DNA of 63,588 nt, counting the filler, from Octopus bimaculoides (Eukaryota), in NCBI RefSeq assembly GCF_001194135.2. It is 7 parts of 7 records of this genome, joined end to end, with 100 filler letters (N's around TTAATTAATTAA, not from the genome) between each part and the next. Parts side by side here need not be neighbours in the genome. Positions count along the whole stretch, not along the records: positions 1 to 29,643 come from NC_068982.1; 6 more parts are not named here. The stretch is one strand, 5' to 3'. A model generated the notes under the pieces. That model ran no database searches. It saw only the letters and a program-made list of their open reading frames with translations, and had not been told where the DNA came from. The translations under genes and the position numbers were made by a program. Shown here one piece after another: positions 1-63,588 of this stretch (position 1 is the first letter of the stretch; every line of letters starts with the position of its first letter).

Positions 1-13566: not shown

Positions 13567-16133
13567 NNNNNNNNNNNNNNNNNNNNNNNNNNNNNNNNNN
13601 NNNNNNNNNNNNNNNNNNNNNNNNNNNNNNNNNNNNNNNNNNNNNNNNNNNNNNNNNNNNNNNNNNNNNNNNNNNNNNNNNNNNNNNNNNNNNNNNNNNN
13701 NNNNNNNNNNNNNNNNNNNNNNNNNNNNNNNNNNNNNNNNNNNNNNNNNNNNNNNNNNNNNNNNNNNNNNNNNNNNNNNNNNNNNNNNNNNNNNNNNNNN
13801 NNNNNNNNNNNNNNNNNNNNNNNNNNNNNNNNNNNNNNNNNNNNNNNNNNNNNNNNNNNNNNNNNNNNNNNNNNNNNNNNNNNNNNNNNNNNNNNNNNNN
13901 NNNNNNNNNNNNNNNNNNNNNNNNNNNNNNNNNNNNNNNNNNNNNNNNNNNNNNNNNNNNNNNNNNNNNNNNNNNNNNNNNNNNNNNNNNNNNNNNNNNN
14001 NNNNNNNNNNNNNNNNNNNNNNNNNNNNNNNNNNNNNNNNNNNNNNNNNNNNNNNNNNNNNNNNNNNNNNNNNNNNNNNNNNNNNNNNNNNNNNNNNNNN
14101 NNNNNNNNNNNNNNNNNNNNNNNNNNNNNNNNNNNNNNNNNNNNNNNNNNNNNNNNNNNNNNNNNNNNNNNNNNNNNNNNNNNNNNNNNNNNNNNNNNNN
14201 NNNNNNNNNNNNNNNNNNNNNNNNNNNAACTTTAGTATTTAATTCTTTGAAAATAGAGAGGATTTTTCGAAAACGTCAATTAATTGATCTAACTGTTGTT
14301 ATCTCTTTTGCTGTTGTTTTTCGAATTTAAAGACGCCAGAGGGAATTTTTATCTACTGACCGAAAAAATTATATCAACTAATCGAACTTGCTCTCAACAC
14401 ACACTATCATATGTTTAAAACTCACTTTATTTGGATTTAATAAGCAGAATCCTCTGAGATACTTTCCCTCTGTCATGTTACCGTATATGTGTACGTGTGT
14501 TTGTGTGTCTGTGTGTGCGTGTGTGTGTATGTGTGTGTATGCTAACGTACATAGAAAAAGGGAGATAAACAGATGGAGGGGTATTGATATAGACATATAT
14601 TGTACATACACACACACATGCACACAAACACACACGCACACATACATACATATATGTATACATATATCTGTATGTATGTATATCACACAACTGTTCCAGT
14701 CGAAGCCTACTGGTTATATAAATTCTCAACAGCCTGCCTAACACACAGACACACGCGCACTTCACATGCATGCGTACTTATTCACAGAAGATTATTGTTT
14801 TCGGGACATGTTATCAATTTCTTTTAATTATTACTTGGTTGATATATTTACTTATGCGTTAATTCGACATGGATTGTTTTTATTTTCATCCCGTAACACA
14901 CTGACTCACATTTACATAAAGTTTTTCTACCTGTCTTCTTATTTTGTACCAAGTCGTCTATACAATATTCATGTTGTCCATTTTAAATAGACATATTTTT
15001 CTGACAACGAACCAAATTATTTAATCTAAGCCTCTAGGTATTTCATAGAGCATATTCATTTAACTCCCCACCCAACCCCAACCCCATCTCTTTTCTAGTC
15101 CTACTGCCATTGCTACCGCAACAAGTTTCCTTACAGTTAACATCAGCTTCGTGATTTCTGTCATCAATAGTTCTCAATGATATGTTATTTCAAGTTTATT
15201 GCTTTGATAAATGGCATTTGTTTTTTTTTTTATTTTTCGTTTTTTTTTGTTTATTTTGTTTTTTTGCTAATGGAATAAATATCTATTTATGATTAAACGT
15301 TCGATTCTTCAATTCTTTGAGTACATTTCTGCACTGTCTGATATTCTAAGAACAAATTTCCTCTAGGAATATGCAAAGTTAAGTATAAGCATATTAATTA
15401 AGCATTAACATTTTATCACCTAACAATACAGCTGTAAATACTTCTAGGTGGTGTATATTTTCGGATATCGGGCATATAGTCAAACAGAAGGAACATTTGA
15501 ATGATAATGGTCTGAATATTTGATTTACTGTGGTCATACAGGAGCAGCATTTTCACTGTTGTACTCAAATCTGTAATTTTGCGGCCTAACTGTGTGTAGC
15601 GCAGTTGGTTACATGTGAACACTAGTTTTCTCATAACACAATAGTCAATATATATTTGATATTATTGAAACTGTCAATATTATGTTCGTCGAATATATCC
15701 TATAAGGTTACTGTCAGTGAAATAAATAACCCTAATTAAAATTAATCCTATTCACTGTCAATTAAAAAAAAAAAAGGTCTCAAAACTGAACACATTCTAC
15801 AGTAAACAGGCTTCTTGAAGTAGTGCAGTGTAAGGTTGAAAAGAGTACGGACATTACGTAAGTGATGAATTTTCCTGTTGCTAGCAGTATTATTTTCAAA
15901 TTCTCCTGCATTTTATCAAGTGAGAATATGAGTCATAATGAATCTAAATTATGTGATTATGCCCTAGCCTACCCTCCATCCTTTATATACTGCTACCACA
16001 ACAACAAGTGAAGCCATCTGTGGTTTTGTTCTTCTCACTGATATCATCAACATTATAATGATATTAATGTGAGCTCTCAGGGTTTTTAAAAATTAAAATG
16101 TAACTTTTTCGTAATCATGTTTATCTTCTTCAG

Positions 16134-16345
16134 ATCCATTTTTGTTGGTGATGGAATTTTGTGAAAACGGCACTCTGGTAAATTACCTACGAAACCATCG
16201 ACCTGATGGAGCTCAAATAGGGGACGATCCGAACAATACAGGTGACGAATCACCACCTGGATTAACCGTATCGATTACAATCAGAGATTTACTTTCTTTT
16301 TCGTGGCAAATAGCCAAGGGCATGGAATATCTAGACGATATGAAG
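16134..16345 (+). CDS. Exon of RET/FGFR-class receptor tyrosine (pseudo)kinase: hinge, kinase insert, alphaE (equivalent to RET exon 14)
   Basis: Acceptor ttatcttcttcag|AT, donor AAG|gtaagc, 212 nt, phase 1 to phase 0. Translates xPFLLVMEFCENGTLVNYLRNHRP...ITIRDLLSFSWQIAKGMEYLDDMK; compare RET [24 protein letters not shown]. Confidence 0.93.
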
Positions 16346-17120
16346 GTAAGCACTTTACTAAAAAACATTCTATCCAATATACTAAGGCTTCCCGTCTAAA
16401 GATAATTTTTATCACTTTTCTCTTCTTTATGCACAGTATTAAATGTTGCAAAGGAGGATGTATGTTCCACGAACATATTTGTGGTAAATAGCTTATTAAT
16501 TATGAGAGAGAAAGTAATAGTTGTCCCCGAACTTGATAGACTAATACACTAAGACAAATCTATTACTTTATCTACTATATTATTCTGTCTAGTTAACGAG
16601 ATCGACACAATTATCTATCATATGTCAAGGTTAAGTTTAAAATGTCATTTCATGTCTTTTTTTCCCTTTAAGTTGCAACAAGATGATAAAATGCAGAGTC
16701 TCAGTAAAACATTACACAGGACTTTATAAAGTAACTAAGAATCCTCACTGTCTTATTTATACGCATAAGTTATATTAAGGATAGATTAAAGAATATCAAT
16801 TTATTCTGATATGGTCGCAATAATAATCAACAACGTAAAGAAAAAGACTGAACAGTGTGACAAATACAATAAATCCGACTGTCATACTATCTGACATTTC
16901 ATTAACTACTACATATAGGAATTTTCAGTATGGACCTCTTCATGGCACGGACATGCTATATCTAAAAGAATGAATCTGTAGATCATGCGTAATCGTTATA
17001 TCATTTAGCTACATGTTACGTCTCGTTTAGACATGAATTGAAGTTAAATACTACCAGTACATCATCAAAAAGGGCATGAACTATCAAAACTTAAGCAAAT
17101 ATTTTCCAAAATTTGATAGA

Positions 17121-17275
17121 AGTAGCTGTGTGGTAAGTAGCTTGCTTAACAACCACATGGTTCTGGGTTCAGTCCCACTGCGTGGCACCTTGTGCAAGTG
17201 TCTTCTACTATAGCATCAGGCCGACCAAAGCCTTGTGAGTGGGTTTGGTAGAGGGAAACTGAAAGAAGCCCGTCG

Positions 17276-17347
<72 letters not shown>

Positions 17348-17550
17348 TGCGTCTGTGTTTGTCTCCCCACACCATCGCTTGACAACCGATGTTGGTGTGT
17401 TTACGTCCCCGTAACTTAGCGGTTCAGCAAAAGAGTCCGATAGAATAAGTACTAGGCTTACAAAAAATAAGGGGTCTATTTCTTCGACTAAAGGCGGTGC
17501 TCCAGCATGGCCGCAGCCAAGATGACTGAAACAAATAAAAAAATAAAAGA
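17121..17550 (+). mobile_element. Full-length tRNA-derived SINE (family B) with an internal (AT)n(GT)n microsatellite
   Basis: A-box-like tagctgtgtggtaag, B-box-like ggttcagtccc, then caccttgtgcaagt..., microsatellite 17276-17345, 3' part ...ggcggtgctccagcatggccgcag...gaaacaaataaaa. Other copies or halves: 29745-30015(+), 31400-31570(+), 55360-55580(-), 62240-62670(-), 63345-63530(-). Confidence 0.85.
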
Positions 17551-17699
17551 AAACCATTTCGTCAAGGATAATTCCTTGCATGGGTACAACCCATTGAATG
17601 AAACCAGTAAAGGCACCAGCTAAATGCATGAAGTGTTACACTGCATTGCTGAACTCATGTAATTAAACATCCCCTAATAGAGACAAGGAAACCTCTATT

Positions 17700-18010
17700 A
17701 TGTCCCTCATGTTGAATCTGATCGTCGGAGGCCATCTGTGACTGGTGAAATTGATGCTGTTAATGTTACGTTTAAACTGTTGCGATTCAACATTAGCAGG
17801 AAAGACAGGGACAACGAAGAGGTACGGGAAAATAGCTGATCTGGAGAGAAAGAACTGAGCATAGGGGTAGCATGGAGCCTGCGGGTGGATACAGGCAGGG
17901 TGACAAGAAATGGAGAAACGAGTGGATGGCATGTGCATAAATGGAAGAAGTACAAAACCAAGCAGCTCCGAGAAATAGAAGGCATTATAATAGGGGGTAG
18001 AAAACCAGCC
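17700..18010 (+). mobile_element. Highly decayed LINE (RTE-like) 3' fragment
   Basis: LRFNISRKDRDNEEVRE resembles the RTE C-terminal RILGISxxDRIxNEEIR; multiple stops. Confidence 0.4.
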
Positions 18011-18269
18011 AGTTTCGAAGTACCTGCTACATAAATTAGAGACAACTTTAAATAAAGTCTCTAATTTATTAATGTACACTAAGTTTGCAATTCGAATTCC
18101 TTTCCCTGTGTGCCTTTTCGATCACTGCTGATCGGTGCTAAGCAAAATCAAGACTAACAAGAACAACAACTAATGCTATCTTATTGAGGAATATGTACAT
18201 TCAATCAATCTGCATACCGATTCGGAAGTAAGTACATATTAAAATAATTAGGTCATTAAAATAATTGTG

Positions 18270-18587
18270 CAGCTCCCGGCGAACAGTTTTTGTGTAAACA
18301 GGGTTCTCGAGGTGGTCATTAAGCTCTGCAGTAATTTTGGGAGCTGTACTTTTGTGATCCTTTCTAACAATTCGTGTAAGAGTCTGATGGTCCCTATCCG
18401 TATGTTTTGGTTTTCTTCCGGAATTTTGTTCCGGCGAGGAGGGTTTTCCATCTTTCTCAAAGGCTGTCATTACTTTCGAGACAGTACTTCTTGATACACC
18501 AAACATTTCGGCTGTTTTCGTTACGCTAGCGCCTGCCATACGAGCACCAACAATTTGACCTCTTTGAAAGTCCGATAGATCTGTCAT
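18270..18587 (-). mobile_element. Tc1 transposase N-terminal (paired/HTH) fragment, truncated
   Basis: MTDLSDFQRGQIVGARMAGASVTKTAEMFGVSRSTVSKVM...SGRKPK...LTRIVRKDHKSTAPKITAELNDHLENPVYTKTVRRELH; no DDE domain follows. Confidence 0.9.
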
Positions 18588-19129
18588 TTTAATGAATTTT
18601 AATTACCTTTTTCTGATGATATCTGAAAAGAAACAGCAATTTTAGCAAAACATATTAAGCAACACTAATAATAAATTTTTAAAAATGTATACATACATAC
18701 ATACATACATAAATACACATACATACATACATGCATACATATATGCACATATACACATTCGCATCACAAAAGCATATAAATATAATAAATATATATATAT
18801 ATATCCCTTTGTTTGTGTACAGTATGTGTTGTCTTTGTCGTTGAGTTGTTATTATTAGTTACTTGCCCAATCTGACAGAGCTAGCCTATTATCATCAAAA
18901 GTGTTTCAGCTATGCCCATCCAATTTTATTTTATGACACATTGTATTTAGAACTACACCATTTAATTATGTCATGTCTAGTGTAAGATGGTCGTCTGTGA
19001 TTTTGTAGAGATTTGGCTATTATTTTTAGCAGTTACCTCATTAGGTTCATATACCTGTAGTTTCTAATAGTGGTCAATGCAGGCATGGTTCGAACATAAC
19101 AGTTGCTGCTTATCTACAATATTTTTAGG

Positions 19130-19360
19130 TGAGCTGGCAGAATCGTTAGCACGCCGAGCAAAATGCTTAGCGGTATTTCGTCTGCCGCTACGTTCTGAAC
19201 TCAAATTCCGCCGAGATCGACTTTGCCTTTCATCCTTTCGGAGTCGATTAAATAAGTACCAGTTACGCACTGGGATCGATGTAATCGACTTAATCCCTTT
19301 GTCTGTCCTTGTTTGTCCCCTCCATGTTTATCCCCCCTCCCGTGGGCAATAAAGAAATAA
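19130..19360 (+). mobile_element. tRNA-derived SINE (family A)
   Basis: ggtgagctggcagaatcgttagcacgcc...ttctgaactcaaattccgccgagatcgactttgcctttcatcctttcgg...aagtaccagt. The same family occurs at 21505-21700(+), 22560-22777(-), 23570-23700(-, old), 27165-27370(+), 29380-29540(-), 32888-33097(+), 41690-41850(-) and 44780-44950(-). Confidence 0.88.
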
Positions 19361-19514
19361 ATATTTGTTGATGATACGTGCCCCAATACAAGGTTGTCGA
19401 CTAATGAGTTCATTAACTAATACTTAATTGCTGTGTTAAGAAGTCTAGAATTTTCATTAGAAATATTTTTGTTGATTACATACTGTAAAAATTATTCATC
19501 CTATGTGGTTGTGT

Positions 19515-19560
<46 letters not shown>

Positions 19561-19613
19561 ACGCGCGTGCACGTGTGCGTGCGTGTGTATGTGTGTGTCT
19601 ATGTATGTGTATA

Positions 19614-19679
<66 letters not shown>

Positions 19680-21710
19680 CCATATGGAAGATATTAACAT
19701 GTTACATTATATATCTTAAAATATTTATAAGTACACATTTTCCCAATAAATGTGATTACATTCCTTTCCGTATATTTAATAACATCGGCTGTATTACACG
19801 ACATTTTAATCCATGAATCCCCGCCCAAGGTCCAATCAAATTATTTAGGCGTGTATGTGATTTTTTCTATATTCATCTGGATTAATGAGTTGTATAATTT
19901 TGTAAAGTCGGTGAAATAGTGATGTTTTGGCATTCATTTTAGATATAACTGTATATTTGAGAGCTATTGAGCATGTAGCATGAAAGATAGTCTTTGTGAG
20001 ATTGATAGTTTTTGTGAGAACGGATGATGGTCCTCAGATAAATAGATGATCTTGAATTTGTTTCGTTACGTACATGGTAAGCATGTATGATCTATACGTA
20101 GTTCGTGATGATGTAAAATGTTCGTTTTGTTTATAAATTTGTTGGATGGACAATAGTGAACCATGCAGGATTGTTATAATGTTTTTTGGGTATAATACAT
20201 CTTCACTAATGATGTTTCCTTGTGTAACCAAATGTTATGTATATGAATGTTTTTAATGTGTTTGTGCTTCGTTCCGCCTCTTTTTTTTTTAGTCAATGCA
20301 TAGTATGAATGTCGGAAAAGGGTTTGCATATAATTTCTTGTTTATTTGCTTGTTACATTTCATGATGAATGTTATGGCCGGTTATATCTGGTGTTTATTA
20401 GTGTTGCTAGCAAAAAGGAGCAACTGTGGAATCGAAATGTGCTTCCCCAAGCTGCCATTGAAGTTTTGTCTGGTTACTGTGATCTATTAATAGTCTTAGG
20501 GTCTACTAAACCAAATTTTCCTCTAACCACGCCTTAATGTGTTAAGAAGAAAAACTAAAACACAACGAATTATTTAATTCAGAACTTAAGCTAGCAGAAA
20601 GTTGGGACGTTCATGGCTAAAATGCCGATTTAACGATAAAATTTGACACAGAAGACAGCCAATTCGTTAGTATAATACAAAGCATAGTCGTGTGTTTGTG
20701 CGTTTGTGCGCGTGCATGTGCGTGTATGTGTGTATACATATATGTTTGTATGTATTTATAATGAACGTGAGCAATAGCTTTGTATACATAGTGTGTAAAT
20801 TACCTGAATATAAAAGTTAATTTGCAACAATTTATATTCTAAGCGGTTGAATTTCATACTATGTCAGTATTAAAAGAAACGATATAAGAAACCATGTATC
20901 ATCTTCACATTTTATGATCGATATTTATTTGACGGAGACTGATATTCCTGTAATCTAATTTCCTCATAGTAAAATCAGGTAAGTTAACAGACACTTTGTT
21001 TACAGGTCAGATACTGCACCACACAATTTTAACATGTGACCTCTGTAAAAGTACTTATCTCGTTGTTTTGTAGTTCTCTCTTATATTACGGTATTTAATG
21101 GAGCATAACAAAATTCTCTTCTTGCCACGTAGGACTTCCTAGCAAAACTTTTTCACTCTTATGTATTATGGACATCAATCACCATTTAAATAACTTTGTA
21201 ACCTATTCGTTTTTATGGTTGAAAAACGTTACTGCTAGACGTTACTTTTGCCATCAACTAAATGTATAAAATACTGGAAAACTGGAAAAAATACATAATG
21301 CTTTGGAAAAAACACGCAATAACCATATTTCTAGTGATAAAATCAGCCATTTTTATACATTCTTGTCTTGTTTACATCATAACATACAAACGTTTCAACC
21401 GAAACAGAAGTGCTGGTACACCATTCATATCTTTTTTGGTCTGGTAATGAATGTGCAACACAAACAACTATGTTCCAGATTTTGTAATATATATTGTACG
21501 GAGGGTTGGCAGCTACCAAAATCGTTAGTACGCCAGGTAAAATCCACAGCGGCATTTCATCCGTCTTTACGTTCTGATTTCAAATCCCGGCGAGATCGAC
21601 TTTGCCTTTCATCCATTCAGGGTCGATAAAATAAGCACCAGTCGAGCACCGGGGTCGATATAATCGACTTACCCTCACATCCGAGATTGCTGGCCGTGCA
21701 AAAAGATTTG

Positions 21711-21741
<31 letters not shown>

Positions 21742-21835
21742 NNNNNNNNNNNNNNNNNNNNNNNNNNNNNNNNNNNNNNNNNNNNNNNNNNNNNNNNNNN
21801 NNNNNNNNNNNNNNNNNNNNNNNNNNNNNNNNNNN

Positions 21836-21892
<57 letters not shown>

Positions 21893-22559
21893 AAATAATT
21901 GAGATTCAGATCAATTAGGTACTTGAGGCATCAAAAATTAGTGCGGAATTATCCGTACAGTTTCAAAATAAGGTGAATAAATCAAAATAAACAACAGAAC
22001 ATCCTGAGGTGAAGCAGTACAATCGTTTCAAGCGACACCATTTAATTGAACAATGCAATCATTACATCAATTTAAATGCAGAGCTAACCTCAGCTGCATA
22101 AATAAATAAATAAATAAATAGAATTAATTTAATCAGTCGGACACGTTTGTATAATTTTACCTAAATCCACTAACAGGGTAAGAAGACAAAGTCCATGCTG
22201 TATTCACTTCAGCTTAGAAGCTACTAAGACATCAGGAAAAAACTTGTTAGAGATCTAGCTTGTCACTGATTTTTGGGTCGGTTTTAATTTATAGTCTTGT
22301 TTATCAAATCTTTGTATATCAAAAACTAAGACCAAAGAGCATTGTCTGTTAGGAAAAAGCCTGAGGGAGTTGACAGAATCATAGTGGGTATAGTCATAAA
22401 ACTTATCAAGATTAATTTGAAGTAGTATAAAGAAACTGTCTATAATGAGGTTTGGTAAAGGAAGCTCTTAAATCGAGATGTTAGTTACCAGTTAAAGGGG
22501 CAAGATTCTATGCGCGAAAATGTTTTAGTTGAATAAAAGCTAATACTTTGACTTAAAAA

Positions 22560-22777
22560 TATCCTTTTCTACTCTAGGCACAAGGCCTGAAATTTTGTAG
22601 GGAGGGGCCAGTCGATTAGATCTACCTCAGTACGCAACTGGTACTTAATTTTTCGACCCCGAAAGGATGAAAGGCAAAGTCGACCTCGGTGGAATTTGAA
22701 CTCAGAGCGTTAAGACAGACGAAATACCGCTAAGCATTTCACCCGGCGTGCTAACGTGTCTGCCAGCTCGCCGCCTT
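22560..22777 (-). mobile_element. Family A SINE with a 13-bp target-site duplication
   Basis: tttgacttaaaaa at 22547-22559 and 22778-22790; ~100 nt upstream of the RTK catalytic exon. Confidence 0.88.
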
Positions 22778-22880
22778 TTTGACTTAAAAAATTTCGCTGT
22801 ATAGAAATTTTTTGCAAAAAACTGTTATATGTATATTGTTTTTATTATGTAAAAGAATTAGATTTAATTTCCTTTTTCAG

Positions 22881-23009
22881 CTGGTACATGGCGACCTGTC
22901 AGCCCGTAATATTTTGGTCAGTAGTGGAGGAGTTATTAAAATATTTAATCTCAGACCTCCAGACGTTCTTGCTGCCCAACTTGCAACTATCACTGGGAAA
23001 ACATACAAG
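22881..23009 (+). CDS. RTK exon with catalytic loop and activation segment (equivalent to RET exon 15), degenerate motifs
   Basis: cctttttcag|CTG ... AAG|gtaagg, 129 nt, phase 0/0. LVHGDLSARNILVSSGGVIKIFNLRPPDVLAAQLATITGKTYK; joins the previous exon as MK|LVH, as in RET. Confidence 0.92.
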
Positions 23010-25376
23010 GTAAGGAAGTATCATTCACAAATCACCAAATGTTAATATTATGGTAGTTATTGACACGGATACGAATGATGAAAATATAGATGTTAGTTTA
23101 CTAAATTTTATTAATGTTTTTATCAAAGATGCACAAATATATATGGTACTAACATTATTAATACATAGTTAAAAATTCTGTTATTTTTCATTGAAATGCA
23201 TTTTTAAAATGTAAAACATTCACATGTAAGTAGAAATTATAACAATTATAACATAGGGCTGACTCACAACTGTGTTGCCATTAATAAACACATATGAATT
23301 CAAACAATGAACTGCATATTATCACTAACTAATGAGTTCTAACTGTAAATTGCTTTAACATTGATTTACAAATACTATCAATTACAATGTTCATTTTAGA
23401 TTTTATTATTTCTTTGTTGGTTTCAGTCAATAGATTGTGGCCTTTAAGAATTGTTGTCGCGTATAACTGCTCAATCCTAAATCTAATGCTTATTTACGTT
23501 TTTTTTTTTTTATATGAAGTTGTATATAATGTTATTGTTCCAAGAACATAACACTTGTATCACATTTAAATGGACTGATACTTGATTTATCGATCACAAA
23601 ATGATGAAACGCAAAATTGATCTCGGTGCTATTTAAAAATCAGAGCATAGAGCACCAGAGCAAATACTGCACGAGATTTTTCTCGGTGCCTCAAGACTCT
23701 ACTGGTCTACATGTAGCCTGTTTGCTAGATTCACATTAACTAACACAAACCAAATATATTTTTGGTAGCAGCAAGACGAATGACGTTATTTCACCAGGTT
23801 CAATTCTTGAACTATGATTCATTGAATTAGATAGAGTAAAGTAATTGGCAGAAGCGATAGTGAGGCGTATGTGTCGCAATCATATTTACTTTATAACCCT
23901 TAGGCTTTGCGCCTCTTTAAGTAATCAATACTTTTGATTTGGCCGAATTTTTACACGCATTCATTCATATACATGAAAACATACACAAGAGTGTATGCGC
24001 GCGTGTGTGTGTGTGTGTGTGTGTGCGTACGTATAATATTCATATAAAGATATGCAAATGTTTTTTAAAAAATACGAAGAATAAATAATAATTGAATACA
24101 AATACGTAGTTTAACATTTTAATCCTCTACGGAACCTGTCGATTGACAGACACTCTGAAGTTCTGTAACATTATCTTGGTTGATTGCCAGATAAGCTGTC
24201 AGTTCAGTTGAAAGTTTAAGAAAGGAAATTAACCAAAAGCATTTAGAGAGAAAATAGAAAGCGAAAAAGAAGAGAAGAAAAACATTTTTTCGTTTAATTT
24301 TTATGTAAAACTAATTTTAAATTAGTTATTTATAATATGAAATAGTTTATACAAAGATCAGTGTATGAGAGTTCCGGCAACAAAGGCATCAGGAAACTTT
24401 ATGTCTATTTTTAAGACAGCTGGTTGAATGGTAACATCTTCAACCATATTTTCTTCGTCTATACAAAATAATTGTTGTTTTTGTTAAGTTAGTTGAATGA
24501 ATGAGACCATTACCCATAATTTTTGGAAGATTCTGATAGACTTGTAAGATTGTTGCAGTTGATAGCTTAAACGTTGATACGTCAGTATTTGCAAGAATCC
24601 AAGAAGTCTGCAGTGTTGAGAAAAAAGGTTTGGGTGAATATTTTACTACAGGATTAAAGGATAAAACAAGCAAGGATGACATGGGAAAGAGGAGCGATGA
24701 ATGTGCAGAAATAGAATGAGGGGGAAAGGCTATTGTATTAGCGACAAAAGTGGCCAAAATAGTTGAAGAGTGTTGGTGATCGAATCGGTCAAGAAGTCGA
24801 ACGGCCTGCTTTGGACGTTGTTTATGATATTAGTATGAGCACTACACTGATATAGATCCAGCTTGGGCTTAGTGGAAAGTCTACAACTGTTCATAAGGGA
24901 AGTTTTTCATGGTTCACACACACACACACACACACAGCGTGTGTATAAATTATTAGCGACGGACGGAATAGCATTACCAAAAGGTATTCTTTGTATCCGA
25001 TTTAATATGAATCAGAACACCGAATATTGCGTTATCAGCCTTAAGAGATCCTCTCATAAAAACGTTTGGTGCATAAAATCACACACATAAATTGTAGCAA
25101 ACGAGAATCGCTTATCGTGGATGCTGGAATTCCCATGTCACGTGAGTTCATTCTGCAGAAAATCATCGGGGGGAAGCGTCCGGTCGCCGCATGTCAGTCA
25201 AATCTCGCTGCAAATAACACAGTATTTGTCGTTCTAAGAAACGTCCATGTTAAGTTGGATATAAAGATTACCTTTTAGTATTAGTACTGCCTTCGTCGTT
25301 AACAATTATTGATAAGCCTGCTGATTATTCGCAACATCAGTGACTGAAAAGATGTTGATATTCTGTATAGGTATTA

Positions 25377-25429
<53 letters not shown>

Positions 25430-25934
25430 AAGTATGTATGTCGTTGTTTTGATGTAAGTTATTTCTTACATTTTTTTTACTTTTTCATGATGTAGGGGTT
25501 AATGGCACCTTAAAAGAGATCGTTGTATACTCTCTCTTTCTGACTCTCTCTCCCTACCACCGCTGTCTATTTCTTCTTTAAGTATTGTAGCTTGCCTTCC
25601 TCTTTATGGGAGATATTTCGGTAGAAATTTTGTTTTTCACTATATTTATAGATGATTCTAGTATTTTCATCTGTAATTTCTTGTATACTTACTTACGCTT
25701 TAGATTTATCGATTGCGAATATACACAAGTTTGCTACCATGAAACATCTTTTTATGACATTAAAGACAGAATTATTCAAGACTCTTCGCAAATGCTTTTT
25801 TTCCTTCTGCCTGGATTATAATATCCCAACCCTTTATACAAAAATACATACATACATACTTATGTACATAAATACATGTATGTATATATATGTATATTTA
25901 TATTATGTGTGTGTGTATGGATGGATGGATGAAT

Positions 25935-26002
<68 letters not shown>

Positions 26003-26764
26003 CTACCCTTGGCAAACAGGACACAGTCGTGTGTCGATAAGCCAGCTGGAGGAGATGTCCTCCTGGGGCTAAAAGCAACAGTAACATCCACCCCTAGGGG
26101 TCAGCCACACTTAAGTGGCAATATACTACACTTTATCGTGCAGTTACTGTTAATACTTCATTTAGAGAATTAACATTGCTTGTTTTCACCTTTTCGATAT
26201 CAGTGAAGAATTTCACTTGAAAAGAAGATATATATATATATATATACATATATATATGTATAATATATATGTATGTCAGACATTATTCAGTCTTATTTCA
26301 AGATTTTTTGCCAATAGAGAAAGAGCCAGTTTCTAACCTAGATCCAAGGCTCCTTCATTGGAATTTCCACATCAACAAAACGGTATTTTTGTTTGTATGT
26401 ATGTACAAGTGCAAATTTGTATGCTTTTTATGTATGTATTCTCATACATATAGTTGCATACCTAGACATGCTCATATATATTTAAATGATAAATTTCTGG
26501 AAAGATTTACAAATTTTTACAGTTCCAGTGATGGATTGGATCCGTAGTCTTCGAATTAGCTGGTTTTTAGAAGCCTAATTTCTCATGATTGCTATGTATG
26601 TATGTATGTATGTATGTATGTATGTATGTATGTATTCATTCTCCAGCCAACATTGAGTTTGATTTTAAATATTTTAACTTTGACTGCCATTCTGGTTATT
26701 AGAACTGTTCTTTTCCTGCAGTAAAGGAAACCATTTCAACTTAATTCGTGTTTTTTTTTTCTAG

Positions 26765-26835
26765 AGCTTTGCATCTATAAAATGGATGGATCCAAATATA
26801 ATTTGGTCACAAATGATTACAACTAAAAGTGATGT
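26765..26835 (+). CDS. RTK exon, subdomain VIII-IX (equivalent to RET exon 16); not in the ORF track
   Basis: Poly-T then ctag|AGC ... GAT GT|gtaagt, 71 nt. SFASIKWMDPNIIWSQMITTKSDV aligns to RET [24 protein letters not shown], which is also a 71-nt exon ending in phase 2. Confidence 0.88.
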
Positions 26836-28019
26836 GTAAGTATTATTTTGTGTTCAACTTCATTTCAGTCTTCAATATTACTTGCAATTAATCATCTTGT
26901 CAATTATTTCCTTATTGAGAGCAATGATTCGTTACTGCAATATGAAATGTTACAGCGGGTTTTAATAAAATAAAACAATACAAGGCTACAACACAAATTA
27001 TGCCTATCAATTTTCAATGAATACTTTCCCAAAATATCTTATATGTTTTGCAAACAGAGACTGACTACGCCAGTTAAAGTTTAGATTGCTAAATGTTTTG
27101 TGTTGCAATTCTTCCACTCTTCAGACCTAAAATAGCAATTCACTATAATTGTGACGTTTAAGACGGCGATCTTGCAGAATCGTTAGCATACTGGATAGAG
27201 TACTTAGCGGCATTTCGTTCGTCTTTACGTTCTGATTTCAAACAACCCCGAGGTCAACGTTGCCTTTCATCCTTTCAGGATGGAAAAAAATAAATATCAG
27301 TCAAGTATTGGGGTTCATATAATCGACTTCCCAAAAAACTGCTCGCCCTGTGCCAGAATTTAAAACCATTATATTTGTGATGTTGTACATGTCTACATGT
27401 TATGAAACATCATTATTTACACTCGTCATAAGACGATAACGCTGGAAGTTACATGAATTGTCTTTCAAATGCATTTCTTTTAAGAATATAAAAGAGATTA
27501 AAACACCATAAAAGCACTATAACACAATATTGTTCAAGATATATATGTTCAATTCATAACAGGCATTTTATTTCTGTTTGTGATAGATATGATTGACACT
27601 TTGTATATTTCCATTAAATGATCCTTGGTTATTGACTAAATAAGGACGAACAACAGATGTAATAAAGTAAACAAACAACTGATTACAGAACAATCGCAAA
27701 TATCGAAGGTATTTGCTAACTAAGACACAGGCAAAACCCACTTACTTTTCTTTTTCCCCTCGCTTAATATATCTATATGTTTATGTCTCGTTTATTCTAG
27801 ATACGTTGATTTATCACACAACTGGCAGAGTCTTTCAGTTTAATAAATAAACGTATCGTTGACTCGCATCACATGGTCAACTGCTTATTTGACTTGATAG
27901 TGATAACAGAAATATTTACACGAATATATGGTTGTATGTGCATGCATACACGCATACGCTCATAGACACAAGCAAATATATAGTTATAGATATATGCTTG
28001 ATATATGCATTCAGTTGTA

Positions 28020-28380
28020 CATAAAAGCTGCTGCTGGCATTGTTCTTGGATGCTGCTGTTTGAGATTCAGTCGCGTAGAGATACACCAAGGATCTAAGAA
28101 AGACGCTGCATTTGGAACACCTTGAGTTTGTTCAGGACCTGTTTGGGGATGATCCAAATCTCGGCGCTGTAGAGGAAGACAGGCAAAAACCAACGTGCAG
28201 AAAAGACGCAGAAAAGATCTTGGATCTTGGGGAGAAATTGGGCTTCTTCCAGACACACCATCGAAGGGGTGCGAACGCAGAAGTCGCAGATCTGAGAACA
28301 ATGCCAACAGCAGCCGACCATTGAAAACCAAGACCGACAGCGCACGCTACAGTGCTTTGACCACGTCTGTAGGATGAGAA
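28020..28380 (-). mobile_element. RTE-type LINE C-terminal remnant
   Basis: LPVFLYSAEIWIIPKQVLNKLKVFQMQRLS*ILGVSLRD*ISN matches LPVLLYGSETW...LDVFxMxCLRRILGISWRDRISN. Confidence 0.7.
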
Positions 28381-29558
28381 GATATCTGCTTGGTTTTCAT
28401 AACCTTTAATGTCAACTCAAGGCTACAGCATATCAATGGTTCTTGTACTTTCTCATCACCTGTATTACCTATAAACTAATTTAGATAAGTGAATTTAAAT
28501 AATATAATGATCTGATCTCTTTGCTTCTCGCATGCCGGTTCAACCCACACCTAACTTTCTTATAAATATGAGAGTTATTTCTTAAAGAACTACTCATCGA
28601 ACGATGTCGGATTCGACATGTTCGATGTGAGAAGTCTCACATGTTTGATATTTTATCTGTTTAAAATTTTACTTGAAGATGGTGGAGTATATGTTGTGAT
28701 GTAATCTATTAATACATCAATAAAATTCTACCGAAACAACTGTGGTAAATTTTTATGGGTATTTGTATTCTCTTTTTCTACCTACGCCACACCTGGAACT
28801 AACCGCACAGTCGGATCTACGTTTTATATTGGATTTGGTACCTACATATCTACAGTATCCAATCAACATTTCATGCTTTCATTGTTGTTTACCTCACTGT
28901 GAACCTAATGTTATTGTACTTATCTATTACTGGCATCCTATGTATTTATCTGTCAAGGTTCCATTGAATCCTTACAACTAATTATCTAAGATAGATAGAT
29001 AAATAGATAGATAGATAGATACAGAAATGCACACACACGAACAATGTTCTGGTATTTAATTAGTTATTAAAGTGAAGTGTTCTTGATAGGATAGGTACTA
29101 CATGATGGGCCGTTCAATTCATTGTGAAGAATTCGGTCTGGAAATGACAATAAGTAATACTTTTGTTCTTAAAGTATCGTGTAAAATCGGTGATAATTTG
29201 CAGTCAGTTAATAATTGAATTTCTTTCTATGTTCACCTCCTGTCTCTTTCTCTTCACTCCCGCTCTTTGTCTACCTCGCGGAATTTGAACCCAGAACATA
29301 AAGACGGACTACATGCCGCTAACCATTGTCTCTAAGGTACTAATGATTCTGTCAAAACACGCAGCCTGAAATTTGGAGGGGAAAGGCTTGTCGATTATAT
29401 TCACCACGGTGCTCAACTGGAATTTATCTTATTACCTACTAAATAATGAATTCCAAAGTGGACCTACCTCCACATTATTTGATCTCAGAACGTAAAGCCG
29501 GAATAAATGCTGCTGAGCATACTGACCGGTGTGCTAACGATTCTGCCAGTTGTCCGTC

Positions 29559-29643
<85 letters not shown>

Positions 29644-29743
29644 NNNNNNNNNNNNNNNNNNNNNNNNNNNNNNNNNNNNNNNNNNNNTTAATTAATTAAN
29701 NNNNNNNNNNNNNNNNNNNNNNNNNNNNNNNNNNNNNNNNNNN
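29644..29743. other. Artificial assembly spacer N44-TTAATTAATTAA-N44
   Basis: The same 12-mer (stops in all six frames) sits within 100-nt N blocks at 29688, 45961, 47773, 57019, 60736 and 61998. Confidence 0.95.
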
Positions 29744-29775
<32 letters not shown>

Positions 29776-30808
29776 ATACGTGTGTGTGACTTTGTGTCTG
29801 TGTTTGTCCCCCCCCCCACCGCTTGACAACCGGTGTCGGTGTATTTACGTCCCTGTAATCTAGCGGTTCGGCTAAAAGAACCAATAGAATAAGCATCAGG
29901 CTTTACAAAAAAAAAAACATGCACTGGGGTCGATAAGTTTGACTAAAATTCTTTAAAGCGGTGCCCAAGCATGGCCGCAGTCTAATGACTGAAACAAGTA
30001 AGAGATAAAAGATAAAAGATAATAGAAAGCCTGTCATATATTGAACATCCCAGAAGGTTTGACAGAGAAGAAATAAGCGAAGATAAAAGTCAAGGATTGA
30101 TCAGTAGCTTGGTTAATAGAAGAAGCAAAAGGTTTACGTTAAGCTACAAACGGTTAATCGTGAAAAACGATGCTAACATTAAGTAAAGTCTACACAACCA
30201 ACGCAATAAGACACACTATAGACCACATCATCTCCAGCAGCCATATTTCTTGCTCTATCCGCCGATATCGAGGTTGTAGCTAATATCATTGTGTAAGAGA
30301 AAATAACTGACGCATGAAAGCGGATAAGAAGTTGTATGAAGATGTATTAAAAACGATATATAACAATGACTAGGCCGCACCTGTAATGGTTGCATTTCAA
30401 GTCATAAGTGGTGCGAGATGGATTTTAGTTCCAAGTTCTTTACTGGTGTGGGATGGATATCCAGTTTCATCTTAGAGAAAGAAGTTTGTTTAATTAATTC
30501 GTTTTGTTACTGAAATAAGTAAATAAAAATAAAAATGGAAAATGAAAATGAAAAATAAAAATACAAAAGATTATTGTTATTGATGTTATTGTTGTTTTTA
30601 TTCTTATGACGACGACGACGACGACGACGATGATGATGATGATGATGATGATGGTGATACCGAAAATAGTGCTGATGTCTATGGACGACGACGACGACGA
30701 CTACGATGTTGGTGAAGATGATGACGATGATAATGGCGGTAGTGGTGACCGTCGTGGTGTAGGTGATGAATAGAATTATCCCCAAAATTTATTTCTTCTT
30801 TCTCATAG

Positions 30809-30816
30809 ATGGAATT
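30809..30816 (+). CDS. Start of the next RTK exon (equivalent to RET exon 17), truncated by the gap 30817-31138
   Basis: Strong acceptor tttatttcttctttctcatag|A TGG AAT T. Completes GT|A = Val, then Trp-Asn, giving SDV|WN(F?) as in the DVWSFG motif. Confidence 0.65.
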
Positions 30817-32332
30817 NNNNNNNNNNNNNNNNNNNNNNNNNNNNNNNNNNNNNNNNNNNNNNNNNNNNNNNNNNNNNNNNNNNNNNNNNNNNNNNNNNNN
30901 NNNNNNNNNNNNNNNNNNNNNNNNNNNNNNNNNNNNNNNNNNNNNNNNNNNNNNNNNNNNNNNNNNNNNNNNNNNNNNNNNNNNNNNNNNNNNNNNNNNN
31001 NNNNNNNNNNNNNNNNNNNNNNNNNNNNNNNNNNNNNNNNNNNNNNNNNNNNNNNNNNNNNNNNNNNNNNNNNNNNNNNNNNNNNNNNNNNNNNNNNNNN
31101 NNNNNNNNNNNNNNNNNNNNNNNNNNNNNNNNNNNNNNGTATTTGGTAGACAAAAATTGAAAGAAGTCTGTCATATATATATATATATTTCGTTTTTGGA
31201 TTTGGTTTGCAAGATTTTTTATGTGATTTCGTGTGTTGAAGCATATTCTGTTGTGTCTGGGGAGAGTCATTTTCTTATTGTGCCTTAAAATTTAACACAC
31301 TCACCGTTAAAATTTCCACTTATTTCTTATTTTCTTTTTCCTGAAATTTTCGTTGCGTCTTGCAACCTTTTCGATAGTCTTGACTCTTATATATATATAA
31401 ATGTGTGTGTGTGTGTGTGTGTGTGCGTATGTCATTGTGCATGTATTTGCGTCCCTGTAACTTAGTGGTTCTGCAAAATAGACAGGTACAATAAGTACCT
31501 AGCTTTAAAAAATAAATACTGGTGTCTATACATGGCCACAGTTTAATGATCGAAACAAGTAAAAGACAAATCTTTCCTACGTTTAAAACAATAATGTGTG
31601 GTCTGAGGGAGATTTAGCTGCTATATTATTACAAGACGAGAGACTACGTAGAGCTCTTTGATAACTCATCTGTATGCTTAAATACCTTCTGTAAATTGAT
31701 TTCTTTAGTTGCCGCGCAGTGCTGATTGGTGTCTGTAGAATATATCTTAAAGACTCTTAAAGAGACTAACTCAGTGTTTTGGGAGTAAATCAATAATAGT
31801 TGAGAGACTGCAACAAAATGTAGGGGTGAAGCTTGGGGATCGACAACCCAGCATAATAGATCATAATCATATAACATGTAACATGTTGTAGCTATGGAAC
31901 TAACATACGGTGCATATATTGTTACATATTGAACTATAAACTTCAATATCGACTTATACAACGAGTTTGTATGATGATGATGATGAAAATAACAATGATA
32001 ATGCTAATATGCAGAAGGTACAGATGCTACGCTGACCAAGTTGAACGACAAATCAGAACCGGATATTGCAACGTTTTAAGGATCATCTTTGACTAAAGAC
32101 CTCTCTGTGTACAAAATTTACAGTTTACACGTCTACTAAATTTACTCACAAAGTATTAACCATCCCGAGGTTATGGCTGAAAGCACTTGCCCCAGTGTAC
32201 CAGCTGTGGCACATTCTGAGACAGAATCTATGTGGTTGCGAAGCAAACTTCTTATACATACATCCATCTCTCTCATTCTCCCTCTCTCTATCATTCACTC
32301 CTCCCTCTCCCCCCCCTCTCTCTCTCTCTCTC

Positions 32333-32413
<81 letters not shown>

Positions 32414-32887
32414 TGTATGCGTATATATACTTATATATAATATATATGCACACACACACACGCACGCACACACACATACACACATACACACACACACATA
32501 CACACACACATACACACACACACAAGAGTGACCGACTGCTTAAGACATTTGCTACGTAGCAGTGAGGACCAGGATTCAGTTGCAAGGTGTGACAACTTGG
32601 GTAAATGTCTTTCACCCAGCGTTAGGTCGGTTCATGTCTTGGATCGACCTGACGCTTGCTTCTAGTTCACAATAAAGATCTCTATTTACCACTTCGAAGT
32701 TGTGTGTTGATTTCTTCAGTGTAAATCAGCAAAATTGTGGACTGTATTGACACCAGTATTTTATTGGTATTAAGGTCAAGACGACTGATTGTGAGAAGAG
32801 TAATCAGAAAAGTATGCTGCGTGTAGGTAGGCTGACGGTTCGTACCTTGCCGTAAGCACTGCATTGTTTTAATATTGTTGTTGACTA

Positions 32888-33097
32888 AGGCGGTCAGCTG
32901 GCAGAAACGTTAGCACGCCGGGCGAAATGCTTAGCGGTATTTTGTCTGTCTTTACGTTCCAAGTTCAAATTCCGCCGCGGTCGACTTTGCATTTCATCAT
33001 TTCGGGGTCGATAAATTATGTACCAGTTGCGTACTGGGGTCGATCTAATCGACTGGTCCCCTACCCCACAATTTCGGGCCTTGTGTCTAGAGTAGAA
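32888..33097 (+). mobile_element. Family A SINE with a 17-bp target-site duplication
   Basis: aatattgttgttgacta at 32871-32887 and 33098-33114. Confidence 0.9.
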
Positions 33098-33494
33098 AAT
33101 ATTGTTGTTGACTATCCACAGATCAGCCTTGTCGATCAGTGGCGGGTCAGCCATGACAACAATCCCATCTGTTAATTTTGTTCAGGCATAGATTTCTAGG
33201 ATTACATTATCCAATGTGTTCTTTTGATATTTATGACAGTATGAAAGAGATTTGGCTATTATTTCTAGCGGGTGAAGCATTATTTATATCTTATTAAACT
33301 TTAAAAGACAACATGGAGCAAGGGCAGGGCTCACAATTCATGATGGCGTTGAAGTATTGGATTCAAACTTTTGTTCAGTTTATTAAATGAATGTAACAGC
33401 TGCTGGGTCACACCTCCATTTCAGATCACAACTGCTTGTATGTGTGTGTGTGTATGTGTGTTTATGTATGTACGTATGTATGTATGTATGTGTG

Positions 33495-33528
<34 letters not shown>

Positions 33529-33804
33529 TGTATGTATATATGATGTAAGTATGTATGCGTGCATGTATGTATATATTGATGGATAGATGCATGTACTGAT
33601 GTATGTGTGTATGTATATATATACACACACATATACATACACACATATATGTACTGAAGCACGAACACACGCAGTTCCTGACCACAAGACCAAAAAGTGC
33701 TCTTTTTAATTTTTGGCGACAGTATAGTTCTGTGTCATTGCCAAGTGACCAAACTCTCAATGAATTAGACTACCAAGTTAATATAAAATGTACCATAGAA
33801 AGGA

Positions 33805-34112
33805 GCAAAGCCTAGGCTCCACTGCTCGCCTAGTCGAGAAAAAAAAGACTGTCAAGCTATCGGTCGCTCTCTGGCAGGTTTATGGTTGAGCCTGTGACAG
33901 TAGAGACCTCCGGCGCTCTTGGTCTCCGGACCACATTCCCGCTTATCGCAATCGGAGCAGTGCGAACCCTGAAAGTCAGAGTGGCTGTTCAAGCACTTCT
34001 TCCTCGCTGTCATCATCCGGGGCAACGCCGTTTCCATTTTGTCTGCCATGAGAAATGTTTCTATAGTGTGAGAGGCAAGATCCTCCGTATTTGAGTAATA
34101 CAACGTCTATAT
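33805..34112 (-). mobile_element. 5'-truncated RTE-like LINE end with a 14-bp TSD
   Basis: taccatagaaagga at 33791-33804 and 34113-34126. Minus strand CSDCDKRECG...SAGGLYCHRLNH resembles the RTE terminal zinc-finger motif. Confidence 0.6.
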
Positions 34113-34867
34113 TACCATAGAAAGGATCAACGAAAGGAATCAGTAGCACCAGCAGCACATAACTAATGACTGTTTAATAATTACGAAGACTGCGGGTTCA
34201 AATAGAGCCTGGATTGAAATGTTGGGTGACCGGCAGCAAGAACACTCGAGTCTCGATTACCACATGTAAATTATTGTGGAGAACGCTTGTAGATCATCTT
34301 TGATTGTTGATTGAGTTACACGTAATTGAGGCTAATAAGAATCTCAGAGTGTGGCATTTAACGACAGACCTAAACAATAAAAAAACTGTGTGGACAAAAC
34401 ACAAAAATAACAAACCAAAGACGAAATTTTTTAATTGAAATAACAATTTTATTTTAGCTTATAAATTCTTTTTTCATCTTAAAAATCTCTTATATACATT
34501 AAATGTTTCATAATATTTCTTCATTATACATACATATATACATATATATCTATGAAGTATATATGTAGTAATACATACAGACAATTATACATATATTTAT
34601 ATTAAAAAAAAAAAGAAAAACATGTTTTTCCTAGTCTTGCTACTTTGACCTTCCGTAGACTAGGGAGGGTTTACAAAAATACACATTTGATTAATTCAAC
34701 AAAGTTTTAACAAGAAGCACCGAAGGAAATTCGTTGCCAAGATTCTGGCAGTATTGGTACCATAGTATAGCAGTGTTCTCACAAAGGACATGTTGTAAGT
34801 TGTTCATGTTTTAGTAACCGCAACATATTTTGCATTCAGAAAATAATAGCTTCAGATAGGTTATGCA

Positions 34868-34913
<46 letters not shown>

Positions 34914-35293
34914 GTATATATGTATTTATATAAGTAAATTTACATATGTGATATATATATACATACAGATTTGTATATATAAAATATCAAGATAAATNNN
35001 NNNNNNNNNNNNNNNNNNNNNNNNNNNNNNNNNNNNNNNNNNNNNNNNNNNNNNNNNNNNNNNNNNNNNNNNNNNNNNNNNNNNNNNNNNNNNNNNNNNN
35101 NNNNNNNNNNNNNNNNNNNNNNNNNNNNNNNNNNNNNNNNNNNNNNNNNNNNNNNNNNNNNNNNNNNNNNNNNNNNNNNNNNNNNNNNNNNNNNNNNNNN
35201 NNNNNNNNNNNNNNNNNNNNNNNNNNNNNNNNNNNNNNNNNNNNNNNNNNNNNNNNNNNNNNNNNNNNNNNNNNNNNNNNNNNNNNNNNNNNN

Positions 35294-35361
<68 letters not shown>

Positions 35362-35725
35362 GGAGTGAGAGATAGGGAGTGAGAGATAGGTGATATATAT
35401 ATGTTATATATACATATATATACGGTAGTAGATAAAGATGAATGAAGTCGAAGATGATAATGATTATGGTAAAAGATGGCAGATGATACTGATGCTGATA
35501 ATGAAGGTGATGTTCATCATGATGATGGTGGTGTTGGTAATGATGATGATGATGATGATGATGACAACGATGATGATAACTGTGGGAGGAAACGCTTGCT
35601 TGTGTTTAGCCGTCAACAGCTTCACATTAGATTTATTGTAAAGTTTTTTTCTCTTTTCGATGCCCTTAAGGCAAAATAACTTCATTATTATTATTTACTA
35701 CAACTATTATAACCATTACTACTAT

Positions 35726-35794
<69 letters not shown>

Positions 35795-35975
35795 CATCAC
35801 AGCAATTATTATTTTTACCCCTAAAAATGTTCCACTGGAAGCAATCATTTACTTAAAAATAAATAAATAAAACGTATTACGGTTTCCTAATCCAAGAGTC
35901 CCAACGACTTATAATGATGGCCATGTAGCAGTAAGAAGTTTGGCCATTATGCCGCGCTATGACTACTACTACTAC

Positions 35976-36020
<45 letters not shown>

Positions 36021-36024
36021 AAGA

Positions 36025-36075
<51 letters not shown>

Positions 36076-36822
36076 AACAATGATAATAATATGCATTATA
36101 TATATTGCATATATACTTTATGTTTATATATATAATTATAACTTAAAATCATAATACAATAATAAAGAATGATGATGATAATAATTATAATAATAATAAT
36201 AGTACCAATAATGATAATAATGATAATAATAATGCTGATGATTATAGTAATGATAATATTGATAGCAATAAAGATAATGCCAGTAGTAATAANNNNNNNN
36301 NNNNNNNNNNNNNNNNNNNNNNNNNNNNNNNNNNNNNNNNNNNNNNNNNNNNNNNNNNNNNNNNNNNNNNNNNNNNNNNNNNNNNNNNNNNNNNNNNNNN
36401 NNNNNNNNNNNNNNNNNNNNNNNNNNNNNNNNNNNNNNNNNNNNNNNNNNNNNNNNNNNNNNNNNNNNNNNNNNNNNNNNNNNNNNNNNNNNNNNNNNNN
36501 NNNNNNNNNNNNNNNNNNNNNNNNNNNNNNNNNNNNNNNNNNNNNNNNNNNNNNNNNNNNNNNNNNNNNNNNNNNNNNNNNNNNNNNNNNNNNNNNNNNN
36601 NNNNNNNNNNNNNNNNNNNNNNNNNNNNNNNNNNNNNNNNNNNNNNNNNNNNNNNNNNNNNNNNNNNNNNNNNNNNNNNNNNNNNNNNNNNNNNNNNNNN
36701 NNNNNNNNNNNNNNNNNNNNNNNNNNNNNNNNTATATATATATACATATAGAGTCTGAAAATAGGTAAGTGTGCATGTATGTAAATATGTATACATGTAT
36801 ATATATATATATGTATGTATTC

Positions 36823-36872
<50 letters not shown>

Positions 36873-39733
36873 GCACTCATGTACAGCTATATATATGCAT
36901 GCGTATATATTATACACGCAGGCCTATACGCGTACTTGTGTGAGTGTGTGTATAAATGCGTGTGAAAGCTACTGAGATCCAAATGCTATTGTCGTGGGAA
37001 AAAGATAGTAGAGAGTACTGTATAGAGAGCCGAGTACAAAGTAGAGTCAGAGCAAAATACACTAGTATATATCTATGACTAAAAACCTTGGTTAATAACA
37101 TCAGATATGACAATTAGTGGTGATTATTAGTTGTCGTTGTTCTTTTGGCCCCAGTTTGATATCGGTCAAAGTCGTATTACAACCATGCGTACTCCGTTGC
37201 TCAATACTGAGGTAGCTATCGACGTCTGTAGGATTTACATAACGTCGTATGTTCTTCATGAGACAGATTTCACAGCCGAGGAGTGGCGCCTCCTTTAGTG
37301 TGTCGATCTGTTGTTGGCTGGTGCCATAAGTAACAAGAACAACTATAACAACAGGATAGCATTACCATCTTCATCAAGAACAGAAAGATAATTTATATGG
37401 AAAGATATAACAGCAACGAAATAACAACAACAACAATAATAATAATATTTATGATGATGATGATAATAATAATAATAATAATAATATATTTAACAATTGT
37501 GAAAACACCAACAACTTTAGAAATCATAACCCTCTTTAAGTGATTATTCATTATAATAATTAAATTATTATTATAAGACATTATTTTTCGCTTTTTTGTT
37601 TGTTTGAAGTGAGGGTTTATAGGAAGAGACTTCGATGAAAATACTCTCATATATATATATATATATATATATANNNNNNNNNNNNNNNNNNNNNNNNNNN
37701 NNNNNNNNNNNNNNNNNNNNNNNNNNNNNNNNNNNNNNNNNNNNNNNNNNNNNNNNNNNNNNNNNNNNNNNNNNNNNNNNNNNNNNNNNNNNNNNNNNNN
37801 NNNNNNNNNNNNNNNNNNNNNNNNNNNNNNNNNNNNNNNNNNNNNNNNNNNNNNNNNNNNNNNNNNNNNNNNNNNNNNNNNNNNNNNNNNNNNNNNNNNN
37901 NNNNNNNNNNNNNNNNNNNNNNNNNNNNNNNNNNNNNNNNNNNNNNNNNNNNNNNNNNNTTTTTTGTTGTTTTGTTTTACAGGTGTTGTGTTTTGATTGT
38001 CCTCCAAGGGTAATATTTTACGTGAGATTAATTTAACTGCTGTACTAAATAAACATAATTTATTTTTCTTTTCTTTTTGTTTAGTGGTTTTCTCTTGTTA
38101 TTGTGTTTTATTTATTCATATTTTTGCTGACAGAATGATTTAACTTCTCAGCGGATTGCATTCTCTGTGTGCCCGGGAGCGGAGAACACAAGCTCGAGTC
38201 GTGTTGGTGGCGGTGTTGGGCAGCTAAATGATGGAAGTAAAAAAAAAGAAAACAAAAAAAAAACAATCATACAAGCTGACTATCTCAGTTCCGAACAGAA
38301 GTGTCTTTCTATTATTATCGTTTTGAATATTATTATTATTTATTATTTTTGTAATCGGAGGAGTGTGTGCGTGAGTGGGGTAGGGGTTAATTAAAGGAGT
38401 TAAGGCGATTATGAAGCAGAGCTTTAAATAATTTGTATGATTATCTAATTTGTTCAAAGCTACATCAGTGCCATCGCAATAATAGTAATAATAATAATAA
38501 CAATAATAATAGTAATAATGATAACAGCTTTTTCTTTTGTTTTTACTTTTACCAGAAAAAAAATATCAAGCAGACAAAAACAAACAACAACAACAAAAAC
38601 TCCAATGCTTTGTCGGAATTTCAGTTCATTTTTGTTGTTGTTATTGGTGTTGGGGATGGGAGAAAAAGCATTGAATTGTTGTTGCTGACTGATACGTCCA
38701 TCTTTAGAGTGCGACCTACAGAATGGTGCCAACCATTATTTGGGGTTGGGGATGAGGGGAAACGCAGGGAGACAAAGTAGAATATTCGGACATTTTCTTT
38801 TTTTCTCTTTTTTTTACGGCCTGCCGCAAAAAAACACACAAAATAAAAATAAGAAAAATAGAGAAAGAAGCAAAAAAAACACACACACACACATATATAA
38901 AAACACGTAAATATACTATATATATACATATATAAATATTTGTATATTTCTGTGCGTGTGTGTGAGTGTATATTTATGTTCAGAAGTCTATAGAATATTC
39001 CGATCTGGTGAAACATGTAATCATACCAAAGTACATCGCTAAATGATAATTCTTAGAAAGTCACAAATGGTGAAAAAATTTCAAGGAGAAAAAGTTATAA
39101 AATATATAAAAAGACAAATGTTTTTTTTTTCTTATATTTTATCCATTCATGCAAATTATTCGTTATGTGTGTATGTGTGTATGTGAATGTGTGTATGTGA
39201 ATGTGTGTGAATGTAATGGTGTAATTTTTACAATTTTAGTTCTTTCTTTGTAAATATATTCTTTGTAATGTTTCTGTATATTTTCAGTCAAAAATATCAG
39301 ACATTTCTCTCAGCTCTCGGAGCTATTCAGTTTAAAAAGAAGTATAAAGAAGAAAAGGAATATTTTCTTCATTAACATCAACAACAATAATAGCAACAAC
39401 AACAATAATAACAGCACTATATCGTTATGTTTCAAGCTTTACAATCAAGTTTATATATTAATTGATCAATGTAAAAAGAAATGTTATTTTTTCTTTGAAC
39501 CAATGATTCGGTGATTAGATGTCCATGTTTCGTCGTTTCCCTACCATCGCTACGACCCCACCGTCACTAGAATTTCTGCTTCTCAACGCTGCTGGTTGGA
39601 CTGATTCTTTTTCGTTGATGTTATATATATATTTATTTTATATATTTTCCGTTCATCTTTTGCATTCATGTTCTTTGATAGGTCGTCTATTATTTCTTCA
39701 TTTGCCGATCAAACAGTAAAAAAGTGTTGTCTC

Positions 39734-41128
39734 TCATATGTGACGCTTCATATGCAGCGAAAGATGGTCGCTTCTAGAAAATGCCCGCTCGCACAGATGA
39801 CATTGGAAAGGTCTGTCTCCTGTGTGTTTTCGATAATGGCGGGTCAGTTCATCAGAACGAGCAAACTTCCAACCACAACCTTTCCAATTGCAGTGGTAAG
39901 GTTTCTCTCCCGTGTGTGTACGCAGATGAGCCTTGAGGTGAGAGCTCTTCGTATACGTTTTACTACATCCAGTATGAGTACATGTGTGGTTGGTCTGACG
40001 TTTGCGACCCCAAGAACGTCTGCCTCGTTTCTTTGGAACATTAACCCCGCCCTCAACAATGGATTGCTGCTGAGGAAGCAACAAGTCCACGAGTTGAGGA
40101 GACGCCGGAGGTGTAATCATTGGATGAGGTAACTGTAACATCGAATTCTGTGGGTTCCCCAGTTTAGGGAGAATATGAGGAGGCAGAAGGATGGACTGCT
40201 GGTGTGGGTGATGGGGGTGCATTATGCCTAATTGGTTGCACTGCATTTGTTTACGTTCGTCGTGCATTTCAGGGGACGCTGGTGGAGACATGTGACCTGG
40301 GATGACGTAATGCATTTGATTTGGTTGTTGTGCGGCACCTGCGGGCAAAGTATTCAATGTGGCGTTGTAAGTGGCACAAGATGAAGATATACTACCGTAT
40401 TCCTGTTTGGGAATAACATTCATTGGAGAGGATTTATATTCGGATTTAATTGTCATCATGTCAACCGGATTGCTGCTATGATGATGTTGATGCTGCTGCT
40501 GCTGCTGTTGATGATGGTGGTGATGATGATGATGATGATGACTTTCAGTATCAAACTTGATGTCAGGGATATCTAGAAAAGCTGAATGGAAGTCTGGGAG
40601 TGGCTCTAAAGTCTCCTGTTTGATTTTCATGGTTGGCTCCTCTTGATACAAACTTTGGTTTTCGGCGGTGTTGTTCAGAATGAAGTCTAAATCGAGCAGG
40701 TGCTCATAGTTATCCAACATCTGTTCTTGTCCAAGGTGGTTGCCCAATAAATAAGACAGCTGACTGCTGTATGAATGTTGCTTCATCATGTTAGACATAA
40801 CAGCTAAAGAACTCAGATTACTGCCAGTAATGATGTTGCTAGGGACCATGACGTTTGAAGGGTTATTAACATTGTTGTTGAGACTGTCTGTGGTTGTGGT
40901 GTTGTTGCTATTATTGTTGTTAACGCCACTATTATTCATGGCAAGGATGTGTAGGTTTCCAACGGTCGGCATATTTGCTGACGTGTTCAAGCTAGACTGT
41001 GGTGGTTGGTTAAGGGTCGGCCGGCTTGGACCGAGGGACAATTGATCCGACTGCGACATAATATGTAGCATGCTTGTTTCGTAAGGTGTGTTATCCTGGT
41101 ACAATAGGTTCTCCACTTCTTGCCAAGT
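39734..41128 (-). CDS. KLF2/4: Kruppel-like factor, KLF1/2/4 class, main coding exon containing all three C2H2 fingers
   Basis: Acceptor (T)n-catttcag|[30 protein letters not shown], then ...[75 protein letters not shown], near-identical to KLF2/KLF4. Also [13 protein letters not shown] and TPPASP motifs. Confidence 0.97.
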
Positions 41129-41195
41129 CTGAAATGAAAAAAAAAAAATTAATTAAAATAGTCTTCACATATATCTTGCTATATATTTTATTAGA

Positions 41196-41227
<32 letters not shown>

Positions 41228-41849
41228 NNNNNNNNNNNNNNNNNNNNNNNNNNNNNNNNNNNNNNNNNNNNNNNNNNNNNNNNNNNNNNNNNNNNNNNNN
41301 NNNNNNNNNNNNNNNNNNNNNNNNNNNNNNNNNNNNNNNNNNNNNNNNNNNNNNNNNNNNNNNNNNNNNNNNNNNNNNNNNNNNNNNNNNNNNNNNNNNN
41401 NNNNNNNNNNNNNNNNNNNNNNNNNNNNNNNNNNNNNNNNNNNNNNNNNNNNNNNNNNNNNNNNNNNNNNNNNNNNNNNNNNNNNNNNNNNNNNNNNNNN
41501 NNNNNNNNNNNNNNNNNNNNNNNNNNNNNNNNNNNNNNNNNNNNNNNNNNNNNNNNNNNNNNNNNNNNNNNNNNNNNNNNNNNNNNNNNNNNNNNNNNNN
41601 NNNNNNNNNNNNNNNNNNNNNNNNNNNNNNNNNNNNNNNNNNNTTAATAATAACAAATTTGGTTTCAAATTTTGGCACAATGCCAACAATTTCGGAGGAG
41701 GGTATAAGTCTATAACATCAGCCCTAATACTCAACGGACACTTATTTTATCCACCCCGAAAGGATGAAAAGTAAAGTCGACACCAGCGGCAGAAATCCCG
41801 CTAAGCATTTTTTCCGGCGTGGTAATGGTTTTGCCACCTCGCTATCTTA

Positions 41850-41911
<62 letters not shown>

Positions 41912-41915
41912 TAAC

Positions 41916-41952
<37 letters not shown>

Positions 41953-42210
41953 GTGGTTTCTGATTTAGACACAGTCATAATGGATTACGTCGATGCCATT
42001 AACCCCAGCAATTGACCAGTAATTTAATCGAACCCGGAAGGTAAAGTTTAACCTGGGTGTGATTTGAAGTCAGGATTTATAAAAGCTGGAAAAAAATGTC
42101 ACAAAAATAATGTTTACAGGGGATAATAAAAAAAAATGTTAGAAGAGATGTGAAAGTTATGACCGAAAATATGGAGAGCTTAGAACAAGGCAAAATTGTT
42201 TCACGAGTAC

Positions 42211-42268
<58 letters not shown>

Positions 42269-42362
42269 ATTTGAGTATTCCAGAGGTACAGGTTTCTCTT
42301 AACGCAATCCTTATTGATTCAGTTGGAGAATTAAATTCAGGTTTCATAGAATACTCGTTCAC

Positions 42363-42371
42363 CTTCATCAT
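42363..42371 (-). CDS. KLF2/4: Predicted first coding micro-segment of KLF (Met-Met-Lys)
   Basis: Minus strand ATG ATG AAG|gtgaac. The phase-0 donor matches the phase-0 acceptor at 41128, giving [12 protein letters not shown]. It lies ~215 nt downstream of the TATA/Inr. Confidence 0.6.
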
Positions 42372-42579
42372 AAGTCAATGAGTAAGGAGATCAGCTAATT
42401 GGGCAACCGAAATTATCATCGCTGAAAACGAGGGAGATCCTTTGTCTTATGATTTAGAATAGGAAAAGTGGTCTCCGAGATTGGCGAGAGGGTAAAGAGA
42501 ACAAGATATCCTTGGTTTCCAGTGCTGGTTCCAAAATTTGCAAGACTAGACTCCATAAAGGTACGGAGGGGGTCAGGTG

Positions 42580-42695
42580 CAGGTGCTGAATAAGGAGGCG
42601 GACACTTGTATATATATAAAGAGGGTTGCGGCTTCCTGGATGTAAGTTGGGATCTGAACAACCCCGGGTGGTTCGCTTGGGTGGGGGTGCCTTGA
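42580..42695 (-). promoter_or_regulatory. KLF core promoter: TATA, Inr, GC box and CACCC boxes
   Basis: Minus strand TATATATATA at 42618-42609; TCAGC Inr-like with A at 42587 (31 nt from the TATA start). GGAGGCGG at ~42594-42601; GGGTGG and GGGTGGGGGTG at ~42666-42689. Confidence 0.6.
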
Positions 42696-43225
42696 CACAG
42701 ATGATTTGTCTCTGCTCATCCTGGAAATACATCTTGCATATACATCGTGCATACACACACGCAGACATATAAATATGTTTGTGTGTATGCGCACGCGTTG
42801 TGTGTGTGTGTGTTTGTGTGTGCATGTGTTGTGCGTGTGGGATTATTAAGGAATAGAATACTAACAATTGGAAGCACTTTTGTGCGTTCCTTCCTTGTAC
42901 ATTCCTCATCAAGTGGAATATGGTAATGCGACAATTTCTCGGGGACAAGAGACATCGATACCGCCATTTCTCAGTTGTAGTTTTTAAAGAATATTTTTTG
43001 AAGAAAAACAGTTTTTTGAATTGTTCTTGTTTAATCGTTACTGTCTTTTCCTCTTCGTTCTTTCTTTCGTTTTTCTTTCTCTCTCTACTTATTAAAACAT
43101 CCCTTCATTTTCTTTTATGTGTTTGTTTTTGTTGATCCTTGCTGATATTTTGTATGCAAATATTTTAAAATAATCCTCTTTAGGTTTTATTGTTGGCCTT
43201 TGTTTAAATATAAACAAAAATAATT

Positions 43226-43281
<56 letters not shown>

Positions 43282-44089
43282 TTTCGTGGTAGGAATATAT
43301 CCAGATATTTTCCGTTCTGATCCGATTCTCTTAATAATAATGTTTGTTGTATTTCGTTTCCTTGTACGTATCCGTTCCTAATGCTTGATATCCAACAGCA
43401 GACGACCTGAACTTATGGTGAAACGTTAACCACAGTGTACATTTGTGTATATATATCAGGTGTGTATACATATCTATGTACACAAATGGATGTTGCAATA
43501 TTCATGTCGTTCCCAAAAAAGCAAAATGTAGCTTAGGGTGAAGTGATTAGTTTCTCCACAGCCCTTTTTTTTCCCTCCTTCCTTGATGTTTGGTTCTAAG
43601 AATACAAAAATGCACTTTTGTGCATGTTTGTGTATATATGTATGTATGTTTTGTGTGCCATTGTCTGAGCGTTTGTGCATATGTCACAATTGCATTTGTT
43701 TATGCGTAAGTGCATATGCAGCAGAAATGTTTTTAGATGAAAAATTTAAATATGAACGTCTACAACTGGCAGAGGAACGAGGAGGAGGCCTCTGGCAAGT
43801 AACTGACATGCGTGACTGCAAACGTCCAACTGCATCACAACAGCAGCCGAAAACAACAATAACAACAACAACAGCCCATCACACTGAACAGCATATCTTT
43901 CTCCTCTTCACCTATTCCTCATAATTTTCATCACGGTCATCATCATCATCATCATCATCATCATCGTCATCGTCATCGTCATAATCCTCACCAATATATA
44001 AATGCCAATCAGGCAACAACAACAACAACAACAACAACAACGACGACGACGACAACAACAATTTAAGTATGTAAGTAAGCAAGCAACTG

Positions 44090-44139
44090 AACCTTATCCT
44101 AACCCTAACCCTAACCCTAACCCTAACCCTAACCCCAAC
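44090..44139. repeat. Interstitial telomere-like repeat (CCCTAA)5 with degenerate flanks
   Basis: Five perfect CCCTAA units at 44103-44132. Confidence 0.85.
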
Positions 44140-44341
44140 TGAGCCGCCGCGACCTTCACATCGTGATCTAACGTACTTTATGGAAAGCACGTGATATATT
44201 TGACCGTATAAACTAAATCAGAGGATCAAGTAATCCTATCACAATAGATATACTTGTTGTTGTTGTTGTTGTTGCTGTTGTTGTTGTTGTTGTTATTGAC
44301 CATATTTAAATCCGATCAAAATGAACCGGGTACCTGTCGAT

Positions 44342-44422
<81 letters not shown>

Positions 44423-44711
44423 GTGTACGTCTATGCATACATACACACACATATGCATACATGTACACACACACACTCACGTATCTATATGTATACACAT
44501 ACACATACATAAATATATATATTTGAACTTAACCAAAAGGTCTGGTTTCAAATATTATACACACATACACAGAGCACATATAAACACGTACACATACAGA
44601 TTTTGGTGAGTCCTTGGTTGGAGTATTGCCCAATTCATGAGTATAGCCATAACCACAGAGTAAAACTTATCGCTTTAATCCCAGATGATCGATATAATAA
44701 AAAGCTCTGTC

Positions 44712-44765
<54 letters not shown>

Positions 44766-45176
44766 GTTAATGATTTAGGCACAAGGCCAGTAGTTTTTGA
44801 TGGGAGGGTCTAATTAATACTATCGACTCCAGTACTTGTTTGGTACTTTATTTTATCGACTTCTAAGGGATGAAAAGCAAAGTTAGCATCGGCGGGATTT
44901 GAACTGCGAACGTAAAGGTATGTAACCAAATAAAGAAAGGCATTTTTGTTCGTACTAGCAACCCAGTTAATCCACAATAATGATAATACATGATGATGAT
45001 GATGATGTTGATGCTGTGATAAGTTTGAACGCCGCCCCCCCCCCACACGCACACGCACACACAACGCGCGCGTGAATGCTCACAGATATATGTATATATT
45101 TGCATATACCTATATGTGTATATATTTTATATATCTGTATATGTATGTATACATAGCATACATATGCGTATGTACG

Positions 45177-45256
<80 letters not shown>

Positions 45257-46559
45257 CGTTTATCTATGTATATTATTGTATGTGTGCGAATTTATAAATA
45301 TCTCAAGCATAACACCTGTACTGAAGTACATGCATAAAGCCCTACGGCTGTATGTTTGTATGTATGTATGTATGGATGGATGTATCTATGTATGTATATA
45401 TGTATGTATGCATGTATGTGTGTGTGTATATATAACTATTTATATGTATGTATATGTATGTGTGTATTGTTTATGAGCATAAACGACATAGTGGGGTCGT
45501 ACAGACAGCCAATCACACAATACTTCTCACACACACACATACATTTACACACGCACACACACACACACGCACGCATATTGAGTATTGTGTGATTGGTTGT
45601 CTGTGCTCCCCCAGACATCCAGCCCAACCAAGCCCCTTATCCTCATAAACAATACACCAGTATTTCAGTAGTATTGCCCCAGATATGGTGAATATTTGGG
45701 TCATATTTTACAGGGCATGAAGGGGTCTCTTCGAAGGGAGAAAGCAACCTTTATATCAGAAATGGTGATGATAATGGTTGTTGCTGTCGTGGTGGTGGTG
45801 GTGTTGGTGTTATACTGAAGAAGAGATATCAGTTGCGAAGTATCAACACTAAATTCACAAGTGGTCCTTAAACTGGTTTGACGATATATACATATGTATA
45901 CATATATATATATATANNNNNNNNNNNNNNNNNNNNNNNNNNNNNNNNNNNNNNNNNNNNTTAATTAATTAANNNNNNNNNNNNNNNNNNNNNNNNNNNN
46001 NNNNNNNNNNNNNNNNCCCAACAATTCAACTTCTCTGGTTGACATTAACACCCCCACCCCCAATAGTGGGGGGGGCCTTCATTCCCACATTTTAGAGCGC
46101 CATGAGCTCCATTTTTCAGGAGCAAAATCATTTTTACTGGTTCCAGAAGACTGAAATTTTGGAATATGCGCATAAAGATCAATAGTATGGGATACATGTC
46201 TCATGATTAGAATTTTTTTAAGGTGTGTAAAGAGGGAAACAGCCCTCATGTGCAATTTTCATGAAATTCGAATCATATGTATTGCAGTTCCTTAGAGAAA
46301 ATATAACAGAAAAGTCTCATTCTTCAATTGCATGTAAGACGGTCAACGCCGGGTATCTCTGCTAGTTTATATATAAAGGTGACTTCTGTGATGATACAAA
46401 TATCTTCTACTGATTACTGATGTTGCAACGAAGGCTTTGTAAATCTAATTCAAATCACAAATATTTTGAACATCCATTCTTTTCTCATATTTTAAATGCA
46501 TGTGTGTTTTTCATCCATACTTTACGTGGTGATTTAAATCTGTATTCTATCTTATATAA

Positions 46560-47230
46560 TAAAATACACGTAAAGCGAACAGAACATTCGTGAAGAAGAA
46601 AAGAAAGCCTTACAAACACTGAAGAATGACAAGTCAATCATCCTAAAAGAAAGCGATTAGGGTAGGGTGATAGCAACCATGGACAAAGACTACTATAATG
46701 ATAAAATATTGGAAACAGACCAAACCAGCTACAAGGAAGAACCAAGACACCCGGAAAAAGTAATAATGAATACGTTCAAACGTCTAATAAATGAATACCA
46801 ACGTTCATTCACAGACAGAAAAAAGATTATTTATCAAAGAGAGTAATTTCTATGGATCACCCAAGATCCATGAATGCTCCGAAATACAGAGAGCCATAAA
46901 TGAACAGAGGAATCAGCACATAAAAATACTAAAACTTTCTGACTTCAAATTAAGACCAACAGTTGCTGGACCTTAAACCCCCGGAGCCAACTTTTGGATA
47001 TACTCCTCAAACCGTTATGCCCGAGATGACATGGATTTCCTCAAACACATTCCACCCACTGTCCCAGAACGTACTATACTTACAGGCTTTGACTAATCTT
47101 TATACTAATATACATCACACTTTGGGCCTGGAAGCAATCAAATATTGGGTAGAAAAACATAGCGGACGGATGGACGAACGATTCAAAACGAACTTCATTT
47201 CCAAAGACACGCATACCTTGTACTAGAAGA
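46560..47230 (+). mobile_element. Degenerate Penelope-like element, RT N-terminal/core
   Basis: NIREEEKKALQTLKNDKSII, FYGSPKIH...LRPTVAGP, LTNLYTNIHHTLGLEAIKYW. Confidence 0.8.
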
Positions 47231-47829
47231 CAACACGGGTGTTATGATCTACAGTCACACTGTATGATTTGTTCCTTTCTTATGGGCAGAATCGGCAGAG
47301 CAGATATATAGCGAACTGGATTACTAGCAAAATGGAAGCTATTGTCTGTTTAAAAGTGGAGGGGCGGAGGGTACAATTTGCCTGGGTTTGCATGAAAGTG
47401 CTTTCTGCTCTTAAGATGAATTACAAACTATGTATTATTTCATTGTATAAAAGGGGGTTAATATGAGACTGCCCAGAAATCACCTTTTCAAAATTTTAAT
47501 TCACCCTGTTTCCACTGTAATTTCTTGATTTGTAACTTTTCGAATTTCTCTTTTCATCCACGTAGAATTTAGAGATTAAAAATCTGCGAAATAAATATTT
47601 TTAAAGTTTAGTTTTTCTTAAAGAAATACTCAATGTCCCTTCCTCCTCGCCCACCCATCACCCCTTTCAAAATGCTAAAACATCTTAATGTTTCACTTTT
47701 GTCTGATGTTTTACGCATGCGTAGAACTNNNNNNNNNNNNNNNNNNNNNNNNNNNNNNNNNNNNNNNNNNNNTTAATTAATTAANNNNNNNNNNNNNNNN
47801 NNNNNNNNNNNNNNNNNNNNNNNNNNNNG

Positions 47830-48126
47830 ACTGGCTCCTGTAGGATTTTCGAGCGAGATCGTTGCCAGTGCCCCTGGACTGGCTTGTGCGGGTGGCACAT
47901 AAAAGACACCATTTCGAGCGTGGCCGTTTTCGTGCGGGTGACACGTAAAAGCACCCACTACACTCTCTGAGTGGTTGGTGTTAGGAAGGGCATCCAGCTG
48001 TAGAAACTCTGCCAAATCAGACTGGAGCCTGGTGTTGCCATCCGGTTTCACCAGTCCTCAGTCAAATCGTCCAACCCATGCTAGCATGGAAAGCGGACGT
48101 TAAACGATGATGATGATGATGATGAT
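47830..48126 (+). mobile_element. RTE-family 3' UTR / associated SINE with (GAT)n tail
   Basis: gtggttggtgttaggaagggcatccagctgtagaaactctgcc...gcatggaaagcggacgttaaacgatgatg; homologous to 56012-56395(+) and 48526-48720(-). Confidence 0.75.
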
Positions 48127-50270
48127 GGCAGCAGAGTCCAAACTGAGTTTAGTTGTTATCTCCTTTTGAAATCTACCATCCTTTGTCAGAGTGGATCCTA
48201 AGTATTTGGAGGCGTCCTCTTCATCAAGTCTTACTTCATTCAGCATGATATTGGTTGCTGTGTTCTGGTAACCAGAGGCTTGTTCTTTTCCATGCTAATC
48301 TCCATCCCGCATGCTTTTGATATTTTTTCCAGTCTGGTGGTGATCTCCTCGAGTTCTGCTTCACTGCTTCCTAATAAGTCAATATCACCAGCAAATTGCA
48401 GGTTGGAAATGAGCTGTCCTCTAATGGATATAGAAGGGTGAACGTTTTGGTGTCTCTCCTGCATGATGTTCTCTAGGAAGATGTAGAAACACACTGGAAA
48501 GAGGAGACATTCTTGTTGCACTTTTATCATCATCATCATCATTTAACATCCGCTTTCCATGCTGGCATGGATTGAGCAGCTTGACTGAAAACTGGTAAAC
48601 CAGGGGACTGCACCAGGTTCCAATCTGATTTGGCAAGATTTCTACGATTGGATGCCCTTCCTAATGCCAACCACTCTGAGAGTGCAGTGGGTGCTTTTTA
48701 CACACCACCAGCATGGATGCCATTGACCTGATACCACTTGGTTTGACAGGTCAACACAAGTATGGTATATCACCAAGGGTATCAGTCACCTGTCACTACC
48801 TCTATGAGGCCCAACACTTGAATGGTGCTTTTTATGTACCACCGGCACAGGTGCCAGTCAGACAGCACTGGCATTGGCCATGACTACAATTTCACTTGGT
48901 TCCCCAGGTCTTCACAAGTACAGCATATTGCCCAACAATTCAAGGGTGCTTTTAACAGGCCAGTTACACAACACTGGCATTGTCCACAACTATGATCTCA
49001 CTCGGCTTAACTTCACTGCCTCTATGTGGCCCAATGCACGAACAGTGCTTTTTACGTACCACCAGCACAAGTGCCAGTCAGACGGCACTGGCATCAGCCA
49101 CAACTATGATTTCACTTGGTTCAACAGGTCTTCACAAGCATAGCATATCACCCAACAATTGAAGGGTGCTTTTAACAGGCCAGTTAAATGACACTGACAT
49201 CAGCCATGACTACGATCTCACTTGGCTTGACAGGTCTTCTCAAGCACAGCATATCTCCAAAGGTCTCAGCTGCTTGGCATTGCTTCTGAGAAGCCCAACG
49301 TTCGAAGATCATGCTTCACCATTTCAAACCATGACTTCCTGAGTCTTCCTCTTCGACAGGTTCCCTCCACTGTTAGAGTGTAACACTTCTTCACAGCTTT
49401 CCTCATCCATACACATCACATAACCATACCAACACAGTTGTCTCTCTTGCACACATCTGATGCTTCTTATGTCCAACTTTTCTCTCAGGTCACTTACTCT
49501 GTCACACATACACACTGACATTACACATCCAGCAGAACATACTAGCTTCATTTCTTACAAGCCTACACATGTCCTCAGCAGTTACAGCCCATGTTGCACT
49601 GTCATATAGCATTGATGTTCGCACACAAACATCATACAGTCTGCCTTTCATTTTGTCTTGAAGAATTCTTAAATATTGTTGTTCAGCACTATTGGAGTTT
49701 TCATATAATGCTTGGATTACTTCACTGGAGTTGTTAAAGTTGTAATTCTTCATCACCTGCCACAACCCACCATGCCAAACACAGTGAAATACCTTTTTGA
49801 AGTCATTCAAGTTGTGATAGAGGTCAGACTGGTGCTGCACATATTTCTCAGTGAGCATGTCTGATGTTAAGTATCTTTTTCACAGAACTCCTTTTAGGCT
49901 TAAATCCTGCCTGCTCTACACGGATTTCTTCTACTTTCCCCTTAAGTCTGTTTACCAGAACTTTTAACAATACTTTGCTGGGGTGGATAATTAGGCTGAT
50001 TTTTCTATAATTCTGACAGAATCTTAAACTTCCCTTCTTGGGAATAAGTATCAGTGGTGGGGTCCACTCTTCTGGCCACTGTTCATCTTTTGTATCTTCT
50101 AACAGGCAAACTGTTAGTGCCTTGATAAACTTTGGCCCTCCATGATTTAGGAACTCTAATGGGATGTTATCCCTCCTTTACAACAAGGGTATGATATGAG
50201 ATAGGGTTTTGCTGCTCTTTCTAGCATGTGAAACGACTGTGTAGAGACTTCTTTGTCAGAAACAGTGTAA
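48127..50270 (-). mobile_element. Older RTE-type LINE RT (48127-48525 plus 49651-50270), split by a younger truncated RTE copy (48526-49650)
   Basis: Host reads DFKKVFHCVWHGGLWQVM...IQALYENSNSA..EFFKT|..VQQECLLFPVCFYIFLENIMQE...NLQFAGDIDL. The insert has LREKLDIRSIRCVQERQLCWYGYV, a tandemly repetitive 3' UTR and an (ATC)n tail at 48526. Confidence 0.75.
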
Positions 50271-51108
50271 CACAAGAATATCAACATATCAGAAATGCAG
50301 TACACGGTTGTATCAGAGAAATATTAGAAATGAAATATTAGAAATGAAAGACAGATAGTATGTCAGCGACACTCATTACACTCATTTTGTGTAAGTACCC
50401 TGCAATTAGAGTTCATTCCTGCAGCAAGGAAAACTGTTTACTGACGGCAACTTCATCAAAGAGTGTATGATACAAGCTGCAAATGACTAGTGTCCTGAGA
50501 AATTTGATATGTTTGGAAGTATCAGCCCTTCAGCAAGTTCAGTTTTGCAGAGACAGAAGAACTTGGAGAGAACATAGTGCTACAGATACATAAGAAAGCT
50601 AGGAACTTCTTACAGTATTCTCTGGTGCTGGATGAGTTTACTGATCTCTCAAGTATGTCACAACTTCTCGTGTTCATTTGTAATATTAATTTGGACTTTC
50701 AAATCACAGAAAAGTTGGCATCCATTTGCAGCATGCACAGAACAACAACTGAAGAAGACATTTTGATGGAAGTGTAGAAAACTTTGCAAGGCTTTAACCT
50801 TCAGTGGAATCAGCTTCGATGTGTTACAGTTAATGGAGGAAAAAACATGCCTGGAGTGAAGGGCCTGGTGGGGCAGATCAGGACTAAGTAGGAACATCTT
50901 TAACTTCCAGGTGTTCTGCTTATACACTGCATTATACAACAGCAAGTACTCTGTGGAGAAAGACTTAAATATTTCTCGCATACTGAAACCAGCCATTTCT
51001 GTGGTGAACTTCATTCGGGTTTAAGTACTTAATCAACACCAGTTCCAGGTTTTTCTTGAAGAAATTGATTCTGAATTCTGTGACTTGCCTTATCACACAG
51101 CATTAGGT

Positions 51109-54100
51109 AGGGGGACTCCGAAGGAGTCTCAGAGAGTAGCATCTCTGCCTTCCTGAGCGAGTTTTCCATCACATTTCTTAAAAATCATGGTAGAGGCTTT
51201 GGTCTCAGGACCACTTGATGTCAAGAAACTGAGGTTGGAGATAAGCAAGAGGGTGATTTTGGGGTATGGGCCACAAAGTGGAAGAGGGATCGCTGAGGAA
51301 GAGTGGTTCTTTGATGAAATGGCAAGTGAGTTGGACTTACATAAGATAGATGAATTGGTTTGGGGTATGGGTGATTTTAATGGACATGTTGGGAAATGGA
51401 TCCAGGGCTTTGAGGGTGTGCAAGGGGGAAATGGAATCGGGGGAAGAAATGTAGAATGAAGGATGCTGTTGGAGTTTTAAGATGAGAAACAGTTGCGTAT
51501 GGTGAACACATAGTTTAGGAAAACAGAGAAAAGGAAGGTGACTTTCAGTGCAGGAGGGAATGAGACAGATTGATTTCATGTTGGTTGGCAGAAAAAACAG
51601 AAAGTATCTGAGAGATGTGAAGACAATACCAGGGGAGTTGCAGCACAGGTTGGTGACTTGGATAAGAGGAAAGTTAANNNNNNNNNNNNNNNNNNNNNNN
51701 NNNNNNNNNNNNNNNNNNNNNNNNNNNNNNNNNNNNNNNNNNNNNNNNNNNNNNNNNNNNNNNNNNNNNNNNNNNNNNNNNNNNNNNNNNNNNNNNNNNN
51801 NNNNNNNNNNNNNNNNNNNNNNNNNNNNNNNNNNNNNNNNNNNNNNNNNNNNNNNNNNNNNNNNNNNNNNNNNNNNNNNNNNNNNNNNNNNNNNNNNNNN
51901 NNNNNNNNNNNNNNNNNNNNNNNNNNNNNNNNNNNNNNNNNNNNNNNNNNNNNNNNNNNNNNNNNNNNNNNNNNNNNNNNNNNNNNNNNNNNNNNNNNNN
52001 NNNNNNNNNNNNNNNNNNNNNNNNNNNNNNNNNNNNNNNNNNNNNNNNNNNNNNNNNNNNNNNNNNNNNNNNNNNNNNNNNNNNNNNNNNNNNNNNNNNN
52101 NNNNNNNNNNNNNNNNNNNNNNNNNNNNNNNNNNNNNNNNNNNNNNNNNNNNNNNNNNNNNNNNNNNNNNNNNNNNNNNNNNNNNNNNNNNNNNNNNNNN
52201 NNNNNNNNNNNNNNNNNNNNNNNNNNNNNNNNNNNNNNNNNNNNNNNNNNNNNNNNNNNNNNNNNNNNNNNNNNNNNNNNNNNNNNNNNNNNNNNNNNNN
52301 NNNNNNNNNNNNNNNNNNNNNNNNNNNNNNNNNNNNNNNNNNNNNNNNNNNNNNNNNNNNNNNNNNNNNNNNNNNNNNNNNNNNNNNNNNNNNNNNNNNN
52401 NNNNNNNNNNNNNNNNNNNNNNNNNNNNNNNNNNNNNNNNNNNNNNNNNNNNNNNATAGTGGAAGCAATGAAGGAAATAAAAACAGGAAAGGTAGCTGGT
52501 CCATCAGAAGTAAGTGTGGAAATGATAACTCCAAGTGGACAGATAGGGATTATTGTGCAGATGGAGCTCTGCCAGGGTGTGCTGGATGGAAGAGGAATGC
52601 CAGATGATTGGGCACTAAGTGTAGTGGTACTGATTTTCAAGGGGAAAGGGGATGTGATGAGTTGTGGGACATATAGGGGAGTGAAGTTATTGGAGCATGC
52701 AATGAAGATTGTGGAAAGGGTGTTGGAGAGGAGAATTCGAAAAACGGTGAATGTGGACGAGATGCAATTTGGTTTTATGCCAGTGTGGTGTTACATGTGG
52801 TGTTATGGGCTGTGATGAGCTATGTGGTGTTGGTGGAGAGAGATCTCAGATGAAGCAAACAGAAATGAAGACAGACCGGAAGGGCCGGCGGAAGTTGGCC
52901 ACATGCGAATGCATGGACAGCGAGTACATGTGGGCAGTTCGATCAGAGACGGTGTACGTAGAAGACGTGGTTTGATCTGGAGCGATTGTTTATCCCGCCA
53001 CGGTCGACAAGGTAAGGTCGCTGTATTTCTTTCTCCCTTTTGCTTCTTGTTGTCTTTTTCCTCCATCACACCACAGCCAGGAAAGGGGGAACAACAGATG
53101 CAATATTCATTGTGAGGAGATTGCAAGAGAAATACCGAGATAAGGAGAACGAATTGTACATGAGCTTCGTTGATCTGGAGAAAGCATTTGATAGAGTTCC
53201 AATGAAAATAATTGAGTGAGCATTGAGGAAGAGAGGTGTACTAGAGGTAATAATGAGGGCAGTGATGAGTTTGTATGAAGGGGAAAAGACAAGAGTTAGA
53301 GTTGGATCAGAGCTGTCAGAGGAGTTTGCAGTGAAAGTTGGCATGCATCAGGGATCTGTGTTGCCACCGCTGTTGTTTGCAATAGTGGTTGATGTGGTGA
53401 CAGAGAATGCAAGAGAGGGATTGATAATGGAGATACTGCATGCAGATAACCTTGTTCTGATGAGTGAGACGATGGAGGGATTGAGGGAGAAGTTTTGGAA
53501 ATGGAATGAGGAATTTGAAAAGAAGGGTTTGAAGGTAAACCTCTGGAAAACAAAAGTGATGGTGAGTGGGGTGGAAGGAGAGGTGTTAGTGAGTAAGGTA
53601 GATCCGTGTGGTGTGTGTGGGAGAAGGGTAATGGCAAATGTGGTGTTGTGTACGAGATGTGAGAAATGGATTCATAGTAGATGTATGAAAATGGAGAAGG
53701 TGACCTCAAGACTGGCAAGAGATTTTATTTGTGGAAGAAGTGAGAAAGGAACTGGAGGGCTGGTGGAACTAGTGGAAACACTACGTGATGAGGTGGAAAC
53801 AGTGAGAGGGTTTTGTTATTTGGGAGACAGGGTGGATGTAAGTGGTGGATGTGAAGCAGCTGTGACAGCAAGAGCTTGACTTGGCTGGGAATGTGGAGTG
53901 TTATTATATGAGAAAAGGTTCTCCTTGAAGATGGAAGGAAGGGTTTATTGGAGTTGCATGAGATCTGCAATGCTGTATGAGAGTGAGACATGGTGTCTGA
54001 GGGAAAGTGAAATAGTAATTTTGAGAAGGACCAAAATGTGTGGTGTGAAAATATTGGATAAAAGGAAGGCTGAGGACTTGAAGAGGATGCCCAAAACCAG

Positions 54101-54182
54101 GCAGGGTGGCGAGGTGGTGTGAGAGCGGTTGCTGTAAGAGTGAGGTAGATCCAGCCAACCCCAGATTAAAAACATTGGAATC
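51109..54182 (+). mobile_element. RTE-clade LINE (APE endonuclease + RT + Cys-rich module) inserted in the hAT
   Basis: GDFNGHVG (APE), SVVVLIFKGKGDVMSCGTYRGVKLLEH, FVDLEKAFDRVP, GMHQGSVLPPLLF, LHADNLVL. Degenerate TSD CATT(G)AGGT at 51101-51108 and 54183-54191. Confidence 0.9.
52784..53075. mobile_element. 292-bp solo-LTR-like insertion in the LINE RT
   Basis: Termini TGTGGTGT...ACACCACA (TG..CA, 8-bp inverted) and a 5-bp TSD GCCAG (52779-52783, 53076-53080). Removing it restores FGFMPGKG(T)TDAIFIVR. Confidence 0.85.
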
Positions 54183-55528
54183 CATTGAGGTGGCTCAGCT
54201 GCAGTAAAGTCCTGTGTCATTGTTATAAACTCCTAAGAGAAATAGATATTTTTCTCATTGAAAAGGAAAGAGCTGATCCACTTCTGTCAGATCTTATCTG
54301 CCTGTTAAAGTTGTCATTTTCGGTTAAAATCACATTCCACATGAATGAATTGAACTTGAAACTTCAAGGAAAAGATAACCTTATCTGTGATCTCTACAGA
54401 ATTATAAAAGGATTTCAGAGAAAGTTATCATTGTTTGAAGCACAAATGGAAAGAGGAAACTTCTCTCATTTTCTGTGTTTCAAAGAGTTTTGCGCTAGAA
54501 TTGCAGAAAATATCAACTTCCAGTTTCTGAACAAGCATTTTTTTGAGAGGTTTTCAGATCTCAACAGAATTGAAAGTGAAATTCTTCTGTTCCAGAATCT
54601 GTTTGGTTGTAACCTTGATGATGTGCCAGTCGAACTACAGATGGAGCTAATTGATTTGACTTGTTGGAAGAGAAGCACAGAAAAGGAAAACTTGTTGAAT
54701 TTTATCACTGCTTACCTGATAATGAGTTTCCAAAGTTGAAGAAATATGCCTCCAGTATGGCATCCGTATTTAGAACAACTTATGTCTATGAGCAAACATT
54801 TTCAAAAATTGTTTTAGTGAAAATGATAAGTCCTTTCCTATGTGACAAAGTGGTATGAGAAGCCACTATAAAATCAGACAGTCAGTTGTTATAGGAGGTC
54901 AGGATTAGTAGAGTTGTTGTACAAGTTCTCATAATATATATGAGTTCAAGTTACCATTAAAGTAGATGTTACAAAGTCATTGTCTTGTGGAGCTATCAGC
55001 GATAGCACGATAGATGAGTCAAAAATAATAAGATGCAGAATACCACCACAACATAATAGTGGTGACAAGAATATTACAGTGCTAACGACATATACACATG
55101 GACAAGGAGCCACATTATAACAGTGGGGACAAGGATATAAACAATTCACATGAACAATGTTGAAAAAAATTTTTCTTTTTCACAAGAAAATAATTCACAC
55201 AGATGACGTTGAAAAATGTTTTATATGGAGAAATTAAAAACTCAACAGAGGAGTTGCAACCATTCTTCTTGAGTCTATTTTATGAAAAATCCATAAAATG
55301 ATGGAAAACTTGTTAGAGAGTTTAGTTGAGTTGCAAAAAAAGCAACAACAAGAACAACAGGATTAAAATAGCATGCTGGAGCATCGCCTTTGATCAACAA
55401 AAAAAATAAACCACAGGATTTATTCTTTGTAAACCTAGTACTTATTCTATCAGTGCCTTTTGCGGAACCGCTAAGTTATGGCAACGTAAACACAGCAACA
55501 TCAAGCAGTGGTGGGGGTACAAACATAG

Positions 55529-55569
<41 letters not shown>

Positions 55570-55584
55570 TATACACATATATAC

Positions 55585-56395
55585 TAGTATGGACATGTGG
55601 CAAGAATGGATGAGGATAGCTGTGTGAAAAAGTGCCACACCCTAGCAGTTGAGGGAACCTGTGGAAGAGGCAGGCCCAGGAAGACCTGGGATGAGGTGGT
55701 GAAGCACGACCTCCGAACTTTAGGCCTCACCGAGGCAATGACTTCTGACCGAGACCTTTGGAAATATGCTGTGTGTGAGAAGACCCGGCAAGCCAAGTGA
55801 GANNNNNNNNNNNNNNNNNNNNNNNNNNNNNNNNNNNNNNNNNNNNNNNNNNNNNNNNNNNNNNNNNNNNNNNNNNNNNNNNNNNNNNNNNNNNNNNNNN
55901 NNNNNNNNNNNNNNNNNNNNNNNNNNNNNNNNNNNNNNNNNNNNNNNNNNNNNNNNNNNNNNNNNNNNNNNNNNNNNNNNNNNNNNNNNNNNNNNNNNNN
56001 NNNNNNNNNNNNTGGTACGTAAATAGCACCATTTGAGCGTGACCATTACCAACGTCGCCTTCCTGGCACTTGTGCCAGTGGCACGTGAAAAGACATTCAA
56101 GCGAGTTCGTTGCCAGTACTGCTGGACTGTCTCCCGTGCAGGTGGCACATAAAATACACCATTTCGAGCGTGGCCGTTGCCAGTACCTCCTGATTGGCCT
56201 TCGTACCGGTGGCACGTAAAAGCACCCACTACACTCTCTGAGTGGTTGGCGTTAGGAAGGGTATCCAGCTGTAGAAACTCTGCCAAATCAGATTGGAGCC
56301 TGGTGTAGCCATCTGGTTAACCAGTCCTCAGTCAAATCGTCCAACCCATGATAGCATGGAAAGCAGACGTTAAACGATGATGATGATGATGATGA
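55585..56395 (+). mobile_element. RTE LINE 3' end: ORF C-terminus, repetitive 3' UTR, (GAT)n tail
   Basis: RMDEDSCVKKCHTLAVEGTCGRGRPRKTWDEVVKHDLRTLGLTEAMTSDRDLW*, followed after a gap by the UTR shared with 47830-48126. Confidence 0.85.
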
Positions 56396-56514
56396 TACGA
56401 CAGTCTTTCTACATACACACACATATATATACATATATATATTATATATATATAGATACACACACATATATACATATATATACACACACACATATATATA
56501 CATACATATATCTA

Positions 56515-56720
56515 CATATATATATAAAACTGAGAATGTGAGTGCGTGTATGTGTGTGTGGGAGGGGTCTGTATGTCAGCACCACTAAAATTCGAGAACT
56601 ACCCAACTGATTTCATTCAAATTTTACACATGCCTTACTTAGGGTCTATGCAGTGTCATGGACCAAAAAATCTTCGACTTCATGCCTAATGTGAGCCCGG
56701 AGCAATCTCTTGTCTCTTAC
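56515..56720 (+). mobile_element. Possible non-autonomous Helitron-like element
   Basis: Begins ..tatatataaaactgagaatgtgagtgcgtgtatgt.., then ccaactgatttcattcaaattttacaca, a typical HelitronN/MIME-like 5' layout; 3' end not identified. Confidence 0.4.
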
Positions 56721-56917
56721 ACAGTTTCAGTATCACATGTCAAAAGTGAAACATAATATCTCTATTAATAATTTCACTATTATATGGTTTCAATTTCAGT
56801 TACTTTTATTACGTATCTATATATATATATATATATTAGTTTCATTTCTATTATATCAATGTTTTTATATACGTTTGTATATGTATGTATGTATGTATGT
56901 ATGTATATACATATACG

Positions 56918-56974
<57 letters not shown>

Positions 56975-57074
56975 NNNNNNNNNNNNNNNNNNNNNNNNNN
57001 NNNNNNNNNNNNNNNNNNTTAATTAATTAANNNNNNNNNNNNNNNNNNNNNNNNNNNNNNNNNNNNNNNNNNNN

Positions 57075-57930
57075 GGTATTACCTGTATCCTCTTGGGTTT
57101 GGTTAAATACAATACCCTCCTCAAAGCTGTGGGCCCCTGAAACCCAGGCTGTTGCAGTAAGTGCTCCTGAAGCGCGATGGCATTGCTGGGATCTTTGGCA
57201 CTATGCAGTGTCGACCCGTTCTGGTATTGGTGTAGCTTTCAATGCCAAAATTTGGCACAATTCCTTCTAGGATCTTCCAGATGTATATTATTGCATACCT
57301 CTCCCGACTTCGCTCCAGGGAGTAGAGTCTTAGCTGTTTCAGCCTTTCCCAGTAGCTGAGCAGTTGCAAAGAGACGATCCTCTTTGTGAATTTTCGCTGG
57401 ATTGCTTCAAGCTCTGCTGTTAATTTTACATTGTTGGGTGCCGGTAGCTGGGAGCAGTAATCCAAGCGGCTGAGGACGAATGTCCTTCACAAGACCATCA
57501 TGGTTTCGTTATCTCTGGTTCTGAATGTTCTCAGGATCCATCCAGCCAGTCGTCTACACTTTGTCGCCATCCTGTTAATGTGCACTTGGAAAGAGGTACC
57601 ATCAGTCATATCGATACCCTGGTCCCTCACTGATTTAGGCTCTGGGGTTGAAATTCCCCGTGAACCAGTGTACCATGTAAGTTTCATATTCAGCTTTGGA
57701 CCGTGGTAGCGCAGGGCTTAGAATTTTCGAGCATTAAATTGCATATTATTATCCTCAGCTCATCTGTAAATTGAGTCCAACTACTGCTGCAGATGTGCAA
57801 CATCGCTAGGGTTTTGTATTTTCTGGGAAACTTTCGTATCGTCTGCGTAGCTAGCAAGGGTGGCTATCCGGGCAGTTGAGGGCTTATCTGAGAGGGCCAC
57901 TATGAAAACTAGTGGTCCCAAGACATAGTG
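57075..57930 (-). mobile_element. CR1/L2-like LINE RT fragment
   Basis: VLGPLVFIV..SYADDTKV, LAGWILRTF, LDYCSQL..LEAIQRKFTKRI..YWERLKQLRLYSLERSRERY. Confidence 0.85.
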
Positions 57931-59042
57931 CCCTGTGGAACACTGCTTACTATTTGTGTTTTCATTTTTTGTTGTTGTTGGCGTCCTTTTTGTCTCGGGA
58001 GACAATGGAGTTGCGCATAAAATAACCTAGTCCGGTTTTTCCATTTCATGTCCGAATACATCTCCTGCTGTGGCTGTGTAGTCCTATCCTGGCAGGGGCC
58101 GCNNNNNNNNNNNNNNNNNNNNNNNNNNNNNNNNNNNNNNNNNNNNNNNNNNNNNNNNNNNNNNNNNNNNNNNNNNNNNNNNNNNNNNNNNNNNNNNNNN
58201 NNNNNNNNNNNNNNNNNNNNNNNNNNNNNNNNNNNNNNNNNNNNNNNNNNNNNNNNNNNNNNNNNNNNNNNNNNNNNNNNNNNNNNNNNNNNNNNNNNNN
58301 NNNNNNNNNNNNNNNNNNNNNNNNNNNNNNNNNNNNNNNNNNNNNNNNNNNNNNNNNNNNNNNNNNNNNNNNNNNNNNNNNNNNNNNNNNNNNNNNNNNN
58401 NNNNNNNNNNNNNNNNNNNNNNNNNNNNNNNNNNNNNNNNNNNNNNNNNNNNNNNNNNNNNNNNNNNNNNNNNNNNNNNNNNNNNNNNNNNNNNNNNNNN
58501 NNNNNNNNNNNNNNNNNNNNNNNNNNNNNNNNNNNNNNNNNNNNNNNNNNNNNNNNNNNNNNNNNNNNNNNNNNNNNNNNNNNNNNNNNNNNNNNNNNNN
58601 NNNNNNNNNNNNNNNNNNNNNNNNNNNNNNNNNNNNNNNNNNNNNNNNNNNNNNNNNNNNNNNNNNNNNNNNNNNNNNNNNNNNNNNNNNNNNNNNNNNN
58701 NNNNNNNNNNNNNNNNNNNNNNNNNNNNNNNNNNNNNNNNNNNNNNNNNNNNNNNNNNNNNNNNNNNNNNNNNNNNNNNNNNNNNNNNNNNNNNNNNNNN
58801 NNNNNNNNNNNNNNNNNNNNNNNNNNNNNNNNNNNNNNNNNNNNNNNNNNNNNNNNNNNNNNNNNNNNNNNNNNNNNNNNNNNNNNNNNNNNNNNNNNNN
58901 NNNNNNNNNNNNNNNNNNNNNNNNNNNNNNNNNNNNNNNNNNNNNNNNNNNNNNNNNNNNNNNNNNNNNNNNNNNNNNNNNNNNNNNNNNNNNNNNNNNN
59001 NNNNNNNNNNNNNNNNNNNNNNNNNNNNNNNNNNNNNNNNNN

Positions 59043-60420
59043 CCTTTACAGGGCTTCTTCTGTGTGTGATACCAGAGCAGCAGCAGCAAAAAGCATCTCC
59101 TTGATCAGGATGCTTCTGATTTTGGTCTTGGCATGCAAACGCGAGAAATTGAACAGTTTCCCATCACTTCTACTGTGCAGAAACACTCCATCATCTGATG
59201 TCTCGAAGGCATGTGACAGCAGCAGCGAGAAGAAGATGCCAAATAATGTAGGAGCAAGGACACAGCCTTGCTTTACCCCGTTTTTTATTTGGAAGGCAGC
59301 TGATGTTGAATCATTGTGTTGTATGGTGCCTTGCATATCATCATGGACAGTTTTGATGATCCTCAGCAACTTTGGGGGACATCCGATTTTTTGAAGCAGG
59401 AGGAAGAGGCCTTTTCTGCTTACCAAGTCAAAGGCTTACCAATGAAGGCCATATATAATGGCATTTTCTGCTCTCCGGACTTCTGAAGTTGGCGTATGGA
59501 GAATATCATGACAATAGTTGATCTGCTTCTTCTAAAGCCACACTGCGATTCTGGATAAATTCGAGAAGCAGGCAGTTGTAGCCTGAACAGGATAACGCGA
59601 GCAAAGTTCATTCCAACAGTGCTGAGAAGAGATATTCCACGATAGTTGTTACAATCATCACGGTCACCATTGTTTTTGTAAAGCGTAATGCATCCCGCAT
59701 ATCTTGAGGGGCTGTACCCTCTTCCCAGCACTGACACAAGTTCATGAAGGTGCCGAAGCAGAGCGGTGTTTTTGCCGGCTTTGATGATCTCTGAGGGAAT
59801 GCCGTCTTTTTCTGGAGTCTTTCCACTGGCCAGGGAGCCAATAGCCTTGGTAAGCTCCGCTGTAGAAGGCAGATTGTCAAGTTCGCACATGGCTGGCAAG
59901 ATCTTGGCACCCTCCATTGCAGCCTCAGCGACCGTGGTCTCCCATGAGTAGAGACCCTGGTAGTACTCCACCCATCTATCCATTTGCTTGCTTTGGTCCT
60001 TGATGAGATCCCCAGTAGTTGATTTCAGAGGGGCTGACTTGGTTGCGGTTGGACCGAGGGCCTTCTTAAAACGGGCATACATCCCATGGGTGTCGCCACT
60101 GTCAGCAGCTGACTGGATACTCTGACAGATTTCCTGCCAATACCTATTTACACAGTGTCTGGCAGTCAGTTGGGGTTTATTTCTTGCCTTTCTGAGTTCT
60201 TCGAGTGACTTTGTAGAAGAATCACTCTTGTATTGCATCAGAGCTGCGCGCTTTGCTTCGATAACTGGTTTCAGCTCTGAGAGCCCAGCACTGAACCAAT
60301 CTGAGTTTTGCCTTTCACTCATGCCGAAAGTATCCATTGATGTGGTATAGAAAGCTTCCCTGATATAATTCCAACTACTTTCAGCAGAGAAGGATGGACA
60401 GCTACTGAGGGCAACCATGA
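59043..60420 (-). mobile_element. RTE (BovB-like) LINE fragment
   Basis: LYKNNGDRDDCNNYRGISLLSTVG, PESQCGFRRSRSTIVMIFSIRQLQ, NGVKQGCVLAPTLFGIFFS. Confidence 0.9.
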
Positions 60421-60791
60421 TAGATACAGCATTCAACCCCCACCCTTCACGTGAACTGAGGTAGCAAAATTTCAGTTAATCTAAGTGAGATATTTAATCA
60501 TTCAAAGAGTAATCTAAAGAACACATGAAATATACCAGCACACACAGAAAATGTGGAGCAGTTTAAAAAGAGAACTCGAGGGACGTCTACGTACTTTGGT
60601 GACCATTTATCTCATCAATCGTTGTCGAAACCATTTATTTGCTTCATCACACAATATGTTGAGCAATTGTTGATATCGCCAGTGGTTTGCTNNNNNNNNN
60701 NNNNNNNNNNNNNNNNNNNNNNNNNNNNNNNNNNNTTAATTAATTAANNNNNNNNNNNNNNNNNNNNNNNNNNNNNNNNNNNNNNNNNNNN

Positions 60792-60890
<99 letters not shown>

Positions 60891-61903
60891 CATCATCATT
60901 ATTATCATTATCATCATCGTCATTATTATTATCTGACGCCTTTGTTGCAAAGATAATAATTATCAGTATTAATAAAAAATTATTATAATTTTTATACTCT
61001 TTCTGGTAGCGTACCCTCTCAGAAATATCTAAATTTGATTAGGTGTAATGCTAAACAAAAACGCCACCTGATATTCTCAACTGGTTTACACTTGTGCTGT
61101 ATTTAAGAAAAAGTTTTAAAAGCAATATTAGCATGATATTCTATATCTCTGACGTCATCTCATTAGCAGGCTATTATTGAAGCCAATGATATATATATTT
61201 TTCCACTTCACTTTGCTTAAATGAAATAAAATCATTTCATGCAGTTCAGTTATTTTTAAACAATAGGTTTCTCTCAAAGAACATACCTAGCTTTTAAATG
61301 AAAAACAGCGGCAATACTAAGATGATTATTATCATCATTCTAATTAATCATTTATTAGTTTTATAACTCATCACCAGTAGGTCTGGAAATATAGTAAGCG
61401 CTGTTTTCTTTTTGTGTGTTAATTCTGTCATATTTGAAAGGAATTTGTGGATATTAATTATACTATTTTCACGTAACAAAGAAAACATATAAAAGAAAAG
61501 TAACTTACATGGGGAGAGGACAGGAAAAACTATATATATGAAAGGCAATTCATTACTATCAAACATTATTTAAGTCACTAATGATGTGCTTTAACTTACA
61601 AAGTGACTGTTATAATTTCCTACATTGCGGTTAATATACTTTCTTCATAGCCTGTATATTTGTACAAGAGTTTGTGTGTGTGTTCAAATATGTAAGTGTT
61701 TAACACTTGACGTGATGTTGATGGATTAGCTGATATGTAGAGAGATAAGAGATTTGTCAGATTTGTCAGCAAAACAATAGGAGAAACTGTTGATATTCGC
61801 CACTAACCAAATATATGTGCAAGCACACAACTGAAGCAATATAATAATTATATATACTTGTAACATTTCGGTTGAAAATGTTATTGTCCACGTAATGTAT
61901 TTC

Positions 61904-61953
<50 letters not shown>

Positions 61954-62679
61954 NNNNNNNNNNNNNNNNNNNNNNNNNNNNNNNNNNNNNNNNNNNNTTA
62001 ATTAATTAANNNNNNNNNNNNNNNNNNNNNNNNNNNNNNNNNNNNNNNNNNNNAATGACAGGTAGAAAAGTACCGAAATGGAAGAAACACCGAACATCTA
62101 TGTTGCACCTTAAAGTCAGATAATATGTGTTTGATGAGACTTTCTAAACATGAGTACAAAGTACGTAACTACCTGTTTCATCACCTTGACCCATAGACTA
62201 GATACACTCACACACACACACACACACACATATCTTATACTTGTGTCAGTCACTGGATTGCGGCCATTCTAGATCACCAACCTGTAGGGTCTGCTTGAAC
62301 AAATCGACCCCGTTACCTATTCGTCTAAACCCTACACTTATTCTATCGCCCTGTTTTTGCTTAGTTACTAAGTTATGGGAACATAAACAAACCAACGCCG
62401 GTTCTCAAGCGCTGGTGGTAGTCAGACACAAACATACACTCACATAATACATACATACGTGTATGTATGTATGTATATATGTACGCATGTATGTGCGCCC
62501 CCGCGCGCGATTGTACGTGTGTGTGTATGAGAGGTTTCTTTTAGTTTTTATCTACCAAACTCACTTTAGTTGGCCCTAGGGCCATAAGGGAAGACATCTG
62601 CCCAATGTGCCACATAGTGGGACTGAATCCGAAATCATGTAGTTGGGATACAAGCTTCTTACACCGGAGAGACGTTACT

Positions 62680-63140
62680 TTATACCCTAAATTGTGGAGT
62701 ACTATGACATCTTGCCGGAGAAGTTACGAAAAGCAATCAAGACTTAACACCCAGGAAAACTGACGAATGGTATCTTGTTTCACCAGTTCAATACTCCAGT
62801 ACGCAAGTCCTTGGTTTCAATGGCTGCTGTGTGTGCCTGTGACTTTGAACTGATTGATCACCTTCCCTATTATCCTCTTTTGGACCAAACTGACTATCAT
62901 CTGTTTCCAAACGTGAAAAACCTCTTGGCTGGGAATCAGTATCACAGTGATGATGACGTCATATTTGCTTTTGACTAATTTCACCAACAGGATGAAAGCT
63001 TCTTCACCAATGAGATCGAAACACTGGAATACTGATGGAGGAAGTGTGTGGACTCCTAGGGGGTTTGAAAGACAAACCTCATTTGACCGCATTCCATGAG
63101 AGCATCTTCGTCAGCCAATGAACTTTTCAGCCGACCCACA
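62680..63140 (+). mobile_element. mariner (DD34D-type) transposase C-terminal remnant
   Basis: LFHQFNTPVRKSLVSMAAV..FELIDHLPYYPLLDQTDYHLFPNVK resembles LFHQDNAPAH...HPPYSPDLAPSDYHLF; TIR-like aacttttcagccgaccca at ~63121. Confidence 0.8.
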
Positions 63141-63588
63141 TATATATATATAGTCCACAGATGAGATCCAGAGATTGTGAGTATAGAAGACACTTAATGC
63201 TCAAAAATATTCAAACTTAGTCTTCGATGTCTTTATAGGGGACCAATTACACAGGGTAAAAGGAATCAAGTTAAGCGGATACATAGGCAATTATGGGGAT
63301 AAACAAATTATATATATCAAATATAATATTATAGTTTACTCTTTTACTTGTTACAGTCATTTGACTGCGGCCATGCTGGAGCACCGCCTTTAGTCGAGAA
63401 AATCGACCCCAGGTCTTATTTTTTGGATGCCTAGTACTTACTCTATCAGTCTCTTTTGCCGAACCGCTAATTTACAGGTACATAAACACACCACCATCGT
63501 TTGTCAAACGATGATCGGAAGGACATGAAACACAAAAAATGTATACATGAAAAACAAGAAAAAGCAAAAGATGGAAACTTTCAGACGA

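What the first reader, a model, noticed from the sequence alone, without database searches (positions are those of the whole stretch)
16134..26835. RET-architecture receptor with pseudokinase hallmarks, echoing vertebrate STYK1
The three exons are intact and in frame, with canonical splice sites and no stops, which suggests a maintained gene. Yet HRD->HGD, LAARN->LSARN, DFG->NLR and W-M-A-x-E->WMDPN, while the catalytic Asp/Asn and alphaF SDVW are kept. From recall, the vertebrate pseudokinase STYK1/NOK also has HGD and lacks DFG, so this is either convergence or an unrecognised invertebrate scaffold-type RTK.
Basis: partly seen in the sequence, partly recalled or inferred. Interest (0 to 1): 0.72.

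Follow-up and report, generated by a model that had tools for sequence, protein, structure and literature searches.

The report
Octopus RET-derived receptor pseudokinase gene
These three exons belong to an expressed Octopus vulgaris gene, a second copy of the RET growth-factor receptor whose kinase active site is degraded yet kept almost unchanged across distant cephalopods, so it probably signals without catalysis.

Summary
Three + strand exons (16134-16345, 22881-23009, 26765-26835) have canonical splice sites. They encode residues 855-992 of the annotated 1174-aa Octopus vulgaris protein "Ret-like" (CAI9717068.1), at 100% identity. The N gap lies inside an intron, between microsatellites, and interrupts no reading frame.

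The full protein has RET architecture: cadherin-like region, RET cysteine-rich domain, transmembrane helix, tyrosine-kinase domain and tail. Octopus and Argonauta also carry a canonical RET (GEGEFG, VAVK, HRD, DFG, APE) on the same chromosome or scaffold, so this gene is a paralogue.

The paralogue keeps K758, E775, D874 and N879 (human RET numbering). It has R873G, D892N, G894 deleted, R897P, Y900L, Y905A and E921N; F893L holds in the octopods only. R873, F893, R897 and E921 are sites where single Hirschsprung mutations abolish human RET kinase activity.

These changes are shared by O. vulgaris, O. sinensis, O. bimaculoides, Argonauta and a distant cephalopod known only from a transcript. Synonymous sites are saturated while pN is 0.08. 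The kinase domain is as conserved as that of canonical RET (97% and 91%).

It is a maintained receptor pseudokinase, convergent with STYK1 and HER3 and not related to STYK1. I found no paper describing it. Loss of catalysis and the way it signals are inferred, not shown.

The parts
16134..16345 (+). Exon A (212 bp; equivalent to human RET exon 14). It encodes the hinge, kinase insert and alphaD-alphaE: (D)PFLLVMEFCENG...SFSWQIAKGMEYLDDMK. The gatekeeper is Met (human V804 position).
   Evidence: Same length and same splice sites in L001, L002 and L003. Against L001, pS 0.73 and pN 0.10; against L002, dN/dS 0.05. 100% match to P0003 and P0159.
16346..22880 (+). Intron between exons A and B (6.5 kb). 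It holds microsatellites, a Tc1-like transposase remnant, SINE-like repeats and the assembly gap.
   Evidence: GT...AG boundaries. Repeats. Not alignable to the orthologous intron of L001.
21742..21835 (.). Assembly gap (94 N) inside the A-B intron, between an (AT)n and an (AC)n(AT)n microsatellite. It does not touch coding sequence.
   Evidence: The A|B junction is contiguous in transcript L004 and in all orthologous proteins.
22881..23009 (+). Exon B (129 bp; equivalent to human RET exon 15, 123 bp). It encodes the catalytic loop and the start of the activation segment: LVHGDLSARNILVSSGGVIKIFNLRPPDVLAAQLATITGKTYK. Changes are HRD>HGD (GGC 22890-22892), DFG Asp>Asn (AAT 22947-22949), Gly deleted, and both activation-loop Tyr lost.
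   Evidence: Against L004, pN 0.096 with pS 0.78, which is saturated.
23010..26764 (+). Intron between exons B and C (3.8 kb).
   Evidence: gtaagg...ttctag boundaries.
26765..26835 (+). Exon C (71 bp, the same length as human RET exon 16). It encodes the P+1 loop and APE region to the start of alphaF: SFASIKWMDPNIIWSQMITTKSD + GT, a split Val codon. APE>DPN (26789-26797).
   Evidence: Zero non-synonymous against 8 synonymous differences to L004.

Best explanation
The three exons are the central kinase-domain exons of a roughly 286-kb Octopus vulgaris gene. The gene encodes a full-length type I receptor that is a paralogue of RET; I call it psiRET here. It has a signal peptide, cadherin-like domains, a RET cysteine-rich domain, a transmembrane helix, a juxtamembrane segment, a tyrosine-kinase fold and a C-terminal tail.

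After a RET duplication, this copy went through a burst of substitutions concentrated in the catalytic loop and activation segment. The duplication happened at or before the common ancestor of Octopus, Argonauta and a more distant cephalopod. The substitutions removed the Mg-binding DFG aspartate (D892N, plus loss of the Gly), the HRD arginine, both activation-loop autophosphorylation tyrosines and the APE glutamate. The ATP-site Lys-Glu pair, the catalytic Asp and Asn, and the overall fold were kept.

Since then the domain has been frozen by purifying selection as strong as that on the canonical RET kinase.

Most likely mechanism (inferred): psiRET cannot phosphorylate efficiently. It works like HER3 or other receptor pseudokinases, as a ligand-engaged partner that dimerises with a catalytically competent kinase. 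The linked canonical RET is the obvious candidate. psiRET would be phosphorylated in trans on its conserved docking tyrosines: juxtamembrane SDYVEE, GYLDLE (the human Y1015 motif), and V-x-N-x-(L/V)-Y, which resembles human I-E-N-K-L-Y1062. It may also allosterically support its partner.

Shown: anatomy, paralogy, motif states, conservation and transcription. Inferred: loss of catalysis, the partner and trans-phosphorylation.
For: Identity and architecture.
- 100% match to CAI9717068.1, with orthologues in O. sinensis, O. bimaculoides and Argonauta hians.
- Pfam RET_CRD 1.2e-28, PK_Tyr 7.8e-72, cadherin 27.6 bits.
- Best solved-structure matches for single kinase domains are human RET, 3e-69 against FGFR at about 1e-60. 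A construct with two EGFR kinase copies ranks first overall, on a doubled score.
- The ectodomain matches RET ectodomain structures (7aml, 4.9e-25).

Paralogy.
- Canonical RETs with intact motifs exist in O. vulgaris (P0187, same 215.6-Mb chromosome) and in Argonauta (P0013, same 30.2-Mb scaffold).
- NJ tree: psiRET clade 100%; psiRET inside the mollusc RET clade 96%.

Motif states.
- 27 of 103 positions invariant in 12 canonical RETs are changed in all psiRETs.
- 16 of the 30 invariant positions in residues 872-928 are changed, against 11 of 73 elsewhere (Fisher p=1.4e-4).

Selection.
- Window exons against transcript L004: pS 0.73 (saturated) and pN 0.082. Exon C has 0 non-synonymous against 8 synonymous differences.
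- Introns cannot be aligned to L001, while exon A is 78% identical at the nucleotide level.
- psiRET kinase-domain identity is 97.0% and 90.6%, against 96.9% and 90.8% for canonical RET. The psiRET tail is more conserved (91% and 64%) than the canonical tail (80% and 44%).

Transcription.
- L004 is an intronless 3.7-kb contig with the complete ORF.
- L006 and L007 are transcript contigs from two further runs.
Against: - No biochemical data. K758, E775, D874 and N879 are all retained, and Argonauta even keeps a GxGxxG loop. Residual or unconventional activity (as reported for HER3, CASK and JAK2 JH2) or ATP binding cannot be excluded.
- No evidence here that psiRET and canonical RET are co-expressed or dimerise.
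- The ectodomains are only 29% identical, so the two receptors may not share ligands.
- The structure prediction failed (pLDDT 38.5), so fold integrity rests on sequence alone.
- The sister relation to cephalopod canonical RET has only 54% bootstrap support and two exclusive shared residues, so the date of the duplication is loose.
- The distant species (SRR8281666) could not be named.
Confidence: 0.6

Rival explanations
1. Natural dominant-negative or decoy receptor. psiRET binds the same ligand and co-receptor complexes as canonical RET and forms unproductive heterodimers, which damps RET signalling.
For: A kinase-deficient human or mouse RET (S811F/S812F) blocks wild-type RET in trans (PMC10242352). 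psiRET keeps a complete RET-type ectodomain and transmembrane helix and lacks both activation-loop tyrosines.
Against: A decoy needs only the ectodomain and transmembrane helix. Here the kinase domain and tail are the most conserved parts (97% and 91%, against 68% for the ectodomain between Octopus and Argonauta). Docking motifs (YLDL, NxxY) are also conserved. That points to an intracellular function beyond blocking. The ectodomain is only 29% identical to canonical RET.
Confidence: 0.2
2. An atypical but active tyrosine kinase. Catalysis would persist through the retained Lys, Glu, catalytic Asp and Asn, with Asn or another residue replacing the DFG Asp. The gene would then be a divergent RET, not a pseudokinase.
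For: K758, E775, D874 and N879 are retained in all species. HGD with an intact DFG occurs in otherwise canonical RTKs, so R873G need not be disabling. Conservation of the ATP-site residues suggests that nucleotide binding still matters.
Against: The DFG Asp is lost and the Gly deleted, with two prolines directly after. Changes at F893 (octopods), R897 and E921 match positions where single mutations abolish RET activity. The APE Glu and both activation-loop Tyr are lost. By the standard sequence definition, absence of the DFG Asp marks a pseudokinase (PMC13259870 and PMC13519141).
Confidence: 0.15
3. A decaying duplicate (pseudogene) or an annotation artefact that happens to be open across three exons.
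For: The catalytic motifs are degenerate. Only three exons can be seen in the window.
Against: Complete ORFs of 1108-1278 aa exist in five species. An intronless transcript carries the full ORF. Synonymous sites are saturated with pN 0.08. Splice sites are conserved in three other loci. The conservation equals that of the active paralogue.
Confidence: 0.01
4. An invertebrate orthologue of STYK1/NOK, or an unrelated scaffold-type RTK family.
For: It lacks DFG, as STYK1 does (GLG).
Against: It has a RET_CRD domain and a RET-like ectodomain, whereas STYK1 has a 22-residue ectodomain. It sits within the RET clade with 96-100% bootstrap support. It keeps the alphaC Glu, where STYK1 has Arg.
Confidence: 0.01

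Closest known systems
Canonical RET receptor tyrosine kinase (human RET; mollusc, hemichordate and cephalopod RET, e.g. O. vulgaris P0187)
   Same: Domain order is the same: cadherin-like region, RET_CRD, transmembrane helix, kinase domain, tail. Kinase-exon sizes are 212/129/71 bp against human exons 14-16 at 215/123/71 bp (the human sizes are from my own knowledge). The kinase insert has the same length. The Y981, Y1015 (YLDL) and Y1062-like NxxY motifs are present. The best structural-sequence match is RET.
   Different: Only 50% kinase-domain and 29% ectodomain identity to the canonical RET of the same species. Substitutions are R873G, A876S, S891F, D892N, G894 deleted, L895R, R897P, Y900L, Y905A, A919D and E921N, with a V804M gatekeeper.
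HER3/ErbB3 (and EphB6, EphA10): pseudokinase paralogues inside otherwise active RTK families
   Same: A catalytically degraded paralogue sits beside active family members, keeps a full ligand-binding ectodomain and has a conserved tail with docking tyrosines. The expected mode of action is heterodimerisation and trans-phosphorylation (PMC13259870).
   Different: HER3 keeps DFG and loses the catalytic Asp (HRN) and the alphaC Glu. psiRET does the reverse: it keeps the catalytic Asp and alphaC Glu and loses the DFG Asp. The origin is independent, in the RET family and in cephalopods. No RET-family member is among the eight human receptor pseudokinases.
STYK1/NOK
   Same: A receptor-type tyrosine pseudokinase without a DFG motif (GLG) and with a variant first G-loop residue (CxGxxG; psiRET has R/G/Q-xGxxG).
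   Different: STYK1 has a 22-residue ectodomain, an alphaC Arg and VILK. psiRET has a roughly 650-residue RET ectodomain and keeps the alphaC Glu. psiRET is phylogenetically a RET. The resemblance is convergent.
Human Hirschsprung loss-of-function RET alleles (R873Q, F893L, R897Q, E921K; dominant-negative S811F)
   Same: The same residues are altered. In the octopods F893L is the identical substitution. The single human mutations are reported to abolish kinase activity (PMC8941195). Kinase-deficient RET acts on wild-type RET in trans (PMC10242352).
   Different: Those are pathogenic alleles of the single human RET gene. psiRET is a separate, fixed and selected paralogue that carries several such changes together.
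BRAF DFG-Asp (D594) kinase-dead mutants that transactivate CRAF (my own knowledge, not checked here)
   Same: The DFG aspartate is lost while the fold is intact, and a dimer partner can be activated allosterically.
   Different: BRAF is a cytosolic Ser/Thr kinase and the mutation is somatic. This is an analogy for mechanism only.

Membership tests
RET receptor family | RET-specific cysteine-rich domain before the transmembrane helix | tested here: met
   Pfam RET_CRD E=1.2e-28, 99.8 bits against a cut-off of 26, residues 512-616 of P0159. It aligns to the CLD4-CRD of RET ectodomain structures 7aml, 4ux8 and 6q2j.
RET receptor family | Cadherin-like domains in the ectodomain | tested here: inconclusive
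   The Pfam Cadherin match at residues 203-274 scores 27.6 bits, just under the 28.8 cut-off. There are weak matches to cadherin-23 and protocadherin structures and to RET CLD (7amk, 0.0025). The canonical cephalopod RET gives no Pfam cadherin hit either.
RET receptor family | Tyrosine-kinase domain closest to RET and placed inside the RET clade | tested here: met
   RET structures score 3e-69, against FGFR at about 1e-60. NJ tree: all RET plus psiRET against FGFR1 100%; mollusc RET plus psiRET 96%. Their numbering was checked against known landmarks.
RET receptor family | Single-pass transmembrane receptor with an N-terminal signal peptide | tested here: inconclusive
   Read from sequence only. 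There is a hydrophobic stretch IVIAVVSGFLCFTYAIILIYCMW followed by basic residues, and a hydrophobic N-terminus in P0159, P0153 and P0154. No transmembrane or signal-peptide predictor was available.
Pseudokinase (sequence definition: lacks at least one of the VAIK Lys, HRD Asp, DFG Asp) | Absence of the DFG aspartate | tested here: met
   D892 is Asn in all four aligned psiRETs (the O. sinensis kinase domain reads identically to O. vulgaris), with G894 deleted. The codon is AAT in both O. vulgaris and L004.
Pseudokinase (sequence definition: lacks at least one of the VAIK Lys, HRD Asp, DFG Asp) | Absence of the VAIK Lys or of the HRD catalytic Asp | tested here: not met
   K758 (VTVK) and D874 (HGD) are retained, as are E775 and N879. 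One missing residue is enough for the definition, but this leaves room for nucleotide binding.
Pseudokinase (functional) | No phosphotransfer activity | not testable with these tools
   This needs a kinase assay. There is indirect support: changes at four residues where single human RET mutations abolish activity.
STYK1/NOK family | Very short ectodomain (22 residues), CxGxxG, alphaC Arg, GLG | tested here: not met
   psiRET has a roughly 650-residue ectodomain with RET_CRD, keeps the alphaC Glu, and reads N-L with the Gly deleted rather than GLG.
Non-functional pseudogene | Stops or frameshifts, dN/dS near 1, no transcript | tested here: not met
   ORFs are intact in five species. pN 0.082 against pS 0.73. 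A transcript contig carries the full ORF.

The most novel reading that the evidence does not exclude
The Asn that replaces the Mg-binding DFG aspartate is encoded by AAT (window 22947-22949) in both O. vulgaris and the distant species. In coleoid cephalopods, which recode neural mRNAs heavily by A-to-I editing, editing of the first A would read as GAT (Asp). That would restore a D-L motif like the DLG of ROR1/2. psiRET would then be a receptor whose catalytic competence is switched on post-transcriptionally in particular tissues. An inverted pair of SINE-like repeats (21511-21725 and 22554-22768) lies just upstream of exon B and could form double-stranded RNA. My evidence does not exclude this, but it does not support it either. 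The one transcript-derived sequence I could confirm (L004) and the second O. vulgaris record QHX41560.1, whose source I did not verify, both read Asn at this site.
Probability: 0.03. Interest if true: 0.85.

Novelty: new member of a known kind. Interest (0 to 1): 0.5.

Why it matters
Receptor tyrosine pseudokinases are a small and much-studied class, with eight in humans. None of them derives from RET. This gene is a RET-derived example that arose independently in cephalopods. It sits beside an intact RET, and selection has held it as tightly as the active enzyme across a divergence deep enough to saturate synonymous sites.

It is a natural experiment on what a RET kinase fold does without catalysis. 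It combines, in one selected protein, changes at the very residues that cause loss of function in human Hirschsprung disease, together with a V804M-type gatekeeper.

It also gives an entry point to RET and GDNF-like signalling in an invertebrate lineage with a large nervous system. For genome annotation, 'Ret' and 'Ret-like' in octopus records cover two functionally different genes.

Tried and rejected
- **More exons in the window.** tblastn with human RET and FGFR1 kinase domains and with the full octopus protein found only the three exons. The N-lobe and the next C-lobe exon lie outside the piece; the gene spans about 286 kb.
- **Word-indexed protein search with the 138-residue peptide.** It gave only two short ORF fragments. 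The exhaustive representative search was needed to find the annotated protein.
- **Structure prediction.** AlphaFold2 on the kinase domain with the six admissible sequences gave pLDDT 38.5 and pTM 0.31. The model is unusable, so no fold search was run. A deeper alignment was not admissible under the tool's input rule, and I did not try to get round it.
- **Chromosomal distance between the two paralogues.** The look-ups return no coordinates when a gene range exceeds 100 kb. Only 'same chromosome or scaffold' can be stated.
- **Naming the distant species.** Run and assembly accessions SRR8281666, SRR11869391 and ERZ21867824 are not found in the paper library. No taxonomic sequence database was available.
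- **STYK1 in the tree.** No STYK1 sequence was obtainable. The recalled HGD of STYK1 could not be confirmed, and a 2026 review table prints HKD.
- **Dating the duplication from shared derived residues.** Only two kinase-domain positions are exclusive to psiRET plus cephalopod canonical RET, and bootstrap support is 54%. This stays unresolved.
- **Non-coding RNA.** The tRNA and Rfam scans of the window found nothing.
- **Transposon remnants.** Pfam on four further long ORFs found nothing.
- **Literature.** Searches for a cephalopod or mollusc RET pseudokinase found nothing relevant.

Full report
**1. The observation**

The window is AT-rich, microsatellite-laden animal DNA. Three + strand segments are open and bounded by canonical splice signals.
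- Exon A, 16134-16345: acceptor ttcttcag|AT, donor AAG|gtaagc.
- Exon B, 22881-23009: acceptor ttttcag|CTG, donor AAG|gtaagg.
- Exon C, 26765-26835: acceptor ttctag|AGC, donor GT|gtaagt.

Spliced together they give 138 residues: (D)PFLLVMEFCENG...MEYLDDMK | LVHGDLSARNILVSSGGVIKIFNLRPPDVLAAQLATITGKTYK | SFASIKWMDPNIIWSQMITTKSD(V). This peptide scores Pfam PK_Tyr_Ser-Thr E=9e-26. Human RET kinase structures match it end to end at 3e-19; a construct with two EGFR kinase copies ranks first on a doubled partial match, and FLT3, PDGFRA and FGFR2 follow closely.

There are two small corrections.
- Exon A is 212 bp and ends at 16345.
- The W of 'SDVW' is not in exon C, nor anywhere in the window. Exon C ends in the split Val codon, and the Trp is in the next exon, which lies outside the piece.

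**2. The gap**

The N run 21742-21835 lies in the intron between exons A and B. It sits between an (AT)13 run and an (AC)16(AT)12 run, which is typical of an assembly break in a microsatellite. No reading frame crosses it. The junction ...DDMK|LVHGD... is contiguous in every orthologous protein and in an intronless transcript contig of another species. Nothing coding is missing there.

**3. What gene this is**

The word-indexed search found only two ORF fragments of exon A from other cephalopod data sets. The exhaustive search found a 1174-aa protein that is 100% identical over all 138 residues, at positions 855-992. It is CAI9717068.1, 'proto-oncogene tyrosine-protein kinase receptor Ret-like [Octopus vulgaris]', on a 215.6-Mb chromosome of GCA_951406725.2. 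The gene spans about 286 kb.

Its 90% cluster also holds:
- a second O. vulgaris record (QHX41560.1, 1176 aa, with a signal-peptide-like N-terminus);
- O. sinensis XP_029655451.2;
- O. bimaculoides XP_014784477.1.

More distant orthologues are:
- Argonauta hians (79% identity);
- a complete 1167-aa ORF on an intronless 3.7-kb Logan contig (L004, run SRR8281666, 64% identity);
- an ectodomain-only ORF from two further runs.

Because the genomic gene is hundreds of kilobases long, an intronless contig with the full ORF is a transcript.

**4. Architecture**

Pfam finds RET_CRD (1.2e-28), a just-sub-threshold cadherin domain, and the kinase domain (7.8e-72). The ectodomain aligns to RET ectodomain structures at equivalent positions. 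Among single kinase domains, the full kinase domain matches RET (3e-69) ahead of FGFRs (about 1e-60).

By eye there is a hydrophobic transmembrane stretch followed by basic residues, a juxtamembrane SDYVEE motif shared with other invertebrate RETs, and a 100-residue tail. The kinase-exon sizes 212/129/71 bp compare with 215/123/71 bp for human RET exons 14-16. The human sizes are from my own knowledge and were not checked here. 'RET architecture' is therefore correct.

**5. It is a paralogue, not the RET orthologue**

Argonauta hians has a second Ret-like protein (P0013) on the same 30.2-Mb scaffold. O. vulgaris has one (P0187, 1013 aa, gene span about 195 kb) on the same chromosome. A third comes from a Logan transcript (P0188). 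These carry fully canonical motifs: GEGEFG, VAVKMLK, HRDLAARN, DFG, two activation-loop tyrosines and APE.

I ran a neighbour-joining tree on 288 ungapped kinase-domain columns with 500 bootstraps.
- The degenerate proteins (psiRET) form a 100% clade on a long stem.
- That clade lies inside a 96% clade of mollusc RETs.
- It is sister to cephalopod canonical RET with only 54% support.
- All RETs separate from FGFR1 at 100%.

Only two kinase-domain positions are exclusive to psiRET plus cephalopod canonical RET. The duplication is therefore securely within RET and older than the Octopus, Argonauta and distant-species divergences, but it is not dated more precisely. Among the best 150 representatives of the exhaustive search, no non-cephalopod protein shows the psiRET motif pattern.

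**6. State of the catalytic machinery**

Numbering is human RET. My typed human sequence reproduces K758, V804, H872-D874, D892, Y900, M918 and Y1015.

Retained in all psiRETs: K758 (VTVK), E775, H872, D874, N879, the second and third G-loop glycines, R969, Y981 and Y1015.

Changed in all psiRETs at positions invariant in 12 canonical RETs from human to molluscs: E732D, E734K, V738L, A743L, A756T, K761R, P785A, V787I, I803V, R873G, A876S, S891F, D892N, G894 deleted, L895R, R897P, Y900L, Y905A, P914S, V915I, A919D, E921N, S922I, L923I, Y928I, G938A, L960I.

Other positions:
- F893 is Leu in the octopods and Phe in the distant species.
- The gatekeeper is Met.
- The first G-loop glycine is Arg in Octopus, Gly in Argonauta and Gln in the distant species.

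The changes cluster in the catalytic loop and activation segment. 16 of 30 invariant positions are changed there, against 11 of 73 elsewhere (Fisher p=1.4e-4).

HGD alone is not diagnostic. Several other RTKs among the hits, including a bee VEGFR1-like protein, combine HGD with an intact DFG.

**7. Is it maintained?**

Yes, by every test available.

*Exon A against other loci.* Against the ENA contig L001, exon A has the same length and splice sites, 78% nucleotide identity, pS 0.73 and pN 0.10, while the flanking introns cannot be aligned at all. Against a closer Octopus-like locus (L002), introns are 87% identical and exon A gives dN/dS 0.05.

*All three exons against transcript L004.* pS is 0.73, which is saturated, and pN is 0.082. 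The exons that carry the degenerate motifs (B plus C) give pN 0.06. Exon C has 0 non-synonymous against 8 synonymous differences. The codon view shows synonymous changes in and around the unchanged H-G-D, F-N, R-P-P and D-P-N residues.

*Protein level.*

| Region | Octopus-Argonauta | Octopus-distant species |
|---|---|---|
| psiRET kinase domain | 97.0% | 90.6% |
| Canonical RET kinase domain | 96.9% | 90.8% |
| psiRET ectodomain | 68.5% | 53.1% |
| psiRET tail | 91% | 64% |
| Canonical RET tail | 80% | 44% |

The pattern is a burst of change on the stem branch followed by stasis. That is the signature of a new, constrained function, not of decay.

**8. How it most likely works**

*Shown:* a complete receptor with a RET-type ectodomain, a kinase fold missing the Mg-binding Asp and the activation-loop tyrosines, and conserved tyrosine motifs. 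The motifs are SDYVEE in the juxtamembrane segment, GYLDLE (the human Y1015 PLC-gamma motif), and V-(Q/E)-N-x-(L/V)-Y-F-Q-Q-K, which has the hydrophobic-x-N-x-x-Y form of human I-E-N-K-L-Y1062. The canonical cephalopod RET has changed YLDL to YLQM, while psiRET keeps it.

*Inferred:* psiRET is catalytically dead or nearly so. It acts as a HER3-like partner that is phosphorylated in trans and recruits adaptors, perhaps also stabilising its partner's active state. The linked canonical RET is the obvious partner.

*Main rival:* a natural dominant-negative receptor, as shown for kinase-deficient RET(S811F) (PMC10242352). The very strong conservation of the kinase domain and tail argues for more than a passive decoy.

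*Second rival:* residual or unconventional catalysis, because the Lys, Glu, catalytic Asp and Asn are all kept.

Pseudogene and STYK1-orthologue readings are rejected (sections 5 and 7).

**9. Comparison with the known, and novelty**

The gene is already annotated, as 'Ret' or 'Ret-like'. The annotation does not distinguish it from the canonical RET next to it. I found no paper describing a RET-family pseudokinase in cephalopods or elsewhere. A 2026 review lists eight human receptor pseudokinases, none from the RET family (PMC13259870).

It is a new member of a known kind: a pseudokinase paralogue within an RTK family. Its inactivation pattern is the inverse of HER3's, since the DFG Asp is lost and the catalytic Asp is kept. 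The STYK1 resemblance is convergent and partial.

**10. Limits**

- Only three of the gene's exons are in the window; everything else rests on database proteins.
The central RET part agrees with the PDB alignment, and the numbering is consistent.
- The tree is distance-based with a single outgroup.
- The structure prediction failed.
- Catalytic inactivity, partner and expression pattern are untested.

Noticed in passing
window 18201-18587 (-): A 128-aa ORF in the A-B intron has Tc1/mariner-type transposase N-terminal helix-turn-helix domains (HTH_23 8.9e-09; HTH_Tnp_Tc3_2 1.9e-05, below its cut-off). It is a transposon remnant inside the intron.
   Followed up: partly
window 19128-19292 (+), 21511-21725 (+), 22554-22772 (-): There are three copies of a 160-215-nt interspersed (SINE-like) repeat in the A-B intron, 73-85% alike. 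The second ends at the (AT)n run next to the assembly gap. The second and third form an inverted pair 828 nt apart, just upstream of exon B, which could fold into double-stranded RNA in the pre-mRNA.
   Followed up: no
window 1144-1208, 8688-9485, 10416-10825, 13567-14227, 21742-21835: All five assembly gaps of the piece lie in introns. Where I looked, they abut TA/CA dinucleotide repeats (translations read YIYIYI or CVCVCV at the edges). The gaps therefore look like microsatellite-induced breaks.
   Followed up: partly
L006 1-2600 and L007 1-2509 (Logan runs SRR27666071 and SRR27666085): In a third, distant species the psiRET transcript contigs run past the juxtamembrane exon into GAG|GTAAGC..., a retained 5' splice site, and stop nine codons after the Glu codon that ends the exon. 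This is either unspliced pre-mRNA or an intronically terminated isoform encoding ectodomain, transmembrane helix and juxtamembrane segment without the kinase domain. It was seen in two independent runs.
   Followed up: partly
P0003 (CAI9717068.1) against P0159 (QHX41560.1), N-termini: The genome annotation of O. vulgaris starts with MGDKERKDHKNELVMNVKLAKEE..., without a hydrophobic signal sequence. The other O. vulgaris record, Argonauta and L004 start with a signal-peptide-like segment. The first exon of CAI9717068.1 is probably mis-annotated. O. sinensis XP_029655451.2 carries about 100 extra N-terminal residues.
   Followed up: no
P0187, P0013 and P0188 against P0159, P0153 and P0154, just after the kinase domain: The canonical cephalopod RETs have changed the conserved YLDL (human Y1015 site) to YLQM, a YxxM motif. 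psiRET keeps YLDL, as do most other invertebrate RETs. The two paralogues may have divided the ancestral docking sites between them.
   Followed up: no
window 16134-16345 (exon A), residue M of LLVMEF: The gatekeeper position (human V804) is Met in all psiRETs. This is the same substitution as the human V804M drug-resistance and MEN2 allele.
   Followed up: no
P0053, P0124, P0145, P0151, P0189 (hits): Several other receptor tyrosine kinases carry HGD instead of HRD together with intact DFG and LAARN motifs, including a bee 'VEGFR1-like' protein. HGD recurs in apparently catalytically intact RTKs.
   Followed up: partly
window 7742-8122 (-): A 126-aa ORF reads to my eye like the C-terminal part of a mariner-type transposase (...IMVFGVITSDSDVMPPFISPHGLRLNTEVYIKCMEEVVLPWIK...), but Pfam gives no match.
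   Followed up: partly
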